Origin: Planctomycetota bacterium
GTDB taxonomy: Bacteria > Planctomycetota > UBA8108 > SXIK01
Length of the DNA: 64,000 nucleotides
Reading direction: 5' to 3'
NCBI GenBank assembly: GCA_965223265.1
Contig: OZ244999.1
Location: 7,520,001-7,584,000 of the forward strand
Position numbers and translations under genes: made by a program. The notes beneath the pieces are model-generated. The model was not told the origin of the DNA. It was given only the letters and a program-made list of their open reading frames with translations, and searched no databases. Position 1 is the stretch's first letter, and the number at the start of each line of letters is the position of its first letter. Positions 1 through 64,000 of this stretch are shown here, piece by piece.

Positions 1-225
1 CTGCAGCGCATGGGCCCGACGCTGGTCTGCTCCGCGATCACGGAGAACGAGCGTCTCGCCGCCGACTTGGCTTCAGCCACGCATGTTGATCGTCTTAACA
101 TCGGCGCCATACCGACCATCAAGCTCGACTGGCTGCAGCCGCACGAGGGCAACATCGTCGAGTTCCTCTTCCGATCGCGGGCCTACCAAACGTCGCCAGC
201 GCGGCTCACGGCTGCTACCAGCTGA
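1..225 (+). CDS. C-terminal fragment of an aldehyde dehydrogenase-like protein (EhpG/GriD-like acyl-reductase type), truncated by the window edge
   Basis: Open frame runs from the window start to TGA at 223-225. The peptide GPTLVCSAIT...DRLNIG.IPT...W.QPHEGNIVEFLFR.RAYQ resembles the C-terminus of ALDH-like proteins that accompany EhpF-like genes. Confidence 0.65.
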   Translation: MQRMGPTLVCSAITENERLAADLASATHVDRLNIGAIPTIKLDWLQPHEGNIVEFLFRSRAYQTSPARLTAATS

Positions 226-307
226 GAGTCGCACGCTACGGTGCGCTCGCGAACCGTTCTTTTCGCGACGTTCCGTCCACTCAAGTGGACGCTGCTCAAC
301 GCCAGCC

Positions 308-1432
308 TCAATAGACGCCGACGGTGGTCCCCGAAGCGAGCTGGCTGAACGGCCGGACGCCGCTGACTCCGTCCCACGGATAGAGCTCGTGCGGCGGTTC
401 ACGCTCGCCCTCGTCGCGCTCGAGAAAACCAGGCACGAAGAGCTCCTTGGTCAGCGTCGTCAAACGAACACGTCCTGTTCCGCCGTAATCGACCACGCGT
501 GACGGATCGTCAAAATCAACGACCTCGACCACGGCACGCGGCTGCGGGGCATAGTAGGCGATCTTGTAGCCGTCGTCCGGCGTCACGGGCTTTGAGCACG
601 CGAGCCCCATGAGCGTGTTGCCATAGGTCGGCGTCATGTAGACACCGCTCGTGAGCAGCTCTTCCATAGCGAACCGAGTCCACTGCGGCGTGAACTCGGT
701 GCCACCGGAAAAGATTCCGGTGATTCCGCTCGCGGCGATGCTGGTGCCCTGCTTCTCGAGCTCGAGGGCCAATGCCTCGAGGAGCTTCGGCGTGGTGAAA
801 AGGCATTTGATCTCGTGCCCAGCGCTAAGCAGCGTTACCGCTTGGTCCGTGACGTGCTGTTTGTACGCCTCGAGCTCGCGCGACCACCCCTTCTTGATCA
901 TCTTGATGACCCAACGGGGATCGAGGTCAACGCAGAAGCAGATGCCGCCACGGTGCTGGCAAAGGTGCTCGACCGCCAGTCGCAACCGGCGCGGCCCCGA
1001 CGGCCCGAGCATGAGCCAGTTCGCACCGCGCGGAAAGTACTCGTCGGGAAGAGTTTTGCTGAACTCCTCGTAATCGATGCGAAAGTCGTCCCAGACAACG
1101 CGACTCTTCGGTACTCCCGTCGTGCCGCCAGTCTCGAAAACAAACGCCGGTTTGTCGGCGTACTGCTTAGGCATCCAGCGCCGCACCGGTCCGCCGCGGA
1201 GCCAATCATCCTCGAAGAGTGGAAATTTCTTCAAATCGGAGAACGAGCTCACCTCTCGGCGTGGGTCCCACCCGAGCTTCGCGGCGTAATCGAGCCAAAA
1301 GGGACAACCGGTGTCCGGATTGAAGTGCCACTCGATCATCTCGCGCACGCGCGCATCGAGCTGCTCCCGAGCGTTTGTGGCGGCGGCTTGAAGCTGTGGT
1401 GGAATCCCGGTGGTTGCAGTCTCTGCGTTCAC
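308..1432 (-). CDS. EhpF/GriC-like AMP-binding (adenylate-forming) protein
   Basis: 374-aa ORF. Motifs WHF.P.TGCPFW, P-loop-like FETGGTTGVPK, GPSGP, DLDPRWV, YGNTLMG and FLERDE are typical of EhpF/GriC-like proteins. Confidence 0.75.
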   Translation of the reverse strand: MNAETATTGIPPQLQAAATNAREQLDARVREMIEWHFNPDTGCPFWLDYAAKLGWDPRREVSSFSDLKKFPLFEDDWLRGGPVRRWMPKQYADKPAFVFETGGTTGVPKSRVVWDDFRIDYEEFSKTLPDEYFPRGANWLMLGPSGPRRLRLAVEHLCQHRGGICFCVDLDPRWVIKMIKKGWSRELEAYKQHVTDQAVTLLSAGHEIKCLFTTPKLLEALALELEKQGTSIAASGITGIFSGGTEFTPQWTRFAMEELLTSGVYMTPTYGNTLMGLACSKPVTPDDGYKIAYYAPQPRAVVEVVDFDDPSRVVDYGGTGRVRLTTLTKELFVPGFLERDEGEREPPHELYPWDGVSGVRPFSQLASGTTVGVY

Positions 1433-1658
1433 GGCTGCGCACTCTCAGAAGAAGGTCTTGTCGAACGATCGGGGTCCCTGCGGCGGTGTAGACGAAACGG
1501 GCGAATCACCATACCCGAGCCCCGACGGTCAGACAACCCTGACGTCACGCGCAAGCGACCGCACAGCGTGCAGACGTCCGCTTCAAGCTAGTCTAAACAG
1601 CCCTGGAGTGCGGAACCCATCGGGCCAGGCGGGGCGACAGGGACAAGTCGGGTCAGCG

Positions 1659-2774
1659 TTAGTCGAGCGCCAGGTTCGAAGCCTTCAGAACCGTCTCCTG
1701 CACAGCGTCGTCATGGTCGTACGAGTACCGAAACTCGGCCTCACCCCGGATCGCCCGGGCGAGTTCGGCAGCGTCTCCCACATAGCGCCGATACGGCGGA
1801 AAACGCACGTCCTGATAACCCTTGGTGTACTGACCGCGCGGGCCGGCGAGAGCCAGGCGTACAGCCGGCCGGTCGAGAGGCTCGATGTGGATCGTCCCTT
1901 CGGTCCCACAAAGAACGAAGTGGCGCCGTGCAAAGCCCTCGACCTCCTGCGCACTCGACTTGATGCTGGCGATGGCCTTCGGATATTCACAAACGGCCAG
2001 CATGTTGTCGTTGAGATTGTCATCGCGCTGTGAAGCATGCCGCACGAACGGAGTCACGTTTGTCGGTCGACCAAGGACACCGACGACGAGATCGATGATG
2101 TGACAACCGAGCTCGAACATCATGCCGCCAGGATAGGTCGCGAGCTCCTGCCGTGAGGCGTTGCCCACGACCTTACTCATCACCGTGTGAATCTCGAACG
2201 GCTCCCCGAGCCAGCCTTTGGCGAGAAGTTCGTGCATGAGCACAACGCCTGGGTTGTACCGATACATGTAACCCATCTGTACGAGAAGCTTCTTCGCCTT
2301 CGCTTTGGCTACGATGCGACGGAAATGGGGCAATGAGGATCCCGCGGGTTTGTCGAGGTGAATGTGCATCCCCGCATCGATACACGCCTGCGCGTTGTCG
2401 AGCAGGTCGCGCACCTTCGTCTCCACCGCGACGAGCTGCAGGCCAGGGACATTCAGAAGCTCATCCCGCGACATCCACGGTACTCCGGAGTAAGTCTTCG
2501 AGCTCTCGGCGCGCTTCTTGAGTTCCGAATCGGGTTCGACCACGCCCACCACTTCGTACTCTGGCGACTCCCTATAGACGGCCATCTTCCCGGCAGCATG
2601 GCCGTGACCAACGCCGATCTGGCCGACCTTAATCCTCTCCCGCTGCACACCACCCAGCAGACGAGCCCCAAGTCCCGTCGCCACACTCACCGAGGCCGAC
2701 TTCCTGAGGAACGAACGTCTTGAGACGGTGGCTGAACCAAGACTGCTAACGCTTTCAGAACCAAAGTGCTGCAT
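1659..2774 (-). CDS. Gfo/Idh/MocA family oxidoreductase with Tat signal
   Basis: SRRSFL twin-arginine motif, Rossmann KVGQIGVGHGHA, HIHLDKP, QMGYMYRYNP and GGMMFELGCHIID. Confidence 0.9.
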   Translation of the reverse strand: MQHFGSESVSSLGSATVSRRSFLRKSASVSVATGLGARLLGGVQRERIKVGQIGVGHGHAAGKMAVYRESPEYEVVGVVEPDSELKKRAESSKTYSGVPWMSRDELLNVPGLQLVAVETKVRDLLDNAQACIDAGMHIHLDKPAGSSLPHFRRIVAKAKAKKLLVQMGYMYRYNPGVVLMHELLAKGWLGEPFEIHTVMSKVVGNASRQELATYPGGMMFELGCHIIDLVVGVLGRPTNVTPFVRHASQRDDNLNDNMLAVCEYPKAIASIKSSAQEVEGFARRHFVLCGTEGTIHIEPLDRPAVRLALAGPRGQYTKGYQDVRFPPYRRYVGDAAELARAIRGEAEFRYSYDHDDAVQETVLKASNLALD

Positions 2775-3081
2775 GATCTCCCCCGGACGCTGGTAGTTGG
2801 TCGTGTGGTTGAGCTAGTTCGCCGACTCGGCAGCTTCGTTCGGTTCTGTAGGCCATCCGTGCGACAGATTCGCGCGAGATACGCCTACGGGTCGCCCACG
2901 GGGCGACGCGTGGCGCTATGCGCTGCGAAACTTCGTCCGTGCCGAACGATTTGCAACTCGCATGGTTAGACGTTTCACTGCCACCCCGACGTTTGGCGCA
3001 AAAACCGAAGTTTAGCTGGAACCCATCGAACCGACTGACGTAGCTTATTATGCCGCACCAACCAAAACCGGTCGAAGCAAA

Positions 3082-3915
3082 ATGAAGCTCTATAGAACTC
3101 GCCAGAGCCCCCTCCTCGCAGTTCAGAATCGTTTTTTCTCCGTCGATGACGTCTCCTGGGACGAACTCTTCGCGATGGACGATCCTGGTTTGCACCTGCG
3201 CAACTACGTCTCGCGCAAGCCTCTCGATGAGAACTTCGAACTGCGAACGATCGAGCTCTTGGCACCGATCGTTTCGCAGGAGGTGTGGGCGGCAGGAGTC
3301 ACCTACTACCGCAGCCGTGACGCCCGCATGGCAGAGTCGAGCGAAGCCGGTGGGAGCGACTTCTACGACCGCGTCTACGACGCACCGCGCCCGGAGCTCT
3401 TTTTCAAGGCGTCGGCGCATCGCGTCGTGGGCCCAGGTTCGTCGGTTCGCGTCCGAAGCGACTCCAAGTGGAACGTTCCTGAACCTGAGCTGACGCTGGC
3501 GATCACGCGGGCCGGACACATCTTCGGTTACACGATCGGCAACGACATGAGCTCCCGTGACATCGAAGGGGAAAACCCGCTGTATCTGCCGCAGGCGAAG
3601 GTCTACGATCGCAGCTGTGCGCTCGGCCCGTGCATTCTCATCACCCAACAACCACTACCGAAAACGACGGAGATCCGACTCGAGATCCGGCGTCAAGGTG
3701 AGAAGGCGTTCGCCGGATCGACGACTCTCGCGCAGCTGAAGCGCGAGCCGCAAGAGCTCGTCGACTACCTGATGCGCGATAACAGCTTCCCACACGGGTG
3801 TTTTCTTATGACGGGCACCGGCATCGTGCCGGACGATCGTTTCTCTCTGGAGCCAAGTGACGAAATCCGCATCGAGATCGATCCAATTGGACGCTTGACC
3901 AATCGCGTCAAGTAG
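3082..3915 (+). CDS. Fumarylacetoacetate hydrolase family protein (2-keto-3-deoxypentonate dehydratase, XylX/KdxD-like)
   Basis: [52 protein letters not shown] and MTGTGIVP. Lies directly upstream of a KGSA dehydrogenase-like gene. Confidence 0.85.
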
Positions 3916-4062
3916 GTCAGCGTTGCAGGGCGGTGTACGGCGATGCGGCTCGGTTTCTGACCGGCTGCGCGTCCGCCGCGCTCAACAAAAGAGCGAGGGG
4001 ATGACGACGATCGGTCCCCTCCGAGACGTGTGACATCGAACTTTCAACAGGTGACTCACCGC

Positions 4063-5655
4063 ATGCAACTTCACGGCAAAAACTTCATCGCTGGTTCGCT
4101 TTCAGCCTCGCAAGGCGATACCTTCCGAGGCGTCAACCCGGCCACAAGCCAAGAGCTGGAGCCGTCGTTTCCGGAGTCGACCATGGCTGACGTCGACACC
4201 GCCCTGCAGGCGGCAGCCGATGGGTTCGACGCCGTGCGCAGCGTTTCGGCAGACGATCGTGCGGCCTTTCTCGACCGCATTGCTGAAGAAATCCTGGCGC
4301 TCGGGGACGCGCTGATCGAGCGAGCAGGCGAGGAGTCTGGACTCCCGGCGGCACGTTTGACCGGAGAGCGCGGCCGAACAGTCGGCCAGATTCGCGCCTT
4401 CGCCGACGTCGTCCGTGAAGGTTCATGGGTGGATGCCTGCATCGACCACGCCATCCCCGACCGCGAACCGCTCCCGAAACCGGACGTGCGGCGCATGTTG
4501 ATTCCTCTTGGTCCCGTCGCAGTTTTTGGCGCCAGCAACTTTCCGCTCGCGTTCTCGGTTGCCGGAGGCGACGCAGCCTCCGCGCTCGCCAGTGGTTGCC
4601 CGATTGTCGTCAAGGCGCACCCCGCACATCCGGGGACGTCAGAACTCGTCGCTGCGGCGATCGACAAGGCCGCAAAGGCAACGAACATGCCCGCCGCCAT
4701 CTTTTCGATGCTCCACGGGCGAAGTCATTCTGTCGGTCTCGGACTGGTGGAGCACGACGCGACGAGCGCCGTTGGGTTCACCGGGTCTCTAGGCGGCGGC
4801 CGCGCCCTCTTCGACGCCGCAGCGCGGCGAATGAACCCGATACCGGTGTACGCGGAGATGGGCAGCACCAATCCTGTCTTCATGCTGCCGGGCGCCCTTG
4901 CCGAGCGCGGCGAGCAACTGGCCGCTGGCATGCAGCAATCAGTGACGCTTGGCGTTGGGCAGTTCTGCACCAATCCCGGCCTCGTTGTGTGCGAGAAAGG
5001 TGCCGCACGCGACAAGTTTGTCGACGCTCTGCAGAGCGCGATCGAAGCGTCGGCGCCCGCGACGATGCTACACGGCGGCATCCGCGACAGCTACGAGGCG
5101 GGCATCAAGCGGCTCAGTTCGACAGCCGGCGTCAGTGTTCTCGCCGCGTCGAGCCAATCCTGCGATGCCACCAAAACCGAGGCTGGCGCCGCTCTGTTCG
5201 GGACTGACGCTGCCGCCTTCCTCGCTGACCAAACGCTAGCAGAGGAGGTGTTCGGACCGTCGACTGTGCTCGTCAACTGCGGCTCGCGGGAAGAACTCGA
5301 ACGCATCGCTTCCAGTCTCGACGGCCATTTAACGGCGACCGTTCATGGCACGCCTCAAGACTTGAAGGACTATGCTTCCTTGGTGTCGATTCTCGAAAAG
5401 AAAGTCGGCCGACTCATCTTCAACGGCTTCCCGACGGGAGTCGAAGTCTGCCCGTCGATGCATCACGGCGGTCCCTATCCAGCGACGACGGACGGACGCA
5501 CCACGTCCGTCGGTACGGCGGCCATCACACGTTTCGCTCGCCCTCTCTGCTACCAAGGCTGGCCGAACGAGTCGCTGCCAGAAGAACTCCGCGACGACAA
5601 CCCGCGCGGGATCTGGCGACTCGTGGATGGCGAGCGGACTCGGGCGACGTCCTGA
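4063..5655 (+). CDS. NADP-dependent aldehyde dehydrogenase (alpha-ketoglutarate semialdehyde dehydrogenase-like)
   Basis: VFGASNFPLAFSVAGGD, GFTGS..GG, EMGSTNP, catalytic GQFCTNPG, EEVFGP and HGGPYPATTD. ATG at 4063 chosen; the ORF opens at 4030. Confidence 0.9.
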   Translation: MQLHGKNFIAGSLSASQGDTFRGVNPATSQELEPSFPESTMADVDTALQAAADGFDAVRSVSADDRAAFLDRIAEEILALGDALIERAGEESGLPAARLTGERGRTVGQIRAFADVVREGSWVDACIDHAIPDREPLPKPDVRRMLIPLGPVAVFGASNFPLAFSVAGGDAASALASGCPIVVKAHPAHPGTSELVAAAIDKAAKATNMPAAIFSMLHGRSHSVGLGLVEHDATSAVGFTGSLGGGRALFDAAARRMNPIPVYAEMGSTNPVFMLPGALAERGEQLAAGMQQSVTLGVGQFCTNPGLVVCEKGAARDKFVDALQSAIEASAPATMLHGGIRDSYEAGIKRLSSTAGVSVLAASSQSCDATKTEAGAALFGTDAAAFLADQTLAEEVFGPSTVLVNCGSREELERIASSLDGHLTATVHGTPQDLKDYASLVSILEKKVGRLIFNGFPTGVEVCPSMHHGGPYPATTDGRTTSVGTAAITRFARPLCYQGWPNESLPEELRDDNPRGIWRLVDGERTRATS

Positions 5656-5864
5656 GTGCGACCCGGTCCTGACGGTCCCAGGTAGAGCATTCCCCCGAAG
5701 CGGGTCGGGTCCGTCCGAGTTCCGTGTCGTCTTCTAACGCTAACCGAGGCGCGTTCCCAGAATCGCTCCCGCCTCTTCGTACGTCGACGGAATTCGACAC
5801 GGAGCTACCGCCGCGGAACCAAACGGCTCAAGTCGAGCGTGAGCGCTATCTGAATGCCATCGAT

Positions 5865-6440
5865 TCAGAAGTAGTCAGGCTCGTTTCCGGCCTTCCACTT
5901 GATGTTGCAACCAACACTGTTCTTTTGATCTTGTGAAGGAGTGTCGCCGCGAACGACCGCGTCGAGTGCGGCGCGCAGATCCGCACCAGTCACCGGCACA
6001 CCACTCTCCGGACGACTTTCGTCGTATTGGCCTCGGTACACGAGCCGGTGGCCCTTGTCGTAGAGAAAGAAATCAGGAGTGCACGCCGCGCGGTATTCCT
6101 TCGCCACCTCTTGCGTTTCGTCGTAGAGGTATGGAAACGTGTAGCCGACAGCTTTCACTTCTTCTGCCATCTTTTCGGCGCTATCGTCAGGGTGCGTCGT
6201 GACGTCATTCGAGCTGATGCCGACGCACGCAACACCGCGCTCTTGGTACTCCGTCGTGAGGCGTGCGAGGTCATCACGCAAGTGCTTGACGTAAGGACAA
6301 TGGTTGCAGATGAAGAAAACGCAAATTGGCTTGCCGGCGAAATCGTCGCGACGCACCGTTTGCCCTGTGGTGACGTCGGGTAAAGCGAAGTCCGGCGCTG
6401 GCGTGCCAAGGGCAACCATGGTGGATGGCTTGAGGACCAT
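5865..6440 (-). CDS. Thioredoxin-like / AhpC-TSA family redoxin
   Basis: G..APDF.LP, FICNHCPYV, YPYLYDETQEVA-like segment, ACTPDFFL and GCNIKWK. GGAGAG RBS precedes the ATG at 6440. Confidence 0.9.
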   Translation of the reverse strand: MVLKPSTMVALGTPAPDFALPDVTTGQTVRRDDFAGKPICVFFICNHCPYVKHLRDDLARLTTEYQERGVACVGISSNDVTTHPDDSAEKMAEEVKAVGYTFPYLYDETQEVAKEYRAACTPDFFLYDKGHRLVYRGQYDESRPESGVPVTGADLRAALDAVVRGDTPSQDQKNSVGCNIKWKAGNEPDYF

Positions 6441-6590
6441 GAAGCTCTCCGCTGTGAGTGGCCAAAAGAGTCGGGTTTGAATGAACGAGTTGTTGACAGT
6501 TCGTTGGAAGATGGCGCAGGGCGCGCGACGCATCAAGCTCGTTATTGCAATGACTCCGAAGTTCGAAACGCGAGGGCAAGCAACGACGGC

Positions 6591-7865
6591 TCACTTCGCC
6601 TTGAATGGACTGCGTTCTGGTGCCTCCGCATGCGGAACCACTCGCAGTAGTTTCCTGACGACAAAGTTGACGAACGGAAGTCGATGACGGAGCCAGCAAC
6701 GAAACGGTACAGGCTCTGCCCCAAGCCGGGACTTGGGCTCGAGTGCGGTGCGGCCGAACGAAACGCGCCGACAGCCAAGCCGCATGGCGTCTTCCACGGT
6801 AGCGTAAAGCAAACGCAAGTAGACGGGAGCTGACTCGTTCGCAGCTCGGTCGTAGCCGATGTAATAGGCCACGGCCGTGTCCTCGTCGTCTCTCAGTGTA
6901 GTCACGAATCCATGCAAGCGGTCAGCGTCACGCACGACTGTGCAGCGAAAGTCACCGCCAAGCGCCTGCGAAAGCCGACCGAGATACTCGGGCGCCAGAG
7001 AGACGAGCCGGACGCTCGCTTCGGCCCGCACCTGCTCGTAGAGACCATGAACCGCGTCCGTGTGTCGATGCACGTCACCAAGCTCTTCGACCGTGAGTCC
7101 AGCCGCGTCGATCTGGCGAAACACTTTCCTCGCCGCTTTGCGGTAGCGAGCATTCAAAGCACCGAGGTAATCGTCGAACGTGTGGCAATCAGCAGGGAGA
7201 GTGAGGAGCATATTCGGCTCGGTCTCCAGGGGGCGATAGCTGAAACGTTTGAGTGCGTCGATCCCCACCTCCGTGTCATCATGGAGATCCTTGACCAAGA
7301 TTAGATCGGTCTGTCCAGAAAGGCGATCAGCACGCCGAATCCGGTAGAGCGCCTCAGCGACCCCAGGCCAGACGTCGTCAGGACGTTCACCGCGGCGAAA
7401 CGCGACACCATGCGTGCCCCATGAAAGAAGATTGCCACAGACGAGAGTACGTACCGTGACGCGCTCGGTGATTTTTTTCAGCGCGTCGGTTGAAGCAGGC
7501 GCAGGACGCTCGGCACTCGCGCCCTCTGCCGAGGGAGCGCCCACCTCTGAATCGTCGCCGTCCTTGTAGAGCTGAGACGCAGAGATGGTCAGAAGCTGCG
7601 CCGAGACAGCTGCCACCGGCTTCTCGTGACGAAAAACCAGGGCATAGCGCGGCTGTAGTCTCGGCGGCGGAGCTAACTCCAACGCCTCCAGGTACCGCCG
7701 GCTCATGAATATGGACGCGTCGGTGAGAACGGAGTCCCACGGTTCGGGCGGCACGAAACGAATGCTGTCGGCGAGCAAGAACTGAAAGCCGCTGGGACGA
7801 TGGCGGTCACGATGGCGCCTGTGCGTCTCGCCGAGTTTTCGAGCGGCCTTCTTTCTCTTCGCCAT
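6591..7865 (-). CDS. GNAT/FemAB-like acyltransferase family protein
   Basis: FDDYL..L..RYRK, V..LYEQV, YYIGYD, YLRLLY..VEDA and FGRTALEPK.RLGA. Strong RBS GGAGAGAGG precedes the ATG at 7865. Confidence 0.75.
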   Translation of the reverse strand: MAKRKKAARKLGETHRRHRDRHRPSGFQFLLADSIRFVPPEPWDSVLTDASIFMSRRYLEALELAPPPRLQPRYALVFRHEKPVAAVSAQLLTISASQLYKDGDDSEVGAPSAEGASAERPAPASTDALKKITERVTVRTLVCGNLLSWGTHGVAFRRGERPDDVWPGVAEALYRIRRADRLSGQTDLILVKDLHDDTEVGIDALKRFSYRPLETEPNMLLTLPADCHTFDDYLGALNARYRKAARKVFRQIDAAGLTVEELGDVHRHTDAVHGLYEQVRAEASVRLVSLAPEYLGRLSQALGGDFRCTVVRDADRLHGFVTTLRDDEDTAVAYYIGYDRAANESAPVYLRLLYATVEDAMRLGCRRVSFGRTALEPKSRLGAEPVPFRCWLRHRLPFVNFVVRKLLRVVPHAEAPERSPFKAK

Positions 7866-8033
7866 CCTCTCTCCGTGAAACATCTCTTCGGATTGCTCTG
7901 GATTATAGCGAGGACGCACCGCGAACGAATAGTTCCATCGCCTGAAGGCGGGGAGGCCTAAGTGTCCCGGCGCCTCGTCACGGAGCGCCGAACGCGCTGC
8001 ACGGCTGAGAATTCTTCAAAACGCCCGTCGAAA

Positions 8034-8220
8034 CTCACGGTCACGGCTCACGATTCACCGTCCACGGTCATGGTCACGGTCCCTACAGTTGCATAAGTTT
8101 TCGCAAGAAGGGCTCGGAAATCGTCCCGCGCGCCGTTGTTGACTCCAAGCGACGTCGCGCGTACGCCACGCACTCGCAGTCCCACTCCCACGCCCACTCG
8201 CACTCGGGAACGGGAACGCA
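8034..8220. repeat. Two degenerate short-unit tandem tracts (TCACGG-like at about 8034-8082; CACTCG/CACTCC then GGGAAC at about 8171-8218)
   Basis: Read directly: ctcacg gtcacg gctcacg attcacc gtccacg gtcatg gtcacg, and cactcg cagtcc cactcc cacgcc cactcg cactcg ggaacg ggaacg. Confidence 0.6.
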
Positions 8221-8298
8221 GGGTCCGAACCGGGTACATAGGTGACAGAATAGACCGGCGACATAGGTGACACTTCAGTCCCACGACATGGGTGACAC
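8221..8298 (-). mobile_element. Insertion-sequence end remnant, IS481-like (three transposase-binding-type repeats)
   Basis: ACAT(A/G)GGTGACA occurs at 8236, 8261 and 8286, an exact 25-bp period. The minus strand reads TGTCACC(C/T)ATGT three times and encodes EVSPMSPV, resembling IS481-family transposase 3' ends. No transposase is adjacent. Confidence 0.6.
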
Positions 8299-8406
8299 CG
8301 GTCGGCTATTCGTGGTCCACCGCTTTCGAGCGCTGACGGAGACGCCAAGTCGACCTGGCGACGAACCTCCGAGCTCGCACTTGACAGGCGCGGCGCGGTT
8401 GGCAGC

Positions 8407-11400
8407 ATGACCATGTTCAACCCTCGGACGCGGACCACTATGATGCTCGCTGACCATGAAGATCGTGAACGCGCTGTCACCGATTTGCACTCCAATCTTG
8501 TCGTCACAGCCGGCGCCGGGACTGGCAAGACGAGCCTCCTGGTTGAACGCATCCTGTTCGCGCTTCTCGAGGCAGGGGTACCTCTCGATCGGATCGCCGT
8601 CATCACTTTCACAGAGAAGGCCGCGAGTGAACTCCGTGAGCGCCTGGAAGAATCTCTAGAGCGCTGTCTTGAGATCGCGTCAGAGGCGACGACGAAACAC
8701 TCCGACTTCGACGCATCGCACGAAGCAGGTCGTGTCTGCGCTCGTCTCTCCCAAACTGCGCAGCATCATCTTCGCGAACGGACACAGGCAGCGCTGCGCA
8801 ACCTTGACGCCGCCGCAGTGAGTACGATTCATAGCTTCGCGGCGGAGCTCCTCCGTCGCCATCATGAGGCCGCGGGGGTCGATTCACATTTTGTGATCGA
8901 CGCCGACGATGCTGGATTTAAGGCAGTTTTCAACACCGCCTGGGAAGAGTTCGTCGATGCCTCACTAAGCACGGACACAGCTGCGCCGCCGTGGCAACGA
9001 TTGCTCGGAAAACTGTACGTCGAGGACCTCGAATCGATCGCGCTTCGCCTCTGTCGATTCGACCTGCCGCCGGGAGTGCTGCAGCGATCCTCGGCGGACG
9101 TCGAGTTGAGATTCGCAGTCGCGGTCGCCAAGAGCGCGCTTTCAGAGCTGCAGTCGATCGAATCTGAGATCGAGGTGGCGGCGGATGGATTGAACACCAA
9201 TTTTCGAGTTAACCTCGACACGCTCAAGCGCCTCCTCGAAGAGACGGTTCAGAATCACAAGCTACCTGAGCAGCTCGAACTGCAGCAACTGACGGCAAAG
9301 CCGACGCCCGGAATTCACAGTGGGGTCGCCGATCCCGATGATTTGCGAGACCGTCTCGGCGCCGTGCGCCGACTGACTCTGGAGCTCGCCGCGGCCGACC
9401 TGGACGCAATGCCGCAATTGAACGAGCTTCTTTCGCCGTTCGTCGAAGAAGTGCGGCGGCGATATCTGAACGAAGGATGGCTGTCGCACGATGCGACGAT
9501 CCGTCTCACGCGCGACGTGTTGGCACACCATCCGTCCGTGCAGCGCCAAGAAGCCGGACGCTATCGACAGCTCCTGATCGACGAGTTCCAAGACACTGAC
9601 CCTGTGCAGTACGAAATCGCGTTCCTTTTGGCAGCGGCGGAACCCACAGGGCTCGACGATGGAGACGCTTTCGGGCTTCCTTTGGCGCCGGGACGGCTCT
9701 TTATCGTGGGTGATGCGAAACAATCCATTTATCGTTTCCGCGGTGCAGACATTTCGGCATACCAAAAAGCTGTCGACGCGATCTGCAGCCAAGGCGGGGC
9801 GCTGTTGACGCTGGCGACAAACTTTCGCAGCACTCGCCAAGTCATCGAACCGCTGAATCGACTCTTCGAGCACTACTTCGACGATCTCGCGGCCGATGAC
9901 GACTCCGCTTCGCCGAGATACGCGCCCCTGCGCACGCAGCGTGAGCAGCAGGACACCGCCGCCGCGGTCGAGATCTGGACCGTCGGGGAAAACGATCAGA
10001 GCGCCGCCGAACGGCGTCGTGCGGAAGCCGACGCGATCGCGGTCGCCCTCAAGGAGACGCTCGCCTCCCAGACCGCACGAGCAGGAGACTGCGCCATCCT
10101 GCTGCGAGCGCTGACTGAAGTTGACATCTACCTTCGCGCTCTGCGGCAATGCGGCATTCCATACGTCGTCGAGGGCGGCAAAGGTTTCTTCGAGCGCTAC
10201 GAGGTCGAACTCTTCGTGGCTTGCCTCCTCGCTATGGAAGAGACTTCCGATCCGATTCCGTTGCTCGCGTATCTGCGCTCACCGCTCGGCGCAGTCCCGG
10301 ATCGAGAACTGCAGGAGTACGCCCTCGGCGCGACTGAGCGCCGTGAGCGCTGGACGCTGCGCGCCGAGCCTGATCCAGAGAACTTTCCATCTCTTGCGCG
10401 TGCGCTGGCTTCGCTGCGCGAGTTCAAAACTCGGCATCTCGGCGAACCCCTCGACCGCATCGCGCTCGCACTCCTCGAAGAAACGCCACTTCGGATTGCC
10501 ATGGCGAGCTCGTACGAGGGCGCTCAGCGCGTCGCGAACCTCGAGAAGGCCGTTCTGCACACGTGCGAGTTAGTCCAGCGGGGCAACCTGACCAACCGGG
10601 AAATCCTGCAGCACATCCAGGAACACGACGCCGCCGAGAACCAAGAAGCGGACAGCCCACTCGCCGACGAGTCGGTGGACGCAGTTCGCGTTCTGTCGAT
10701 TCACAAGTCAAAAGGCTTGGAGTGGCCCATCGTCATCATCCCCGATCTGTCACGAGACGACGGCGGGCCACGTTTCGTGACATCTCAGATCGGCGTGGTG
10801 TCGTTAAGTCGAGCCTCTACCAGCGATGCCGCGGCCTCGACGATCTACCTGCGACAGGGGGACGTCGTCACGCCATCGTACTTCTTGCATCGCGAGGAGG
10901 AACGACGTCAGGCGATCGCTGAAAACGCGCGACTTTTCTACGTCGGCACCACCCGTGCTCGCGACCGCCTGATCCTCCTGGTGGGCAGTGGCGACGCCAT
11001 GCAGAGGGTGCCGCCTCCGTGGCTGAAAGCGTTGCGGACGTGGGGATACCCTGACAGTCTCGACAACGCTATCTCCTGCGATTTGGCTCCCGGAGTGCGG
11101 CACGTGAACTGGGGGAAACCGAAGCTCCCGAACGACCGACCGGAGACGGCAACAGGAAAGTCGTTGTTGCTGCGGGCTGCGCGCGCGTTCGGGGAAGCAC
11201 GCCAGTCCATGGGGCTGGAGACGCGGACGGAATTCCATTCACCAAGCGGGTCTGCTGTGGAAGGCGCTCCAGATTCCAGCCGTCGAGGCGGTCGGAGGGA
11301 AGTGACCGGTGGTGACGCGGCTACAACCCAGCGCGCCGCGGATGAAAGCGAAGCGGACGACGGCAAGCTGATCGGAACGACGCTTCATCTTCTACTGGAA

Positions 11401-11841
11401 GCGTGGGACGGCATCGATCACCAATGGCTGGAGCGAAACGTGGAGCGCGCCGTCGCCGTGGTCATGCGGAATTCCGCTAGGGATTCCGCTGCAATCGCCG
11501 CCGCTGTTCGCGCTCGGCTAGGGGCCGCCGCAGCCAACGGTGTGCTCGGCGAGCTTCAGAAGATCAACGTTCTCGGCAGAGAGGTGCCACTCCTCTTTCG
11601 CGACAGTGCCGGTCGGTTGTGGGACGGGCATTTGGATCTCATCGGCGGCACGCCGGACAGCCCCTGTGTGGTCGACTACAAGTCAAACGCCGGACGGAGC
11701 CTCGAAGAGCTTCGTGCGCTATACCATGAGCAGCTTTCAGTCTATACAGAAGGGCTGCGCGCAGCGCTTTCGTGCGACATCACACCACCGGCGAAGATCG
11801 TACCGCTCACCGAAGGCGAGGGCGAGCTGACGCCGCCGTGA
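8407..11841 (+). CDS. addA: AddA/RecB-like UvrD helicase with C-terminal PD-(D/E)xK nuclease
   Basis: AGAGTGKT (motif I), ITFTEKAA.EL, STIHSF, IDEFQD, VGDAKQSIYRFRGAD, NFRS, SIHKSKGLEW, FYVGTTRARD, and C-terminal GHLDL...VVDYKS. Confidence 0.85.
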   Translation: MTMFNPRTRTTMMLADHEDRERAVTDLHSNLVVTAGAGTGKTSLLVERILFALLEAGVPLDRIAVITFTEKAASELRERLEESLERCLEIASEATTKHSDFDASHEAGRVCARLSQTAQHHLRERTQAALRNLDAAAVSTIHSFAAELLRRHHEAAGVDSHFVIDADDAGFKAVFNTAWEEFVDASLSTDTAAPPWQRLLGKLYVEDLESIALRLCRFDLPPGVLQRSSADVELRFAVAVAKSALSELQSIESEIEVAADGLNTNFRVNLDTLKRLLEETVQNHKLPEQLELQQLTAKPTPGIHSGVADPDDLRDRLGAVRRLTLELAAADLDAMPQLNELLSPFVEEVRRRYLNEGWLSHDATIRLTRDVLAHHPSVQRQEAGRYRQLLIDEFQDTDPVQYEIAFLLAAAEPTGLDDGDAFGLPLAPGRLFIVGDAKQSIYRFRGADISAYQKAVDAICSQGGALLTLATNFRSTRQVIEPLNRLFEHYFDDLAADDDSASPRYAPLRTQREQQDTAAAVEIWTVGENDQSAAERRRAEADAIAVALKETLASQTARAGDCAILLRALTEVDIYLRALRQCGIPYVVEGGKGFFERYEVELFVACLLAMEETSDPIPLLAYLRSPLGAVPDRELQEYALGATERRERWTLRAEPDPENFPSLARALASLREFKTRHLGEPLDRIALALLEETPLRIAMASSYEGAQRVANLEKAVLHTCELVQRGNLTNREILQHIQEHDAAENQEADSPLADESVDAVRVLSIHKSKGLEWPIVIIPDLSRDDGGPRFVTSQIGVVSLSRASTSDAAASTIYLRQGDVVTPSYFLHREEERRQAIAENARLFYVGTTRARDRLILLVGSGDAMQRVPPPWLKALRTWGYPDSLDNAISCDLAPGVRHVNWGKPKLPNDRPETATGKSLLLRAARAFGEARQSMGLETRTEFHSPSGSAVEGAPDSSRRGGRREVTGGDAATTQRAADESEADDGKLIGTTLHLLLEAWDGIDHQWLERNVERAVAVVMRNSARDSAAIAAAVRARLGAAAANGVLGELQKINVLGREVPLLFRDSAGRLWDGHLDLIGGTPDSPCVVDYKSNAGRSLEELRALYHEQLSVYTEGLRAALSCDITPPAKIVPLTEGEGELTPP

Positions 11842-11930
11842 GCTGGTAGGCGCAGAACGGACCGGCGTCACCAAAGCCGACCGTCGTTCACGCATTCGGG
11901 TGCGGCGACCCGGCGACACGAGTCCACCAC

Positions 11931-12440
11931 CTATCCGTCGGACTTACCCTCGGATTTATCCTCGGTCGTGAAGTCGTCGAGCCAGCGCGAGGTCCAATAC
12001 TCCAGAACTTCCAACGCATCGCGGGCTTCAGCGGGAACTTCCCGGGACGACGACGAGGCGGAGGATGAACTCAATTTCAGCTTTTTGGATGGGGCCTTGG
12101 CGACGGAATTCGACGGCTTCTCAGGCTTCGCGTCTGGAGCGACTTTTGGTTCGGGCTCAAGATCACCTCCAGCCAGAAAGCTCTTCATCGCATCGGCGCT
12201 TGAGAAGCGGCGATCGAACTGCTCGACGCAAACCGCGACGTCGATCCGTGAACAAGCGAGGACTTCGTGGATACGCTCGGTGGGAAAGCCGTACGCCCTG
12301 AGAAGCAGGATCGCACGCAGCTTCGCTGCGACGTCGGGTGACGACACAAGCGGCGTCGCCGACGGCTCAGCCTGCTTCAGTTGGCGTCTCAGAAAACGCT
12401 TCAGAAGAAGGCGCAGCTCGGAGCTAACTTCGGTTCCCAT
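11931..12440 (-). CDS. Hypothetical protein
   Basis: 169-aa ORF with GAGG RBS, downstream of fbaB on the same strand. Has a Ser/Lys/Pro-rich linker and no recognised domain. Confidence 0.55.
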   Translation of the reverse strand: MGTEVSSELRLLLKRFLRRQLKQAEPSATPLVSSPDVAAKLRAILLLRAYGFPTERIHEVLACSRIDVAVCVEQFDRRFSSADAMKSFLAGGDLEPEPKVAPDAKPEKPSNSVAKAPSKKLKLSSSSASSSSREVPAEARDALEVLEYWTSRWLDDFTTEDKSEGKSDG

Positions 12441-12532
12441 AACACGGACCTCGCGGAGTCGATTACGCTCGAGATTAGCATCCTTCCACGCGTAGCGTCG
12501 AATCCGCGAGCGTCGAGGTGATGGGCCCCCTC

Positions 12533-13582
12533 TCACGCCACTGTGACAGCCTCGTCCCTGTACACATCCTGGACGGCGTGGAGCAGCGCCACTCCATCCT
12601 TAAGAGGCCTCTGGAACGCCTTACGCCCCAGGATCAGCCCCATACCACCGGCGCGCTTGTTGATGACCGCCGTACGCACAGCCTCCGCCAGATCGTCGGC
12701 ACCTGACGCGCCACCAGAATTGATCAAGCCGATGCGCCCCATGTAGCAGTTTGCCACCTGATAGCGCACCAGGTCGATTGGATGGTCACTCGAGAGTCGT
12801 TCGTAGACCCACTTGTGGGTCTTCCCGAAACCAAGCTCAGTAAATCCGCGATTACAGTCTGCAAGCTTCTGCTTGACGATGTCGGCGCCGATGGTGACGC
12901 CGAGATGGTTCGCTTGCCCTGTCAGATCGGCCGCACTGTGATAGTCGTCTCCGCCTTTTTTGAAGGCGGAGTTACGTAGGTAGCACCAGAGGATCGTGAC
13001 TAGGCCGAGTTCATGTGCCTGACTGAACGCCTCGCTAATCTCCTCAATCTGGCGGCGCGACTCTTCCGAACCGAAGTAGATCGTCGCACCGACGGCAACC
13101 GCACCAAGGTCAAACGCTTGCTGGACGTCGGCAAACGGAGTTTGGTCGTAGTTGGCCGGGTAGGAGAGCAGTTCGTTGTGGTTCAGCTTGACGATGAACG
13201 GGATCTTGTGAGCATACTTCCGTGCCACCGCGCCAAGCGCACCGAACGTCGAAGCTACAGCGTTACATCCGCCCTCGATTGCCAGCTCAACGATGTTGGC
13301 TGGATCGAAGTAGACCGGGTTCGGGGCGAACGATGCACCGGCAGCGTGCTCGATCCCCTGGTCCACAGGAAGAATGGAGAGGTAGCCGGTCCCTCCGAGG
13401 CGGCCATGATCGAAGAGTGTCTGCAGATTCCGTAGCACGGGGGCCGGACGGTCCGTCGCGCTAAAGACCCGGTCGACAAAATCCGGCCCAGGGAGATGAA
13501 GCGACTCTTTCGCGATCGCTGGCTGCGAAAAACCCACCAGTCGCTCGTAGTCGCTCGCGAGCAACTTCTCCAGCTGGCTCAT
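12533..13582 (-). CDS. fbaB: Class I fructose-bisphosphate aldolase
   Basis: [47 protein letters not shown] (Schiff-base Lys) and [18 protein letters not shown]. Confidence 0.95.
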
Positions 13583-13677
13583 AGCAAGACTCCATGATAT
13601 CGTCGTAGGTTCGCCGACAAGCTCAGTGCACGAAGAAACAGAGAATACCGCGCTCTCCCGCGGAGAAAAGTCAAATC

Positions 13678-14829
13678 TTGCCCCCATCTCCACGGTCCGT
13701 ATCGACACCTCCGGAACTTCTCGAAGCACTGAAGGACGAACTTGGAGATCGCGACGTGTCTTTGCGGCGGGAGCGAAGCGCGCTCGAAGAACTGTTCACG
13801 CTCTTCACTCAAGCGAGGGCTCAATTGCCGCGGCGCGGATACTTGAGCGTGCCGAAACTACGCCGCGCCTACTTGCGCTACCACACACCGCTGAACTTCG
13901 CGCGCGCCTCCCATCTTTTGCGCCACGTGCGCACTCTTCACCCTTCGATCGACGCGGTCGATCACGTCGTCGACCTCGGCTGCGGACCTGGAAGTGCAGC
14001 GCTCGCCACGTTCTACTCACTCCCCCGAGACCGGGCTCGGAGCTACGTGCTTCACGACCGAAACCGCGGGATTCTACAGACCGCAAAACGACTCTTCGGA
14101 CGCTGCGCCGCGGCGACAGAAGCGGACGCCTCCGTTGCGGCGGTGTCAACACTCACATCCGGTTGGCCAAAACTACCTGTCGTCGCGCCGAGGTCGCTCG
14201 TCTGGTTGTCGATGGTATTGAACGAGCTACCTCGGTGGCGCGAGTCTCGAGCTGCAGAACCGACGGCCGAGCTTTTGACCCGTAGGATCTCCCCCGGTAG
14301 CGTGCTCATCGTCATAGAACCTGCGCTGCGGGGTGCGGGACGCGAACTGCTCCGACTGCACGACGCGTTGATCGCGGAACGGCAGTGGACCGTCATCGCG
14401 CCGTGCACGCACCAGCTCCAGTGCCCACTCCTCAGCGATCGTGGACGCTCATGGTGCCATTTTCACTTCCACTGGCACGCGCCGCCCTTCGTTACGGAGG
14501 TCGCCTCACCATTAGGACTGGCGACGCCCCGGGTGTCGTACTCGTACCTCGTCGCGATCCGCGGTGACGGCTCTTCGGCGAACAAGGTCGTGCCAGGGAA
14601 GGATCCGCTGGCGCGGGTGATCGGCGACCCCATGCCGCTGCGCGGCGGCCGCCGTGGCGTCTACGTCTGCCGGCAAGGACATCGTGAAATCATCGAGAAT
14701 CCCGACCACAATTTCGAACGCGGCGATATTTTGGTGACGTCGGATAAGGCTCGACCGCGCCGCCACACGCCCTGGCAGAACAGGAGTCAAAGCGGCCGCG
14801 CACGTTCGCGACGAACCGGTCGCAAGTAA
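13678..14829 (+). CDS. Rsm22/METTL17-like class I SAM-dependent methyltransferase
   Basis: [36 protein letters not shown] and WCHF. The start codon is uncertain. Confidence 0.75.
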
Positions 14830-14849
14830 AGGAAGTCAATTGGGACGAT

Positions 14850-15467
14850 ATGAAAGCGCGCAAATACGGCGTCCTGGCGCCACACGAAAAAGCTCTCGGG
14901 ATCCTTTCGATTCTCATGTTGATCGGGTGGGTCTTCGCGCTATTCGCAAGTGGTGGAGCCGAGACCGAAACCGAGGCGTTTCCGTGGTTCGACGTGCTCT
15001 CCATCGTCGGCTGCTTCGCTGTGGTCGCGATGCTTATGCTGAAGCTCAATTGTATCGAGTTCGTACCCGCCTCCGTGCGTGACTCGGTCATCGCCACTGC
15101 GACGCTTCTGCCTGCGCTCGGATTCTTGATTCAAGAGCTGACTGGGCTCGTCGCACTTTTCACGATCGGCGGTGCGATCGTGCTCGCTTACGTTTCGGTG
15201 ACATTCTGCTGGCGACAAGTGTTCGAGCAGCGATCGGCTGCGTCCTCCCCAGCCGCACCTGCGTCTCCCTCTCCACCTTCGTCTGACAGCACGGAGGCTG
15301 AAAACAAAGCCGAGGCGGCGACGCGGATGGAATCGCAGCCGGCGACGCAGACGCACCCCGCTGCGCCGGTCCCGGAGAAGCCGGACGCGCCCTCGCGACC
15401 GCCGGACTCCGGCGTGGAGAAGGCACCGCGGTCCAGTGGGACATCAGGCGAACCCCAGGCGGAGTAG
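14850..15467 (+). CDS. Hypothetical membrane protein (about 4 TM helices, Pro/Ser-rich C-terminal tail)
   Basis: Four hydrophobic stretches followed by a low-complexity tail. Starts 20 nt after the methyltransferase gene. Confidence 0.65.
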   Translation: MKARKYGVLAPHEKALGILSILMLIGWVFALFASGGAETETEAFPWFDVLSIVGCFAVVAMLMLKLNCIEFVPASVRDSVIATATLLPALGFLIQELTGLVALFTIGGAIVLAYVSVTFCWRQVFEQRSAASSPAAPASPSPPSSDSTEAENKAEAATRMESQPATQTHPAAPVPEKPDAPSRPPDSGVEKAPRSSGTSGEPQAE

Positions 15468-15571
15468 GAACCGATCGGCGGTGAGCGTGCCGCACCCTGC
15501 GAGCCTGCGATCGGGCGTTGCGGGGCGAAACGACCGAACTCGAGCTCACGGCTCGAACCGGACGGCGCGAA

Positions 15572-16366
15572 CTATATCTCGCCAGGCACCGGGGAGTCCT
15601 TCAGATTCAGCTGTTTCTCAAGCTTTTGCTCGAGAAACAGGGCCTGATCAGGTGTCTCGAGACCCCCGATGAGGTGGACGTCGTTACCGTCTTTGAGTCT
15701 GACGACCACGCTATAGAACCGTTGACCCTCCAGGTCGACGCGCGCTCTCGCAGCGTCGTGGGACCGCCGCGGACGCGTGCGGTAATACCGCGTGTATTTT
15801 GTCTCGCGGCTGTAGATCTGATCGATCGCGTCGCGCGCGATGACGCGTCCGCGGCGAAACGGTAGGGGCCCGTGCCGCACCGTGATATCGAAATCTTGCG
15901 CCCGAATGGTCGTCCGATTGGCCACAGCGACGAGAACTCGGTAGACAAGAAAAGCCCCGATCAATAGGAGGAGAATCGGGACCAGTCGCAACATGATCGG
16001 ACCTTCTTCGTCCCAAGTCGAACGTAAGGCCATCAGCGCGAAGCCGATCCAAATCGCAGCAAAGACACCGACGACGAACACTCTGCCGCGGAACCAGCGA
16101 AACTGAATGCGCACGTCCCAGCCGGAATCTTCGAACGACCAGCGCGCCGGCAACGGAACGTTGTCGAGGCGGCGGCGCGGCGGTCTGTCGAGGACGCGAC
16201 TCTCGGCGACTTCCTCGATCGCTGGTTCGTCCTCAGGGGCACGAACGCCAGGATGCTCGACGAGATCGAAAACCGCATGACAGTTGCGACACTTCGCCAG
16301 CTGCGTGGAGAGATTGATATCATCCGCCTCGATGAGGGCGCTGCAGACACGGCAGTGGATTTGCAT
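15572..16366 (-). CDS. Hypothetical membrane protein with N-terminal CxxC...CxxC zinc ribbon
   Basis: HCRVC...AKCRNC, two TM segments, then VRHGPLP, QIYSRE and QALFLEQKLE. Confidence 0.7.
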   Translation of the reverse strand: MQIHCRVCSALIEADDINLSTQLAKCRNCHAVFDLVEHPGVRAPEDEPAIEEVAESRVLDRPPRRRLDNVPLPARWSFEDSGWDVRIQFRWFRGRVFVVGVFAAIWIGFALMALRSTWDEEGPIMLRLVPILLLLIGAFLVYRVLVAVANRTTIRAQDFDITVRHGPLPFRRGRVIARDAIDQIYSRETKYTRYYRTRPRRSHDAARARVDLEGQRFYSVVVRLKDGNDVHLIGGLETPDQALFLEQKLEKQLNLKDSPVPGEI

Positions 16367-16434
16367 GACAAGCTCGATTTCGACTCACGGTAAAATGGAG
16401 CCTTATCGTATCGCAGCGGCTCCGGAAATCGAAG

Positions 16435-17538
16435 TCATCGCGAGCCGGGAAGCGCCAAACCGCGATCGCGGCGATCGCCACCAATCGGACGGCGAATCGT
16501 AATCTTACGACCGTCGACGACGCCCTCGTAATAACCCGCGCCGCGCGACACACCACCTCCCGAGACTGACGAGACGCGCGGTGATAGCCGCCGCGCGAAT
16601 TTGCGCAGTTTCGCGTCGCCGCACCAGACGAGTCCCTGCTCCTCTTTGAGCTGTCGGCGCTGGCGATCGAGTTTCTCCGCCAGGCCGTCGAGGACTCCAG
16701 CGAGGTACTGCAGTTTCGTCCCTCGCTCGGCACGCGGTCGGCGTCTCTGCTCTTTCCATAGAGCGTCGCAAAGGTCGACGACATAGTGGTAGACGTAGTC
16801 CGCAACTTCGATGTTCTCAGGCCGGCCACTGACCTGAAGAACACGGCCGAGGCGGTCGCACGATGGATCGTACGAATAGGTCCAGATCACGAGCACGAAA
16901 AAGTGTTCCTGAAGAATGTGCCCAAGGGTGTACTGGTACTCCTGTATGCGCGCGGCACTGCTACCCAAGTACCGGACCGCATATTGAGGAAGGTCCGAAA
17001 GGTCACTCAGGCTCAGGTTGTACTTGAGCAGGAACCTGTGGGCCATGCGCATGGCACTGGCAGCTTCATGCTCGTTCGGACTGTCAGCGAGCGCCATCAG
17101 CTCCCGAACACGCAGCATGATGCGGTCCCGCTCACTGTCGGAGTCGTGGGCGAGGTCGAGGCGATCTTGGCTGGCGCGGCAGGCCGCGTCGCAGCAAAGC
17201 ATCGTACACGCGCGAGCGAACTCTGGCCCGTGAGGGCGCGCGTCCGGCAGCTGCATCACCTCGTGCACGTACTGATGCGCCATCTCGTGGCGCAGTGTAT
17301 CGAGCACTGCTTCCCAGCGATGAGTGAGGATATGGTGGATGCCGATCGTCAGCGCGCGACGCCCCTGATCCCACTCGCCCAGACGCTCTTCGGAATGTCC
17401 GAGTTTGATAATAGGTGGACGCAGGCGGCCGCCAACATATTGCTCGTTGAACAGGTCGTAGAACCAACGCAGGTGGCGCACCCACGCGAGCTGCAGTGAT
17501 TGAGGCACCTCGGCGGCGCGGGAATCGGCAGATTTCAT
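16435..17538 (-). CDS. SprT-like zinc metalloprotease domain fused to a DUF2786-type domain
   Basis: TLRHEMAHQY (HExxH) and HGPEF, followed by RELMALADSPNEHEAASAM..A..FLLKYNL. Confidence 0.8.
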   Translation of the reverse strand: MKSADSRAAEVPQSLQLAWVRHLRWFYDLFNEQYVGGRLRPPIIKLGHSEERLGEWDQGRRALTIGIHHILTHRWEAVLDTLRHEMAHQYVHEVMQLPDARPHGPEFARACTMLCCDAACRASQDRLDLAHDSDSERDRIMLRVRELMALADSPNEHEAASAMRMAHRFLLKYNLSLSDLSDLPQYAVRYLGSSAARIQEYQYTLGHILQEHFFVLVIWTYSYDPSCDRLGRVLQVSGRPENIEVADYVYHYVVDLCDALWKEQRRRPRAERGTKLQYLAGVLDGLAEKLDRQRRQLKEEQGLVWCGDAKLRKFARRLSPRVSSVSGGGVSRGAGYYEGVVDGRKITIRRPIGGDRRDRGLALPGSR

Positions 17539-17749
17539 GTCGCGTTGACTCTCCCCTTCCGTTGACCGTTCTCTTCGCTGGAATCGTTTGCTGGCTCGGG
17601 CTCACGCGGACGCAGGCCACGTGCCGGTAATAACAACACCCTCGACTCAAGTTCCAGGTAATTCCTGCAATGACCTGCAAGGGGGAAAGGTCGTGTCCGA
17701 GAACAACCGAAGTTGGCGGTGAGGGGAAGTAGTCAACCAGGAGCGGATC

Positions 17750-18694
17750 ATGGGAGACACAAAGCTCTATTCCGCCGCTTTCAACGCCGCCGAGTCTGTT
17801 GACGGTCGCGCAGCCCGCGGCGACCGAACGCGCAAAGAGCGTTTCGAGGCGCCACCACCTCGCCTCCGCAGCGGAGATGAACTCGACGAGTTTCGAATCG
17901 ACCAGCGACTCTCTTCGGGCGCGACAGCTGCTGTGTATCGCGCGGCATGGAAGCGCCATCCCGGCACCGTCGCTCTCAAGGTGCTATCGCCACACCTCGA
18001 ACTGGTACCCGCAGCGATCAAAAGATTTCGTGCCGAGAGTGACTTCGCTCGGCGAGCCAAGAGTCCAGGGGTCGTGGAGATCTACGCACACGGCAATACC
18101 CGCCGGCACTACTACTATGCAATGGACCTTCAATCTGGCCGCACCGTAGCTGACTTGATCGCCGCTGACCAAACGATCGAGAGCTCAGAACTGGCCCGAC
18201 GCGTCAAACTTTTCGCCGACGTGGCCAAAACTCTGCACAGCCTCCACAGCTGCGGCATTGTGCACCGAGACATCAAACCGTCCAACCTGCTGCTATCCCA
18301 CTCGGGCAGGGCAATAGTTTGTGATTTCGGCTCGGCGCTCGATATGAACGCTCGCGATCCAGAGCTAGAACGTTGCCTATGGGGAACAGTGCGCTACATG
18401 AGCCCCGAACAGTTTCGCGAAGGGGCAAATCTGTACGACGTTCGTATCGATGTGTACAGCCTGGGACTCGTCCTCTACGAAGCGTGCACAGGTACCTGCC
18501 CAGTACCGATCGGACGAGATGAGGAGATCGTCGAATGGAAACACACGCGCCGTCTCCCCGCCCCGCGCGACTTGAACTTCCACATCTCTTTGCGGTTGGC
18601 GAAAATCATCCGCCGTGCTACTGCAGCTGATCCGGAGCTACGCTACGCCAGCGCCGGAGATCTTGCGAGCGACCTGACCCGTTGCCGTCGATAG
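17750..18694 (+). CDS. Hanks-type serine/threonine protein kinase (catalytic domain only)
   Basis: VALKVL, RF..E, VHRDIKPSN, DFG, GTVRYMSPEQ and DVYSLG. The Gly-rich loop is degenerate (SSGATAAVY). Confidence 0.9.
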   Translation: MGDTKLYSAAFNAAESVDGRAARGDRTRKERFEAPPPRLRSGDELDEFRIDQRLSSGATAAVYRAAWKRHPGTVALKVLSPHLELVPAAIKRFRAESDFARRAKSPGVVEIYAHGNTRRHYYYAMDLQSGRTVADLIAADQTIESSELARRVKLFADVAKTLHSLHSCGIVHRDIKPSNLLLSHSGRAIVCDFGSALDMNARDPELERCLWGTVRYMSPEQFREGANLYDVRIDVYSLGLVLYEACTGTCPVPIGRDEEIVEWKHTRRLPAPRDLNFHISLRLAKIIRRATAADPELRYASAGDLASDLTRCRR

Positions 18695-18787
18695 TCGCAG
18701 AAGCTCCCAGCTCTTCGCTCCCGTTGGAAACTGGTCACCCGGGGCGACTCTTCTTTACTGGCTACGACCTCGAGTCGACGCAGCGTT

Positions 18788-19603
18788 TCACGTGCAGACA
18801 TCGATCGGAAACAACTCTCTCAGCTCAGTCGCGGTCGGCTGTCGCCCGTACTCGCTGATTTCGAAAGCTTCAACCCAGCACAGACCGGCGCCTCGCGCAC
18901 CGTAGGTGGAGAGCACTGCGTCGCGGCAGACCTCGGCGACCGCTGCCATCTCAGGCCCCCAGCGTCCGCGCAGCCACTCTCTCCGCTGATCGTCACCCTC
19001 AGGAACGGTCTCGCTGGTGCCGTCGTTGTACGGTAGCCACTCATAGAACTGAGACTCGTGTGCGTTCAACATCTCCCACTTCGTCTGCATCGCGGGCTCA
19101 ACGTCGACAATCACGTCGGGGCGAAACGGAGTCGGCTTCAAGAAATGATCTGCCAAGTATCCGAAAACAGGATTGCGGTCCAAGTGAGGCGTGTCGCGAC
19201 ACACCAGCGGCACAGTAACCATATAGGCTGAGTCCTGGACGAGTAGCGACGTGTAGCGGTGGTCTGGATGGTAGTCGCCTGGTCGATGCGTCAGAACAAG
19301 ATCCGGCTCGAACGACCGGATAAGGCGTATCAGCGCCTGGCGACGCTGAATCGTCGGTTCGAGCTCGCCGTCGGCGTTCGCCACGATTTGATATTCGATG
19401 TCAGCGATCCGAGCAGCATTAGCGGCCTCGTCGGCGCGGCGCGCCGCCAGTGCGTCTGGCTCCATTGCGTGATGCCCCGCGCGGCCGTCGGTCAACGACA
19501 CGAAACGCACGTGATCGCCGCGCCGACGCCAAAGGACCGCCGAACCGCCGCACTTGAGATCGCAATCGTCAGGATGAGCGCCCACGACCAGAATGCGTGT
19601 CAC
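18788..19603 (-). CDS. PIG-L/LmbE family deacetylase
   Basis: VVGAHPDD, R..EA, THRPGDYHPDH and HESQF. Confidence 0.9.
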   Translation of the reverse strand: MTRILVVGAHPDDCDLKCGGSAVLWRRRGDHVRFVSLTDGRAGHHAMEPDALAARRADEAANAARIADIEYQIVANADGELEPTIQRRQALIRLIRSFEPDLVLTHRPGDYHPDHRYTSLLVQDSAYMVTVPLVCRDTPHLDRNPVFGYLADHFLKPTPFRPDVIVDVEPAMQTKWEMLNAHESQFYEWLPYNDGTSETVPEGDDQRREWLRGRWGPEMAAVAEVCRDAVLSTYGARGAGLCWVEAFEISEYGRQPTATELRELFPIDVCT

Positions 19604-19677
19604 ACTGCGCTCCCTTGCTAACCTGCTGTCCGTGTCTCCGCGTGATCCTCAAGCCGCACGCGTATCGCGCAGGTAGC

Positions 19678-21150
19678 CTAACCGTCCCCCGGATGCGAAA
19701 CAATCCCCTGGGCCGGAGGACTGATGAACCAGCTCCCGTTGGCGTAAACCCATTCGATCGGTAGCCGCATCGCGGGAGCATGGGCGCGGTTGAACAAAAT
19801 AACACTCGTCGCTCGCTCGGCAGAGGATTGTCGCGTCGAGTAGTTTCCGAGAACCATGCCCTCGGACCGGGTGCTTCGGAGCAGCGTTCCGATTGTGATC
19901 CTCAGGGTCCGATTCTCGCGCACCTCAGGCACGAAGTATTCCATGATCGCAGCGATTTCGCCTTGCGCGATAGCATGGCGAAATCCTGCGACGCGCAGGT
20001 CAAGATAGCTGTCCGTCACGTGGCTCCGTGGCGCAGGCGAGCGCGGCAGTTCGGGACGACGAACCGGCACTCCCTCGCCGGCGCTACGCCACGCGACTCC
20101 TGCCTGGCGAACGGAACGCTCACGAGGCTCGACGCGCTGCGCACTGACCTCAGGGTCTGTCATCTGTGCTGATTCGTTCGATAGCTTGACAAGCGACGCC
20201 ACCATAACGACGACAGCGACCAGCAAGAGAATCAGCAAACGATGCAGTCGTGGCGTCGACACTTCCACGGTGCGAACCACTGTCGACTGCGACAACGGCT
20301 CGCCGCCTTCCCTGATCTCGTCGATCGCGGACGCCACCTCGTTGCCGGATTGTAGCCGTGCGCTGGGATGCTTTGCGAGAAGCCGATGCACAAGCAAAAC
20401 CACTTCTTCCGGCACGTTCGGAGCGCGTGATCGAAGCGGGATCGGCCGGTCGTGCACGACCTGATGAATCAACGCCGAAAGCGTTTTCCCAGCGAATGGG
20501 ACCTCCCCGCTCAAGAGTGTGTAGAGTGTTGCACCCAAGCTGTATAGATCTGATCTTCCATCGACCTCGTCACCACGACATTGCTCCGGCGACATATATG
20601 CCGGCGTCCCGAGGACCTGCCCGGAACCCGTCGCGAGCGTGTCGTCTGTCAGTGGACGCGCCAAACCGAGATCTGCGATCTTCGCCGACTGATCGCTCGC
20701 CAGCAGAATGTTCGCCGGTTTGATATCGCGGTGGATCACGCCGTGATCATGAGCGTGCTGCAAGCCCTTGGCGACCTGTTTCGCGACGCGTAGGGACAAC
20801 CTGGCGCTCAGCGGTCCTTTATCCGCGATGATCTGGCGCAGATCAGAACCGTCAACGTACTCCATGACGATGTAGTAAAGCCCCTCGTCCTCACCGATGT
20901 CATAGAACTTGATGATCGAGGGATGGTTGAGGTTCGAAGCCAGCTTCGCCTCGCGTAGAAAACGGCGAAACAGCCCGTCGTCCGTGATCAACTCCGGATG
21001 GAGCACTTTCACAGCAACGTCGCGTTCGATCAGCCGGTTCGTCGCCCGATAGACCGTCCCCATGCCGCCACCGGCGATGAACGACTGCACTGTGCAGCCG
21101 CCAATCGTCATTCCAGGACGGAGTATGGGCGTCTTCGAGAGTGTGGTCAT
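19678..21150 (-). CDS. Membrane-anchored Hanks-type serine/threonine protein kinase
   Basis: GGGMGTVY, VAVKVL, HRDIKPAN, DLG, GTPAYMSPEQ and DGRSDLYSLG. One TM helix (LLILLLVAVVVMVASLV) precedes the C-terminal domain. Confidence 0.9.
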   Translation of the reverse strand: MTTLSKTPILRPGMTIGGCTVQSFIAGGGMGTVYRATNRLIERDVAVKVLHPELITDDGLFRRFLREAKLASNLNHPSIIKFYDIGEDEGLYYIVMEYVDGSDLRQIIADKGPLSARLSLRVAKQVAKGLQHAHDHGVIHRDIKPANILLASDQSAKIADLGLARPLTDDTLATGSGQVLGTPAYMSPEQCRGDEVDGRSDLYSLGATLYTLLSGEVPFAGKTLSALIHQVVHDRPIPLRSRAPNVPEEVVLLVHRLLAKHPSARLQSGNEVASAIDEIREGGEPLSQSTVVRTVEVSTPRLHRLLILLLVAVVVMVASLVKLSNESAQMTDPEVSAQRVEPRERSVRQAGVAWRSAGEGVPVRRPELPRSPAPRSHVTDSYLDLRVAGFRHAIAQGEIAAIMEYFVPEVRENRTLRITIGTLLRSTRSEGMVLGNYSTRQSSAERATSVILFNRAHAPAMRLPIEWVYANGSWFISPPAQGIVSHPGDG

Positions 21151-21236
21151 ATCTGTTGTATCGGCACGGCCGCAAGTCGAGAGCACAAAGCACTCGCTTT
21201 CGCAGACCTGGCGAGATTCCGGAAAATTCGAGGAAG

Positions 21237-22010
21237 TTACTCGGGCGTCACGTAAGCGCTGGTAATGCCGCCGTCGACCAAAAACTCGGCCCCGGTCATG
21301 TAGGACGAATCATCGCAGGCAAGAAACAGCGCCGCCTTCGCCATCTCGCGTGCTTCACCGAAACGCCCCATGGGGATATGGACGAGACGCCGCTGCTTCT
21401 TTGGCTCGGTGTCAAGAAACTTCATCAGAAGCTCCGTCCGCAGCGGCCCCGGACAAAGTGCATTCACGCGGATCCCTTCGCGCGCATGAATCGTCGCAAG
21501 CTCGCGTGTCAGCGCCAGGACTCCTCCCTTGCTTGCTGTGTAGGCGGCCTGCGGGGTTGCCGCACCAAGGTGGGCGACAAAGGAGGCGGTATTGATGACG
21601 GTCCCTCCACCGGCACGGCGGAGGGCCGGAATGCCGAACTTGCATCCAAGAAACACACCTTTGAGATTCACGGCAAGAGTCAAGTCCCAAACGTCTTCCT
21701 CGGTCGACTCGGCATCACCGTCCGCACTGTGCATGATGCCCGCATTGTTGAACAGAACATCCAAACTCCCGAACGTACCCTCTGCGACCCTGATCATGTT
21801 CTCGCAATCCTGCGCGCGAGCGACGTCGGCGCGGCAGAAGACGGCATCGCCACCCGCCGCCTTCACGCTCTCTACCGTCTGCTCGCCTGCCGGTGGGTCT
21901 ATGTCGACAACGACGACCTTCGATCCCTCGGCTGCGAAGAGGAGCGCTGATTCGCGCCCGATACCGCTGCCGCCGCCAGTCACAAGCGACACTTTCCCGT
22001 CGAGTCTCAT
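21237..22010 (-). CDS. Short-chain dehydrogenase/reductase
   Basis: TGGGSGIG, NNAG, YTASK and RVNALCPG. ATG at 22010 follows AGGAAAG. Confidence 0.92.
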   Translation of the reverse strand: MRLDGKVSLVTGGGSGIGRESALLFAAEGSKVVVVDIDPPAGEQTVESVKAAGGDAVFCRADVARAQDCENMIRVAEGTFGSLDVLFNNAGIMHSADGDAESTEEDVWDLTLAVNLKGVFLGCKFGIPALRRAGGGTVINTASFVAHLGAATPQAAYTASKGGVLALTRELATIHAREGIRVNALCPGPLRTELLMKFLDTEPKKQRRLVHIPMGRFGEAREMAKAALFLACDDSSYMTGAEFLVDGGITSAYVTPE

Positions 22011-22054
22011 GTCTTTCCTTTCTCGGCGCGCCTGCGCGTCTCGAAGGTTCTGAA

Positions 22055-22756
22055 TCACGCCTTCAACTTTTGGACGAGTGCGTCGAACAGACGCTGCTGA
22101 GGCGGGTGAGTCGCCGCGGTGATCTCGGGATGCCACTGCACTCCGATGAGCCAGTTGTGCTCTGGCATCTCAATCGCCTCGATGACATCGTCGGGAGCCC
22201 GCGCCACGACGCGTAGCGGCGCCGCCAAAGCGCGGATCGCCTGATGATGCCACGACGCAACTTCAAACTCCGATGCGCCGACGATCGCTGCCAAAGCGGA
22301 GCTCGGATCCACCGTCACCATATGCGAGATCGGCTCACGTGGCGGCGCACGGTGTAGTACGGCCTCGCCGACGATGTCCGGCAAGTGCTCGTGGAGTGTG
22401 CCGCCCAAGACGACGTTGACGAGCTGCATCCCGCGGCAGATCGCGAGCGTCGGCACTTGGGAGTCGACAATGTGACGCACGAGTTCAAGCTCACTCGTGT
22501 CGCGCTCGTCGTCCACCATGTAGACACTTTCATGCTCTCGCCCACCATAATGCGATGGCGCGAGGTCGCCGCCTCCAACCAGCACCCAGCCATCAACGCG
22601 CGGGAAGATGTCCTGCCATCGCGACTCGCCGGGCGCAACCAGCACGGGCACGCCACCGGCGCGACGCAACGCGTCAAGATAGTTTCCCGGAAGGACAAAA
22701 CTTCCCTCTTCGTCCCGTCCGTACGTCGTCACGCCGACCACGGGCGCCGACATCAC
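22055..22756 (-). CDS. Gamma-glutamyl-amide hydrolase (PuuD-like, peptidase C26)
   Basis: GG.D..P..YG, RD..E, AICRGMQ (nucleophile Cys), S.HHQA and GVQWHPE. Confidence 0.9.
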   Translation of the reverse strand: MMSAPVVGVTTYGRDEEGSFVLPGNYLDALRRAGGVPVLVAPGESRWQDIFPRVDGWVLVGGGDLAPSHYGGREHESVYMVDDERDTSELELVRHIVDSQVPTLAICRGMQLVNVVLGGTLHEHLPDIVGEAVLHRAPPREPISHMVTVDPSSALAAIVGASEFEVASWHHQAIRALAAPLRVVARAPDDVIEAIEMPEHNWLIGVQWHPEITAATHPPQQRLFDALVQKLKA

Positions 22757-22816
22757 TGTGCCCCTCTAGTGAACGCCCGGCGCCGGGCCGCGGCTCCAAT
22801 CAACAGGCCATTCACG

Positions 22817-24196
22817 TCAAATCCGCTCAAAGTACCGTCGCCTCTCCCAGTCGGTAACGGCAGCTGAGTACGCCGCAGCTTCGGTACGGAAAAAATGGTG
22901 ATAGTGGTCAATCACATCGTCACCGAACGTTTCGCGCGCAAAGACGCTCGACGCCAGCGACTCGCTTGCATCGGCGAGCGTTGACGGCAGCTGAGCGACG
23001 TCCGCTGCAGCATAAACGTCGCCGTCGAACGCGGCGGGCGGCTCGAGACGACGCTCTACCCCTGCCAAGCCCGACGCCAAAGCCGCAGCAAAGGCCAGGT
23101 ATGGATTGCAGTCGGCGCCCGGGATCCGACACTCGATACGAAGACTCGGCCCTGAGCCGACCACCCGGAACCCAGCTGTTCGGTTGTCAACGCTCCACGC
23201 CAGCCCGGTTGGCGCCCACGATCCCGATTGAAACCGTTTGTAGGAGTTGACCGTCGGCGCGTAGAAGACCATAAGCTCCGGCGCGTAGTGAAGCCAGCCG
23301 GCTAGAAACCACCGAAACGTGTCGCTGCATGCCACACCGCCGCATTCATGGTTGCCGGCAAACGCGTTTTTCCCATCGCGCCACAGGCTCAAGTGTAGGT
23401 GACACGAGGATCCTGCACGGTCCTCCATGAACTTCGCCATGAACGTGACGCTCAACCCCTGCGCGTCGGCCGTCTCTTTGAGGCACTGTTTGTAGACGAC
23501 GTGCCGATCGGCCATCGTCAAGACGTCTGCATAGCGAACGTTGAGCTCGTGCTGACCAAGCCCCCACTCTCCTTTCGAGTTCTCAACCGGCACTCCAGAA
23601 TCGCGCAGGTGTCGTCGAACACAACCGACGTAATCCTCAACGCGTGCCCCCTGAAGCGCGTGGTAGTCTTCGATATACCAACCGGCAGGCTCGAGCACGG
23701 AATAACCGCTCGAGGCAGCGTCGCGGTACGACGTGCGAAAGAGATAAAACTCCAGCTCGGATGCTCCCATGACGTCGAAGCCCAACGCACCTGCACGTGC
23801 CACCTGCGAGCGAAGGAGACTGCGCGGCGCGACGCGAACGAGATCGTGAGCGCGTTCGTTTTGGACGTCGCATAAGACCAGCGCAGTTCTGTCGAGCCAC
23901 GCCGCCCGACGCATGGAGTGAAGGTCGGGGACTAGGTGAAAGTCTCCGTAGCCTTTCTCCCAGTTGGCGAATTGGTAGCCGGAGACGGGCTCCATCTCCA
24001 TGTCGACCGTGAGCAAATAGTCGCAGCCATGTGTGCCAGCGGTCACGACCTCGCGAAGAAAGTGTTCCGCGTCGAACCGCTTGCCCACAAGTCGGCCGTA
24101 GAGATCGGTGCAACCGACGACAACCGTATCGACTTCGCCCTGCTGCACAGCCGCCTGCAGCTGCTCTTGGTTCAGCATCCCTCGGACAACGCACAT
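22817..24196 (-). CDS. Glutamine synthetase-like gamma-glutamylamide synthetase (GlnA4/PuuA-like)
   Basis: D..GRL.GKR, C.YLL.VD.EM....GY....WEKGYGDF, ELEF, E...GQHE, TFMAK, GSSCH.H.S, NSYKR, DNRT..FR and RIECR.PG.D.NPY. Confidence 0.9.
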   Translation of the reverse strand: MCVVRGMLNQEQLQAAVQQGEVDTVVVGCTDLYGRLVGKRFDAEHFLREVVTAGTHGCDYLLTVDMEMEPVSGYQFANWEKGYGDFHLVPDLHSMRRAAWLDRTALVLCDVQNERAHDLVRVAPRSLLRSQVARAGALGFDVMGASELEFYLFRTSYRDAASSGYSVLEPAGWYIEDYHALQGARVEDYVGCVRRHLRDSGVPVENSKGEWGLGQHELNVRYADVLTMADRHVVYKQCLKETADAQGLSVTFMAKFMEDRAGSSCHLHLSLWRDGKNAFAGNHECGGVACSDTFRWFLAGWLHYAPELMVFYAPTVNSYKRFQSGSWAPTGLAWSVDNRTAGFRVVGSGPSLRIECRIPGADCNPYLAFAAALASGLAGVERRLEPPAAFDGDVYAAADVAQLPSTLADASESLASSVFARETFGDDVIDHYHHFFRTEAAAYSAAVTDWERRRYFERI

Positions 24197-24214
24197 GGCA
24201 GTCTCTCCTACGGT

Positions 24215-24287
24215 ATTCGCCCATCTATCTCAAGGATCGGCAGAATAAATGGAATTCTGCGACTTGATCGACATTCATGTGGCGAAT
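24215..24287 (-). promoter_or_regulatory. Long imperfect inverted repeat immediately 5' of the RBS of the GS-like gene
   Basis: Nested pairs ATTCGCC/GGCGAAT, TCAAG/CTTGA and GCAGAAT (24240-24246)/ATTCTGC (24254-24260) around a 7-nt spacer. Confidence 0.45.
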
Positions 24288-24630
24288 TCACCGCCCTCAG
24301 TTTCGAGCTCCTATTCGCGAAGTCGACGGTGCTCTCCGTCGTGTCTGTTAGAGCTTAGACCCCCATCTCAGTGGCGGTGGAAGCGCTTCGTTCCGAGCTA
24401 CAGCTTTCTCATATCCTCAGGCTCAGAACGCGAGCGCTGTCCTTCGCTCCCCAAGCTGATCCGCAAGCTGGATCGGCACGGTCACGGGTCACGGCTTGAT
24501 TCGCGCGCCTCCTGGCGTCGCCCGAAGGCCCGGAGGCAAGATCCGCCTTCGGTCTGGGTATCCGCCACCAAGAGAGTCGGCGGTCCACGACCCACGCGCG
24601 TCCGGTTGCCGAGGAGACAACCTCAAGTCA

Positions 24631-25623
24631 TCATTCCGCCGCCACAGCCAGCAGGCTTGCTGTCGAACCCCGGTTCGAAGTCACGATCCACTTGCGATCG
24701 GGGGAGAGCGTCATGGAGTAGACGACGGTCGGCAAACGCCGGTGGCTGAGCCGGCTGCCCTTCGCCGTGTCCCACACGATGACATGGCCGCCGTAGTCGA
24801 CCGAGACGGCACGCTCCGCGCCGGATAGAACGCCGAGGCCACAAACCCAGCCTGGGTGTCCCTCGTAAACGGCTACCTGCTGTCCGTCGCTCGCATTCCA
24901 CTTGCGCACCGTGCGGTCGGTGCTTCCGGAATAGAGAAACTTGCCGTCGTCGGAGAAGCTCAGAGCCAAGACACCTTCCTGATGACCGCTCAACTTCTGG
25001 ATTTCCTTGGCGTCCGCGACGTTCAACAGTTTGATCTGTGTGTCGAGACCCGAACTCGCCAGGGTTTTACCGTCGGGACTGAAGACAACCGCGTAGACGC
25101 TTGACTCGTGAGCCTCTAGCGAATGAAGCTGCGAGGCGTCTTCGTTCTTCCAAAGGTGCACCGTTTTTGCGGCGCTTCCCGAGGCGATCGTTTGGCCGTC
25201 CGGCGAGAAGGCCACACAGTGGACGAAAGCCGGGTGTTCCTTGAACGTACGCAGAGCTTCGGGTCCGTCAGTCTGATCGCGCTCTTGAGGCTGCTTGACC
25301 ACTTGCCACAGCTTGAGCGTTTTATCGGCACTACCACTGACGATTGTTTGGCCGTCCGGCGAGAAGGCTACACACATCACCTTGGCCTCGTGCCCCTTGT
25401 ACGTCGCGATCGCCTGCGCCGAGCCTGCATTCCACAGGCGCACGGTCTTGTCGTAACTGGCGGTCGCTAGGAGCCCGGAGTCCGCGCTGAGCGCGGCGGA
25501 GTAGACCTCAGCATCATGTCCTGCAAACACCTTCGCAGGCTCGACGGACACCGCGTCGGCGTGTACGGAAGCAGCGCTGACGAGAGCGATCAACGCCACA
25601 GGGAGGCACGCGCGTCGTCTCAT
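24631..25623 (-). CDS. Secreted WD40 repeat protein
   Basis: Repeated GH...V..VAFSPDG..LASGS.D.T..LW units after a signal-peptide-like MRRRACLPVALIALVSAASVHA. The start is uncertain; the ORF opens at 25779. Confidence 0.9.
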   Translation of the reverse strand: MRRRACLPVALIALVSAASVHADAVSVEPAKVFAGHDAEVYSAALSADSGLLATASYDKTVRLWNAGSAQAIATYKGHEAKVMCVAFSPDGQTIVSGSADKTLKLWQVVKQPQERDQTDGPEALRTFKEHPAFVHCVAFSPDGQTIASGSAAKTVHLWKNEDASQLHSLEAHESSVYAVVFSPDGKTLASSGLDTQIKLLNVADAKEIQKLSGHQEGVLALSFSDDGKFLYSGSTDRTVRKWNASDGQQVAVYEGHPGWVCGLGVLSGAERAVSVDYGGHVIVWDTAKGSRLSHRRLPTVVYSMTLSPDRKWIVTSNRGSTASLLAVAAE

Positions 25624-26099
25624 GAACAAGGTCCAACGGGAGCCGTGGGGCATGTGCAACGGGCCATTCTTTTCCATGACGGGGCGCTCCGGAAAATGCG
25701 GGTCGATGGGTGCGCTTGCGCGGTGGTCGATCAACGAGGTGTGGTACAGACACCATAGTAACGGTTTCGTAGCGCTCATGTCTTGACCGAACTCGCTGCG
25801 TTATCGGCCTTGATCTCCGTGCGCCTGGCGCACTTAGCATAGCCCGCAGCAACGATTCACGAGGTTTTCAGTGGACATGACGGCTCAGATGTGGAACGCT
25901 GCCAGGCGCTAAGAAGTCCGGTACAAACCGCCTCGTACCGGTGCTGGGTCGCCGAAGCACCGTCGGCGTCCTCTCGACGACCAGACCGTCGGCGCCAGCC
26001 ATGAGAGTCGACACGATATGGATCGGGGGCAAAGAGCGGTCCGCAGCCGACCACGCACCGTCGATTCTCATCGCCATCGAGCACGCAGCGCATCCTCTT

Positions 26100-27281
26100 A
26101 TGAGAAAAAGAGTTTCTGCCTCCCACATCAATCCAACGGATGACTCCCGAAGCTCAGTGCCGCGAGGGGTCTCCACACCGTTGACGAAGGTTCGCAGCGT
26201 CAAGAAACAGCTGGCGAAGAAAGGCCCCACGAAAAAGAAGGCTGCGGCCAAGAAAAGCAACGGCAAGAAGACGACAGCGAAAAAGAAGGCGACGACCGCT
26301 AAGAAGAAACCTGCTGCACGGCAAAGCGGGAAGAAGAGCGCGAAGAAAGAGAGTGCAGCGAAAAAAGTAAGCAAGAAGCCAAGTTCGAGCAAGGCGACGG
26401 CAAAGAAAGCGAGCGTCAAGAAAACGCCCGCGAAAGCCAGCACCAAGAAGACCAGCGCGAAGAAAAAAAGTAGCACGAAGACACCCGCGAAGACTTCCGC
26501 AGCCCGTAGCGTCAGCGCCAAGAAGACACCCGCGAAGAAGGCTGCGCACACGGCATCGGCGACGAAAGCGCCGAAGGTCGCAGAGAGCAGTGAAGGTGAG
26601 GCAGCTGCGGCGGCAACGGTGAAGAAGACCGCGAAGAAGAGCACGAAGAAGTCGACGCCGCGTGGCCTGCTGCCGCGCCCCCGATCGACGAAGCCCGCGC
26701 CGCGGCAGCCGATCGTCGAAAGCACGACTAAACACGTCGAGTCGCTCCGACAGCTATCCATCGAGAAGCTCGAAGAATTCTTCGAAACCGCAGCGGTGGA
26801 CGAGCTCCTGTCCATCTTTGAAGACAGCTACGCCAGCGATGTGGTCAATCTGCTCTTCGACCTGAAGAAGTCGACGGTGCGAACGCTTCTCGACAATCTC
26901 GCCAAAGCTCGCAAGCGCGCCATCGCCGAAGTGGCAACCTTGTATCACTACAAGGACTATCTGTTGAACCCGTTTCCGCTCGAAGTCGGGAGCGACCGCA
27001 TCCCGAATTGTTATGCGATTCTCGGGGTACCGCGCGACATCGACGCCGACGATCTTAAGATGGCGTACCGCTGGTTGAGCAAGGCGCACCAACCGGACCG
27101 ATTTCATCCTGACATGAGACCCGCTGGTCTCGAGCGCCTCGAAGAAATCGACGACGCCTACTGGCAGCTCAGCACGCCCGAACGGCGTGACCATGCCGAC
27201 GCCGTCCTTCCCAGCATGCCCTATCTCTACCCGCGCCGCGAACAGTCGTGGATCGACTCCGTCGCGCGGCTCATTGCGTAG
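26100..27281 (+). CDS. Histone H1-like Lys/Ala-rich protein with C-terminal J-domain (DnaJ-like)
   Basis: About 150 aa of KKAAAKK/KKTPAK repeats, then YAILGV..D.D.DDLK.AYR.LSKAHQPD...IDDAY..LS.PERR. The start codon is uncertain. Confidence 0.8.
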   Translation: MRKRVSASHINPTDDSRSSVPRGVSTPLTKVRSVKKQLAKKGPTKKKAAAKKSNGKKTTAKKKATTAKKKPAARQSGKKSAKKESAAKKVSKKPSSSKATAKKASVKKTPAKASTKKTSAKKKSSTKTPAKTSAARSVSAKKTPAKKAAHTASATKAPKVAESSEGEAAAAATVKKTAKKSTKKSTPRGLLPRPRSTKPAPRQPIVESTTKHVESLRQLSIEKLEEFFETAAVDELLSIFEDSYASDVVNLLFDLKKSTVRTLLDNLAKARKRAIAEVATLYHYKDYLLNPFPLEVGSDRIPNCYAILGVPRDIDADDLKMAYRWLSKAHQPDRFHPDMRPAGLERLEEIDDAYWQLSTPERRDHADAVLPSMPYLYPRREQSWIDSVARLIA

Positions 27282-27417
27282 GGCGCGGCGCAGCTCAAGA
27301 ACGGCTCAGTGACCGTTACGCGTGTTGATCGCGGATGGGATCGCGGCTTCCACTTGCACCCCAGCGAGTCGGGGGTTCGTCCTTGGAACTGGAAAACTGG
27401 AAGCGGTGCGGGCGTCG

Positions 27418-29193
27418 CTAGGCCGTCGTCTGTTTCTGGGCGGGAACGAACTTGCCGGCGCGGTAGTCTGCCTCGTAAGCGTCGAGAGCTCGCCGCACTT
27501 CGCCGCTCAGGAAGTAGAGCCCGAAGACGTTAGGGAGCGCCATAAGGAGGATCATCAGGTCGCCGAACTCGAGGGCGTTCTTGCCGCTCATGACGGATCC
27601 GAGAAAGACGAAGAAGAGAAACAGAAATTTGTACGCCAGTGAGCTCCGCGGTCCGAACAGATTCGTCCAGCAGCGCTCGCCATAGTAGGACCAGGAGATC
27701 ATCGTCGAAAACGCGAACAGCACGACAGCGCTCAGGAGCACCCAAGGGAACCATCCCGCCAGCGCCGGCACTGTCTTGAACGCGGCGTTCGTCAGCGCCG
27801 CGCCGTGCTTTCCTGAGACGAGCTCAGCGTGCTCCGGGGCGTTGTAGACTCCGGTGATGACGATCACCAAGGCCGTCATCGTGCAAACGACGATGGTATC
27901 GATGAACGGCTCAAGGAGTGCGACAACCCCCTCCCGTACGGGATAGGGAGTTCTGGCCGCAGAGTGCGCAATCGACGCCGAACCGACGCCCGCTTCGTTC
28001 GAAAACGCCGCTCGCCTGAATCCCATGACAAGCGCGCCGATGGCACCGCCGTACATCGCTTCGCCTGAAAACGCACTGCCAAAAATCACCCCGAGCGCCG
28101 CCGGAATCTCGCCGACGTTGGCGCCCAGAATACAAAGACACGCGATCACATAGACGCCGCACATGACCGGCACGATCGCCTCGGCAGTGTGCGCGATGCG
28201 TCGGATACCGCCAATGATCACAATCCCCACGAGGACAGCCATGACGACGCCATAGACCCAGCCGTTCTCCTGAAAGAACGGCACCTGATCAGCAAGGATG
28301 CTCTTCGACTGGAAGACCTGAAAGGCATTGCCGCCGGCGACACTACCGCCGATACAAAAGATCGCGAACAGAATCGAGAGTGGCACACCGAGACCAGCGA
28401 GACCTTGGCGCGCCAATCCGTCCTTGAGGTAGTGCATGGGACCGCCGGAGACGTGCCCCTGCTCATCGACGTGGCGGTACATCTGACCGAGCGTGCACTC
28501 GGTGAACTTGAGCGACATGCCGAGAAAACCGGCAACGATCATCCAAAACGTTGCGCCGGGGCCGCCGAGCGAGACGGCGATGGCAACACCAGCGATATTG
28601 CCAAGGCCGACCGTAGCCGACAGCGCAGCGGAGAGCGCCTGGAAGTGTGTCACCTCGCCGGTAGCTTGCGGGTCGGAATACTTGCCGCGGACGACGCTCA
28701 GGGCGTGCCGAAACAGGCGCAGGTTGACGAATCGCATTCTGAGCGTAAAGAAAACCGCGCCGACGATCAGCCACACAACGACGAATGGCACCGTGACAAC
28801 TGCCGGTTCACCGGTCGGCCCGAGCACTTCCTGACCTCTCGAGTCCTTCGCTGCCTCTTCGCTGACCCCGATCCATGGACCGACGTTGTAGAACGGCACC
28901 GCGACGACGTACTCGAGAACTAAACCGATCTTGTCGTCGATCCGCTGTTCCCACTGGCGCGCCGATTCCCAAGGCGAAGCGTCAGCGCTCTTCTCCGCGG
29001 CAGATCCGTCGCCAGGTGACGTTGCCGTCGCACTCTGGCTGGCCTGGCCGTCGCTACTGGCTTTGGACGTCGTGGTCTCGCTTGGCGTCTCCTGGGCCAC
29101 CAGCGCCGCAGGTGAGATCAGGATCGTCGGCTGCTGAAACAGCACGAGCACGAACAGAAGGATGAGCTGCCTCGATTTCACTTCGAACCTCAT
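27418..29193 (-). CDS. Alanine/glycine:cation symporter (AGCS family)
   Basis: FQALSAALSATVGLGNIAGVA, GGPGATFWM, GGPMHY, RAAFSNEAG.GS, EPFIDTIVVCT.T and FSTMISWSYYG. Confidence 0.95.
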   Translation of the reverse strand: MRFEVKSRQLILLFVLVLFQQPTILISPAALVAQETPSETTTSKASSDGQASQSATATSPGDGSAAEKSADASPWESARQWEQRIDDKIGLVLEYVVAVPFYNVGPWIGVSEEAAKDSRGQEVLGPTGEPAVVTVPFVVVWLIVGAVFFTLRMRFVNLRLFRHALSVVRGKYSDPQATGEVTHFQALSAALSATVGLGNIAGVAIAVSLGGPGATFWMIVAGFLGMSLKFTECTLGQMYRHVDEQGHVSGGPMHYLKDGLARQGLAGLGVPLSILFAIFCIGGSVAGGNAFQVFQSKSILADQVPFFQENGWVYGVVMAVLVGIVIIGGIRRIAHTAEAIVPVMCGVYVIACLCILGANVGEIPAALGVIFGSAFSGEAMYGGAIGALVMGFRRAAFSNEAGVGSASIAHSAARTPYPVREGVVALLEPFIDTIVVCTMTALVIVITGVYNAPEHAELVSGKHGAALTNAAFKTVPALAGWFPWVLLSAVVLFAFSTMISWSYYGERCWTNLFGPRSSLAYKFLFLFFVFLGSVMSGKNALEFGDLMILLMALPNVFGLYFLSGEVRRALDAYEADYRAGKFVPAQKQTTA

Positions 29194-29373
29194 GCCGAGC
29201 CTGAATTTTCCTTGTTGCGACGACTCACCATAGAGTCATCTATTCACCGTTTCAACTACATGCTCGCACGCGCTAGGGTCGTGCTGTTCGACGGTGTGGC
29301 GCGCGCGGCGCCGAGAAGTACCTCTCGCTCGACGTGCCGGACCCTCGAACTCAGGCGCGACGTTGCCACTCTT

Positions 29374-30018
29374 ATGATCGGCGAATCCAGCCATCGACCT
29401 TCACAGACGGCCTGCACAGACGGCTGCAGACTCCACCGCCCTCTGGTTACGCTGCTGTGGGCAGTGCCGCTTCTGCTCGTGGGAGGCTGTCACCATCTCG
29501 TGTCGCCGCCTGTGCCATCAACGCTTCCGTCCGACGAATCCCAACTGTTCCCACCGGACGAGCGACGGCTGGTTCGCCTCACGAACGGCTACGAGACCGA
29601 GGAAATCGTCTGGTTTCGGAGTGAAGGCCTCCACGCGCTTGGAGCCGATCAGCGTGAATGGACCGAACACGTCCTGCGTCTACTTGAGCGCGAGCTCATG
29701 CGACGCGGCGTCGAAGTCGTCCTCGGCGTCGCCGGCAGCCGCTCACCGCCGCGCGCCGCAGGCTCGCTGCAGATTCAGGTCACTCACATAGAACCGCCGA
29801 CGCGCGAAACCCGCACCGGCGCCAAGCTCGTCGCCACGGTCGCCAGTGATGATGGCAAGTTACTCCGAGAGTTCCAATCCGTTGACGACACGTCGTTCCG
29901 AGCTGCGCTGTATGATTTGCAGCGCACGATCCTCGCAGACACCGCCCTCCGTGCGTGGATTCGCGAGCTCCGTTCTCCTCACGATCAACACGACTCCCGC
30001 GCACACGCTCGGCGTTGA
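29374..30018 (+). CDS. Hypothetical protein, probable lipoprotein
   Basis: A hydrophobic segment ends in a lipobox-like LVGGC. The start is uncertain. Confidence 0.5.
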   Translation: MIGESSHRPSQTACTDGCRLHRPLVTLLWAVPLLLVGGCHHLVSPPVPSTLPSDESQLFPPDERRLVRLTNGYETEEIVWFRSEGLHALGADQREWTEHVLRLLERELMRRGVEVVLGVAGSRSPPRAAGSLQIQVTHIEPPTRETRTGAKLVATVASDDGKLLREFQSVDDTSFRAALYDLQRTILADTALRAWIRELRSPHDQHDSRAHARR

Positions 30019-30089
30019 CTCAACACGGCTGGCGCTCCGATCTCGGCCGACCCAACTCTGTCATACCGACGATTAGCAGCTTGTTGAAG

Positions 30090-30584
30090 ATGCCCCACTT
30101 GATTTTCGCAACTCTCCGATCGCGATCGCTCTGGAGGATTGCACTCGAAACCGAGGAAATCAGCATCGGTTCGGCCAAAAACGCGACGGTCACGGTAGCC
30201 GATCCGCGGCTGGCAGCGCGCGAAGTCTTGATCCACAGCAGCAAAGCCGGGTTTCAGCTGGTCGACTTGGCGCGACGCCGGACCGTGTATGTCAACGGCC
30301 GAATCGCAAGCTCCACAATAGCGTTGGCCGACGGAGATTGTGTTCGCGTCGGTGACACGTGCTTCATGTTCCTGGTGGCCACGGAGCCCAGCGCCGAGAT
30401 GCTATCGAAGCGCGTGCGACAGCTGACAAGCCACATCGTCTCACCGCAGCAACTCGCCGCGCGCGAAGAGTCTCTCGGCGCCTCCCGGGCGCAGCCGCAG
30501 TGGCTGCGAACGGTCGCGATGATTCTCTGCGGCTTGGCGCTCGGAACCGTGGTCGCGATAGCCTACGCGCAACTCGCGCCGTAA
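30090..30584 (+). CDS. FHA-like domain protein with C-terminal TM anchor
   Basis: ISIGS...VTV.D, LVDL, VYVNG and LADGD.VRVG fit the FHA pattern. A hydrophobic helix ends the protein. Confidence 0.7.
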   Translation: MPHLIFATLRSRSLWRIALETEEISIGSAKNATVTVADPRLAAREVLIHSSKAGFQLVDLARRRTVYVNGRIASSTIALADGDCVRVGDTCFMFLVATEPSAEMLSKRVRQLTSHIVSPQQLAAREESLGASRAQPQWLRTVAMILCGLALGTVVAIAYAQLAP

Positions 30585-30605
30585 CTACACACTCTTTTGG
30601 GTTAA

Positions 30606-30777
30606 CAGCCTGTTGAAAAAGTGCTTCGAGCCGAAAACTGGTCTCTTCGCGTCCAGATCGGCCGCGGCAAACGCAGGTAATCTCCGAGCCCTCTTCTATA
30701 AGGCGGCGAGTATTGACGCGGTCGAGCTGGGCGTGAAGAGGCCGGTTTCTCGGCCGAATGACTTTTTCAACGGGCTG
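30606..30777. mobile_element. MITE copy 1 (172 bp, 17-bp TIRs, TTAA target-site duplication)
   Basis: Ends CAGCCTGTTGAAAAAGT ... ACTTTTTCAACGGGCTG, flanked by TTAA at 30602-30605 and 30778-30781. Nearly identical in reverse orientation to 51583-51741. Confidence 0.85.
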
Positions 30778-30840
30778 TTAACCTCGAGTTTGGCCATTTC
30801 GCGTCGAGCCTGCCGCGAAGCGGCTTCCTTGAACTCGAGG

Positions 30841-31704
30841 CTAGGTCACCGGGCGCCTGCGCCGTCGATTGCGCGCCACCTTCCGGTCACCCCAAATCTT
30901 CGCGCCTCGAAGCATCTTCTCGCGCCGACTTGACGACGCTGACGGCTGCACGGCCAGCTCTGCAAGGTAGGCATCGATCAGCGCCTCCCAGTCCGCGGCC
31001 GTGACTCCCGCAGCTACGACCGCAGGCGCGCGAAAGCTGACACCGAGGCGCGCGAGGTCTCGTAGACGAATACGCTCCGACGGCGAGCCGCGGAGCCGAC
31101 TCATGCCTTCGAAGTCGATGAGGCTGACAGCAAACTCATCGCCTTCTTCCGACACCAAAATGTTGGCGGCCTTGAGATCTCGTTGGCGAAATCCGGCGTT
31201 GTGCATCGCCGCGATCGATCGCCCGAGGGAGCTGACAAGCGCTGCCATCGCACGCTCCCGCTCCGCCCCGCGTTTCGTGACCAAGTGGCGCGTCAAGTAG
31301 GCGAACAGATCAGGCGCTTCGAGTCGTTCAAGGATCAAACAACTCTCACTGCCCTGACCGGGAAGCGCGCGGTCGATCAGCCCCAAGGTTCGGACCGTAG
31401 GCACACCCGCCGCGGCTAGCGACAGACCTAGCCGAAAGGCGCGGAGGGCTCGAGCTGGCCGGCCCAGCAGTGCGCACACCACCTGCCGGCGCAGCGACAT
31501 TGTGTGGCGCTTCGCGAAGAGCTCCGCCTGCGCCGTCGACACGCGAGCAATGCGTCCGCGCATGCCGTGGCCGCACTGTGGCTGCTCGAACCAAGTCTCA
31601 TAGTCGCTCAGCCAACCACGCACAACCTCTTCAGAGAGGTCGGAAACGTAGGTGACGTGAAACGGCGGAGAGGAAATCGTTCGCGTGGGCGGGCGTTGGA
31701 TCAT
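30841..31704 (-). CDS. Lipopolysaccharide kinase (InaA/Kdo/WaaP family)
   Basis: LFAKR, L..AGVPT, A.MH.AGF.QRDLK..NILV, LIDFE and R.RDLARL. The start is uncertain; the ORF opens at 31812. Confidence 0.8.
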   Translation of the reverse strand: MIQRPPTRTISSPPFHVTYVSDLSEEVVRGWLSDYETWFEQPQCGHGMRGRIARVSTAQAELFAKRHTMSLRRQVVCALLGRPARALRAFRLGLSLAAAGVPTVRTLGLIDRALPGQGSESCLILERLEAPDLFAYLTRHLVTKRGAERERAMAALVSSLGRSIAAMHNAGFRQRDLKAANILVSEEGDEFAVSLIDFEGMSRLRGSPSERIRLRDLARLGVSFRAPAVVAAGVTAADWEALIDAYLAELAVQPSASSSRREKMLRGAKIWGDRKVARNRRRRRPVT

Positions 31705-32190
31705 GTTCAAGACGGGTCCGGCCGAACCAGTTCGCCGTCGGCCTAGCCCGCAAAGAGCAGGGCGACGGCAATGGCGCGCGAGCATATCATCTTGTTCGAT
31801 GGCGCACGTCACAGATTCATCCGCGGGCGTTGTCTTTTTCTGCTTGCAAGGGTTAGATGGAGCTGCTAAAGAATAGCGGCTTCAGTAGTTAGAGAAATCG
31901 AAAAAGCGCCGTCAGCCGCCAGATCCGATCGTCAAGCGTGAGCCCAGCGCGTACGGCAAAGGCCCGCGGAGCTTTCGGGGTGCGCGGGGCCGGCCCAGTG
32001 CTCGCCCGGCTCGTCGAGCATGACGGCACCAGCGGCCCGGTTAGGCGCCTTCGGGTCAAGAGTGGGTCACGCGATGGTCAAGAGTGCGGTTGCCGCGGAA
32101 TCGACTCTGGGACTCGCGGGGAATATGTGGTTTTCTATGTTTTCGTGAACGTTTGCGTGCCGGTGGCAACTCGCCAAAAAACGCCTCGAA

Positions 32191-32317
32191 CCGCGTCCGG
32201 TTAAGCCGCAGCGACGCAGAGAATCCCGATTTCTTCAAACATGGCCACGAGAATTGACGCGGTCGAGCTGGACCCCAGGAAACCTGTTCTCGGTCGTTTG
32301 GCTTTTTCAGCGGGGCT
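32191..32317. mobile_element. Decayed, partial third copy of the MITE
   Basis: Shares CGCGTCC..., GAG.ATTGACGCGGTCGAGCTGG and TTCTCGG.CG..TG.CTTTTTCA with copy 1, in the same order. The left TIR is not recognisable. Confidence 0.65.
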
Positions 32318-32480
32318 TTTGGGAACAGGGCGGATGGTAAGATCTTGTCCGTTCGCCCGATCTGCTCGTACAAGGAACACCCACGTGAACAACTGGTGCC
32401 CGAGCCTCCAAGACTGCGGCGGCGACGCTGCGCCGAAACGGAGCTCGCGCCCGCATGGGCGCTTGCAGGAGTGAAGCTCA

Positions 32481-33956
32481 TTGGTCAGGGCGTACGGAAA
32501 CCTAGTTAGTTCGGCGCAGTCGACGCTGGCGGCGGAAACTCGTTCACTCCACGAGGGAACGAACGGGCGTGGATCAGCGCTCTTTCCATTTCTCGTCGAT
32601 TCGCTCTACCTCGGCGGCTTACTGGTCACTGTGCCTTATCTTGTGTGTGCCGGCCGTGGTCGACAACTGGCCGACCACCTGCGGCGCCAGTCTCGCCAAG
32701 TGCCGACACGCCAAAGCGACAAGCCCTGCGTTTGGGTGCACGGCGTTTCGGTCGGGGAAATCCTCAGCGCACGTCACTTTCTGCAGCAGTTCGCCGCAGC
32801 CTACGCCGATTGGGATATCGTACTTTCGACGACGACCAAAGCTGGCATCGAAGCCGGAGAAATCCATTTCCCCGAGCGCAGCGTCGTGACGTATCCGTTC
32901 GACCTCAGCTTTCTCGTTCGGCGCGCGTTCGAGCGCATCCGGCCCGACCTTGTGCTGATTGTGGAGCACGAGCTTTGGCCCAACTTCCTGCGCTGCGCCG
33001 CCAGTCGTGGCGTGCCAGTGGCCATCGTCAACGGGCGCCTTTCAGAGCGGTCGCTGCGCGGCTACCGCTGGCTTTCGCGCGTTATGGCATGGCCTCCAAA
33101 AAACGTACTGCGCGTCTGCGTCGAAGACGACACAAGCGCTGACGGCTTCGAGGAGCTCGGAGTGCCGCGCGAGCGCATCGTGGTCACCGGCAATTTCAAG
33201 TTCGACAACCACATCGAAGCCGTCGATGGAACGCGCTCGTCTCTAAAGCTTACGAGCGAGGATTGGGTGGTCGTGGCGGCGAGCACACACCCAGGCGAGG
33301 AAGAGATCGTTCTGGACGCCTACCGCAAACTCCTTGCGGGAGACCAGCGCTGCCGTCTATTCGTCGTCCCTCGGCGAATCGAACGTAGTGCAGAAATCAG
33401 CCGCATGATCGAAAAGAGAGGTTTGCGGCCGCTACTTTGGAGTCAGTTGGGTAACGTCAACGGGCACCACGCGCCCGCGGCCGAACGCTCACGCGTGGCT
33501 GTCGGCGGCCCTGATCGCGCTTTGACGAGTAGCCGCAACCCTGCGGGCAGAATTGGCCAAAACGAGGTGGTCGTGGTCGATTCGATCGGCGAGCTGCAGC
33601 GGGTTGCAACGTGCGCCGACGTGGTTTTCGTCGGCGGCTCTCTCGTCCCGTTCGGCGGGCACAACGTCATCGAACCCGCAAGTGTCGGGCGTCCGGTGGT
33701 CGTCGGTCCGCACACTCACAACTTCCGTCAAGTGATCGCCAAGTTTCAGGCTCGGGATGCCTTGGTCGTCGTTCGCGACGCTGACGAACTGCACAAACGC
33801 TTAGAGGAACTCAAGCAGCAGCGGGGTCTAGCTGAGGCCATCGGCCAGCGCGGTGCAGAGACGGTGGCGCAAAACGTCGGCGCGAGCGAGCGAACGCTCG
33901 ACGCCCTGCGCCCGATCGTCGACGAGTTGAGCAAGCCGCAGGGCCGATCGCCCTGA
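32481..33956 (+). CDS. waaA: 3-deoxy-D-manno-octulosonic acid (Kdo) transferase
   Basis: WVHGVSVGE, STTT..G, PFD, E.ELWPN, NGRLS.RS, TGN.KFD, ASTHPGEE, VPR, D.IGEL and FVGGSL..GGHN.IEPA. Confidence 0.92.
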   Translation: MVRAYGNLVSSAQSTLAAETRSLHEGTNGRGSALFPFLVDSLYLGGLLVTVPYLVCAGRGRQLADHLRRQSRQVPTRQSDKPCVWVHGVSVGEILSARHFLQQFAAAYADWDIVLSTTTKAGIEAGEIHFPERSVVTYPFDLSFLVRRAFERIRPDLVLIVEHELWPNFLRCAASRGVPVAIVNGRLSERSLRGYRWLSRVMAWPPKNVLRVCVEDDTSADGFEELGVPRERIVVTGNFKFDNHIEAVDGTRSSLKLTSEDWVVVAASTHPGEEEIVLDAYRKLLAGDQRCRLFVVPRRIERSAEISRMIEKRGLRPLLWSQLGNVNGHHAPAAERSRVAVGGPDRALTSSRNPAGRIGQNEVVVVDSIGELQRVATCADVVFVGGSLVPFGGHNVIEPASVGRPVVVGPHTHNFRQVIAKFQARDALVVVRDADELHKRLEELKQQRGLAEAIGQRGAETVAQNVGASERTLDALRPIVDELSKPQGRSP

Positions 33957-34031
33957 GCGGTTCCTGTTTCGCCCCGTCGACAGGACGCTCGCCACCGGAG
34001 ACGCCCGCGCCGTGCGCCACTATCGGTCGTC

Positions 34032-34997
34032 TCACCCACGAGCGATCGCGTCGCGAAGTCGATCGAGGTGACGCGGTACGGCTTCAATCGCGGGTGCGGA
34101 GGCTTCGTACTCGAGAGCGACGAAACCGCGGTAGTTGGCGTGGCGCAAAATCTCGACGACGCGCTGCAGGTCGCTGCCGGTCTTGCCGCCCGCAGGAGTG
34201 CGCACCTCGACCTTGACCTGGACACTCACGGCATACCGTGCTGTTTTCCCGATCTCGTCATAAGGGCGGTGATGAAAATTACCGGTGTCGAGATTGACGC
34301 CGAGCCATGGAGAATCGACGCCGCGGACGAGACGCAGCAGTTGATCCGCCGTCGAAGTGATGCCGCCGTGATTCTCGAGCGCTAAAACGACACCACGTTC
34401 GCCGGCATAGGAGGCGACCTCTCGGAGGGCGGCGACGGCCCAGTCCACGGCCTGCGATTCAGTGGCGCCGTTGGGAACGCTGCCGGCGAAAACGCGGATC
34501 GTTTGCGAACCAAGAATGGCTACGTGGTCGATCCACTCCTTGACGTGTCGGATCTGCTGGTCGCGTTTGTCGCCAGGCGGGAGACAAAAATTGTTTCCCA
34601 CCGGAGTGCCGCTGATCGTCAGCCCGTTGACGTACGCCCGCCGCCGTAACTCGCAGAGATACGCCCGGTCCGTCTGACGAAAGTAGTAGGATGTCAGTTC
34701 CGTACCGTCGAGTCTGTGGCGAGCACAAAAGTCGATGAAGTCGGTGAGAGTCATGCGTCCGGAATTGAGCTCACGGCGAAACGAGTAGGCCGCGCAGCTG
34801 AGGCGCAAGTGCGACGCATGATATCGGCCCTGCACTGCGGGCGATGCAGCGGCGGCAGCGCGGCGCAGACCGCGAGCCGTTTCGAGCGGCGAGAGCGCCG
34901 CCGCTGCTCCCAGAAAGGCTGCGGAACGAAGCAAACGACGCCGCGGCAACGACACCGCGGACCGTCTCAACTGTTGATCAATCAAAGAGTTGTCCAT
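34032..34997 (-). CDS. Sugar phosphate isomerase/epimerase (xylose isomerase-like TIM barrel) with Tat-like signal
   Basis: RRRLL signal, AAYSFR, ELTSYYF, IRVFAG, LENHGG, NLDTGNF and LEYE. GAGGAGG RBS precedes the ATG at 34997. Confidence 0.9.
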   Translation of the reverse strand: MDNSLIDQQLRRSAVSLPRRRLLRSAAFLGAAAALSPLETARGLRRAAAAASPAVQGRYHASHLRLSCAAYSFRRELNSGRMTLTDFIDFCARHRLDGTELTSYYFRQTDRAYLCELRRRAYVNGLTISGTPVGNNFCLPPGDKRDQQIRHVKEWIDHVAILGSQTIRVFAGSVPNGATESQAVDWAVAALREVASYAGERGVVLALENHGGITSTADQLLRLVRGVDSPWLGVNLDTGNFHHRPYDEIGKTARYAVSVQVKVEVRTPAGGKTGSDLQRVVEILRHANYRGFVALEYEASAPAIEAVPRHLDRLRDAIARG

Positions 34998-35219
34998 CGT
35001 GATCCTCCTCGAGGCAGCAACGTCAGGCAGTGTCGTCGGTTGAAGTTCGTAGCCCGTCGGAAAACGCCTCAGTCGTGACGTAGAGGTGCGCTGCCCGGCC
35101 AACCACGGGCGCGCATCGGCGGGCAAGCCTCCTCCGACTCAAGATCGAGCCGATTCTCGGTCGAAGTTCCGACTGGCGCGAGTCTTTTTCTGCAACCGAA
35201 CCACCCGGATGAGCTCGAG

Positions 35220-35843
35220 ATGAAACTCTGCCTGAACTACCACCTGCTGAGAAACGCTCCCTTCGCCGTCGTCGTCGCCGTCCTCAGCAGCTGTGCCATT
35301 CCGATGCGTGAAGTGGACACTAAGAGAGCCTTCACGATTGCGCTCGATGCCAACAGCAAAGTGCAGATCCCAGGTCGGCAGATCAAGTTCTACGTCGACA
35401 TCACCAATCAAACGCCATACGAGATCCTCGTCGACGAAGTCGAGATCGAGCTACAGGTGCGCCCCGCGTGGGGCGGCGCTGCGAGCGCGAACAAGCGACC
35501 CGTCAGCCTGCGAGAGCAGTGGACGTACGCCTTCGACGCGGATGACCCTGCTCGGCAGCCACCAAAAATCGCCTCTGGTAGAAAGGTCACTCTGCCTGTG
35601 GTACCGGAGCTTGGAGCGGAGTTCGAACTCCATCTGCTCGCGGAAGGGAACTACGAGGTCGAAGCCCTCGTCAATGGAAGGTACCGCTCTGAGCCGTATC
35701 CGCTGCGCGTCGCGCGGCCCGATGTGACAAGGTTTCCGGTGCGTCACCATCGCCGCCGCGAGCAAAATTCGACGAATGGCGCGTTGCGTGATAACGTTGA
35801 AAGACAGCCTGACATTTCGAACGTCGAAAGGATGACAGAGTGA
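35220..35843 (+). CDS. Hypothetical lipoprotein
   Basis: Signal ends in VLSSC and the mature region is beta-rich. Confidence 0.6.
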   Translation: MKLCLNYHLLRNAPFAVVVAVLSSCAIPMREVDTKRAFTIALDANSKVQIPGRQIKFYVDITNQTPYEILVDEVEIELQVRPAWGGAASANKRPVSLREQWTYAFDADDPARQPPKIASGRKVTLPVVPELGAEFELHLLAEGNYEVEALVNGRYRSEPYPLRVARPDVTRFPVRHHRRREQNSTNGALRDNVERQPDISNVERMTE

Positions 35844-36087
35844 GCCCCAGAAACTCGCCCGCGCCGGCCCTCGGAGCCACTAACAAAGAGAAGCTCGGCT
35901 GCCTCGATCTTGGTCGCGAACGTGACGGATTTCGCCGCATACCGGAGGGACGACTGCCCGGAAAAGGGATTCGTCGTCGCATCTGGCTGCGTCAGCGCCA
36001 GCGCCTCGGCGGGCCTGCGACCCGCTGATCGCCCAAGTAGTCACGCTCACAGGCAGCCGCTTTCCGAAATACCTCGGCTGCTCGTCA

Positions 36088-37755
36088 TCAATTCGGCGCA
36101 GGGTTTGCGGCCGCATTGATCTTGCGACCTTCTGCGTCGTACCAAGTCGGCTCGGGCAGCTCAAACCCGGCGGGTAGGTCCGGGGGTGGCGTGTCAGCCA
36201 ATTCCGTCAGCGCTGCCTCGATCTGCGCTCGGTCGCCGATCAGAACGAGGGTTGCCTGGCGCCAATTCAAGCGGCGTGCCGCCGCAGCGACGACGGCGTC
36301 GAGCTCGGCACGCTCGACTTGCCGAAAAAACTCGCTGCGGTACTGCGGACCCAGGCCGTAGATGACGGCACGACTGTAGTACGACAGAGCGCTGAGCTGC
36401 GTCTCCAGAGCCCGGACGACCCGGCTGCGGTAGGCGGCTTGCGCTTTCGCCAGCTCGGCAGGTTGGATCGAAGCGATCGCACGGAACTCGCGAAAGAACT
36501 CTGCCAACGCCCGCGCCGTCTTCGGAGCTTCCACCGCCGCACCGGCCGCCAAATAGCCCGCATCCCTATGGAGTCTCAGGCTGCTGCTGGCGCCGTACGT
36601 GAGCTGGTGCTTCTGACGCAGATTGGTCGACAATCGGCTGGTGAACATTCCCCCGAAAATGAGGTCCGCGCTCACAAGCGGCGGCAGGTCGTCGGTTCCA
36701 GCGAGCGGCGCGGGAACGAGAATCCGCACGACCGTCTGCGGCGCGCCCGGCCGCTCAACAAGAGCCAACTGCCATGGAGACGTGGTGGATTCCGACGCCG
36801 ACTTGGTTGTCGGCGGCGCCTGCGTCGAGACCTCGCTCCAGGCCTCGAAAGCGTGCGCCACAGACCGGAGCAGGCGGTCGGCGCTGCTGCCGCCGGTCGC
36901 CAAGATCGTCAGGCCGCCAGGACGCACGCAACGTCTTGCATACCCCTTGATGTCATCGAGCTCGATCTCATCGACCGATCCAAGCACACCGCTGACCGGA
37001 TGAAAGTAGGGGCTGTCCGCGCCGAAAAAGAGGCGCTGCGAGACGACGGCTGCGACCGCGTGCGGGTCGTTCTGACGCTGCTGGAGGCCGTTCGCCCAGA
37101 GGTCCCGGACTCGCTGCCAGTCAGTCGCCGCGAACGCTGGACGTCGCATGCTATCACCAACGATCTCGAGCGCTGCCGGCAGGTTGCGCTCGAGCACCTG
37201 GAGGCGTACAACGATCGTGTCGGCTCCAGCCTCCACCGAAAAAGTAGCGCCAAGCGAGTCCAGCGCCGCGGCGACCTCAAGGCTCGAGCGTTCGCCGGAG
37301 CTTTCGCTCATCATGAGCGCCGTCAGGTGCGCGACGCCGGGCTTGCCCGGCGGATCCTCGCGAGCGCCGCCTTGAAACATAAACGCTACCGTGACGAGTT
37401 CGGTTGCTGGCCACGGCAGGGTCCAGAGCTCAACGCCGCTTTTGAGACGGTTCACCTTCGGCACGGGCAAAACGACCTCAGCGGCGCGCGCCGGAGGGCG
37501 AGGAATCAGTGGGCTGAGTCGGTGTTCCCCCGCAGCGTCCTGGCTCGACGTGGTGTCGGCTCGCACGACGCTGCCGAAGATCGTCGCAAGGCCACAAACG
37601 AGCACCGCGGCGGCGACATCGCATAGCAGGAGCCGACACGTACACACAGCTCTGGCGCGATCACGACAACGGCGATGTCCGGGTAACGAATCCCTGCGTC
37701 TGTCGGTACGGTTCAACACGTTTTCCTCGCTTCGTGCTCGTTGATCTCGACTCAA
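36088..37755 (-). CDS. M16 (pitrilysin) family peptidase, non-catalytic subunit
   Basis: G...DP.GKPG.AHL, LGA, GG.FTSRL..NLR.K..LTYGA.S. Lacks HxxEH. The start is uncertain. Confidence 0.85.
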   Translation of the reverse strand: MSRDQRARSEENVLNRTDRRRDSLPGHRRCRDRARAVCTCRLLLCDVAAAVLVCGLATIFGSVVRADTTSSQDAAGEHRLSPLIPRPPARAAEVVLPVPKVNRLKSGVELWTLPWPATELVTVAFMFQGGAREDPPGKPGVAHLTALMMSESSGERSSLEVAAALDSLGATFSVEAGADTIVVRLQVLERNLPAALEIVGDSMRRPAFAATDWQRVRDLWANGLQQRQNDPHAVAAVVSQRLFFGADSPYFHPVSGVLGSVDEIELDDIKGYARRCVRPGGLTILATGGSSADRLLRSVAHAFEAWSEVSTQAPPTTKSASESTTSPWQLALVERPGAPQTVVRILVPAPLAGTDDLPPLVSADLIFGGMFTSRLSTNLRQKHQLTYGASSSLRLHRDAGYLAAGAAVEAPKTARALAEFFREFRAIASIQPAELAKAQAAYRSRVVRALETQLSALSYYSRAVIYGLGPQYRSEFFRQVERAELDAVVAAAARRLNWRQATLVLIGDRAQIEAALTELADTPPPDLPAGFELPEPTWYDAEGRKINAAANPAPN

Positions 37756-37843
37756 AGGTGCTCCGCTTCGGTCGGTATCCTGTTTTCCAGCTGAGGGTCA
37801 CTCACCACACTCGCGCGAGGCTCTCAGACACCGATTCAGCTCG

Positions 37844-39250
37844 TCAGTTACCCTGACTCGTCGGCGCCTCAGCTGACGGATCGAGCGGCGGCGCCGGCAC
37901 GACGCGCAGGACGACGCGGCCATCAAGACTAAGGACTTTTCGAGCCCAGGTGTCAGCCTTCGCTACCGTCAAAGCGCGGTATCGCTGCAGATCGCGGCCG
38001 ATCGCGCCGGGGTCGCCGAAGTAGAATTCGTACGTGTTCATCAACTCGGCGCGCGTCCCGAGCGACTCAAGCCCACGCCAAAACGACGTTTCGATCGAGT
38101 TGCGAGCCCGATCGAGCTCTGCCGGCTCAAGGCCTTCGTCGCGTAGCTCAGTGAGCACCGCGTCAACTTCCGCTTCGATGGCGTCAAGTTCAACACCGGG
38201 GCGAGCCAGCACCGAAACGGTAAACTGCGAACCGAGAAGACTGGAGCGCTGCCCGGCACTCACTCCCTGGGCGAGCTGTTTTTCGTAGACGAGTCGTCGA
38301 TAGAGCCGGCTCGACTTGCCACCCCCGAGCGCGTCGGCGAGCACGTCCATGGCAGCGTCGCCCGGCGCGTAGAGCGGTGGCGAATGCCAAGCCATCATCA
38401 CGAGCGGTAGCTGGACCTTGTCTGTAACAGTCTCTCGGACCACCGCGGAAAGCGTCGGCACCGGAGGCGTCTCCCGCGGCAACACCGGCCTTCTCTCCAG
38501 ATCGCTGAAATACTTCTCGACGAGCTTTCTCGCGGTGTTTAGGTCGAAATCGCCGGCAACCACCAAGCTGGCGTTCGCGGCGAAATAGAAGCGATGAAAG
38601 AATTCCTTCACGTCGTCGACGGTCGCCGCCTCGAGATCGGCGTGGGAACCAATGACGGAGCGGTGATAGGGATGGTCGGCTGGGTAGAGTAGCTCCGAGA
38701 GTCGCACGCCGACGATGCCATAGGGGCGATTCTCGATACGCTCGCGCCGTTCGTTCCGCACAACGCGCCGCTCGTCGTCAAGCTTCTCTTGGTTCATCGC
38801 CGCAGCAAGATTCTCCATGCGATCGGCTTCGAGAAAGAGAAACGTCTCCAGGAGCTCGCTCGGTCCCGACTCGAAATAGTTGGTGCGGTCGGTCGACGTC
38901 GAGGCGTTGTTGCTGCCGCCGAATCGCTCCATTGCGATGTCAAATTGAGGATGGGGCACCGCGGCTGTGCCGCGAAACATCAGGTGCTCGAAGAGGTGAG
39001 CGAAACCGGAGCGCCGCTCAGGTTCGTCCTTGGAGCCGACCCAATACCAGAGATTGATGCTGACAGTCGGCAGCCGCCGGTCCTGATGCAGGATCACCGT
39101 CAGACCGTTGTCGAGTTGGTACCGTTCGAACTGCAGCTCGTGGACTTGCGCTGACGTACCTGCGCATGCGGCCATCGACATCGACAGCATCGCGGCACTC
39201 AGGAGGCGAGGCAGGGTGTTTGTTCGGGCTTTCACTTTCATAGTCGCCAT
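37844..39250 (-). CDS. M16 (pitrilysin) family zinc peptidase, catalytic subunit, probable lipoprotein
   Basis: LDNGL.V, VGSKDE, GFAHLFEHLMF (HxxEH), NAST..DRTNY, LEADRM and HPY....IG. Lipobox-like MAAC. Confidence 0.92.
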   Translation of the reverse strand: MATMKVKARTNTLPRLLSAAMLSMSMAACAGTSAQVHELQFERYQLDNGLTVILHQDRRLPTVSINLWYWVGSKDEPERRSGFAHLFEHLMFRGTAAVPHPQFDIAMERFGGSNNASTSTDRTNYFESGPSELLETFLFLEADRMENLAAAMNQEKLDDERRVVRNERRERIENRPYGIVGVRLSELLYPADHPYHRSVIGSHADLEAATVDDVKEFFHRFYFAANASLVVAGDFDLNTARKLVEKYFSDLERRPVLPRETPPVPTLSAVVRETVTDKVQLPLVMMAWHSPPLYAPGDAAMDVLADALGGGKSSRLYRRLVYEKQLAQGVSAGQRSSLLGSQFTVSVLARPGVELDAIEAEVDAVLTELRDEGLEPAELDRARNSIETSFWRGLESLGTRAELMNTYEFYFGDPGAIGRDLQRYRALTVAKADTWARKVLSLDGRVVLRVVPAPPLDPSAEAPTSQGN

Positions 39251-39547
39251 GCGATCAAAAGAGGAGTCGGACTCGGGCAGCAGCGGCTCGCCAGGCGTCG
39301 TCGATCTCCGCTCGTGTCGTCCATTGCCGCCCGCAGATTGCCGCAACGTGCTCCGCTATTTACAACTTCGCGGACAAAATGTGGAGAACTGTTTTGGCGG
39401 TGCTGAGATGCAGGCGAGAAAGCCGACACCAGGTCCCGCACGGCAACGCTATCACAAAATCTTTGTGAAGATGCTACGATGGCGTTTTCTTGAAAAGCGT
39501 GCGTTTCGTTCGGATCACTCCGGCAACGGGCACATGAGGGTCGAGAC

Positions 39548-42500
39548 ATGGATTCTGCCACGACCATCGGTCGCGGTCGCTACAGCGTGCTCGGCGAGAT
39601 CGGCCGGGGCGCCACCGGCGTTGTGTACCGGGCTCATGACCGCGTCCACGATCGCGAAATCGCGCTCAAGATCCTCCGGCCGCGCCCGGATGCCTCGCCG
39701 AGCTCTCTTGGGGCAGAATTCCGTCTCCTGGCGTCGCACAGCCACCCTGGCCTCGTGCAGGTGTTTGACTACGGCATCACCGAGGCGGGGTCGCCGTATT
39801 TCACCATGGAGTGCCTGGCTCCGGAGGGCTTCGCGGCGTTCTGTGAGCGCGAACGCGCCTCTGGCCCGCTCGTCTCGAGCGACGCGTTCCTCACAGTCGT
39901 CACGAGTCTGCTGGAGGCGGTGGATTACCTTCACAGCCGCGGCCACCTCCACTCCGACCTGAAACCCTCGAACATCCTGATCGTCCAAACGGACGACGGG
40001 TCGCCAGCGGTGAAGCTGATTGATTTCGGCTTGGCGACCAACTCGGACGGGCGCAGCCACTCTGGCGCCGCCGGGCTCGACCCCGGCGGCGCTGCAGATC
40101 CAGCGCGAGACGACCTCGGCTCCAGTCTTGCCGGGACGGTCGACTACATGGCCCCCGAGCTCCTGAGAGGATCCGAAGCAAGCACCCAGAGCGACCTGTA
40201 CAGCATCGGTTGCATCCTCTTCGAGGCGCTGTGCGGCTCAGTTCCATTCCCAGCGACCACCGCTGGCGCCGCGATCTCGCTGCACTTGAAGACGCCGGCA
40301 CCGCCGCTTGAAGCCGAGCACGGCGTCTTTCGCAAAGTCGTCGGGCAACTGCTTGCCAAGGATCCACGCGAACGCCCGAGCTCGGCGCAGACCGTCATAG
40401 AACGCTTGGGGCTGGAACGCTACATTGCCGCAGCGCGCCCCTTCCCACCCTTTGGTTCGGCGCTCGTCGGCCGTGAGCCGCTGATGCGTCGCGTTGACGA
40501 GCTCGCAGACGCCGATGCCAACGCGAAGACTTGCGCTCTTCTCTTGCGTGGCCCGACAGGTATCGGCAAAAGCCGCCTCCTGCGCCAGATCGAGATCCGG
40601 CGCCAACTGCGCGGCGAGCGCGCCGGCCTGACGACATGCCACACGCTTTCCACGCCGGGCGATCTCGTCAGAAACTTGCTCTCACACTGGCGTACCTTCA
40701 CCGCGGCAGCAGGGGAGCCCGACTCGAGCACGTCGTCGCCGACTCATCCCGCGCCGGACGCGCCCCCCGTCGCCCCTGGCAGGACGCGTTCGGCGTTTGA
40801 CGACGCCGAGGCGATCGTCGCGCAGATCACCGGACAGATCACTGGAAGATCCGAGGACGCGACAGCAGTCGAAGCGTGGTTCGATCGTCTCCTCGAAGGA
40901 CTCAAAGGTGTCGTTGCCGACGTCACTCGAGCCGGGCCGCTGCTCTTTTGCATCGACGATGTTCACGAGGCAGACGCCCTCAGTCGACGCGCCTTGACGG
41001 CGCTCATCCGCTGGCTGGCCAGTCGCAGCGAGGCCGAACGGGCCACCGGCCCCGAGGGTTCCGAGGGTTCCGAGGGTTCCGCGCGCCTGGTTTTTGTCCT
41101 GGGGTGCCGCGACGAAACTGGTCCCGAACGCGCAGCGGCGTCCGAACTCGAAACCGCGGCTGCCTTCTCGGCGCTCGAGTCGATCCACCTCAGCGGCGTG
41201 AGCACAAGCGACATGCGGCACTACCTCACCCAAGTCCTCCGTCTCCGACAACTCCCTGAGTCGTTCGTCGAGCGAGTCGCGGAAGCGACGGGCGGCAATT
41301 TGCTCTACGTCGATGAGTATATCAAATCGATGGTCCGATCAGGTCAGCTGGCGCGACGCGGCACCGAGTGGCAGCTGAGCCACCATGAGATGGACGCCCT
41401 ACGCGTCCCCGAAAGCGTGAGCGAAACGCTTGAGCGACGCACCGCGCACTTCGACGCCGAGACCACCGAGCTTGTCCAGTGTCTCGCAATCCTCGAGACA
41501 CCGCAGAGCCCGGAGCGGGTGGCGTCGCTACGCCACAGCGCCGGCGACGCGCGTGATCGCTCTGCCATCGCTCGCGCCTCGGAGCGCATCCTGCGCGAGC
41601 TCGCCGCGGAGCACTTTCTTGAGCGTACCGGTTCTGAATATCGCTTCGCACACTCAGCAGCGCGAAAGACTGTTTACGAGAAGACGCCCGAGACGCGCCG
41701 GCGCCAGCTCCATGGGCTCATCGCCGCAGATCTCCTGCACTTGAGCCAGGAGGAGCGCGCACGACGCGTGCCAGAGTTGGCGCACCATCTCTACGGCGCC
41801 GGCGAACTCGGCGCGGCTCTGCCGCATCTCATGCAGAGCGCGGGGCGCGCCCTGCAGGTGGGGTCCTACCGCGACGCCGCACGCGACGCGCGCCGAGCCA
41901 TAGAGGCGGCAGATGCCGCTGGCGACCCACGAGCTCGATTCGCCGCGCTCATGATTGACCAAGAGGCGGCCGGCCACCTCGGCGACCGATCGCGCCAACG
42001 AGAATCGCTTGAGCGGCTACGAGAGCTAGCGAGCGAACTCGGCGACGCCGACCTGACCCGCCAATCGGGACTCAAGGAATCGCTCTACCTCGAATCGATC
42101 GGTGAGAAACGAGAGGCGCTCGAGCGGCTTGGGTCGGCACTGAGCGAACTCGGCGGCGACCCACGACAAACTGCTCCGATCCTGCCACGGAGCGCGCTTC
42201 TCCACTTCTATCTGTCGGAGTTCTCTCAAGGCTTCGAGAAACTTGAGCAGGCTCTCGAGACGGCGCGGCAAAGTGACGACCGATCGCTGGAAGCCGAGGC
42301 CTTACAACTGATCGGTCTCGGCCACTACTTTCAGGGCGCCTACAACGACGCCAAAACAGCCATGGAGCGTGCACTCGCTGTGCGCCGTGAACTGGATGAA
42401 GCCCACCAAGTGGGCGCACTGGAATCCAACCTCGGACTCATTCACCTGGACCGCGGCGACCTCGATGCCGCCGAAGAACGCTTCACGGCATCGCTCGGCG

Positions 42501-45004
42501 CTTTCCGCGCCATCGGCCTTCGGCGCGGCGAAGCGATCAACCTGCTCAACCTAGGCCTCGTCTACCTGGAACTCGGCCGCTACGAACTGGCGCTGACCGT
42601 CGTCGGCCGTTCTCTCCGTCTGCGTCGCGAGCTTGGCGATCGCCGCGGCGAAGGCGCAGACCTCGGCAATCTGGGCGAAGTCTGGCTGCGATTGGGGAGA
42701 GTCGAACGCGCCAGACCTCTCATCGAAGAGGCGATCGCTCGTGCGCGGGAGACCGAAAACCGTGCCTCGGAGAGTGCGAACGTATGTCGACTCGGACAAA
42801 TCGAACTCAAACAAGGCCGCAGCGACGCCGGGCTCAAGCATCTCAACTCAAGCTTGGAGCTGGCGCAAAGAACCGGAGTTCCAGCGCAGCAAATTTCCTG
42901 TCTGCTGGCCCTCTGCGACGCACACCTGCAGGCCGATGAGCCACGCCGTGCCATCGAGCTCGCCGAGGAAGCAACCGAGCTCGCTGCGAAAGTGAACATG
43001 GGCCTCAAACGACTCGAAGGGCAAACAGCGTTGGCGGCCGCCTACCGGCAGGCCGGAGAGCTTGAGCGCGCCGTCAGCATCAGTCGCGCCGCAGTGGAAA
43101 CGCTTGAGTCGGGTGCGCCGGCGACGGCGCTTGCACCTCGACTCTGGTGGGAGCTCTACGCCTCTTGCGCCGCCGACGTCGACCATGCAGAGAAACCACG
43201 CCGTCAGGACGACGAACAGGAACTCGCCTTGCGGCGCTCTTACACCGCGCTACGTAAACTTGCCGACGCCTTCGAGGATGCCGAGCTGCGGCGGCAATTC
43301 CTTGATGGCGTGCCACTACACCGCACGATCGACGCCGAGCACGCGGCGATGCAGTCACAGATCCGCAAGGAAGCATCTCTCAGGGAGCGCTCGTTCTACC
43401 AGATTGCCGCCAGCCTCCATTCATTCGACTCTCTCAACCCACTACTCGATCATCTCTTAGCTCTCGCCATCGAGACGACGCACGCCGAAAAAGGGCTCAT
43501 CCTTCTCAAGAGCCCCAGCGGCGACTTCACCACCAAGGCGGCTCGCGGCATGGAACGACAGTCGGTGCAGGATGCGTTTGAGATCTGCCGCAGCGTGATC
43601 GCGGACGTGGCGCGAGGTCGCGGCCCGGTGTTGGCAACGGACGCCGGAAACGACGAACGGTTCCGTGCCCGAGAAAGCATTATCTCGTTTCGCATCAGGA
43701 CACTCATGTGCGTGCCCATGTCACTGCGCGATGAGATCATTGGAGCCGTCTACGTTGACAGCCGAGGCGCCCTTAGCTTCGACGAGGACGATCTCGAGTA
43801 CCTGGTGTCGTTCGCACAGTTGGCAGCCATCGCAGTTGACAACGCACGCCTCCTCGATGGCCTCCGCAGCGAGAACCAACACCTTCGGCGCGAGGTCGAA
43901 GGCAAGTACCGTGTTCAGAATCTGATCGGCGACAGTATGGCGATGCAAAACCTCTTGAAGCTCGTCGACAAAATCGCACGCACGGACGCTAGCGTACTCA
44001 TCAGCGGCGAGACCGGAACCGGAAAGGAACTCGTCGCGCGAGGGATTCACTACGGCAGTAGCCGCCGCAGCGCGCCATTCGTCGCTGTCGACTGCGGTGC
44101 GCTTCCGGACAGCCTTCTGGAGAGTGAACTCTTCGGACACGTCAAAGGATCTTTCTCCGGGGCGCTCGTCGACCGACGCGGCCTGCTCGAGGAAGCCGAC
44201 GGTGGTACGCTCTTCCTCGACGAGATCAGCAACACGAGTCTCGACCTACAGGCGAAGTTGCTGCGTTTTCTGCAGGAGGGCGAATTACGTCCGGTAGGTG
44301 CGAACAAAATACGACGAGCAAACGTGCGAGTTCTCGCTGCCAGCAACGTCGACCTACGCGCGGCTGTGGAGGCGGGTTCGTTTCGCGAGGACCTCTTCTA
44401 CCGCTTGAATGTGATCAACGTCGAACTACCGCCGCTGCGCGACCGGTCCGAGGACGTACCGCTGCTGGTGCATCACTTTCTGCATCAAAGTCGTGAACGG
44501 CTCGGGCATGCGGTCGAGGGTTTCACGGATGAGGCGTTACGTTTTCTAGCTGCGGCGCGGTGGAACGGCAACGTGCGCGAGCTCCAAAACGTGATTGAGA
44601 GAGCGGTCATTCTCTCGGAGGCGCCACAAATCGATCGACGATTCCTTGAACTGCTCATGACGCCGACCGGACGCGCCAGGGCGCCTGGCGCGGCTGATGC
44701 AGGTGCCGCCCGAGTCGACGGCGCTCCGACCGGCGATCAACCCTCCGACCAACGCGAATCCGTCGACGTGACGGAAGAAGACGATCGCCAGGCAGCATTT
44801 CCGCCGAGCTCCTCCCAGGAAGCGGTGACACTTGAGGAGTTCGACCGCCGACATCTTGCCGCCGAGCGCCACTATCTCCAGCAACTAGTGGAAAGCACAA
44901 ACGGCAACCTCTCCGCCGCGGCGCGCATGGGTGGCGTGCGCAACCGCAACACCCTGATCTCTCGCCTCAAGAAGCACGGGCTGTTCAAGCCACGGCAGAG
45001 CTAG
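39548..45004 (+). CDS. Multidomain regulator: Ser/Thr kinase + P-loop ATPase + TPR repeats + GAF + sigma54-interacting AAA+ + HTH
   Basis: Kinase: GRGATGVVY, IALK, HSDLKPSN, DFG, GTVDYMAPE. ATPase: LVGRE, GPTGIGKS, CIDDVHEAD, TGGN.LY. TPR-like NLG repeats. GAF: LMCVP, GAVYVD, F...D, IAVDNARL. Activator: GETGTGKE, ESELFGH.KGSFSGA, GGTLFLDEI, FREDLFYRL, W.GNVREL. HTH: GNLSAAAR...RNTL. Confidence 0.92.
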   Translation: MDSATTIGRGRYSVLGEIGRGATGVVYRAHDRVHDREIALKILRPRPDASPSSLGAEFRLLASHSHPGLVQVFDYGITEAGSPYFTMECLAPEGFAAFCERERASGPLVSSDAFLTVVTSLLEAVDYLHSRGHLHSDLKPSNILIVQTDDGSPAVKLIDFGLATNSDGRSHSGAAGLDPGGAADPARDDLGSSLAGTVDYMAPELLRGSEASTQSDLYSIGCILFEALCGSVPFPATTAGAAISLHLKTPAPPLEAEHGVFRKVVGQLLAKDPRERPSSAQTVIERLGLERYIAAARPFPPFGSALVGREPLMRRVDELADADANAKTCALLLRGPTGIGKSRLLRQIEIRRQLRGERAGLTTCHTLSTPGDLVRNLLSHWRTFTAAAGEPDSSTSSPTHPAPDAPPVAPGRTRSAFDDAEAIVAQITGQITGRSEDATAVEAWFDRLLEGLKGVVADVTRAGPLLFCIDDVHEADALSRRALTALIRWLASRSEAERATGPEGSEGSEGSARLVFVLGCRDETGPERAAASELETAAAFSALESIHLSGVSTSDMRHYLTQVLRLRQLPESFVERVAEATGGNLLYVDEYIKSMVRSGQLARRGTEWQLSHHEMDALRVPESVSETLERRTAHFDAETTELVQCLAILETPQSPERVASLRHSAGDARDRSAIARASERILRELAAEHFLERTGSEYRFAHSAARKTVYEKTPETRRRQLHGLIAADLLHLSQEERARRVPELAHHLYGAGELGAALPHLMQSAGRALQVGSYRDAARDARRAIEAADAAGDPRARFAALMIDQEAAGHLGDRSRQRESLERLRELASELGDADLTRQSGLKESLYLESIGEKREALERLGSALSELGGDPRQTAPILPRSALLHFYLSEFSQGFEKLEQALETARQSDDRSLEAEALQLIGLGHYFQGAYNDAKTAMERALAVRRELDEAHQVGALESNLGLIHLDRGDLDAAEERFTASLGAFRAIGLRRGEAINLLNLGLVYLELGRYELALTVVGRSLRLRRELGDRRGEGADLGNLGEVWLRLGRVERARPLIEEAIARARETENRASESANVCRLGQIELKQGRSDAGLKHLNSSLELAQRTGVPAQQISCLLALCDAHLQADEPRRAIELAEEATELAAKVNMGLKRLEGQTALAAAYRQAGELERAVSISRAAVETLESGAPATALAPRLWWELYASCAADVDHAEKPRRQDDEQELALRRSYTALRKLADAFEDAELRRQFLDGVPLHRTIDAEHAAMQSQIRKEASLRERSFYQIAASLHSFDSLNPLLDHLLALAIETTHAEKGLILLKSPSGDFTTKAARGMERQSVQDAFEICRSVIADVARGRGPVLATDAGNDERFRARESIISFRIRTLMCVPMSLRDEIIGAVYVDSRGALSFDEDDLEYLVSFAQLAAIAVDNARLLDGLRSENQHLRREVEGKYRVQNLIGDSMAMQNLLKLVDKIARTDASVLISGETGTGKELVARGIHYGSSRRSAPFVAVDCGALPDSLLESELFGHVKGSFSGALVDRRGLLEEADGGTLFLDEISNTSLDLQAKLLRFLQEGELRPVGANKIRRANVRVLAASNVDLRAAVEAGSFREDLFYRLNVINVELPPLRDRSEDVPLLVHHFLHQSRERLGHAVEGFTDEALRFLAAARWNGNVRELQNVIERAVILSEAPQIDRRFLELLMTPTGRARAPGAADAGAARVDGAPTGDQPSDQRESVDVTEEDDRQAAFPPSSSQEAVTLEEFDRRHLAAERHYLQQLVESTNGNLSAAARMGGVRNRNTLISRLKKHGLFKPRQS
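41052..41078 (+). repeat. In-frame 9-bp tandem repeat (CCGAGGGTT x3) encoding the EGS-EGS-EGS linker
   Basis: Read directly at 41052, 41061 and 41070. Confidence 0.9.
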
Positions 45005-45213
45005 CAGCACGCCGTGAGCGAGGTTTGCCCGCCATCTGTTCGCAGGGGAGGGGCGGACACCGCGCCAAGGGCCGAGGCGAACCCGTCGGTCGTGGGTCTC
45101 GTTCCAGAATCCGCGCGGATTGTTGTCTGCGCCGGCGACCACCAGTCGTTCAAGCGAGGTGCGGTGCAATCGTGCTGCTTTCGCCCCACACGTCGCGAGA
45201 GAGGTCGTCCGAC

Positions 45214-46971
45214 ATGAAGAGTCACGCCATCCGAAGCCGGCAAACGGTTCTGGCCTTGGGCCTTCTTCTGCTGCTTTCCCACAAGTCTTCGAACGCAGCC
45301 GAGATTTCCTGGAGCGGCGGCACAGGGAGCGATTGGAACGTCGCCTCCAACTGGCTCCCATTCTTCGACGGCGAGAGAATCGTCCAACGTGTGCCTGGTG
45401 ACGGCGACATTGCTTCTCTCGTCGCGTCGCGGACCAGCGGCAGCGCGGCCCTGTCGTCGGACGCCCAACGCCTCGGCGGTCTCCGGGTTGGCGGCGGGAT
45501 GATGCTCCGCACGAACGGCTTCCAAATGGGCGTCGTCGGGGAGCCGCGGCGCAGCACTGTAGTCAACGGCGAACGTTCGGTGATCGTCGTGACACCGGTC
45601 GCAGACGCCCCCAAACGCGCCGCTCTCACGACCGATTTCCTGTCTGTTGCTGCCGCCGGACACGTTCAAATGGCAGAAGGTGTCTTGACGGTCAACGTAG
45701 GAGCGACACTGAGCGCGCAAGGATCGCTCAGCGGCTCTGGAAACGTTCAGTTCCTGAACACTCCGGGGCGCCCGGAGTCTGTAGTCCTGACGAACGATGG
45801 CAGCATCGCGCTCGATCGGTCGCGATTGGTTCTCAGTGCACCGGCTGGCGGCAAGTTCGACCTCGACGGCAGCAGCGAAGACGGCGCCATCGTCGTTGGA
45901 CCCAGCTCTCAGCTGGCGGTACTCGGTCGGCTGTCAGAGCCCTTCGGGGGCCGGATCGAGGTCAGCACATCGAGCACCCTCGAACTCTCAGACGCTCTTG
46001 AGCTCGAAGATGCCGGGCGACTCTTCATGCACGGTGGAATCGCGCTCAACTTCGTCGGTCGCATCGTCGCCCCAGAGGTCGCTATCTACGGCCAGATGCA
46101 CGTCAACGGCGCCGGGATCTTTGAATCTGACGTCTACTTTGCACCTCTCTCCACAACCGAACTCGCGGACAGTCGAGAGTACGGCACCACTCTCAACCTC
46201 TTCGGGAGTAAGAGCACGATCGCCGCGCGTGCTCGGTTCACCGGTCACGGAAAGCTCCTTGTCGACCGAGGCGGCAGGCTCCACCTCGAGAGTGGTGCGC
46301 AGGTCGATGTCGCCGTCAACGTGAAACACGCCTTGATGACGCTCGAGGGCGGCGCCGCCATTCGCGACGAGTATCGTCAACACAGAACCGGGTCGCTGCA
46401 GGTCGACGTCGGCGGCACCGAGCCGGGAACGCACGATCACCTGTTAGTGAAGGGAGACGCCATTCTCGACGGCACGCTCATCGTAGAGCTCGAAAAGTCG
46501 TATATCCCAAACCGTGGCCATACGTTCGAAGTTCTCCAGGCCGAGGGCTCAGTCAAAGGCACGTTCGCCTCTGTCGATGCGCCCGAACTCCCAGATGACC
46601 TCGGATGGAGGGTCGTATACAACGCAGACGATGTGCATCTGATGGTTGTCGACAGCGTTGACACGGAACGCGGACTCGTCCGCATTGGTGATTGCAATCA
46701 AGACGGCGACCTCGACGTCTCTGACCCGATTTGTACCTTGCTTCACCTCTTCGGGGGCGGTGGCAAAGAGCTGCCGTGCGGTGACGGCACTGCGAGCGAC
46801 AATAGCAACGTGCTCCTTCTCGACGTCAACGACGACGACGCACTCGACCTATCAGACGCCATCTACGTTCTTGGCTACTTGTTCGCTGACGGACCAGAAC
46901 CCGCCGGAGGAGTGAATTGCATTCGGGTCGAGGGCTGCACCTCGACCTGCTCGTTCACGGAACCTGAGTAG
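45214..46971 (+). CDS. Secreted beta-helix/autotransporter-passenger-like protein with C-terminal paired Ca-binding (dockerin-like) domain
   Basis: Signal peptide, W.GG...DWN.ASNW, Gly-rich beta repeats, D.L.V.G.A.LDGTL, and C-terminal GDCNQDGDLDVSD...DVNDDDALDLSDAIY.L.YLF..GPEP. GAGAGG RBS. Confidence 0.8.
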   Translation: MKSHAIRSRQTVLALGLLLLLSHKSSNAAEISWSGGTGSDWNVASNWLPFFDGERIVQRVPGDGDIASLVASRTSGSAALSSDAQRLGGLRVGGGMMLRTNGFQMGVVGEPRRSTVVNGERSVIVVTPVADAPKRAALTTDFLSVAAAGHVQMAEGVLTVNVGATLSAQGSLSGSGNVQFLNTPGRPESVVLTNDGSIALDRSRLVLSAPAGGKFDLDGSSEDGAIVVGPSSQLAVLGRLSEPFGGRIEVSTSSTLELSDALELEDAGRLFMHGGIALNFVGRIVAPEVAIYGQMHVNGAGIFESDVYFAPLSTTELADSREYGTTLNLFGSKSTIAARARFTGHGKLLVDRGGRLHLESGAQVDVAVNVKHALMTLEGGAAIRDEYRQHRTGSLQVDVGGTEPGTHDHLLVKGDAILDGTLIVELEKSYIPNRGHTFEVLQAEGSVKGTFASVDAPELPDDLGWRVVYNADDVHLMVVDSVDTERGLVRIGDCNQDGDLDVSDPICTLLHLFGGGGKELPCGDGTASDNSNVLLLDVNDDDALDLSDAIYVLGYLFADGPEPAGGVNCIRVEGCTSTCSFTEPE

Positions 46972-47041
46972 CCCCGTTGAAGAAGTCCATTCATGGGCAA
47001 GCGCCCACCGCGTCCGACGTACCGGCGCGACCGATGCCAAC

Positions 47042-47596
47042 TCACAACGCGTGACTGAGCAGTTCCATAAACGCCCGCAAGACCGGCGTGTTGTCTTCCC
47101 AGCCGCGCCCGGTCACCAAGAGTCCGTCGACGACACAGGGTTCATCGACGTACTTCGCGCCCCCTTGCTCCGCGTCCAGCGCACATTTGGGCACAGTCGT
47201 CACCGTGCGGCCGCGGATGCAATCCGCCGCCGACAGGATCTCGATGCCGTGACAGAGCGCAGCAACCGGCTTCGCTGCCTCGAAGAAGTGACGCGTGATC
47301 CGCAACAAGTCCTCATCGTAGCGGAGATACTCGGGAGCCCGACCGCCCGAAACGAACATTCCCACGAACTCCGTCGGGTCCACGTCGCGAAACGCTGCGG
47401 TCGCCGTCAGGTGGTACCCGAGACGTTCCCGCGTGATATCCCACCCATCGGGTTTCTGATGCATTGCCATCTGGTAGGTGCGCGCTTCGGGTCCGGCGAC
47501 GACGAGCTCGAATCCATCTTCGGGAATACGAAAGTAAGCGATCATCGTGTCGAGCACTTCAGTCGCATCACCGATGGGCATCAATACCTTTGGCAT
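47042..47596 (-). CDS. DJ-1/PfpI family protein
   Basis: GD.TE, SGGRAPEYLR, ALCHG (nucleophile Cys) and VVDG.LVT. Confidence 0.9.
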   Translation of the reverse strand: MPKVLMPIGDATEVLDTMIAYFRIPEDGFELVVAGPEARTYQMAMHQKPDGWDITRERLGYHLTATAAFRDVDPTEFVGMFVSGGRAPEYLRYDEDLLRITRHFFEAAKPVAALCHGIEILSAADCIRGRTVTTVPKCALDAEQGGAKYVDEPCVVDGLLVTGRGWEDNTPVLRAFMELLSHAL

Positions 47597-47650
47597 GTCG
47601 GGTTTCCTCAGTGGGTTTTCTCTGTATGCTTGCGTCGCGGACGGCCGTAC

Positions 47651-47959
47651 CTACACCGGAGTGGTCACACGAATCTCCGCAGAGGCGACGAACTCCTTAA
47701 CGCGCTCGCGGTACGATAGCATGTGTGGCGCGCGCAGGTGCGCTTCGAGGTGATCCTCGCTCTCCCATGCCTCGACGATGGTGACGACATTTGGGCGCGG
47801 CGCGGCAATGCGTTCGAGGCCCAGATCGACATCGATCGTGGGCTCGTAACGAATGCAGCCCGCCTCAGCCAGGACTGTCGGCACGACGCCCTCGAGTTCG
47901 CTCAAGAATGCTTCGCGCGTGCCGGGATAGAGCTCGATCGCAGCATGAACGTAGATCAT
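47651..47959 (-). CDS. Putative quinol monooxygenase (ABM domain, YgiN-like)
   Basis: VLAEAGCIRYEP..D and IVEAWES...LEAHL.APHM..YR. Confidence 0.88.
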   Translation of the reverse strand: MIYVHAAIELYPGTREAFLSELEGVVPTVLAEAGCIRYEPTIDVDLGLERIAAPRPNVVTIVEAWESEDHLEAHLRAPHMLSYRERVKEFVASAEIRVTTPV

Positions 47960-48205
47960 GATGAAAACGACTCCGCAAACGTTGTTTCTTCCGTCGTTTT
48001 TCCGAACCTCGACATCCGTACAGATGCCGTTGATTTGACTACCCGCTCGCCGTAGTGCCTCGCCACCGAAGCCGACGACTGCGGCCGCATCCTTTACACA
48101 CCGGCAACCCGCGGAACCTCACGAGCTTATCCTTGCCTTCGCTGGCGCGAATTCGAAATGCCGCGCCCGCAGGCGCTCAGAGTTTCTCGGACGCCACAGA
48201 CGAAT

Positions 48206-49834
48206 TCAAGAATCTTTCGTCTGCTCTGGCTCTGCTGTGGAACGGGGCTCGTCGTTATAAAACGGCAGCACCCATTCGCGAGCGTCGCCGCCCTCGGTCG
48301 CCCGCTCGAAATGAAGACGCACCTTCTTCTCGACTATATCGTTGTTGAGATATGGTAGCCCAAGACAGTTCCAGAGTCGCTGCGCCGTCGCACCAGTGGG
48401 ACGTCGACAAAAAGTGGAAAACTCATCGCAGCGCCCGTCAAGGAAGTCGATGAGATCGTTCGCCCAGTAGACTTCGTTTGGTGTACACGACGGTCTCTCG
48501 GCGGTGAACTGCAGTCGTGCGAACGAGCAGACGAAATCCGCTTCCTCATGGTTGGTGGAGTGACCAAAGCGTATGCGGATGCGGTATTCGCCGCCACCTG
48601 CAGCTAGCAGGTGTTCAATCGGAGGATTTCGCGCACCGACGAGATGAGGCAAGAAACGATGGTTCAGACAGTCCGAGATGCGCTGGCGCTGCTCGGCAAC
48701 GCTACGCTGCGAGTCGTCGAGCGGCGCGTCGGGGAATCTCTCGAAGAGCGAAAGGTCGATATCGAACTCCCTCTCCTCCTCGCGATCACGTATGTCGAAC
48801 CATGTGCACGTCTGCTCAGAGACGATGTCGCCAGCCGCAAGCTCGTAGCAAACACCAGGAACGAACGCTTCGGTTCTATGCTCACACCCCCACTGCATCG
48901 CGACCTCCCGCTCAATCGTGACGCGGTCCTGCACGCGGATGGGAAACAGGACGCGGTTCCACGCCGGGTCAACCTCCTGCGGGAAGCAGATGCCCTGCCC
49001 GCCGATCAGTCGAACGACGCGCGGGTCGCGCCACAGGTCGAGCAGAGGTTCCGGCGGGGGACCCAAGTCGTCCAGTAGACCCACGTCATCGTCGTCATCG
49101 AGGGCTTCCAGAAAGTCGCGCGCTTCGTCGTTGTCACCGTCGAGCGGCGCGTACGCATCGTGAACGTCGTCGTACACCGCTTCGATGCAGGCGTCTAATC
49201 GTTGCCGCCGCTCGTCATGGCTCTGCGCCGCCAGCATCGACATGGTCGCCCCGCCCTCGTTCAGTGTGGTCAGAAAACAGACCGTCGAGGGGTCGTCAGC
49301 GAGAAACTTCTTGGAGAGCTCGACGCGGACTTCCGGGTGATAGAACGGCAAGACAGCGTCGGCTTCGTTGACGAACGTCTCCCGCTCGCCGCGTACAACA
49401 AGCACCATTACATCGTCTTCGTTCGTTGCCGCGGTTTCGGGGTTGAAGAAACCTTCAAGCACCAGTCCGCTCAAGTCGTAGGTTTCGCCTTCACGGAGAT
49501 ACGTGATGGAGACGCCTCGGAGGAATTCTCGCATCGTGCGGTCCAAGAAACGGAGGCTTTCCGGAAGCACGAGACGAGGCCGCGTTTCGAGCTCGCGCCA
49601 AAGACGCGCCAACGTGTAGGGGTCAAGGTGGTCGGTGTGGGCATGCGACACGAAGATCGCGTCGAGCGGCTCGAACGCAGGCGCATCATAGCGCAGGCGC
49701 GGGAACCGGCCTTGAAGATCGCCAACGATGTAATCGGAAAGCCAAGGATCGCCAAGAAGGCGCACCGGCTCAGCGCGCGCCGTTGTTTCCATCTCCAGAA
49801 GAAACGCACTATGACCGAGCGACGTGACTTTCAT
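48206..49834 (-). CDS. Metallo-beta-lactamase fold hydrolase with long uncharacterised C-terminal region
   Basis: LGHSAFL, DPWL and SHAHTDHLD (HxHxDH). Its start overlaps the upstream stop (ATGA at 49834-49831). Confidence 0.82.
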   Translation of the reverse strand: MKVTSLGHSAFLLEMETTARAEPVRLLGDPWLSDYIVGDLQGRFPRLRYDAPAFEPLDAIFVSHAHTDHLDPYTLARLWRELETRPRLVLPESLRFLDRTMREFLRGVSITYLREGETYDLSGLVLEGFFNPETAATNEDDVMVLVVRGERETFVNEADAVLPFYHPEVRVELSKKFLADDPSTVCFLTTLNEGGATMSMLAAQSHDERRQRLDACIEAVYDDVHDAYAPLDGDNDEARDFLEALDDDDDVGLLDDLGPPPEPLLDLWRDPRVVRLIGGQGICFPQEVDPAWNRVLFPIRVQDRVTIEREVAMQWGCEHRTEAFVPGVCYELAAGDIVSEQTCTWFDIRDREEEREFDIDLSLFERFPDAPLDDSQRSVAEQRQRISDCLNHRFLPHLVGARNPPIEHLLAAGGGEYRIRIRFGHSTNHEEADFVCSFARLQFTAERPSCTPNEVYWANDLIDFLDGRCDEFSTFCRRPTGATAQRLWNCLGLPYLNNDIVEKKVRLHFERATEGGDAREWVLPFYNDEPRSTAEPEQTKDS

Positions 49835-50397
49835 GTAACTCCAGAGTGTGGCCGCGGGCAGTACGCTCCGCGACTGTAGTTCTCGCTGTCGAGCCCAAAT
49901 CCGCGATTAAACCGCGCGCGGTAGTTCTCCCAAGCAACCATCGCGGTCAACTCAACCAGCTGCGCTTCGTCGAACGTCTTCCAAAGCTCCGCGAAGAGCA
50001 CATCATCAACGTCAGCCGGCGTATCGGTCATGGCATCCGCGTATCGCAGACAAACCTTTTCGACGGACGAGAAAACCTCGCTGTGCTCATAGTCCCCAAG
50101 CGCCTCGAGCGCCTCGGTCGTCAATCCCTGTTCTCTGCCCACGGCAGAACCGATGTCGATTCAGAAAAGACATCCAACGCGCATCGCCACCCGGACTTGC
50201 AAAAGGCTCTTCAACTTCGGATCGAGCCGCTGGGCGCCCGTCAGAGCGGTCTCCATCTCAGCGAATCCCTTCAAAACTCTCGGGTGGTGCGCCGCGATGC
50301 GAACACTTGCGGGGACGGTACCAAACTTCCGGCGCAACGCCCAATACACAATCCGCGCAAACACATTCCGTGCCGGGGAACCTTGAATGCGAGCCAT
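49831..50397 (-). CDS. AhpD/carboxymuconolactone decarboxylase family protein with in-frame UGA (CxxU), candidate selenoprotein, 188 aa
   Basis: ORFs 50161-50397 and 49831-50142 are in one frame (567 nt). The junction reads GGA TGT CTT TTC TGA ATC GAC ATC GGT TCT = G-C-L-F-U-I-D-I-G-S. Downstream come F...E...L.YA..MT, F.E.QLVELT..VAWEN.RARFN. Confidence 0.85.
50130..50150 (-). promoter_or_regulatory. Candidate bacterial SECIS-like hairpin
   Basis: GTTCTGCC-GTG-GGCAGAGAAC starts 11 nt after the UGA. It forms an 8-bp stem with a 2-nt bulge and a small apical loop starting with G. Confidence 0.5.
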
Positions 50398-50772
50398 CGT
50401 TTACCTCTGTCAACGATCCTGCCGAGCTCGACTCCCTCGCTCGCCCACGCGAGCCGAGGGATCTGTCCATGTGATCAGATTCCAAGAATGGTAGGGCGTC
50501 AGAGGGGGAGAGAACAAGTCTGGCCTGCTCATCTACTGCGGTCGTCTAGCGCCCCCCAGCTACCGAGAAGGATCAAGAACACGAGTGGCGTCGTCAACCA
50601 GCATCACCGATCGTAGTCCATCATGATCATCCGGACGAGCGAGTACTCACGAACGTTCCCACCGACCCGCTGAGCCGCCCCGATACCTCGCCGCGGGTCG
50701 ACGTGCTCGAACGTGGCGGAGAGTAGTGCCCAGCCTCTACCGGTAGCGATCGAGGCTCGCTACCATGGCGTC

Positions 50773-51582
50773 ATGGCCTGGACGCTCTGCTTGAACACTA
50801 GCACGATCAAACCGCAGCCACTTCTCGAGAAGGTGCGTCTGAGCGCCGAGGCGGGATTCGAAGCGATCGAGCTGTGGATCAACGATGTCTACGAATTCGT
50901 CGGTCGTGGTGGCGAAGTCCGCGATCTTGAGAAAGCTCTGGCAGACTCGGGACTCCGTGTTCCCTGCATGATCGCTCTGAAGGGGTGGGGTGACGCGAGC
51001 GAAGAGGAATACCCACAGGCACTCGAGGAGGTGAAGCGGCGCATGGAGCTGTGCGCCCGCCTTGGCTCGCCCTACGTCGTCACCACACCGCCCCGCTCGC
51101 CATGCCCGGTGGACCAAGTCACGCGGCGCTACGGGGATGTCCTCGCCATCGGACGCGCGGTGGGCGTTACGCCGACGTTCGAGTACCTAAGCTTCAGCCG
51201 TTCCGTCTCGCGCCTCGACGCCGCCTGGCAGATCGTTCAAGACACAGGCGCTCGTGACGCGACGCTGATCGTTGATGCCTTCCACAACTGGAACAGCGGA
51301 TCGACGTGCGACGATTTGAGCAAGATCCCCGGCGAGCGCGTCAGCCACTACCACATCGACGATGCTCATCCGGACAAACCGCCGCTCACCCAGCTTGATC
51401 CCGACCGCGTCATGATTGGCGACGGGGCCATCGATCTCGCGGCGGAAATCCAGGTGCTGCGCGACATCGGCTACGAAGGCGCGATCAGCCTTGAACTTTT
51501 CAACGAGGAACTCTGGGCGCAGGATCCGCGCGATGTTCTACGCCTCGGCTTGGAGCGTATGCGGGCGCTGCTCGAAACTTAG
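50773..51582 (+). CDS. Sugar phosphate isomerase/epimerase (IolI/AP-endonuclease-2 fold)
   Basis: LNTSTI, AGFEAIELW, FEY, DAFH, HYHIDD, DRVMIGDG and GYEG.ISLELFN. Confidence 0.9.
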   Translation: MAWTLCLNTSTIKPQPLLEKVRLSAEAGFEAIELWINDVYEFVGRGGEVRDLEKALADSGLRVPCMIALKGWGDASEEEYPQALEEVKRRMELCARLGSPYVVTTPPRSPCPVDQVTRRYGDVLAIGRAVGVTPTFEYLSFSRSVSRLDAAWQIVQDTGARDATLIVDAFHNWNSGSTCDDLSKIPGERVSHYHIDDAHPDKPPLTQLDPDRVMIGDGAIDLAAEIQVLRDIGYEGAISLELFNEELWAQDPRDVLRLGLERMRALLET

Positions 51583-51741
51583 CAGCCCGTTGAAAAAGTC
51601 ATTCGGCCGAGAAACCGGCCTCTTCGCGCCCAGCTCGACCGCGTCAATACTCGAAAATCTCAGAGATTACCTGCGTTTGCCGCGGCCGATCTGGACGCGA
51701 AGAGACCAGTTTTCGGCTCGAAGCACTTTTTCAACGGGCTG
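51583..51741. mobile_element. MITE copy 2 (159 bp, perfect 17-bp TIRs, TTAG target-site duplication)
   Basis: CAGCCCGTTGAAAAAGT ... ACTTTTTCAACGGGCTG, flanked by TTAG at 51579-51582 and 51742-51745. Reverse complement of copy 1 with a 13-bp shorter centre. Confidence 0.88.
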
Positions 51742-51850
51742 TTAGTCCAACCGAGCGGCTGCGAAACGGCGGCAAGCAGAGTCTGTAGCGCGAATTGGGA
51801 GTGCGACCTCTGAACGCGCTAACCGGGCGCACAGAACCGAGTCTCGAGAA

Positions 51851-53749
51851 CTACGCGAAGTAAAACATCATGAAGATCGCCACCGCGGCCAGCAGCCCCG
51901 CCCAAAATCGATCTTCGCTGCAGATACCTATGAGCGGCACGTCGGCCGCCCCTTCGGCGGCCCGCCGCCGTACATTGGTGAGCGCCGCTTTGGCGAAAAG
52001 CGCCCACGTGAAGAGTGCAGCCACCCAAGCGCTCACTGTGGAGCTCAGCGTGCCGGTGTAGACGAGAATGCCGAGAACGATCCATAGGAGCAGTGCCGCG
52101 CCGACGCCCAAAAAACCTCGCTTGAGGGCGGCCGGATCGTGGCCGCCGAGGTCCGTCCAAGTGAGGCGAGACCTCTCGTCACCGCCGGCCGCGTCGTCGC
52201 CATGCTGGGCGTCCGCATTCGATTGCGTCAGAAGACTGACGACCACGTGCGCAACGGCGGCGCAAATCGCCGCGACGAAGACCGAGTGCATGAAATTGAG
52301 CTCACGCCCAAACGTCTCACTGAGACTGGTGAGTTGACCGCTTGCAACCAAGTCTTTGTAGAGCGGTGGCAATCCATACGACACCAAGATGCCGATCACG
52401 ATCGACGCAATCGCCCCGGGCGAGGTCGCACGGCGCCAGAACATCCCGAGAGCGAAGGCAACGACCACGCCAGCGACGAGCTTTCCTTGGTGGCTGGCGA
52501 TCTGCAGGAAGAAGTGGTCCTCTGAGTTTGGATCCATGGTAAAGATCGTCAGTGCTGCCGAGGCAAAGATAAAGAAAGCGATCGCGACACTACCGACCAG
52601 AATGAGCTCGCGTTCTCCCGCCCCCCGGCGGACGTAGCGCTTGTAAAAGTCAAACGTGAAAATGGTCGCCGCTGAATTCAACATCGAATCGATCGACGAC
52701 AGAATCGCACCGACCACTCCTGCAGCGACAAGCCCGACGACGCCGAAACCCACAGGGGCGACGACGGTCTTGAGAAGTTCGGTGAAGGCCGCGTCAGCAT
52801 CACTTTCGATGCCGCGGGCCTGGAAGAGATAGAACGCTGCGATGCCACCACCGATCGACATGAACGGAATCAACAACTTGAAGAAGCCAGCGATGATGAT
52901 GCCAAGACGCGCTTCGCTGTCGCTGCGCGCTGCCAGGGCCCGCTGCACGATGAATTGATTCGTCCCCCAGTAATAGAAGTGGAGCACCATGAGCCCGCTG
53001 AGGACGCCGGACCACGGCAAGTCGGCGTGGTCTGAGGGCTGAAAGAGGCGCATGAGTCGCTCGTCGCCACGCGCCGCATCCATCGCCCGCATACCGGCCC
53101 AGCCGCCGATCTCAGGCTGCGCGAAGGTCAGCACTGCGACCACGATGCCCGCGATGAGCATGAGGACCGACTGGATCACGTCGGTGACGATCACTGCTTT
53201 GAGACCGCCGACGATGGTGTAGGTGCCGGTGACCACCGCCATCAAGACAATGCCGAGCGTGTAGTACGTCTGATCAATCGGCGCACCCGCTTCCTGCTGC
53301 AATAGAACATTGAGTGAACGCGAGCCGATGTAGAAACCGGGCACCGTTTGGATCACGACGATCACCGCGAGCATGATCAGCGCGTAGAGGACGCGGCTCG
53401 TCTCACCGTAACGCCGGCCCAAGTAATCACTCAGGGTGTAGATGCCAAGCTTGCGGTAGACGGGCAAAAAGCCGTAGCAGAGAAGAAGGAGGCCGGCGAT
53501 GGCGCTGATCTCAAAGTGACTCTGAGCAAAGCCGACGCCAAAGCCGACGCCCATCATGCCGATGATATGATTCGCCGAGACGTTGGAACCGAAGATCGAG
53601 GCGGCGACGCCCCACCAGCGCGTCGTGCGTCCCGCGAGGTAATAGTCGGACGCGGTCTCTTCCTTGCGCCCCGCCCAAAGTCCCGCGCCCATGACGAGGA
53701 GGAGCGAGCCGAAGAAGATGACGAGGTCGAACGGGGTGAGCACATTCAT
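51851..53749 (-). CDS. Sodium:solute symporter (SSS family, sugar/inositol type)
   Basis: DYYLAGR...WW....SIF.SN.S, YT..GGLKAVI.TDVIQ, YWGTNQFIVQRALAA and A..SSIDS.LNS.ATIFT.D.YK. Confidence 0.92.
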   Translation of the reverse strand: MNVLTPFDLVIFFGSLLLVMGAGLWAGRKEETASDYYLAGRTTRWWGVAASIFGSNVSANHIIGMMGVGFGVGFAQSHFEISAIAGLLLLCYGFLPVYRKLGIYTLSDYLGRRYGETSRVLYALIMLAVIVVIQTVPGFYIGSRSLNVLLQQEAGAPIDQTYYTLGIVLMAVVTGTYTIVGGLKAVIVTDVIQSVLMLIAGIVVAVLTFAQPEIGGWAGMRAMDAARGDERLMRLFQPSDHADLPWSGVLSGLMVLHFYYWGTNQFIVQRALAARSDSEARLGIIIAGFFKLLIPFMSIGGGIAAFYLFQARGIESDADAAFTELLKTVVAPVGFGVVGLVAAGVVGAILSSIDSMLNSAATIFTFDFYKRYVRRGAGERELILVGSVAIAFFIFASAALTIFTMDPNSEDHFFLQIASHQGKLVAGVVVAFALGMFWRRATSPGAIASIVIGILVSYGLPPLYKDLVASGQLTSLSETFGRELNFMHSVFVAAICAAVAHVVVSLLTQSNADAQHGDDAAGGDERSRLTWTDLGGHDPAALKRGFLGVGAALLLWIVLGILVYTGTLSSTVSAWVAALFTWALFAKAALTNVRRRAAEGAADVPLIGICSEDRFWAGLLAAVAIFMMFYFA

Positions 53750-54021
53750 CGGGCGACTGACTCCGGCTGGCAAGCTTGGGCGCGACGATCGACGCTACAG
53801 CGGACGGCATCGCGCGCGACGCGCGACGCCCCATTCGCGAAGGCGCCATTCTGACCAAAGGCCGCCAGGCGGTCAACGCGTCGCAAACGAGAGATCGAAA
53901 CGATCTACGTGGCCTCGTGCCTCGGGGACGCGGCCCGCCTGTCGCAGCACGCGTTCTTTCGTGATTCTCACCACCCCGCGTGGGCGATTCCAAGTGGAGA
54001 CGATCAGGGAAGCAGGCGCAG

Positions 54022-55401
54022 TCAACGCTTCTCGTCGCTGACGACGACGCCTTCGATGACAACGCCGATGCAGTGCGATGTATACTCGAGCGGATCGCCG
54101 TCGTAGAGCGCCAAGTCGCCGTCCTTACCGACGACGAGCGAACCGACACGGTCGTCGACGCCAAGAATGCGCGCAGCATCGATCGTCACCGTCTCGAGCG
54201 CCTCTTCGGGGGAGAGGCCGTTCGCCGCCAGCAGTGCGGCTTCGAACAGCACGACGCGCGTTTTCGGAACGTAGCTTTCGTAACCGCTCTGTAGTGCCAC
54301 CCGGATTCCTGCCGCGCGCAGCGTTGCGGCCGTCTCAAAGCTCATGTTCTCAAGGTCTCGATGCGCGCGAGCCATGGTCGGGTGAAGGATCACCGCAGCG
54401 CCAGCAGCTTTGATCTCGTCAATGAGCAGATAGGCTTCCGCCGCGCCGTCAAGGACAAGCGGAAACTTGAACTCGCGCGCGAGCCGCAGCGCGCTGGCGA
54501 TATCCTGAGCGCGGTGTGCCGTGACGAGAAGCGGCAGCTCGCCGCCGAGCACGCGGGCGAGGACTTCAAGCCCAAGGTCGCGCGGCAGCGCCTCGGCGTC
54601 ACTGTCCCCCTTTGACGCGCCGTCCGACTCAGGCACTACACCCTGTGAATCTTCCGGGTCCTTAGCCTCCGCCTGCGCCTTCGCGGCGGCCACACGCGCT
54701 GTACGGTATTCCTGCGCCTTGAGCAGCTGGGCTCGGAGGAGCGCCACCATCTTACCGCGCGTGCCCGGCGACCCGTCGTCCTTACGCGCCTCGGTGCTCA
54801 ATGTCGCCGCCAGCATCTTCGTCTCGATCAAGACCGCCTCTTCGACGCTGTCGCCGCGCGTCTTGACGACCATCGTTTGACCAGAGATGAGCTCGCCCGG
54901 CGCGTGACCCGTGTGCAGCGTCGTGACGCCGAAACCGCGAATCCACTCGACGAGTCGCTCGTGAACGTTGTAGGCGTCCAGGGCGCGCAGTTCCGGCTGC
55001 AGAGGTGCCGAACGCTCAAGCTGGTCGCTGTCTTGGGGCTGGTTCAAGTAACCGGCCAACCCGACAACGCTGTGGGCGTCGACAAGACCTGGAGTCACCA
55101 CCGCCGCCTCAAGCACGCGAAAACCTTCGGGAACGCGCAGATCGCTAGCACTCCCGACTGCCGCGATCTTTCCGTCGCGCACGATGACCATGCCGTCATC
55201 GATGGGCGGTCCTACCATCGTGTACACCTTCGCGCCGCGGACCGCGACTTGCGCGGCAACGTGGCACGGTGAGGCGAACACACTCGCCAAGACCATGCCG
55301 ACAAGAATCGACGTCGGCAGAAGCTCCGAGTCGCGCACGCCGTCAAACACAGCACGTCGCGAGGTCTCCGACGTCTTGATCGTCGTCTTGCTCAACCTCA
55401 T
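54022..55401 (-). CDS. Amidohydrolase family protein (probable non-catalytic partner)
   Basis: PGLVDAHS (second His absent), G.LISGQ, AL..VT..AA.ILG..DRVGSL..GKD.D. The start overlaps the upstream stop (ATGA). Confidence 0.85.
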   Translation of the reverse strand: MRLSKTTIKTSETSRRAVFDGVRDSELLPTSILVGMVLASVFASPCHVAAQVAVRGAKVYTMVGPPIDDGMVIVRDGKIAAVGSASDLRVPEGFRVLEAAVVTPGLVDAHSVVGLAGYLNQPQDSDQLERSAPLQPELRALDAYNVHERLVEWIRGFGVTTLHTGHAPGELISGQTMVVKTRGDSVEEAVLIETKMLAATLSTEARKDDGSPGTRGKMVALLRAQLLKAQEYRTARVAAAKAQAEAKDPEDSQGVVPESDGASKGDSDAEALPRDLGLEVLARVLGGELPLLVTAHRAQDIASALRLAREFKFPLVLDGAAEAYLLIDEIKAAGAAVILHPTMARAHRDLENMSFETAATLRAAGIRVALQSGYESYVPKTRVVLFEAALLAANGLSPEEALETVTIDAARILGVDDRVGSLVVGKDGDLALYDGDPLEYTSHCIGVVIEGVVVSDEKR

Positions 55402-56741
55402 CGCGCATGCTCCTCAAAGCAGCAGAAGTAGGGTTCTTGGTCGCGGCCGGCGCCGTAGCCACCGACGGCGTGCAGTCGATCCACTGGGTCACGGCGATCA
55501 AAGACCCTCTCGCCTTCGACCCAGGTCTCGAGCACTTTGGTATAGACGCTCAAAGGTTCGCCGCTCAGGATCGCGAAATCGGCGTCTTTTCCCGCAGTCA
55601 ACGAGCCGATGCGATCTCCCAGATCGAGCATCTCTGCACCAGCAAGAGTGACCGCCTTGAGAGCCCCCGCCGGCGTCATTCCGGCGCGCACGGCAAGCGC
55701 CGGCGTGCGCAGGAAGATGCGCGAGTCGGTGATCCAATCATCGGTGTGAAAAGCGACGAGAACCCCCGCCTGCTCAAGAACCGCGCCGGTACGATAGACC
55801 ATGTCGACGGCTTCGAGCTTACCGCCTGGGCTATCGATCAGAATGACGGAGCAGGGAGCACCGGCCGCGGCGATCTGCGGCGCTACCTTCCAGCCTTCGC
55901 TGGCGTGCTGCAGCACAACGCGGAATCCGAACTCTTTGGAGAGTCGCAGCACGGTGAGAATGTCGTCATGTCGATGCGTGTGGTGGTGCACGATGCGTTT
56001 GCCGTCAAGCACCTCGACGAGCGCTTCGAGACCAAGATCTCGAGGTGGAAGCTTGTCGGGATCACCGGCGGCGCGCCGCACCTTGTCACGGTACTCCTGC
56101 GCCGCGACAAACTTCTGCCGCACAAGCGCGGCCGACTTGCCACGCGTACCGGGAAACGGAGGACTTCGCATCGAGTTGGTACCGTTCGCCATCTTGAGGC
56201 CACCCATGGGATCGCCGTTGGCATCCCGAATCATCAGATCTTCGATCGTCTTACCACGGCGCAGCTTGACGTAGATGGTTTGACCGCTGATGAGGTGTCC
56301 AGAACCCGGCATGATGTTGAGCGTTGTCAGTCCGCCGGCAACTGCACGTCGAAAGCCAGCGTCGAGGACGTTCGTCGAGTCATAGATGCGGACTTCCGGC
56401 TGAATGGGCCCGGAGCCATCGCCGCCGCCGATGCCCCCGAGGTGACTGTGCGTGCAGATCAGGCCTGGTAGGATGACCTTGCCGCTGACATCATGGAGCG
56501 TGGCACCCGCGGGGATCTCGGTGTCGCCGGCCGCGCCGACCGCCTTGATCTTTTTGCCTTCAATCAAGAGCACACCGTTTTCGATGGCGTCGCCGTCGAT
56601 CGGGTAAATCTTCGCCCCCGTGAACGCGTGGCGATCGGCCGCACGTGCCGTAACCCCGAGCGCCGCAGCACCGATGCAAACCAAACAGCAGAAACACACT
56701 AAACGGGACGTTCGGCGCAAGACGTTCTCCTTACAAGGCAC
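55398..56741 (-). CDS. Secreted amidohydrolase family protein
   Basis: PGLICTHSH, LKMANGTN, HTHRHDD, QHASE, HTDD and GSL..GKDADF. Signal-peptide-like N-terminus. The start is uncertain. Confidence 0.88.
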   Translation of the reverse strand: MPCKENVLRRTSRLVCFCCLVCIGAAALGVTARAADRHAFTGAKIYPIDGDAIENGVLLIEGKKIKAVGAAGDTEIPAGATLHDVSGKVILPGLICTHSHLGGIGGGDGSGPIQPEVRIYDSTNVLDAGFRRAVAGGLTTLNIMPGSGHLISGQTIYVKLRRGKTIEDLMIRDANGDPMGGLKMANGTNSMRSPPFPGTRGKSAALVRQKFVAAQEYRDKVRRAAGDPDKLPPRDLGLEALVEVLDGKRIVHHHTHRHDDILTVLRLSKEFGFRVVLQHASEGWKVAPQIAAAGAPCSVILIDSPGGKLEAVDMVYRTGAVLEQAGVLVAFHTDDWITDSRIFLRTPALAVRAGMTPAGALKAVTLAGAEMLDLGDRIGSLTAGKDADFAILSGEPLSVYTKVLETWVEGERVFDRRDPVDRLHAVGGYGAGRDQEPYFCCFEEHAR

Positions 56742-57039
56742 AGCCTATCTCAATGTTTTGGTTTCGGTACACGGGGGCAAGAACTTGGGGAAGATTTCGA
56801 CCACTACCAGCATGGGCGATGGCACCCAGGGACTCAAGCTCGGGAACTCCGATGGAATCGAAAAGAGCCACCAGAAAATCGCTCAACCGGTTGCGGGCGC
56901 CTGACGTACACTCATAGGTTGAGGGCGAAGCCGAATCCTCGACCTCGCCGGGAACAAGCCTCCGCACACCCGGCGCACACGGGGGCGCGCCGCCCGCCAG
57001 ACGCATCACGATCACGACACAACGGTAAGGCGAGCCTCA

Positions 57040-58509
57040 ATGTTTCACGCGCGACGCATTTGCTCGGTTCTCTGCGCTGCTCTCGCGGCGATCTCCGCAC
57101 TCATGGCAGAAGTCTCTGTGGCCGTAGCGGCTGAGCGACCCAACATCGTCTTTCTGTTCGCCGACGATCAGGCTCCTTGGGCGCTCGGTGAAGCCGGGCA
57201 TCCCCACGCGGCCACACCGCATCTCGATCGTCTCTTCCGAGAAGGCGCGTACCTCAAGAACGCCTTCACAACGACGCCAGTCTGTAGCCCGTCGCGCGCC
57301 AGCTTGCTGGCAAGCCGTTACGGCAGCGAACTCGGTGTCACCGATTGGATCAATCCTCGTAAAGAACCTGAGCACGGTCTTGATCCGAGCATGCTGACTT
57401 GGCCCGAGATCCTCCAGCGTGCCGGCTACCACACGGGGCTAGTTGGCAAGTGGCACCTTGGCACGGCGGATCGTTTTCATCCGACGCAAAATGGCTTCGA
57501 TTATTTCATGGGCTTTCGCCCCGGCGGCGCGAAAACTAAGGATCCCGTACTCGAGGTGGAAGGGAAGCAGGTTCAGTTACACGGCCTGACGACCGACCTT
57601 CTGGCCGACGACGCCGTCCGCTTCTTGGAACGCAACAAAGGACGCACGTTTCTTCTCTGTCTGCACTTTCGTGCCCCGCACACACGGTGGTTGCCCGTCG
57701 CCGACGAGGACTGGGCGCCGTACGACGGTCTCGATCCCCAGATCCCCAACCCTGACTACCGCGGTCTTGACGTCGAACGCGTCAAGCGGGTCACACGCGA
57801 GTACCTCGCGAGCGTCAGCGGCGTCGATCGCAACGTCGGCCGAGTGCTCGCGGCGCTCAAGCGCCTTGGCCTCAAAGACAATACCATCGTGATCTACTCG
57901 AGCGATCACGGCTACAACATGGGCCACAACGGCATTTGGCACAAAGGCAACGGCCATTGGATTCTCAAGGATCCACCGGCCGGAACAACAAACGTGCCGA
58001 AGAACCAGCGACCGAACATGTACGACCACTCGCTCCGCGTGCCGACAGCAGTTCGTTGGCCAGGTGTGATTCGTCCAGGGACGGTGATCTCCGAAACGAT
58101 TTCCAACCTCGACTGGTTTCCAACCATTCTCGCCATGGCATCCGTCACGAAACCGGCCGCGGTGCAGATTCGCGGCAAGGATTTCCTGCCGCTCCTACGC
58201 GGCGAGGCGACGCCGTGGGACAACGACTTCTACGCCGAGTACAGCACGCATCATCAGTCGCGCACGCACATGCGGATGTACCGAACACCGAGTTGGAAGC
58301 TCATGCGCGATTTCCTGAATAGTGATCGGGACGAACTCTACGACCTCAAGAACGATCCGGCAGAGACGACGAACCTCATCCGCTCGACGCGGCCGGGACT
58401 CGCGCACCTCGTGACCGAGCTCGACGCTAAGATTTTGCAGCACATGAAAGCCAACGGCGACCCGGCCCTCGACCTCGCACACCGCCGATCGTCGTCAAGC
58501 TCGGAGTAG
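57040..58509 (+). CDS. Sulfatase (formylglycine-dependent, S1)
   Basis: RPNIVFLFADD, CSPSRASLL (CxPxR), GYHT..VGKWHLG, SDHG and ELYDL..DP.E..N. Signal peptide present. Confidence 0.95.
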   Translation: MFHARRICSVLCAALAAISALMAEVSVAVAAERPNIVFLFADDQAPWALGEAGHPHAATPHLDRLFREGAYLKNAFTTTPVCSPSRASLLASRYGSELGVTDWINPRKEPEHGLDPSMLTWPEILQRAGYHTGLVGKWHLGTADRFHPTQNGFDYFMGFRPGGAKTKDPVLEVEGKQVQLHGLTTDLLADDAVRFLERNKGRTFLLCLHFRAPHTRWLPVADEDWAPYDGLDPQIPNPDYRGLDVERVKRVTREYLASVSGVDRNVGRVLAALKRLGLKDNTIVIYSSDHGYNMGHNGIWHKGNGHWILKDPPAGTTNVPKNQRPNMYDHSLRVPTAVRWPGVIRPGTVISETISNLDWFPTILAMASVTKPAAVQIRGKDFLPLLRGEATPWDNDFYAEYSTHHQSRTHMRMYRTPSWKLMRDFLNSDRDELYDLKNDPAETTNLIRSTRPGLAHLVTELDAKILQHMKANGDPALDLAHRRSSSSSE

Positions 58510-58516
58510 GCGCCAC

Positions 58517-59590
58517 ATGGTCGCAGAACGCCGCTACCCCGAGGTCGAAGTCGCCGGCACGCCCTACGAGATGGGCGAACAGCTGGGTGAGGCGGCTCGC
58601 GAGCTCATCCGCGGCTTCGCCGCTTGCGCGCTCGAACGCGTTCGCGTGACAGCTCCCGTGTCGGGCGAAGCGGCGCTGGACGTCGCACACTCGTGCATTC
58701 CTTTCGCGCGCGCGTACGCGCCACACCACTTAGAGGAGCTCGAAGGCGTGGCGTCGAGCTCGGGGGTGGCGCTCGGAGAGCTGATGTTGCTGCAGGTACG
58801 AAATCAGTTGATGGCAGACGATGACTCGGGCTGCACGTCGCTCGCTGCGGCATCGTCGATCGCAGCTAAACCGCCGCTCGGCGGCGCCAGGAGCGGACTT
58901 GTCGGACAAAACTGGGACAATGACCCTGAACTCGATCGCTGGACGATCGTGCTGCGCCGGCGTCCAGTAAGCCAGCCATCATTTATCAGCGTCACGCAAG
59001 CGGGCCTGGTCGCCTATATCGGGGTGAATGACCGCGGTGTCGGTGTCTGCCTCAACACGCTGCCCGCACCGAGTCGTCGTCTCGGAGTGCCGCACTACTT
59101 CATCGTCCGCGCGATGTACGAAACTGACTCTCTCGACGGCGTCGTCGACGCGGCACGCCGAGCGGAGCGCGCCATCCCGGCGAACGTCATGCTGACGACG
59201 CCGGATGGACCAGCAGACCTCGAGATGACGATCGACGACGTCAAGGTGCTGCGCCACGACCAGTTCGTCGTCCACACCAACCACTGCCTCCATCCCGATC
59301 TGGAGCCGATCAATAGCTCTTTTCCCGAGCTCATCGATTCACACGCGCGTTTGGCGCGGGTTCGCGCACTGCGCAGCGGTGTTCCTTCGAGCTCAAACGT
59401 CGAGACGTTCAAGAAGCTGCTGCGCGATCATGACAACTATCCACGCTCAATCTGCCGACACCCGAACGACGATCCGCAGCACGGGTTTTGGCGCAGCGTC
59501 TTCTCGGTCGTCATCGAGGCGGACACAGGACGCCTGCACGTCAGTCGCGGCAATCCGTGCGAGAACTCCTACGAGATCTATGAGCTCTGA
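58517..59590 (+). CDS. Peptidase C45 / acyl-CoA:6-aminopenicillanic acid acyltransferase-like Ntn hydrolase
   Basis: G.PYE.G.Q.G, autoprocessing GCTS, GQNWD, G.N..GV....N, HTNH, SICRH and GNPC. Confidence 0.88.
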   Translation: MVAERRYPEVEVAGTPYEMGEQLGEAARELIRGFAACALERVRVTAPVSGEAALDVAHSCIPFARAYAPHHLEELEGVASSSGVALGELMLLQVRNQLMADDDSGCTSLAAASSIAAKPPLGGARSGLVGQNWDNDPELDRWTIVLRRRPVSQPSFISVTQAGLVAYIGVNDRGVGVCLNTLPAPSRRLGVPHYFIVRAMYETDSLDGVVDAARRAERAIPANVMLTTPDGPADLEMTIDDVKVLRHDQFVVHTNHCLHPDLEPINSSFPELIDSHARLARVRALRSGVPSSSNVETFKKLLRDHDNYPRSICRHPNDDPQHGFWRSVFSVVIEADTGRLHVSRGNPCENSYEIYEL

Positions 59591-60518
59591 ACAAGCAGCG
59601 ACAACGAAAACGACTTCTGCGTTACGCGGCGTCTTTCCCGCCGCGCTGACGATGTTCACCGCCGACGGCGAGCTCGACGAAGAGGCCACCGCCCGCCATG
59701 TCGAACATCTCATCGCCTGTGGCGTCGATGGAATCGTTGCTGCGGGCTCGTCCGGCGAGTTCGTCGCCATGACCGAAGCGGAGCACGAGCGCGTGATCGA
59801 AATCGCGGTTGCCGCCGCCGCGGGCCGGGTTCCAGTTGTCGCCTCGAGTGGGCGCTACAGCACGCGACTCTCGATCGCCCTGACGCAGAAGGCCGAAGCC
59901 GTCGGCGCCGACGCGGCTCTCCTGACCCTTCCGTACTATCAGAAACCACCCAAGGCATCGGTCGTCGAGCACTTTCGCTGCATTCGACGTCACACGTCGC
60001 TGCCGCTTCTGGTCTACAACAACGCAATCTTTTCGGGCTGCGCGGAACTCACGCCCCGCGATCTCACTTCTCTTTGGCAAGAAGGCGTGGTCTGCGGTGT
60101 CAAGTCGACGACGCAGAGCGTCGTTCCGGTACACGACCTTCTTCACCTCACCGACGCGAGCTTCCGGGTCTTCTACGGCTCGTTCCAATCGCCGATGGAA
60201 GCGCTCTTGGGTGGCGCGCACGGCTGGATCAGCGGCTTCTTAAACTTCCTGACGCGCGAATGTGTCGAACTCTACGGCGCCTGCGCTTCTGGCGACGTCG
60301 CAAAGGCGCGCCACATCTGGAACGACGTCCTCCTGCCGTTCAAGCAGCTCCACGCGCACGGGCTTCTAGGTGACGTCAACGACCTGGCGATCTATCGCGC
60401 TGGGCTGGACCTCATGGGTCTTCATGGCGGCTTCTCTCGCCAGCCGTTCGAGCCACTGGACGCGGCGCAGCGAGAGAAACTCGCCGTGCAGATGCGCGAC
60501 GCCGGACTCCTCGCATGA
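59580..60518 (+). CDS. Dihydrodipicolinate synthase/N-acetylneuraminate lyase family aldolase
   Basis: GVFPA.LT.F, GSSGEF, PYY, LVYN, GVKS (Schiff-base Lys) and GA.GWISG. Overlaps the upstream gene by 11 nt. Confidence 0.9.
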   Translation: MSSEQAATTKTTSALRGVFPAALTMFTADGELDEEATARHVEHLIACGVDGIVAAGSSGEFVAMTEAEHERVIEIAVAAAAGRVPVVASSGRYSTRLSIALTQKAEAVGADAALLTLPYYQKPPKASVVEHFRCIRRHTSLPLLVYNNAIFSGCAELTPRDLTSLWQEGVVCGVKSTTQSVVPVHDLLHLTDASFRVFYGSFQSPMEALLGGAHGWISGFLNFLTRECVELYGACASGDVAKARHIWNDVLLPFKQLHAHGLLGDVNDLAIYRAGLDLMGLHGGFSRQPFEPLDAAQREKLAVQMRDAGLLA

Positions 60519-61735
60519 AGATCACCCGCATCAAGACAAAGCTGGTCCAGCTCGGGCCGCGGAACTCCGTCTTCGTCGCTGTGGAGACGAACGAGGGCAT
60601 CACCGGCTATGGCGAAACGCTCTACAAACGCAAATCGAAGATGGTCGAAGCGGGAATCCATGAACTCGCTCGTTACCTGGTCGGTAAAGACCCGACCCGG
60701 ATCGAGGATCACTTCGAAAAGATGTACCGCGATGCCTTTCTGGTCGGCGGCGGCCTTCAGACAGCGCCAATCAGCGCTGTCGAGATCGCGCTTTGGGACA
60801 TTCTGGGGAAGAGCCTAGGCGCTCCAGTTTACAAGCTGCTCGGGGGACCGACGCGCGACCGCATCCCGGTTTACTGCCATTGTCTGTGCGGTCCGACGCC
60901 GGAAGCGTTCGCAGCCAACGCGAAAGATTGTGTCGACCGCGGCTATCACGCGCTGAAAGCGACGCTGCCTCTCTTCTACGGCGCTCAAGACGCAGCATAC
61001 GTCGGCGGCGCAGCGCGGAACCCGAGCACGGGACTCGGCAGCTTCGGCTACAGCGGTACGCATGGTGAGATCGACCGCAGTCACAAGGAGACCGAAATCC
61101 TCGCGCCGGACACGTTCGCCCGCATCCGCGACTTTTTCGTCGCTGCGCGCGAGGCGGTGGGCAGCAGCGTTCACTTGATGCTCGACTGCCACGGACGCCT
61201 AAACGCCACCAACGCCCTCAGACTTTGCGAAGCACTGCGAGATCTCGAGCTCCTCTTTATCGAGGAGCCCGTGCCACCGGAGAACGAGACAGCACTCGCG
61301 TTCGTAACCGAGCGTAGTCCTGTACCGATCGCAACCGGTGAGCGCTGGTCGACGATCTACGACGCGCGGCGATTTCTCGGCAAGCTCAACCTCGCCGCTG
61401 CGCAGCCGGACGTCGTCTGGTGCGGTGGTCTCGCGCAGGCAAAAAAGATCGCCGCACTCGCAGAGGCCGAATACGTCGGCCTGGCGCCACACAACCCGAA
61501 CGGACCCGTCGCCACTGTCGCAACCCTGCACCTCGCGGCGAGCGTGCCAAATCTTCTCATCGTCGAGACCATCGGTTCCCAAGAGCTACGTGCCGTCGAA
61601 GCGAAGGTCGTGCAGCCGCTGCCACAAATAGACGATGGCTGTTTGCTGCTTCCGTGCACCCCAGGGCTCGGCATGGAGATCGACTGGGACGCTTGCGACC
61701 GCTACCCGTACCAGCCCTTCGAGGGTTGGAGGTGA
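60515..61735 (+). CDS. Mandelate racemase/enolase superfamily acid-sugar dehydratase (DgoD-like)
   Basis: ETNEGITGYGE, AVEIALWDILGK.LGAPVYKLLGG, LDCH, FIEEP, ATGER, QPD...CGG, APHNP and PGLG. Confidence 0.9.
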   Translation: MKITRIKTKLVQLGPRNSVFVAVETNEGITGYGETLYKRKSKMVEAGIHELARYLVGKDPTRIEDHFEKMYRDAFLVGGGLQTAPISAVEIALWDILGKSLGAPVYKLLGGPTRDRIPVYCHCLCGPTPEAFAANAKDCVDRGYHALKATLPLFYGAQDAAYVGGAARNPSTGLGSFGYSGTHGEIDRSHKETEILAPDTFARIRDFFVAAREAVGSSVHLMLDCHGRLNATNALRLCEALRDLELLFIEEPVPPENETALAFVTERSPVPIATGERWSTIYDARRFLGKLNLAAAQPDVVWCGGLAQAKKIAALAEAEYVGLAPHNPNGPVATVATLHLAASVPNLLIVETIGSQELRAVEAKVVQPLPQIDDGCLLLPCTPGLGMEIDWDACDRYPYQPFEGWR

Positions 61736-61836
61736 TGGTCCACAGAGTCTGGGCAAGCGAGCTGTTCGTAGGACGCGACGCCGGTGCCGACCTACTCGCC
61801 GCCACGACGCGGTGAGCACCCTTGCTCGATCAGCGG

Positions 61837-62520
61837 TCACACCGTGATCGTTTCGCCAAATTCGAGAACGCGTGCGCTGCGGCCGTTGGCTGCGACTTTC
61901 TCAACGAAAACGTTCGGATCGACGTAGATCAGGTCGAACGTCTTGTAGTGCATGGGGATCGCCAGCTGCGGCTGGAGAAACTCAACCGCTTTCGCGGCGT
62001 CGTCGATGCCCATCGTGAAGTTGTCCCCGATTGGCAAAATGGCAACATCGATGGCGTCGAGCTCGCCGATCAGTTTCATGTCAAGAAAGAGCGCTGTGTC
62101 GCCGGCGTGGTAGAGCGTTTTGCCGTCCGCGGTGATCAGAAGACCAGCGGGATTGCCGAGCTCGACGATCCCGTCACCGGTCTCAAGACCCGAGCCGTGG
62201 TGGGCGAGCGTCAGCTTCAACCGTCCGAAATCGAACTGTCGCGCGCCGCCGAGATGCATCGGATGAACCTTTGCGCCTTGGGCGCCGCAGTGCGCAGAGA
62301 GCTCGTACGTGGCGACGATCGTGGCGTCATTTCGTTTCGCGATGTCGACCGCGTCGCCGAGATGATCGCCGTGCGCATGTGTGACCAGGACGTAATCACA
62401 CTCCACATCCTCGGCCTTAACGGCTGCGTTCGGATTGCCGCTCAAAAATGGGTCGATGACGAGACGATGCGAAGCCGTTTCGACGAGAAACGCGGAGTGG
62501 CTCCAGTAGGTCAATTTCAT
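61837..62520 (-). CDS. Metal-dependent hydrolase (UPF0173, MBL fold)
   Basis: HSAF, IDPFLSGNP, THAHGDH.GD, YHAGDT, LPIGD.FTMG and PMHY.TF. Confidence 0.92.
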   Translation of the reverse strand: MKLTYWSHSAFLVETASHRLVIDPFLSGNPNAAVKAEDVECDYVLVTHAHGDHLGDAVDIAKRNDATIVATYELSAHCGAQGAKVHPMHLGGARQFDFGRLKLTLAHHGSGLETGDGIVELGNPAGLLITADGKTLYHAGDTALFLDMKLIGELDAIDVAILPIGDNFTMGIDDAAKAVEFLQPQLAIPMHYKTFDLIYVDPNVFVEKVAANGRSARVLEFGETITV

Positions 62521-62806
62521 GTCGGGCAACCCCCGTTGTCAGGATCAACTTGCAGTGGAATCAGGATCAGAGAGGGTAGAGACTACCTCGGCTGCGGTCA
62601 TGCCCGCAAGACGCGGCGCTGCTTAATGAGCACTGGTTGTCGCCAGGGCTGATCGGCCCGCGCCAGCGCGGACATTCACGGTCTCTACAGTTCGGCAGAA
62701 CACTGGGAATCGACACGGAGCGGACTTTTGTTCTTGTCTCCGCGACACACCCAAAGCTAACTTGAGTGACGTGTTGCTCATCACATTTTTCGGATCGGAG
62801 GCAGTC

Positions 62807-63781
62807 ATGATTGACGCGCGCAAAGCGGTCGTGTCGCTGGTCGCCGGCGTTCTCTGCAGCTCGGCGTTCGGAACAGATGTCGGACAGGAGGCGCCAGCGC
62901 TTCACGCCAAGGAGTGGCTCAACGCAGCCCCAGGGTTCTCTTGGTCGCAGCTCAAGGGACGACTCATCCTCGTCGAGAACTGGGCCACCTGGTGAGGCCC
63001 TTGCATCACGTCGATCCCGCACCTCAACGATCTCAAACGTGAGTACGAGGGTAGGGGATTGACGGTCATCGGAGTTGCCGATGAACCCAAGGGACGGATC
63101 CAACGTGTCGTCAAGAACGAGGAAATCGAATACATCGTCGCGCTGCGCTCCGGCTCGGCGTTTAACTCACGTGCCTACCCCACGGCATGGCTCGTCAGCC
63201 CCAAGGGCAAAGTCGTCTGGAAAGGGCACCCCGCTAGTCTCGACGGCAAGAAGATCGAGAAGTTTCTCAAGGGCGCGCGCTTCGAGCCGAAGTTTTCTCT
63301 GCCGAGGAAACTGAAAGCAGCGTCTCGATACCTGGGCAAGAGGGATTGCGCCAGAGCGATTCGCGAGCTCGAGAAACACGTGGCAGGGAAAGACGAAGCC
63401 GTCGCGCGGGTGGCAAAGGACACCATTCGGGAACTGAAGCGTTACGCGAAGCGCGAATACAAGTTCGCCGGTAGGTTCGCTAAGTCTGGCGAATACGCCG
63501 ACGCGGTCGCGATTCTCGAGTTTCTTGAGAAGTCGTTCAAAGGCTTCGAAGCAGGAGAGCGAGCCAAAGTCAAGCTGAAGGCCTGGCGTGACGACAAGAA
63601 GATCAAACTCGAAATCGAAGCCAGCTCTCAGATCGCCAAAGCAAGGACGCTGATTTCACGTCGGCAGTACGCGCCGGCGTATAAAGTCCTTCAGAATGTA
63701 GCGCGAAGAAAGAAGTACAAGGACACGCGGGCAAAAGAAATTGCCGTGAAGTTAGCGAAAGAGATCAGACGCTACGTTTAA
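62807..63781 (+). CDS. Secreted TlpA/thioredoxin-like disulfide reductase with in-frame UGA (UxxC) and basic helical C-terminal domain, candidate selenoprotein, 324 aa
   Basis: ORFs 62762-62995 and 63059-63781 join in frame: TGG GCC ACC TGG TGA GGC CCT TGC = W-A-T-W-U-G-P-C, then IPHLN.L...Y...GLTVIGV and cis-Pro YPT...V...GKVVW.GHP. GGAGG RBS precedes the ATG at 62807. Signal peptide present. Confidence 0.87.
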
Positions 63782-63811
63782 CCTCCAACTGATACGGTCG
63801 CCTCGCCTCCA

Positions 63812-64000
63812 TCAGAGGATGTCGAGAATCGGGCCATCGCCTTCTTCGACGAGCCGAATCGGCTGGCCGTTGATCTCGACCTCCATCTGATCCGCTTCGA
63901 GGCCCAGCTGTCGCAAGATCGTCGACTGCAGATCGGTTATGTAGTGACGATCTTCGATCGCATGGTAGCCGAAGTCGTCCGTCCGCCCGTGCACCACTCC
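63812..64000 (-). CDS. C-terminal fragment of a DUF1501-family protein, truncated by the window edge
   Basis: HGRTDDFGY.A.E......DL..TIL..LG. is the typical DUF1501 C-terminus. Confidence 0.75.
   Translation of the reverse strand, partial: GVVHGRTDDFGYHAIEDRHYITDLQSTILRQLGLEADQMEVEINGQPIRLVEEGDGPILDIL

Follow-up and report, generated by a model that had tools for sequence, protein, structure and literature searches.

A conserved in-frame UGA and a candidate SECIS hairpin mark a probable AhpD/CMD-fold selenoprotein gene in a Planctomycetota genome

Here, we report that a minus-strand gene in the window, the 64,000-nucleotide stretch of Planctomycetota DNA under analysis, is very probably one intact selenoprotein gene, whose internal UGA is read as selenocysteine (Sec) and whose 188-aa product is a thiol/selenol oxidoreductase with the AhpD/CMD fold. 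The frame is interrupted solely by the TGA at 50163–50161 (Table 1), and translation table 11 yields two short ORFs in that same frame, 50161–50397 (78 aa) and 49831–50142 (103 aa, from an internal GTG start). When the TGA is read as U it becomes codon 79, within the motif G-C-L-F-U-I-D-I-G-S. The first-pass annotation had described this layout, a single frame split only by the TGA, and had proposed the read-through protein with the TGA at the second position of a CxxC motif; both were reproduced. It had also held that further disabling mutations would count against the proposal, and no other stop or frameshift is present in the frame. The TGA at codon 79 is the sole internal one, while the gene's own terminator is also TGA, and the N-terminus MARIxG agrees with the family consensus. 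Homologues at E≤0.001 number 871.

Table 1. Features of the selenoprotein locus in the window.
Feature	Positions	Strand	Remarks
AhpD/CMD-fold selenoprotein CDS (probable)	49831..50397	-	ATG 50397-50395, Sec codon 79, terminator TGA 49833-49831
In-frame UGA, probable Sec U79	50161..50163	-	C76-x-x-U79, second position
Putative Shine-Dalgarno GAGG	50404..50407	-	6 nt upstream of ATG; from reading of the sequence
Candidate SECIS hairpin	50133..50149	-	7-bp stem UUCUGCC/GGCAGAG (one U.G pair), apical loop GUG
542-aa ORF, metallo-beta-lactamase-fold domain	48206..49834	-	Lactamase_B_3 27.3 bits (cut-off 24)

The chance that the TGA is a sequencing or assembly error for TGT, TGC or TGG is vanishingly small. 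Long-read assemblies do carry single-base errors and nothing more specific speaks for one here, whereas Logan contigs from four public runs span 49800–50450 with 0 differences, TGA included, these runs coming from two samples of one study that is possibly the genome's own source and hence not fully independent. The same TGA is found in homologues. A set of 160 homologous loci was assembled, 80 from metagenomes and 80 from genomes, one of them without a motif match and one with two copies, and the codon aligned to the Sec site was TGA in 159 of the 160 motif occurrences and TCA in the remaining one. A search of 401 genomes of the same phylum gave matches in 22, and of the 23 places matched 20 hold exactly one TGA. 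Full-length homologues at greater distance have Cys in place of Sec, and of 121 aligned rows 87 have Cys in the U79 column (counting the window protein itself, with C written for U). Invariant residues flank the Sec codon on either side, among them H37 and E49 towards the N-terminus and V148, E149 and L150 towards the C-terminus. The alternation of Cys and TGA with conservation on both sides, which had been put forward as a check on the Sec reading, is thus found in the family. The clade shares the motif C-P/L-F-U-I-D-I-G-S-A-V-G-R, with invariant Asp and Gly at +2 and +4 from U79, and C180 is a third, nearly invariant Cys. In a quick tree the Cys and TGA-type labels cluster, with 5 changes compared with 28.3 in shuffles, although several switches are still required; a long branch (0.68) outside any well-supported clade leads to the window protein.

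The clade occurs widely across Acidobacteriota (commonly in those of soil) and Planctomycetota, and it extends to Nannocystaceae, Entotheonella and others; scans placed clade genes in hundreds of stretches from soil and groundwater metagenomes. The distribution is nevertheless patchy, since 39 of the 40 nearest relatives gave no match to the gene at E≤1e-10. Such apparent dispensability in the lineage, together with the two short ORFs obtained under table 11, is what might be expected of a pseudogene in which a Cys codon (TGT or TGC) had mutated to TGA, leaving a dead gene that yields a 78-aa fragment or nothing useful. The identical "mutation" would then have to be shared by 159 of the 160 motif occurrences, which span several phyla, in a frame that has gathered no further lesions, with the residues past the TGA still conserved, a stop in this frame that overlaps the ATG of the next gene, and a downstream hairpin preserved by codon choice. 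A dead gene is accordingly extremely improbable, a reading that the conservation among homologues already all but refutes.

Database homologues present W at the Sec column in 25 of 121 rows and G in 3, and this could be taken to mean that UGA is translated as Trp, Cys or Gly, either through reassignment of the code or through SECIS-independent read-through. TGG is found at the Sec-site codon in 0 of 160 motif occurrences, and in all 25 W proteins the W column aligns to the TGA codon of the best-matching locus. The five W proteins closest to their loci show 91–96% identity, and exact matches between W-containing proteins and the fetched loci numbered 0 of 25. The W of the public entries is most simply seen as the product of a gene caller that translates TGA as W. 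Reassignment is further opposed by the use of TGA as terminator of a gene with only one TGA inside its 188 codons, by the dedicated tRNA-Sec, selA, selB and selD encoded in the genome, and by the conserved hairpin at the position of a SECIS, which would be left without a role. It may be regarded as very unlikely.

The hairpin lies 3′ of the UGA, its first paired base being nt 12 past this codon, which leaves a spacer of 11 nt. An 11-nt spacing is the rule for fdhF of E. coli. The first-pass annotation had located the hairpin correctly, 11 nt past the UGA, and the structure is real; its form is a clean stem of 6–7 bp, however, and not arms of 8 and 10 nt with a bulge. Folded alone it reaches −8.8 kcal/mol (z −2.1, equalled by 5 of 200 shuffles), but the 67 nt from the UGA, folded separately, do not stand out from shuffles in stability (z +0.37), so that the support for the hairpin comes from the comparison of homologues and not from energy.

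Among homologues the apical loop is GUG or N-GUN-N, with G25 and U26 (alignment columns) both kept in 90% of rows or more, and the stem is very regular throughout the clade, as UCUGC-loop-GCAGA. Codon choice within it is highly skewed. Of 154 distinct genes 153 use UCU for Ser84, whereas in the remainder of these frames UCU accounts for 159 of 1950 Ser codons (8%). AGA or AGG likewise encodes Arg88 in 153 of the 154 genes, whereas these two make up 361 of the 2707 other Arg codons (13%). Both backgrounds were counted from stop to stop and thereby take in a small number of in-frame codons that precede the true starts. The inner stem pairs are invariant, fixed by these UCU and AGR codons, while the closing pair 18–34 varies (n = 147: U-A 46, C-G 37, G-C 32, U-G 3, unpaired 29) with a covariation score of 0.125 against 0.052 in shuffles, a value reached by 0 of 500. 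Compensatory changes at pair 21–31 were seen in three divergent members, as G-C in L187 and as C-G in L194 and L196; the outer pairs 16–36 and 17–35 are mostly unpaired among homologues. RNAalifold recovers the same helix. The codon in the loop is Val (GUN) in 27 of 31 non-Cys homologues (25 W, 3 G, 2 S, 1 L) but in only 6 of 86 Cys-form homologues. On this comparative evidence the hairpin is maintained at the RNA level, and the covariation that had been named as a further check was detected at the closing pair. An energy-minimal hairpin spanning the UGA, which pairs columns 5–10 with 15–20 in 87.5% of cells, was considered as a competitor and rejected as SECIS; its covariation was no better than that of shuffles, of which 290 and 383 of 500 reached the observed values, and it would appear to be a by-product of conserved codons. 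A search of Rfam gave nothing in the window at gathering thresholds and nothing on 50080–50200 at E≤10.

The same hairpin bears on the possibility that the two halves are separate products, a 78-aa N-terminal half and a 103-aa C-terminal half restarted at GTG 50142, which assemble after synthesis. An in-frame GTG seven codons past the TGA would allow such a restart, and three database entries consist of C-terminal halves that start immediately past the Sec codon. Such a division, however, would cut through the active-site turn C-x-x-C/U and cost the protein its second redox residue, and the conserved hairpin would straddle the proposed restart. The homologous halves, moreover, begin at the codon adjoining the TGA, as would be given by gene callers choosing the first available start. 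A split protein therefore has extremely slim prospects as an explanation.

The machinery for selenocysteine is encoded in the genome, and all four genes whose presence the first-pass annotation had made a check were detected above their cut-offs: selD (308.8 bits), selA (548.1 bits), selB (324.1 bits) and the tRNA-Sec gene selC (70.3 bits, curated cut-off), for which ARAGORN gave the anticodon tca. The selA gene was present in 10 of 10 TGA-bearing genomes and also in 5 of 5 genomes of the phylum with the Cys form or no copy, so its presence is necessary but not discriminating. Two other genes of the genome contain an in-frame TGA, namely an FdhA-like gene (...SRAUHAP...) and a second AhpD-like gene, a TIGR01926 member (168.7 bits) with the motif GCHYU followed by His at +4. 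An oxidoreductase–SelD fusion is encoded in the same genome as well.

These observations support the proposal that the TGA encodes Sec and that the gene is not a pseudogene, and a mechanism may be outlined. The UGA at codon 79 would be decoded instead of being read as a stop: the mRNA hairpin at 50149–50133, with G-U in its apical loop, would bind SelB carrying Sec-tRNA(Sec) and so deliver Sec to the ribosome, while the second UGA (49833–49831), having no such hairpin, would direct termination. In the folded protein C76-x-x-U79 would sit at a helix N-terminus. The redox chemistry we infer is modelled on the CxxC pair of AhpD-type proteins, in which the second Cys is the nucleophile of the M. 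tuberculosis enzyme; by analogy the selenolate of U79 would attack a substrate or partner in its oxidised form, after which C76 would resolve the adduct with formation of a selenenylsulfide.

With 36.7 bits the protein clears the cut-off of Pfam CMD (PF02627), set at 23, and an AlphaFold model (pLDDT 93.2) shows the AhpD/CMD fold with a helix that begins at residue 77; Foldseek gave a probability of 1.00 to many AhpD/CMD structures, with TM 0.66–0.83. The description "AhpD/CMD-like" given in the first-pass annotation thus holds at the level of fold and superfamily, while the protein falls below the AhpD-specific and (seleno)protein cut-offs of NCBIfam and has Gly in place of His at +4. M. tuberculosis AhpD (1knc, 1gu9) shares the all-helical AhpD fold and a CxxC/U at a helix N-terminus, and uses its CxxC for disulfide exchange, but the similarity reached only TM 0.50 (E 0.24) in Foldseek. 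The His four residues past the second Cys is part of the proton relay of AhpD. The window protein lacks this His, does not match TIGR00777 (AhpD proper) at E≤0.01, and no ahpC was seen beside its gene.

Its nearest NCBIfam match is NF053654, the "YciW-related (seleno)protein" (GroundWater_YciW), in which residues 1–172 align to profile positions 1–174 of 179 (E 3e-40). This family is likewise described as a (seleno)protein, yet the window protein scores 137.9 bits, and 13 further proteins (10 clade members and 3 Cys homologues) 82–142 bits, all far below the cut-off of 310. Judged by these profile scores, the clade is a sister of NF053654 and not a member of it. Enzymes of TIGR01926 are of similar length, about 180–190 aa, have the CxxC/U at the same place and resemble the window protein in fold (Foldseek TM about 0.8 to 2oyo, 2pfx and 2prr), but the score of 32 bits is below the cut-off of 81.8, and the GCHYU with His at +4 of the TIGR01926 member in the same genome differs from the U-I-D-I-G of the window protein.

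Selenoproteins with an AhpD-like or CMD-like CxxU have been published since 2005, in the Sargasso Sea survey (PMC1088965) and the 2008 GOS survey (PMC2398784), and a 2026 review has a table entry "AhpD-like protein, CxxU" that equals TIGR01926 (PMC13188914). The AhpD- and CMD-like selenoproteins of Zhang, Gladyshev and co-workers share with the window protein the CMD/AhpD domain, a CxxU motif whose second redox residue is Sec, and widespread Cys homologues, and the window hairpin has the bacterial SECIS features set out there (PMC1088965), a small apical loop containing G, 3′ of the UGA. The published families are defined by COG2128, PF02627, TIGR01926, NF041238 or NF041047, of which only PF02627 is passed here; judged by these models the window clade would stand apart, though it may already be among the published entries. 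The protein may therefore be considered a further example of the AhpD-/CMD-like CxxU selenoproteins, with a modest novelty in its clade lying outside the nearest NCBIfam model.

The start codon of the downstream 542-aa ORF (ATG 49834–49832) overlaps the terminator of the selenoprotein gene as ATGA, which suggests translational coupling of the two. This ORF scored 24.8 for Lactamase_B_2, under the cut-off of 27. The neighbours in the window comprise the MBL-fold protein, a TIM-barrel protein, an SSF transporter and a DJ-1/PfpI protein, and tblastn with three of them (MBL-fold, 542 aa; TIM-barrel, 289 aa; SSF, 640 aa) gave 0 matches in the 160 homologous loci. Clusters of flanking ORFs were small, the largest being an upstream amino-acid permease (27 of 136 upstream ORFs), and no conserved operon or partner gene emerged from these loci. 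Neither ahpC nor halogenation genes were seen adjoining the window gene.

The closest full-length relative with both a PDB structure and a described enzymatic function is the tetrabromopyrrole debrominase Bmp8 (6ohi/6ohj), with a profile E of 1.8e-16 over 155 positions, Foldseek TM 0.76–0.79 and a CxxC that aligns with C76/U79; identity is only 18–19%, and Bmp8 has Cys where the window protein has Sec. A review describes a proposed dehalogenation mechanism in which the cysteines of Bmp8 are oxidised to a disulfide (PMC5577590). In the profile alignment that gave the Bmp8 match, the window protein has U79-I-D-I-G83 where the chains of PA0269 (2ijc, 2o4d, 7xw1) have C-V-N-M-H. The Asp and Gly that do not vary at +2 and +4, the Gly standing where PA0269 has His, together with C180 and the kinship to Bmp8 described above, are the grounds for an unlikely but conceivable alternative, that the clade is a distinct selenoenzyme family whose job is perhaps not the recycling of AhpC and which could use Sec to reduce a small electrophile. 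As an example within this doubtful reading, and by analogy, it could be a reductive dehalogenase working like a deiodinase.

The main value of the finding lies in annotation. Table 11 cuts the gene in two, its relatives appear in public protein sets with W printed at the active site or as C-terminal halves only, and the nearest curated NCBIfam (seleno)protein model fails to capture the clade; a clade-specific profile combined with the regular SECIS would recover such genes. The understanding of selenocysteine decoding is left unchanged by this gene. For the biology of the organism, the gene would add one more thiol/selenol oxidoreductase beside the FdhA-like, second AhpD-like and oxidoreductase–SelD fusion genes.

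Running on the minus strand from ATG 50397-50395 to TGA 49833-49831, the 188-codon frame is an intact and genuine selenoprotein gene of a known kind. Table 11 calls divide it into two ORFs, the second with an internal GTG start; with the TGA between them read as U, codon 79 supplies the U of the stretch ...V-G-C-L-F-U-I-D-I-G-S-A-V-G-R... in the product. The first-pass annotation had proposed that these ORFs constitute one AhpD/CMD selenoprotein gene with a SECIS hairpin, and its frame, TGA position (50163-50161) and G-C-L-F-U-I-D-I-G-S motif were all found to be correct on re-reading. Logan contigs from four public runs span 49800-50450 with no differing letters and no indels; the runs represent two samples of a single study, which may itself have been where the assembly came from, and no RNA run was among those listed. 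At ATGA (49834-49831) the terminator of the selenoprotein gene runs into the start codon of the MBL-fold ORF that follows on the same strand, an overlap of 4 nt.

Features of the selenoprotein gene, its neighbours and, outside the window, Sec-related genes of the same genome (G000:C1, the window's own genome; L numbers, fetched loci)
Feature	Position	Strand	Description
In-frame TGA	50163-50161	minus	sole interruption of the 188-codon frame, codon 79 read as U
ORF, 78 aa	50161-50397	minus	table 11 call, N-terminal half
ORF, 103 aa	49831-50142	minus	table 11 call, start at internal GTG
GAGG	6 nt before start codon of selenoprotein gene	minus	read from sequence
Hairpin UUCUGCC-GUG-GGCAGAG	50149-50133	minus	7 bp including an extra C-G pair, 11-nt spacer after UGA
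MBL-fold ORF, 542 aa	48206-49834	minus	N-terminal metallo-beta-lactamase-fold domain and long uncharacterised C-terminal part
DJ-1/PfpI protein	47042-47596	minus	downstream of the 542-aa MBL-fold ORF, same strand
selD fusion	G000:C1:3459482-3461785 (L001 244-2547)		Pyr_redox_2 + AIRS + AIRS_C, 767 aa
FdhA-like molybdopterin oxidoreductase	G000:C1:8398239-8401976 (L206)		in-frame TGA, ...N-C-S-R-A-U-H-A-P-T-V...
Second AhpD-like selenoprotein candidate	G000:C1:8525179-8525751 (L207 480-1052)	+	190 aa, TGA codon 89

A protein database search returned 871 homologues (E≤0.001), of which the best 120 were aligned together with the window protein, entered with C in place of its U. Counting that row, column 79 is Cys in 87 rows; the others have W (25), G (3), S (2) or L (1), apart from three short entries that start at the residue right after it. 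The DNA of 160 loci, comprising the best 80 of 589 metagenome and the best 80 of 578 genome stretches confirmed, was retrieved with a pattern that placed no constraint on the Sec-site residue. The motif was absent from one locus and present as two tandem copies in another, and the Sec-site codon among the resulting 160 occurrences was TGA in 159, TCA in one and TGG in none. Column 79 of all 25 W proteins aligned to the TGA codon of the best-matching locus, the closest five being 91–96% identical; since none of the 25 equals a fetched locus exactly, we infer, as the simplest reading, that the database W is a TGA rendered as Trp by the gene caller. The single TCA (Ser) codon, at L163 2705, belongs to a gene identical to database protein P0015 (100%) and is followed by a complete UCUGCC-GUC-GGCAGA hairpin, as would be expected from recent loss of Sec; this copy may be inactive or altered in function.

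By record titles the TGA forms are mostly from Acidobacteriota, the others being assigned to Planctomycetota/Phycisphaerae, Nannocystaceae, Entotheonella, Verrucomicrobiia and Dormiibacterota. The tandem copies (L118 2501-3070 and about 3170-3740; also L185/L205, G042:C13) lie in a groundwater Planctomycetota genome, and one of them has D-I-N-S in place of D-I-G-S. Within the window's phylum, 22 of 401 genomes gave a match at E≤1e-20, with exactly one TGA in 20 of the 23 matching places and none in 3. Among the 40 nearest relatives (E≤1e-10) one distant homologue alone was found, at 32% identity, and the gene is therefore patchy within this lineage. In a quick tree, based on a quick search only, Cys and TGA-type forms grouped, yet several switches were required, and the window protein formed a long branch beside the TGA-type forms.

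The structure downstream of the UGA was studied in 147 distinct 57-nt segments, each made up of the TGA with one codon upstream and 17 codons downstream, and aligned without gaps. RNAalifold returned a single helix, columns 18-23 paired with 29-34, whose four inner pairs are invariant or almost so. Of 154 distinct genes, 153 use UCU for Ser84 and 153 use AGA or AGG for Arg88, whereas in the remainder of these frames UCU accounts for 159 of 1950 Ser codons (8.2%) and AGA/AGG for 361 of 2707 Arg codons (13.3%), the background being tallied from stop to stop; judged by this codon fixation, the invariance is not imposed by the protein sequence. The closing pair, formed by the Gly83 wobble base and the first base of codon 89, covaries (U-A 46, C-G 37, G-C 32, U-G 3, unpaired 29), and among divergent members of the window's phylum both partners of pair 21-31 are altered, to G-C in L187 (UCG...CGG) and to C-G in L194 and L196 (UCC...GGA). 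A nine-pair structure scored 0.125 for covariation, a value reached by none of 500 shuffles (0.052 ± 0.004), and had 76.2% of cells paired against 35–44% with the 3' partners slid; its outermost pairs, 16-36 and 17-35, were mostly unpaired. Loop positions G25 and U26 are each kept in at least 90% of rows, and Val (GUN) occupies the loop codon in 27 of the 31 homologues whose column 79 is not Cys, against 6 of 86 Cys forms, which favour Leu or Ile. The fdhF SECIS of E. coli has 11-nt spacing and GU contacts. The window hairpin alone folds at -8.8 kcal/mol (z -2.1) and has no match in Rfam. On a 67-nt stretch ViennaRNA favours a competing hairpin across the UGA, which lacks covariation and was set aside as a by-product of codon conservation.

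The 9.18-Mb genome, in one contig, encodes selA (548.1 bits), selB (324.1 bits), selD (308.8 bits) and a tRNA-Sec (70.3 bits) with anticodon tca (ARAGORN). In the selD ORF an N-terminal pyridine-nucleotide-disulphide-oxidoreductase domain is fused to SelD, the Ndh-SelD fusion type mentioned in passages of the GOS selenoproteome paper (PMC2398784). The FdhA-like gene scored 149.3 bits with TIGR01553, under that model's cut-off, and the 3' end of its locus enters a (ACA/CAG)n-like Thr-Gln/Thr-Arg repeat. The second AhpD-like candidate, with G-C-H-Y-U-L-V-A-H, passed the TIGR01926 cut-off (168.7 bits against 81.8); a candidate CCUCC-GGUC-GGAGG hairpin was seen by eye after its TGA. Phylum genomes with selA over the cut-off included 10 of 10 carrying the TGA form and also 5 of 5 in which the gene either has Cys or is missing. 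The Sec trait is common in this phylum, and the presence of selA is thus a necessary condition only.

The read-through protein matched Pfam CMD (PF02627) at 36.7 bits (cut-off 23), and its best NCBIfam match was an end-to-end alignment to NF053654, 'YciW-related (seleno)protein' (E 3e-40, 137.9 bits, cut-off 310); TIGR01926 (32 bits, cut-off 81.8) and ahpD_dom (22.7 bits, cut-off 27.8) fell below threshold. An AlphaFold2 model built from an 84-row alignment (mean pLDDT 93.2, pTM 0.89) is all-helical with one helix beginning at residue 77, which in this predicted AhpD/CMD fold places the redox pair C76 and U79 at the helix N-terminus. Foldseek matched it to AhpD/CMD structures at probability 1.00 and TM 0.66–0.83, including PA0269, Bmp8, Mlr4105, several 'peroxidase-related proteins' and the AhpD of D. 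radiodurans and S. pneumoniae, whereas M. tuberculosis AhpD was a much weaker match (TM 0.50, E 0.24). A profile search of PDB sequences found Atu0492 (2.8e-19), PA0269 (2.2e-18) and the debrominase Bmp8 (1.8e-16, 155 positions), each with its own CxxC aligned onto C76/U79. The window family has invariant D81 and G83 (U-x-D-x-G), while PA0269 chains have His at +4. Near the C-terminus, C180 is almost invariant, being kept by 82 of 86 Cys-form proteins and by 27 of 31 whose column 79 is not Cys. The neighbouring genes (MBL-fold, DJ-1/PfpI, TIM-barrel and SSF transporter) are not conserved beside homologues, and the pairing with the MBL-fold ORF was not found in other loci. A 648-aa ORF at 45025-46971 (+) had no Pfam match at E≤1e-4.

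The UGA is thus conserved at a Cys position, the hairpin is under selection at the SECIS position and the Sec machinery is complete; together with the fold, these results bear out the first-pass reading of the TGA as selenocysteine. SelB with Sec-tRNA(Sec) would bind the hairpin and place Sec at codon 79, and the second UGA, which has no hairpin, would act as terminator. U79 would be the attacking selenolate and C76 the resolving thiol, giving a selenenylsulfide that would then be recycled by a cellular reductant.

CxxU selenoproteins described as AhpD-like (COG2128), CMD-domain and 'distant AhpD' are found in the 2005 Sargasso Sea study, with 27 AhpD-like sequences (PMC1088965), and the GOS data count 299 AhpD-like 1 and 70 AhpD-like 2 (pfam02627) selenoproteins (PMC2398784). 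AhpD-like/CMD CxxU selenoproteins also appear in a 2026 review (PMC13188914) and in BSepDB (see also PMC1794560, PMC13326102), and the kind is therefore known. The clade of the window gene, which may already be among the published sequences, falls short of the NF053654 and TIGR01926 cut-offs, and the value of the gene lies mainly in annotation.

Follow-up and report, generated by a model that had tools for sequence, protein, structure and literature searches.

Two selenoprotein genes in a Planctomycetota genome and a putative hairpin-bridged Sec-insertion signal in one of them

The window analysed here, a stretch of 64,000 nucleotides from the 9.18 Mb genome of a Planctomycetota bacterium, contains two genes that are each crossed by a single in-frame UGA at a redox-active cysteine position (table 1). 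One belongs to the AhpD/CMD-like proteins and the other to the TlpA/ResA-like thioredoxin-fold proteins.

Table 1. Coordinates of the two genes, their UGA codons and the associated RNA hairpins (numbering from the first letter of the window).
Feature	Position	Strand	Remarks
AhpD/CMD-like (YciW-related) selenoprotein gene	49831..50397	-	188 codons, one in-frame UGA
Sec codon UGA, AhpD-like gene	50161..50163	-	motif C-L-F-U, second Cys of CxxC
Ordinary bSECIS hairpin, AhpD-like gene	50133..50149	-	7 bp, loop GUG 50140-50142, UGA+18 nt
TlpA/ResA-like thioredoxin-fold selenoprotein gene	62807..63781	+	324 codons from ATG
Sec codon UGA, TlpA-like gene	62993..62995	+	W-A-T-W-U-G-P-C, first Cys of CxxC
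Bridging hairpin (hairpin 1), putative bridge	63009..63064	+	56 nt, starts 13 nt after UGA
Distal SelB-type hairpin (hairpin 2), putative	63066..63084	+	UCAUCGG-AGUUG-CCGAUGA

The AhpD-like gene extends from an ATG at 50397 to a TGA stop (49833-49831), with which the following gene's ATG overlaps (ATGA), and its read-through product has the sequence GCLF[U]IDIG around the UGA. The Pfam domain CMD (PF02627; residues 39-100, 36.7 bits with a cut-off of 23) spans U79, and the NCBIfam model NF053654 ('YciW-related (seleno)protein') aligns full-length (residues 1-172). The protein shares the CMD domain and a CxxU motif with NF053654 and with the known AhpD-like (COG2128) and 'distant AhpD homolog' selenoproteins, but its NF053654 score of 137.9 bits is beneath the curated cut-off of 310, and only three homologues were found in 40 relatives, one with TGA and two with Cys and no stop. 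Downstream of the UGA, the short hairpin with a GTG loop described in the earlier note was recovered upon refolding, with an energy of -8.8 kcal/mol alone and -11.1 kcal/mol in its context, and the gene conforms to all four constraints of the consensus bacterial SECIS (bSECIS).

The TlpA-like gene starts at ATG 62807 or TTG 62762, ends with a TAA at 63781 and encodes a Lys-rich C-terminal extension of roughly 170 residues. Pfam AhpC-TSA (residues 40-153; 45.5 bits, cut-off 26) spans the U, and Redoxin matches as well (39.1 bits, cut-off 26.6). The thioredoxin fold with Sec in the first position of CxxC is shared with NF041054 ('ResA-like WAxxUGC motif-containing protein'), whose motif is similar to WATWUGPC, and with the families named 'Thiol:disulfide interchange protein' and 'Prx-like thiol:disulfide oxidoreductase' in the accessible portion of PMC1794560. 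However, the protein stays far under the cut-offs of both NF041054 (34.6 bits, cut-off 300) and ResA NF002854 (55.3 bits, cut-off 170) and is distinguished by its Lys-rich tail; judged by these low scores, the gene belongs to a separate subfamily. Each of the 27 full-length orthologues from other genomes retains one TGA, at the corresponding codon, and all six paralogues in the same genome align Cys to this U. A protein-alignment search with U read as C yielded 79 Cys homologues with WAT[WT]CGPC at this site, which served as a negative control, and a search with the standard-code N-terminal part of the read-through protein gave weak matches (top score 0.89). With CMD and AhpC-TSA spanning the respective U residues and Cys homologues aligned to that of the TlpA-like protein, the earlier assignment of both UGAs to redox Cys positions holds.

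The genome encodes one copy of tRNA-Sec(UCA) (70.3 bits, threshold 47), SelA (548 bits, cut-off 268), SelB (324 bits, cut-off 242) and SelD (309 bits, cut-off 125), i.e. the full set for SelB-dependent Sec decoding. TGA is the commonest stop genome-wide (1989 of 3329 long frames), and the genes at 225, 5655, 11841 and 60518, from which it had been argued that the code is not globally reassigned, all do end with TGA. The C-terminal domain of SelB and tRNAs with a UCA anticodon had been named for inspection, and both look canonical: the single SelB carries an ordinary-looking winged helix (SelB-wing_3 at residues 594-640 of 652), and among 60 genomic tRNAs UCA occurs in tRNA-Sec only. With the sole UCA tRNA being tRNA-Sec, UGA-to-Cys decoding appears unlikely; by its gene content, UGA decoding in this organism is not a reassignment but very probably ordinary SelB-dependent Sec insertion rather than a decoding as Cys.

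The expectation that two cases in one window indicate many more proved right, with at least 15 selenoprotein genes in the genome, a lower bound since our first coding-potential filters lost known sites (4/9, 6/9 and 7/9 known seeds were kept). Among 22 read-through frames put to Pfam, seven were dropped: three with true stops or consisting of two adjacent genes (L031, L032, L033), three without a family match and of off-frame appearance (L028, L030, L034), and one as unsupported, with WD40 matches that fall downstream of the U (L035). The set is sizeable but not exceptional, being far under the bacterial record, which the accessible part of the source puts at 46 selenoprotein genes.

In the available text of a 2026 review (PMC13188914), Zhang and Gladyshev's bSECIS consensus demands a loop of 3-9 nt with a G at position 1 or 2, a stem of 4-16 bp, a distance of 16-37 nt from the UGA and an energy of -7.5 kcal/mol or lower. 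Our own implementation of this published model was passed by 14 of the 15 genes, with loops 16-26 nt past the UGA, although the test is unspecific in that random Cys codons pass in 300 of 600 cases. In the FdhA gene, a GGUCU loop follows the UGA at 18 nt. Relatives contributed 18 further Trx-fold UGA sites, and at 17 of them a G-loop hairpin with 5 bp or more lies within 16-37 nt; from this survey, four regular-expression matches (L174 +, L176 -, the second row of L177 and that of L184) were excluded as other-frame artefacts, and L189 yielded no site. Global minimum free energy z-scores for 13 other genes range from +0.3 to -2.7, but this measure fails to single out ordinary short bSECIS hairpins and is therefore no argument against them. 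With 14 of 15 genes passing the bSECIS model and with canonical SelB, tRNA-Sec, SelA and SelD, the suggestion of a relaxed or different signal throughout this lineage is not supported. The opposite extreme, i.e. all sites being standard, describes these 14 genes, but neither the TlpA-like gene nor the CY[IV]U family introduced below.

In the TlpA-like gene no qualifying hairpin occurs within 16-37 nt, and the earlier impression that its signal is unlike the standard bSECIS was thus correct. The same range is devoid of a qualifying hairpin in 13 of 20 orthologues, and only four reach -7.5 kcal/mol. Rfam produced no matches at gathering thresholds in the whole window; when E values as high as 10 were admitted around the two UGA sites, only chance miRNA-like matches came up. 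What follows the UGA instead is a large hairpin (hairpin 1; -26.5 kcal/mol, z -4.0 in an 80-nt fold). Its apical loop, AACG, is 40 nt away from the UGA and lacks a G at positions 1 and 2. The earlier description of a long stem closed by a C-rich loop of 12 nt was right only in part: this stem is indeed the best fold of a 63-nt excerpt but is displaced at 80 nt, and it is the 80-nt fold that is common to the orthologues.

In each of the 20 Sec orthologues examined, the minimum-energy fold consists of a single long hairpin that measures 51-57 nt and starts at UGA+12-16 nt, and the averaged folding-energy profile of the family bottoms at offset +15. RNAalifold found no consensus for hairpin 1 in the first 78 nt of the 20 orthologues, and a fixed register set by hand scored barely higher than shuffles (75.2% versus 72.3%). 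Since the pairing register drifts between orthologues, hairpin 1 was assessed by folding each sequence separately, with synonymous-codon shuffles as controls. All 20 loci fold more stably than their shuffles (z -2.0 to -4.6, mean -3.07), and in 12 of them none of 200 shuffles matched the native energy, i.e. synonymous sites are under selection for this structure. In the Cys homologues, by contrast, the same test gave a mean z of -0.11 (n=79), with z <= -2 in 3/79.

Immediately behind hairpin 1, at a linker of 1-3 nt, is a second hairpin that RNAalifold recovers unaided. Hairpin 2 is present in 20/20 orthologues—a count that, like the other orthologue counts, overstates independent support because the orthologues are kin—always with 7 bp and a 5-nt N-G-U-N-N loop, in agreement with the consensus bSECIS loop and stem. 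Its pairing is intact in 140 of 140 cells, with compensatory changes from A-U to G-C in five sequences and from C-G to U-A in three, and G-U is invariant at loop positions 2-3; none of 500 shuffles reached these values. A strict G-loop hairpin at +60 to +100 occurs in 20/20 Sec genes as compared to 24/79 Cys genes, where its positions are scattered. As a caveat, hairpin 2 overlies a conserved protein motif, [IV]-G-V-[TSA]-[DN]-E, and survives 2-58% of synonymous shuffles. In the window gene, 77 nt separate the UGA from the loop of hairpin 2 (63073-63077), but folding of the bridge would cut the effective distance to 21 nt; when hairpin 1 is subtracted, the family as a whole shows 20-26 nt, within the canonical 16-37.

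A second case is the CY[IV]U family, where all 16 analysed genes have a G-loop hairpin (GGUCU, GUC or GGU) at +60/61 that is preceded by a hairpin of 32-38 nt. Pairing of the distal hairpin is preserved in 128/128 cells, with compensatory changes in eight and two sequences, whereas the synonymous-shuffle z is weaker than in the TlpA-like family (-0.4 to -3.4). While the raw loop distance differs between the families (77 nt versus 60-61 nt), the effective spacings agree (20-26 nt versus 22-28 nt), and the linker between the two hairpins is always 1-5 nt.

Overall, we consider it likely that both genes are genuine selenoprotein genes served by the standard pathway, the AhpD-like gene with an ordinary bSECIS and the TlpA-like gene with a two-part signal bridged by a hairpin. 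SelD would generate selenophosphate, SelA would convert Ser-tRNA-Sec, and SelB would bring Sec-tRNA-Sec(UCA) to a UGA flagged by an mRNA hairpin. With the UGA in the A site, hairpin 1 would be located at the mRNA entrance and, by staying folded, would restore the geometry, i.e. act as a bridge that sets hairpin 2 where an ordinary SECIS would be. The N-G-U-N-N loop of hairpin 2, which corresponds to the consensus for the SelB-binding apex, would then be contacted by SelB.

Alternatively, SelB could bind the distal hairpin and act from afar while hairpin 1 merely pauses or blocks the ribosome, or slows RF2, with no geometric role. The position of mRNA entry on a ribosome with a given A-site codon is established, and the base of hairpin 1 is found about there with the UGA in the A site; its stability is high (-12 to -33 kcal/mol), and a pausing element of this kind would resemble the Sec-redefinition elements that adjoin some eukaryotic Sec codons. 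We nevertheless regard this as unlikely, as pausing accounts neither for the effective window of 20-28 nt that the two families share despite a difference of approximately 20 nt between their first hairpins, nor for the constantly short linker. It is still more doubtful that hairpin 1 is itself an atypical SECIS bound by SelB (without a loop G and with its apex at UGA+37-40 nt), which would make hairpin 2 incidental or auxiliary. Hairpin 1 is the strongest local structure in the TlpA-like genes and starts close to the UGA, and reviews, in their accessible parts, state that some bacterial SECIS elements deviate from the consensus; however, its register drifts, the only SelB has an ordinary-looking winged helix, and it is hairpin 2 that fits the SelB consensus exactly and that, in two unrelated families, has compensatory changes along with an invariant G-U. 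That near-cognate decoding or a suppressor places Cys or some other standard residue at the UGAs, or that these mark pseudogenes or sequencing errors, is very improbable: the inserted residue is not readable from sequence alone, but the complete Sec machinery, the tRNA complement, the frequent use of TGA as a stop, its retention at one codon in the orthologues and the selected hairpins that Cys homologues lack all speak against it.

The bridged arrangement can be compared with signals known from other systems. The loop GGUCU of the E. coli fdhF SECIS is found also in the FdhA gene of this genome and in the CY[IV]U distal loop. The fdhF element is reportedly a single hairpin that starts at the UGA, with tightly constrained spacing, whereas the TlpA-like and CY[IV]U genes have two hairpins side by side. 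Eukaryotic and archaeal SECIS elements reside in the 3' UTR; together with Sec-redefinition elements they likewise feature a longer-range signal and a second structure adjoining the UGA, but the bridged signal lies inside the coding region, within 100 nt, and goes along with a bacterial winged-helix SelB. With the bSECIS consensus as given in the available text of PMC13188914, the distal hairpins of both families share the stem and an N-G-[G/U]-N-N loop, but their apex, at 77 or 60-61 nt, is beyond 16-37 nt, and a conserved hairpin of 51-57 nt (TlpA-like) or 32-38 nt (CY[IV]U) is interposed. A search of an open-access literature collection found no description of a bacterial SECIS with another hairpin between itself and its UGA. 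Apart from this two-hairpin signal, the finding is ordinary, with both protein families and the machinery being of known kinds.

According to the usual teaching, bacteria can insert Sec only if a hairpin follows the UGA at a short, fixed distance. This rule underlies selenoprotein gene finders and also restricts the design of recombinant selenoproteins, because the residues right after Sec must double as hairpin code. The two-hairpin arrangement, conserved across a bacterial class and in two unrelated protein families, gives a concrete and testable shape to one sort of 'atypical' bSECIS, suggests that search models be extended to permit an inserted helix, and suggests that a SelB-binding hairpin may be shifted within a coding sequence to where it is more convenient. 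It is at present a tentative and rather doubtful proposition that hairpin-bridged SECIS elements form a class of bacterial Sec-insertion signals that is general and as yet undefined. If true, it would explain some of the 'atypical' selenoprotein genes of bacteria that escape bSECISearch (13.0% according to the accessible text of PMC12013277). The apex might then be 60-80 nt or more away from the UGA, provided that a hairpin closes the gap, and the strict spacing between UGA and SECIS would reflect three-dimensional geometry rather than linear distance.

In the available text of PMC13188914, a bSECIS has a loop of 3-9 nt with a G as its first or second nucleotide, a stem of no fewer than 4 bp, a UGA-to-loop distance of 16-37 nt and a folding energy of at most -7.5 kcal/mol. 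Our own implementation of these constraints was passed by 14 of the 15 selenoprotein genes of this genome, with loops (GUG, GGUC, GGC, CGUGU, CGUGA, GUC, AGUU, GGUCU, GUU, GGA and similar) lying 16-26 nt after the UGA, and only the TlpA-like gene of the window lacked a qualifying hairpin. The test is unspecific, because half of the random Cys codons in long frames (300 of 600) pass it too, with 33% lacking any qualifying hairpin. The AhpD-like gene, whose hairpin passes at 18 nt after the UGA, is ordinary as to its SECIS. Its residues 39-100 match Pfam CMD (AhpD-like family; 36.7 bits, cut-off 23), i.e. the domain spans the U, and its best NCBIfam match is NF053654, 'YciW-related (seleno)protein', aligned over the full length with 137.9 bits, which is under the cut-off of 310. 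In an ATGA at 49831-49834, the stop of this gene overlaps the start codon of the following gene on the minus strand (window 48206-49834, 542 codons), an arrangement that suggests operon-type co-translation of the two. At other Trx-fold UGA sites in relatives, a G-loop hairpin with 5 bp or more is found at +17, +29, +31 or +33 (nt after the UGA) in 17 of 18 cases, with stem-only energies of -5.2 to -13.2 kcal/mol that reach -7.5 in 14 of the 17. These hairpins, together with the 14 genes passing the bSECIS test, contradict the lineage-wide different recoding signal envisaged in the earlier note; the two-hairpin design of the TlpA-like gene is family-specific.

In the TlpA-like protein, the U is spanned by the AhpC-TSA, Redoxin and Thioredoxin domains of Pfam. 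Full-length orthologues with 36-42% identity occur in 27 other genomes among 40 relatives searched, and every one of the 27 carries a single in-frame TGA. The window gene and 19 orthologues (L036-L055) were analysed, all 20 of which encode the motif W-A/R-T-W/T/Y-[U]-G-P-C. A strict-model hairpin is present in only seven, reaching -7.5 kcal/mol or less in four, a pass rate no better than background. What does fold in all 20 is one long hairpin (hairpin 1) of 51-57 nt, starting 12-16 nt after the UGA, with its apical loop 37-40 nt from the UGA and an energy of -12.2 to -33.4 kcal/mol when folded to the foot of the next hairpin. The earlier suspicion that the TlpA-like gene has an unusual structure was well founded, although the fold then described is not the conserved one. 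With 60-nt windows sliding across each gene, the averaged normalised folding energy is globally lowest at offset +15, and in 18 of the 20 genes the best +9..+24 window is among the 16 top-ranked of 291, L037 and L041 being unremarkable. When synonymous codons were permuted within each gene (region +12..+78, 200 permutations), the native sequence was more stable in 20 of 20 (z -2.03 to -4.57, mean -3.07), its energy being reached by none of the permutations in 12 genes, whereas 79 Cys homologues with WAT[WT]CGPC, tested in the same way, gave a mean z of -0.11 and z of -2 or lower in only three. Hairpin 1 is therefore a selected structure that accompanies the UGA. Its pairing register varies between orthologue subgroups, which explains why RNAalifold on 78 nt of the orthologues returned nothing and a fixed-register count was weak. 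Orthologues encoding U-G-P-C-K-G-Q (L040, L042-L050, L053, L055) also have a small hairpin GGNCCYUG-CAAGGGNC at +2..+17, which covaries in part at two Gly third positions and is too near the UGA codon to persist folded during decoding. Unusually low folding energy is also seen in a second zone, near the 5' ends of the 20 genes and approximately 135 nt upstream of the Sec codon (window ~62858; mean normalised energy ~-1.8 at offsets -132 to -138).

Directly 3' of hairpin 1, all 20 genes have a short hairpin (hairpin 2), which is the sole element predicted by RNAalifold in a 105-nt alignment (columns 74-80 paired with 86-92; 140 of 140 cells paired). At column pair 76/90, 15 sequences have A-U and five have G-C; at 78/88, 17 have C-G and three have U-A. 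In protein terms the covarying pairs are Ile/Asp(GAU), Val(GUC)/Asp(GAC) and Val(GUU)/Asn(AAC). In 500 column shuffles, neither the pairing nor the double-change count nor the covariation score of the real alignment was ever reached, and the seven pairs survive synonymous permutation in between 21 and 576 of the 1000 trials run for each gene. The loop is N-G-U-N-N with invariant G and U (AGUUG, CGUGA, GGUCA, AGUUA, AGUCU and similar), i.e. the consensus for the SelB-binding apex in the available text of PMC13188914. All 20 Sec genes have a strict G-loop hairpin within +60..+100, versus 24 of 79 Cys homologues, where positions are scattered. In linear sequence the apex of hairpin 2 lies 77 nt from the UGA, far beyond 16-37 nt. 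With hairpin 1 closed, the path consists of a spacer of 12-16 nt, a linker of 1-3 nt and 7 stem nt, an effective spacing of 20-26 nt that equals 20 nt in 13 of the 20 genes.

The same two-hairpin signal is seen in a gene for a 182-residue protein with the motif CY[IV][U] and no Pfam or NCBIfam family. One TGA is kept in all of its best 20 matches from other genomes. Of 20 loci fetched for this protein, 16 were analysed, three being off the motif pattern and one containing an N. The first hairpin, present in 16 of 16, measures 32-38 nt, starts 14-17 nt after the UGA and has loops mostly without an early G. After a linker of 1-5 nt follows the second, with its loop (GGUCU in nine, GUC in four, GGU in three) at +60/61; it was found unaided by RNAalifold, with 128 of 128 cells paired and compensatory changes from U-A to C-G in eight sequences and from G-C to C-G in two. 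Synonymous-shuffle z values are weaker than in the TlpA-like family (-0.4 to -3.4). The effective spacing is 22-28 nt. Raw distances in the two families are 16-17 nt apart and first hairpins differ in size by some 20 nt, but the effective spacings coincide, which is our strongest argument for the first hairpin acting as a bridge.

For the selenoprotein count, all 89,886 in-frame TGAs with open frames on both sides were scored and filtered by codon-usage score and by own-genome paralogues aligning Cys to the TGA (local search), and the 373 filtered candidates were inspected; as 7 of 9 seed genes survived the filters, the count is a lower bound. Among 22 read-through frames tested against Pfam, the U falls inside a domain in 11: the two genes of the window, another CMD or peroxidase-related gene, a ResA-like C-terminal domain protein, a Thioredoxin_7 protein, SCO1/SenC, glutathione peroxidase, a HEAT-peroxiredoxin fusion, formate dehydrogenase alpha, an Rdx/SelW-like protein and an OsmC-like protein. 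With a twelfth gene that passes NCBIfam 'UshA-like (seleno)protein' (276.4 bits, cut-off 275) and three without a Pfam or NCBIfam family, i.e. the CY[IV][U] gene and two SC.GG.[U]G paralogues, the genome has at least 15. Family searches of the genome added none (matches with TGA: AhpC-TSA 4 of 24, Thioredoxin 0 of 8, CMD 2 of 6). According to the available texts, these families are of known kinds (PMC1794560, PMC1088965), planctomycete selenoproteins have already been reported (PMC4807772) and the record cited for bacteria is 46 genes (PMC12013277). The large selenoproteome suspected from the window holds in a moderate form. The SC.GG.[U]G paralogues look secreted, are about 340 residues long and carry the motif SGC(F/L)GGG[U]G. 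Matches occur in 33 of 41 related genomes, nearly all with one in-frame TGA, and an ordinary G-loop hairpin lies at +21 in five of five matched orthologues; these proteins are a candidate undescribed selenoprotein family. Selenoprotein genes also form two close pairs, 7570163/7582993 in the window (12.8 kb) and 8063760/8072437 (glutathione peroxidase and HEAT-peroxiredoxin, 8.7 kb); by our own arithmetic, random placement of 15 genes in 9.18 Mb would give ~0.3 pairs within 14 kb.

Coordinates of genes and RNA elements (five digits, window, which is G000:C1:7520001-7584000; seven digits, genome G000; L numbers, fetched loci)
Feature	Coordinates	Strand	Details
AhpD-like ORF	ATG 50397; in-frame TGA 50163-50161; stop TGA 49833-49831	minus	reads ...RVGCLF[U]IDIGS...
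AhpD-like hairpin	50133-50149		UUCUGCC-GUG-GGCAGAG
TlpA-like ORF	ATG 62807; in-frame TGA 62993-62995; stop TAA 63781	plus	reads ...VENWATW[U]GPCITSIPHLN...
Hairpin 1	63009-63064	plus	
Hairpin 2	63066-63084; loop 63073-63077	plus	loop AGUUG
SGC(F/L)GGG[U]G gene	G000:C1:4725875-4726885	+	L025/L060
SGC(F/L)GGG[U]G paralogue	TGA at 6361732		L026
CY[IV][U] gene	G000:C1:7852231-7852776	-	L029/L151
tRNA-Sec	6669903-6669994		anticodon UCA
tRNA-like gene	G000:C1:2022659-2022732		
SelD fusion	G000:C1:3459482-3461782		L014:244-2544

The Sec machinery of this genome (a single contig of 9,179,496 bp, 60.8% G+C) is canonical. Gene content and weak sequence leads make a planctomycete host probable. tRNA-Sec (Rfam 70.3 bits, gathering score 47) is the sole UCA tRNA among 60 called by ARAGORN, which also listed one tRNA-like gene with no identity assigned and a two-letter anticodon call. 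SelB, SelA and SelD score 324.1, 548.1 and 308.8 bits (cut-offs 242.25, 267.9 and 125). SelB, of 652 residues, comprises an EF-Tu GTPase domain, domain 2, the SelB beta-barrel and a C-terminal SelB-wing_3 winged helix (residues 594-640, 63.6 bits), and a profile search of the genome yielded no second SelB-like gene above cut-off. SelD is fused to an N-terminal Pyr_redox_2 (pyridine-nucleotide-disulphide oxidoreductase) domain in a protein of 767 residues without an in-frame stop. UGA is still the main stop codon, since TGA terminates 1989 of 3329 frames of at least 400 codons, and the stops quoted earlier at window positions 225, 5655, 11841 and 60518 are all TGA. Decoding is predicted to be standard SelB-dependent Sec decoding.

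Alternatively, hairpin 1 may itself be an atypical SECIS, or it may be a pausing element. Reviews do mention bacterial SECIS that are 'atypical' or form 'distinct classes', with no definition in the available texts (PMC13188914, PMC12013277). No description of the two-hairpin arrangement was found in the open-access literature searched. We infer from sequence that SelB would bind hairpin 2, with hairpin 1 in a bridging role. In the TlpA-like family, the conserved signal resembles a canonical SelB hairpin that an inserted, selected hairpin has displaced.

Follow-up and report, generated by a model that had tools for sequence, protein, structure and literature searches.

The locus raises the question of whether an in-frame TGA within the active-site motif of a thioredoxin-like gene ends translation or is read as selenocysteine (Sec). 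The window is a stretch of 64,000 nucleotides from a Planctomycetota bacterium, and all coordinates count from its first letter. An open reading frame starts with ATG at 62807, stops with TAA at 63779-63781, and contains a single in-frame TGA at 62993-62995 (codon 63) in the context ENWATW-U-GPC. A first-pass annotation of the window had pointed out this TGA at the first position of the thioredoxin motif, and the sequence bears it out. The frame was said there to remain open for about 260 codons past the TGA, and 261 are counted up to the TAA. Translation with TGA as U gives 324 residues, with Sec at U63. The main features of the gene are as follows.

62797..62801, plus strand: Shine-Dalgarno-like GGAGG, 5 nt upstream of the ATG, read from the sequence
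62807..63781, plus strand: full gene of the putative selenoprotein, 324 codons including UGA as Sec63, followed by the TAA stop
62993..62995, plus strand: UGA, taken as U63, first residue of the U-G-P-C redox motif (62993-63004)
63059..63781, plus strand: 240-aa ORF of the gene callers with a TTG start, an apparent artefact of the TGA

The GGAGG at 62797-62801 supports 62807 as the start. Translation table 11 splits the locus into a 77-aa ORF that runs up to the TGA and a 240-aa ORF from the TTG at 63059, and the latter is present in a public protein collection as P0002 (100% identical, 74% query coverage). A scan for sigma-70 promoters returned no sites, and the two terminator-like sites equal the number expected by chance. 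A 196-base contig from another study (X5) matches 62919-63016 exactly and then diverges. That the locus is a genuine selenoprotein gene that has been mis-annotated can be held with high confidence.

The TGA at 62993-62995 is almost certainly a genuine selenocysteine codon, judging from sequence, because the genome carries a complete Sec machinery, the TGA is conserved, and homologues have Cys codons in its place. The machinery was sought in the same genome, a single contig of 9.18 Mb, and all of the matches exceed the curated cut-offs. There is a tRNA-Sec (70.3 bits, cut-off 47) for which ARAGORN gives the anticodon TCA, along with SelB (324 bits, cut-off 242), SelA (548 bits) and SelD (309 bits). 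When 60 related genomes were searched in six frames, 38 of them, as well as the genome itself, gave a full-length match at E <= 7e-60, and each of these 39 matches has exactly one internal TGA. Thirty loci, the gene itself and 29 relatives at 35-42% identity, form the close orthologue set, and in all 30 the TGA is the first motif position. The motif is spelled WATWUGPC in 27 loci, and WRTTUGPC, WATYUGPC and WATTUGPC occur once each. All 30 share the same layout (324-342 codons, an ATG 60-73 codons before the TGA and 261-274 codons past it); because the orthologues are kin, such counts make the evidence look more independent than it is. In seven of the 30 the reading frame itself terminates with TGA, which therefore still serves as a stop codon in these genomes. 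The first-pass annotation had named a TGA kept in no homologue, together with a lack of sel genes, as grounds against its reading; the TGA is kept, and tRNA-Sec, SelA, SelB and SelD are all present.

The family extends across the phylum. An evenly drawn sample of 301 Planctomycetota genomes was searched at a threshold of E <= 1e-25, and 106 of these have a match (139 rows). Counted by reading the rows, 116 of the 139 span at least 230 query residues and the remaining 23 are shorter. Exactly one TGA is found in 95 of the 116 long matches, no stop in 18, and other stop patterns in three. The position of the TGA was checked in the loci that were fetched, here 20 distant forms with a TGA and the complete set of 18 without a stop. 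U occupies the motif position in 19 of the 20 (18 as U-G-P-C and one as U-T-P-C), and the other, L235, was not parsed. The no-stop forms comprise 15 with Cys (13 TGC, 2 TGT), one with Asn and one with Ser, as well as L225, which was not parsed. A tabulation of TGA against TGC or TGT at this codon, suggested beforehand as a check, thus gives TGA in all of the close loci and nearly all of the distant ones, and TGC or TGT in 15 of the 18 no-stop forms. Five full-length homologues from metagenomes (P0003-P0007, 38-42% identity) read WATWCGPC, with the Cys aligned to U63. Scanning genome contigs and metagenome contigs with the motif back-translated with Cys codons gave TlpA-like paralogues and no Cys orthologue, among the matches listed; the best full-length match of these is L052, at 29% identity.

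A quick maximum-likelihood tree was built from 64 distinct rows (43 Sec, 19 Cys, 1 Asn and 1 Ser), leaving out duplicate sequences and nine loci skipped by the parser. Parsimony places 11 changes of state on this tree, and the starred branches force at least five of them. The gene itself lies in a clade with 96% support that holds 30 Sec, 5 Cys and 1 Asn forms. The tree is midpoint-rooted, and no direction is claimed for changes between Sec and Cys.

A TGC-to-TGA nonsense change in a decaying gene, or a sequencing error, would need one base change and would also account for the split annotation. This explanation is exceedingly unlikely, since the same TGA, with intact frames on both sides, is found in all of the close loci at 35-42% identity and in 19 of the 20 distant ones. 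Support for the TGA in the reads had also been made a point on which the first-pass proposal would stand or fall, and contigs of two runs (two samples from one study, from which this DNA may have come) are identical to it across 62780-63120. Conservation and the agreement of the contigs therefore exclude a nonsense mutation or a sequencing error for practical purposes.

The protein that is obtained by reading the TGA as Sec has three parts.

62807..62872, plus strand: predicted Sec-type signal peptide, residues 1-22 (MIDARK, a hydrophobic core and an AFG/TD site), by inspection
62879..63271, plus strand: thioredoxin-fold domain resembling ResA/TlpA/DsbE, residues 25-155, by Pfam, Foldseek and profile
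63278..63778, plus strand: basic, all-helical, TPR-like domain, residues 158-324, with eight predicted helices, by AF2 and family profile

By inspection, the N-termini of all 30 orthologues begin with a basic n-region, continue into a hydrophobic core, and carry an AxA-like site ahead of (G)SxVGxxAP. Residues 1-20 have low pLDDT (49-55) in the AF2 model. The product is predicted to bear a signal peptide and to function outside the cytoplasm.

The best Pfam match of the protein is AhpC-TSA (PF00578) at residues 25-138, with 45.7 bits (cut-off 26) and an E-value of 7.5e-12. Redoxin follows with 39.2 bits (cut-off 26.6) and 7.6e-10, and GSHPx and Thioredoxin also match residues 25-138. The AF2 model (pLDDT 89.3) has a thioredoxin fold at residues 25-155, in which the U-G-P-C motif precedes a helix at residues 64-83. 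Foldseek matches this region to 4nmu (1.3e-9), ResA (1su9), DsbE (3gl3) and DipZ, with TM-scores to the target of 0.72-0.80. The earlier claim that the frame past the TGA completes a thioredoxin fold thus agrees with the predicted model, whose residues 25-155 are placed with ResA, DsbE and DipZ. A profile of the family run against PDB sequences finds ResA (2.1e-24), TlpA (2.6e-10) and CcmG (1.5e-9) over its first 160 positions only. A Pro at residue 125, presumably the cis-Pro of the thioredoxin fold, is conserved in all of the aligned sequences. The NCBIfam model for the ResA subfamily (NF002854) gives 55.3 bits, below its cut-off of 170, and that for the TlpA equivalog (NF047696) gives 37.7 bits, below its cut-off of 230. 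Taken together, homology identifies the protein as a thiol-disulfide oxidoreductase of the ResA/TlpA type.

The region that follows had been described as Lys-rich and helical, and structure prediction agrees: AF2 gives eight helices for residues 158-324, with pLDDT 94 and pTM 0.84. Pfam TPR families match weakly in some orthologues (of 18, eight match TPR_16 and five TPR_14, with best E-values of 5e-5 to 2e-4) and do not match the gene's own copy. A Foldseek search of the PDB with this domain gave nothing significant, the best hits being BamD and designed TPRs at E 0.32, and the VIA wide search gave a best Z of 8.6 over 60 residues, which is below the tool's meaningful level for helical repeats. 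A profile search of PDB sequences gave nothing below E 0.1, and neither Pfam nor NCBIfam has a family for this domain of about 165 residues. Its look-alikes in the Atlas are hypothetical proteins of Planctomycetota, some of which have TPR families. In the CnoX/YbbN "chaperedoxins", too, a domain with the thioredoxin fold precedes a TPR-like helical one, and the latter could hold clients. CnoX is cytoplasmic and, to our knowledge, has neither a CxxC motif nor Sec. CnoX/YbbN is absent among the matches listed by the Foldseek search of the PDB and by the family profile against the PDB. It is probable that the helical domain of the present protein holds a protein substrate or partner.

The combination of the two domains is widespread. 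With a profile of the C-terminal domain, 925 cluster representatives are reached at E <= 1e-3, of which 161 remain at 1e-10 and 37 at 1e-30. The first-pass suggestion that the architecture may be undescribed therefore holds in part: no Pfam or NCBIfam family and no solved structure corresponds to the C-terminal domain, but the fusion is common, to judge by these 925 representatives, and UxxC selenoproteins as a kind have long been known. Among the best 150 of the 925, the start of the domain has two modes, and no entry falls in the gap that separates them. Fifty-seven are of a truncated type (start at 60-110), 47 are full-length (start at 140-205), five are longer and 41 are shorter. A CxxC motif is lacking in 73 of the 74 proteins of 195-285 aa among the best 150, and many of these start just past the motif; the 53 proteins with 300 aa or more divide into 21 that have a CxxC and 32 that do not.

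Such entries could be taken to mean that the locus makes two products, one a 62-residue N-terminal peptide terminated by the TGA and the other a 240-aa protein initiated from the TTG at 63059. Gene callers do give this 240-aa ORF (P0002), and many database entries of 195-285 aa begin past the motif. A division at the TGA would, however, break the thioredoxin fold within the active-site motif, and the larger product would lack a signal peptide. The codons from the TGA to the TTG are conserved as protein in the same frame (GPCxxxIPHLNxL). In the truncated entries the start has been called anywhere from 3 to about 40 residues past the motif, a scatter that artefacts would show, and full-length Cys forms exist. 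Two separate products are thus very unlikely.

The first-pass annotation had proposed a stem downstream of the UGA, which pairs 62998-63003 with 63046-63051 and 63006-63011 with 63037-63042 and ends in GATC/GATC around a 12-nt loop. This stem can form, yet it is not conserved. It is the minimum free energy (MFE) structure in a 66-nt context (-19.4) and no longer so in contexts of 71-73 nt. Across the orthologues 49.8% of its cells pair, which is the mean of shuffled alignments (262 of 500 shuffles reach this value), and its central helix pairs in 24% of cells. The fold of 62990-63060 is unremarkable (z -1.3), because the 3' arm of a different, longer hairpin is cut off there. That hairpin has the following parts.

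63009..63064, plus strand: extended hairpin, candidate non-canonical SECIS, by folding, conservation and covariation
63009-18/63055-64, 63021-24/63049-52, 63028-29/63046-47 and 63032-35/63040-43, plus strand: pairs of the hairpin
63036..63039, plus strand: hairpin loop AACG

The hairpin spans 56 nt, has 20 base pairs in four helices, and starts 13 nt downstream of the UGA. It folds at -28.1 kcal/mol (z -4.91), and none of 200 dinucleotide shuffles is as stable. In a 72-nt context, all 26 distinct orthologue sequences give one extended hairpin, with its base 13-16 nt past the UGA and its loop at alignment columns 41-48. A 57-nt window was slid over 291 offsets of each gene, and offset +15 is the most stable on average among the 26 genes (-24.0, against a mean of -15.1 and an SD of 2.4). 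In the gene itself the hairpin window is the single most stable of the 291. Offset +15 is the minimum of the gene in six of the 26, at most 12 windows are more stable in 21, and its stability is weak in L023 and L027. Resampling of synonymous codons gives z below -2 in 25 of the 26 orthologues (mean -3.13), and -3.82 for the gene itself, for which none of 300 resampled sequences is as stable. The same window in 14 Cys-form genes has a mean z of -0.19, and one of the 14 falls below -2. The conserved hairpin is absent from the Cys forms.

Covariation points the same way. With a reference structure drawn from one of the aligned sequences, 77.1% of cells in the gap-free alignment pair in register, compared to 27-49% when the structure is slid, and the covariation score is 0.208, compared to at most 0.159. 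In 16 cells both sides of a pair have changed in a compensatory manner, a number reached by none of 500 shuffles. A point on the other side is that the hairpin partly overlaps conserved codons (Pro-His-Leu-Asn and Glu-Phe/Tyr). RNAalifold finds almost no signal in the gap-free alignment (-0.8 at 75 nt), because the registers of the pairs shift between lineages, and it was replaced by per-sequence folds, window profiles and pair counts. An Rfam search returned a chance row only (mir-52, 12.8 bits, E 7). The hairpin at 63009-63064 is probably the element bound by SelB, through which decoding of the UGA would be SelB-dependent.

The hairpin departs from the standard bacterial element. The bSECIS model, as given in the legend of Fig. 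2 of PMC13188914, has a loop of 3-9 nt, an upper stem of 4-16 bp, an MFE of -7.5 or lower, a G in the first two loop positions, and 16-37 nt from the UGA to the loop. The hairpin breaks two of four constraints, with a spacing of 40 nt and a loop (AACG) that lacks a G in its first two positions, and it satisfies the rules for MFE and for loop size. In our own rule-based scan, which is not bSECISearch, two of the 26 orthologues pass, compared to 2534 of 6907 pseudo-sites (37%) in the same genes. Three of the four other TGA-interrupted candidates in the genome pass the same scan. These are an FdhA-type site, CSRA-U-HAPTVAGL (loop GGUCU, spacing 18), a second U-G-P-C protein (loop GGC, spacing 17) and a GPx-like VASK-U-GLT (loop GUC, spacing 25); a Prx-like U-P-V-C gene fails. 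The presence of such candidates, above all the FdhA-type site, adds support for Sec decoding in this genome. One SelB would have to read two kinds of element, since canonical sites coexist in this genome with the non-canonical hairpin.

Canonical elements are also found within the family itself. Among the distant Sec orthologues, eight of the 11 that were parsed pass the scan, with a G-containing loop 16-18 nt past the UGA and a 3' arm formed by a conserved CCGCAC. Four distant Sec forms (L234, L240, L245 and L246) are most stable at +15 or +18, the position of the long hairpin; L234 passes the canonical scan as well, and the other three fail it. None of the 14 Cys forms passes. The family as aligned holds two RNA solutions tied to the Sec state.

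The lack of a loop G and of canonical spacing, in a genome whose FdhA-like, GPx-like and second U-G-P-C genes have canonical elements, would also fit a UGA that is read through or recoded without Sec. A near-cognate tRNA would then insert Cys or Trp, stimulated by the hairpin, and this clade would have no selenoprotein. Stable RNA structures that follow a stop codon can promote read-through. Against this, the UGA falls exactly on the catalytic Cys of the homologues, the classic Sec/Cys pairing, and distant orthologues with the same UGA have hairpins that follow the canonical rules (the eight of 11 above). The genome also has the full Sec machinery, and it would be odd for dozens of genomes to keep an inefficient state when TGC is one base away. 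Read-through without Sec is accordingly an improbable account of the gene, and insertion of Sec is preferred.

Thioredoxin-fold UxxC selenoproteins have been catalogued since 2005-2006 (PMC1088965; PMC1794560, Table 1; a table in PMC13188914). The families listed in the parts of PMC1794560 and PMC13188914 that were accessible include "Prx-like thiol:disulfide oxidoreductase" (PF00578), "Thiol:disulfide interchange protein" and "Redoxin family protein". As described there, these share with the present family the thioredoxin fold, the N-terminal Sec of UxxC, Cys homologues, PF00578 and a hairpin in the coding region after the UGA. By description, the present family is set apart by its conserved TPR-like C-terminal domain of about 165 residues, and the long hairpin of the gene's own clade by its departure from the loop-G and spacing rules found in those accounts. 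The kind is thus already known, and the RNA signal and the tail domain are what is unusual. The E. coli fdhF-type SECIS, as outlined in the accessible sources, is likewise a stable coding-region hairpin just past the UGA, and its MFE and loop-size rules hold here; the differences are the loop at 40 nt from the UGA, the lack of an early loop G, and the 20 bp in four helices.

ResA, TlpA and CcmG (DsbE) have the same fold, active-site position and N-terminal export signal (predicted here). They differ from the present protein, which has Sec for the first Cys and an extra C-terminal domain, and whose gene has no cytochrome c maturation, Sco or CcdA genes alongside. A curated selenoprotein model, NF041054 ("ResA-like WAxxUGC motif-containing protein", 354 positions), shares the ResA-like type, W-A-x-x-U and a similar length. 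The present protein is not a member, scoring 34.6 bits against a cut-off of 300 over residues 28-96 only, and its motif is U-G-P-C rather than U-G-C.

Two selenoprotein candidates described in 2016 as "thiol-disulfide isomerase-like thioredoxin" in the planctomycete strain P1 (PMC4807772, Table S9) appear similar. Each was split into two genes, had Cys in its closest database match, and was listed as "SECIS present: no" under bSECISearch defaults, according to the accessible part of that paper. They are likened to the present gene by description and not by sequence, as planctomycete genes with a split annotation that fail a canonical SECIS search. The accessible part of PMC4807772 contains no analysis of their conservation, hairpins or domains, unlike the present study. 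The present family is spread across Planctomycetota, and the accessible text of the 2026 review PMC13188914 has no mention of this phylum. A search of a limited literature collection did not find a description of the fusion with the helical domain, of the spread of the family in Planctomycetota, or of the conserved non-canonical hairpin; for all three, the supplements behind references 61 and 62 of PMC13188914 may be an exception and list the family.

The genomic neighborhood gives no redox partner. The gene lies between a divergent MBL-fold hydrolase and a convergent DUF1501 gene, while its relatives often have a divergent DUF1573 gene (10 of 18) or a convergent GAPDH gene (8 of 18). No conserved neighborhood was found across the gene and 18 relatives, and no CcdA/DsbD, Sco or cytochrome maturation gene or conserved redox partner adjoins it. 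One gene with a DsbD_TM domain (86 bits) is present elsewhere in the genome.

The locus very probably encodes one secreted selenoprotein of 324 residues, with Sec inserted at the UGA by way of SelB and the hairpin, a ResA/TlpA fold, a TPR-like domain, and a role in extracytoplasmic disulfide chemistry. The first-pass proposal of a putative exported, Sec-containing thiol-disulfide oxidoreductase hidden by its TGA is thus supported by the Sec machinery, the conservation of the TGA, the Cys homologues and the predicted fold. Translation would begin at 62807, and SelB with Sec-tRNA(Sec) would insert selenocysteine at the UGA at 62993, assisted by the hairpin at 63009-63064. Sec63 of the U-G-P-C motif would be the attacking residue and Cys66 the resolving residue. 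Outside the cytoplasm, disulfides may be reduced or exchanged through a selenenylsulfide intermediate, with the TPR-like domain probably holding the protein substrate or partner, and the enzyme may be re-reduced by a membrane transporter of the DsbD/CcdA type. Membership in the family suggests this role in extracytoplasmic disulfide reduction or exchange, with the TPR-like domain as a putative client-binding module.

A bolder reading is that the hairpin represents a second, structurally distinct class of bacterial SECIS, with 20 bp and an A-rich loop that lacks a G and lies about 40 nt past the UGA. One class of Planctomycetota would have adopted it in place of the canonical SECIS with its short stem and loop G, which distant orthologues still have, and it would be read by the same SelB as the canonical FdhA element. 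It would drive a secreted Sec-TlpA protein with a new TPR-like client-binding domain, perhaps the most widespread selenoprotein of the phylum. This reading is speculative, with the chances somewhat against it.

The gene is split or truncated here and, judging from the truncated type among the best 150 representatives (57), in many other genomes. These many truncated entries would therefore leave a phylum-wide selenoprotein family largely invisible in protein databases. Within the family, one enzyme occurs naturally in forms with Sec, Cys, Asn or Ser, and at least five changes of state on the tree are well supported. A canonical SECIS, a conserved non-canonical hairpin, and Cys forms with neither all occur within one gene family. 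With two putative SECIS types in one genome that has one SelB, what SelB recognizes becomes directly testable. The finding suggests that Planctomycetota carry out selenium-dependent redox chemistry beyond the cytoplasm.

The genome holds four more selenoprotein candidates interrupted by an in-frame TGA (L210-L213), all on contig C1:

8399910-8401178, + strand, FdhA-like, CSRA-U-HAPTVAGL
8072153-8072548, - strand, Prx-like, VYGDT-U-PVC
1991706-1992056, - strand, second TlpA-like candidate, FWGYG-U-GPC
8063664-8063936, + strand, GPx-like, NVASK-U-GLT

Three of these four are followed by SECIS hairpins that obey the canonical rules. The SelD match of the same genome (C1:3460739-3461653, L019) lies within an open frame of 790 aa, much longer than a plain SelD (the profile has 311 positions), and this frame may be a fusion or just a long open frame.

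The Sec-TlpA candidate gene at 62807-63781 is flanked in the window by two genes on the opposite strand, neither of which is kept as a neighbor in relatives:

61837-62529, - strand, divergent from the candidate gene: MBL-fold hydrolase (Lactamase_B_2, 1.6e-26)
63812 to beyond 64000, - strand, convergent with the candidate gene: DUF1501 protein (5e-123)

Window positions 62919-63016, including the TGA, are matched without any difference by a contig of 196 bases whose run belongs to another study and carries another organism label; past this match the contig runs on into unrelated sequence.

In the alignment of the candidate with its orthologues, column 9 (window 63001, where the Pro codon has its third base) covaries with column 56 (window 63048; CG 10, UA 7, UG 6). 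The covariation is a hint that columns 7-11 and 54-58 may form another, long-range helix, which would compete with the long hairpin (63009-63064) for the same 3' strand. A second, short hairpin, GGNCCYUGCAAGGGYC, is seen at columns 4-19 in the small-genome clade (family f6, orthologue loci L026-L051), where it overlies the G-P-C-K-G codons immediately 3' of the UGA. The candidate gene lacks this short hairpin, and reads I-T-S where the f6 clade has K-G-Q.

Tandem arrays of paralogous Trx-like genes occur in three other genomes of the phylum:

G059, C1:1454338-1459559, six stop-free matches side by side
G077, C22:15107-16819, tandem Trx-like cluster
G182, C180:22398-24390, two adjoining copies, both with TGA

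Some two-domain homologues, namely L217 (G001, a genome of the same family as that of the window), L228 (G167), P0175 and P0174, carry Asn or Ser in place of the Sec or Cys, or lack the CxxC altogether. These are presumably redox-inactive or single-Cys forms.
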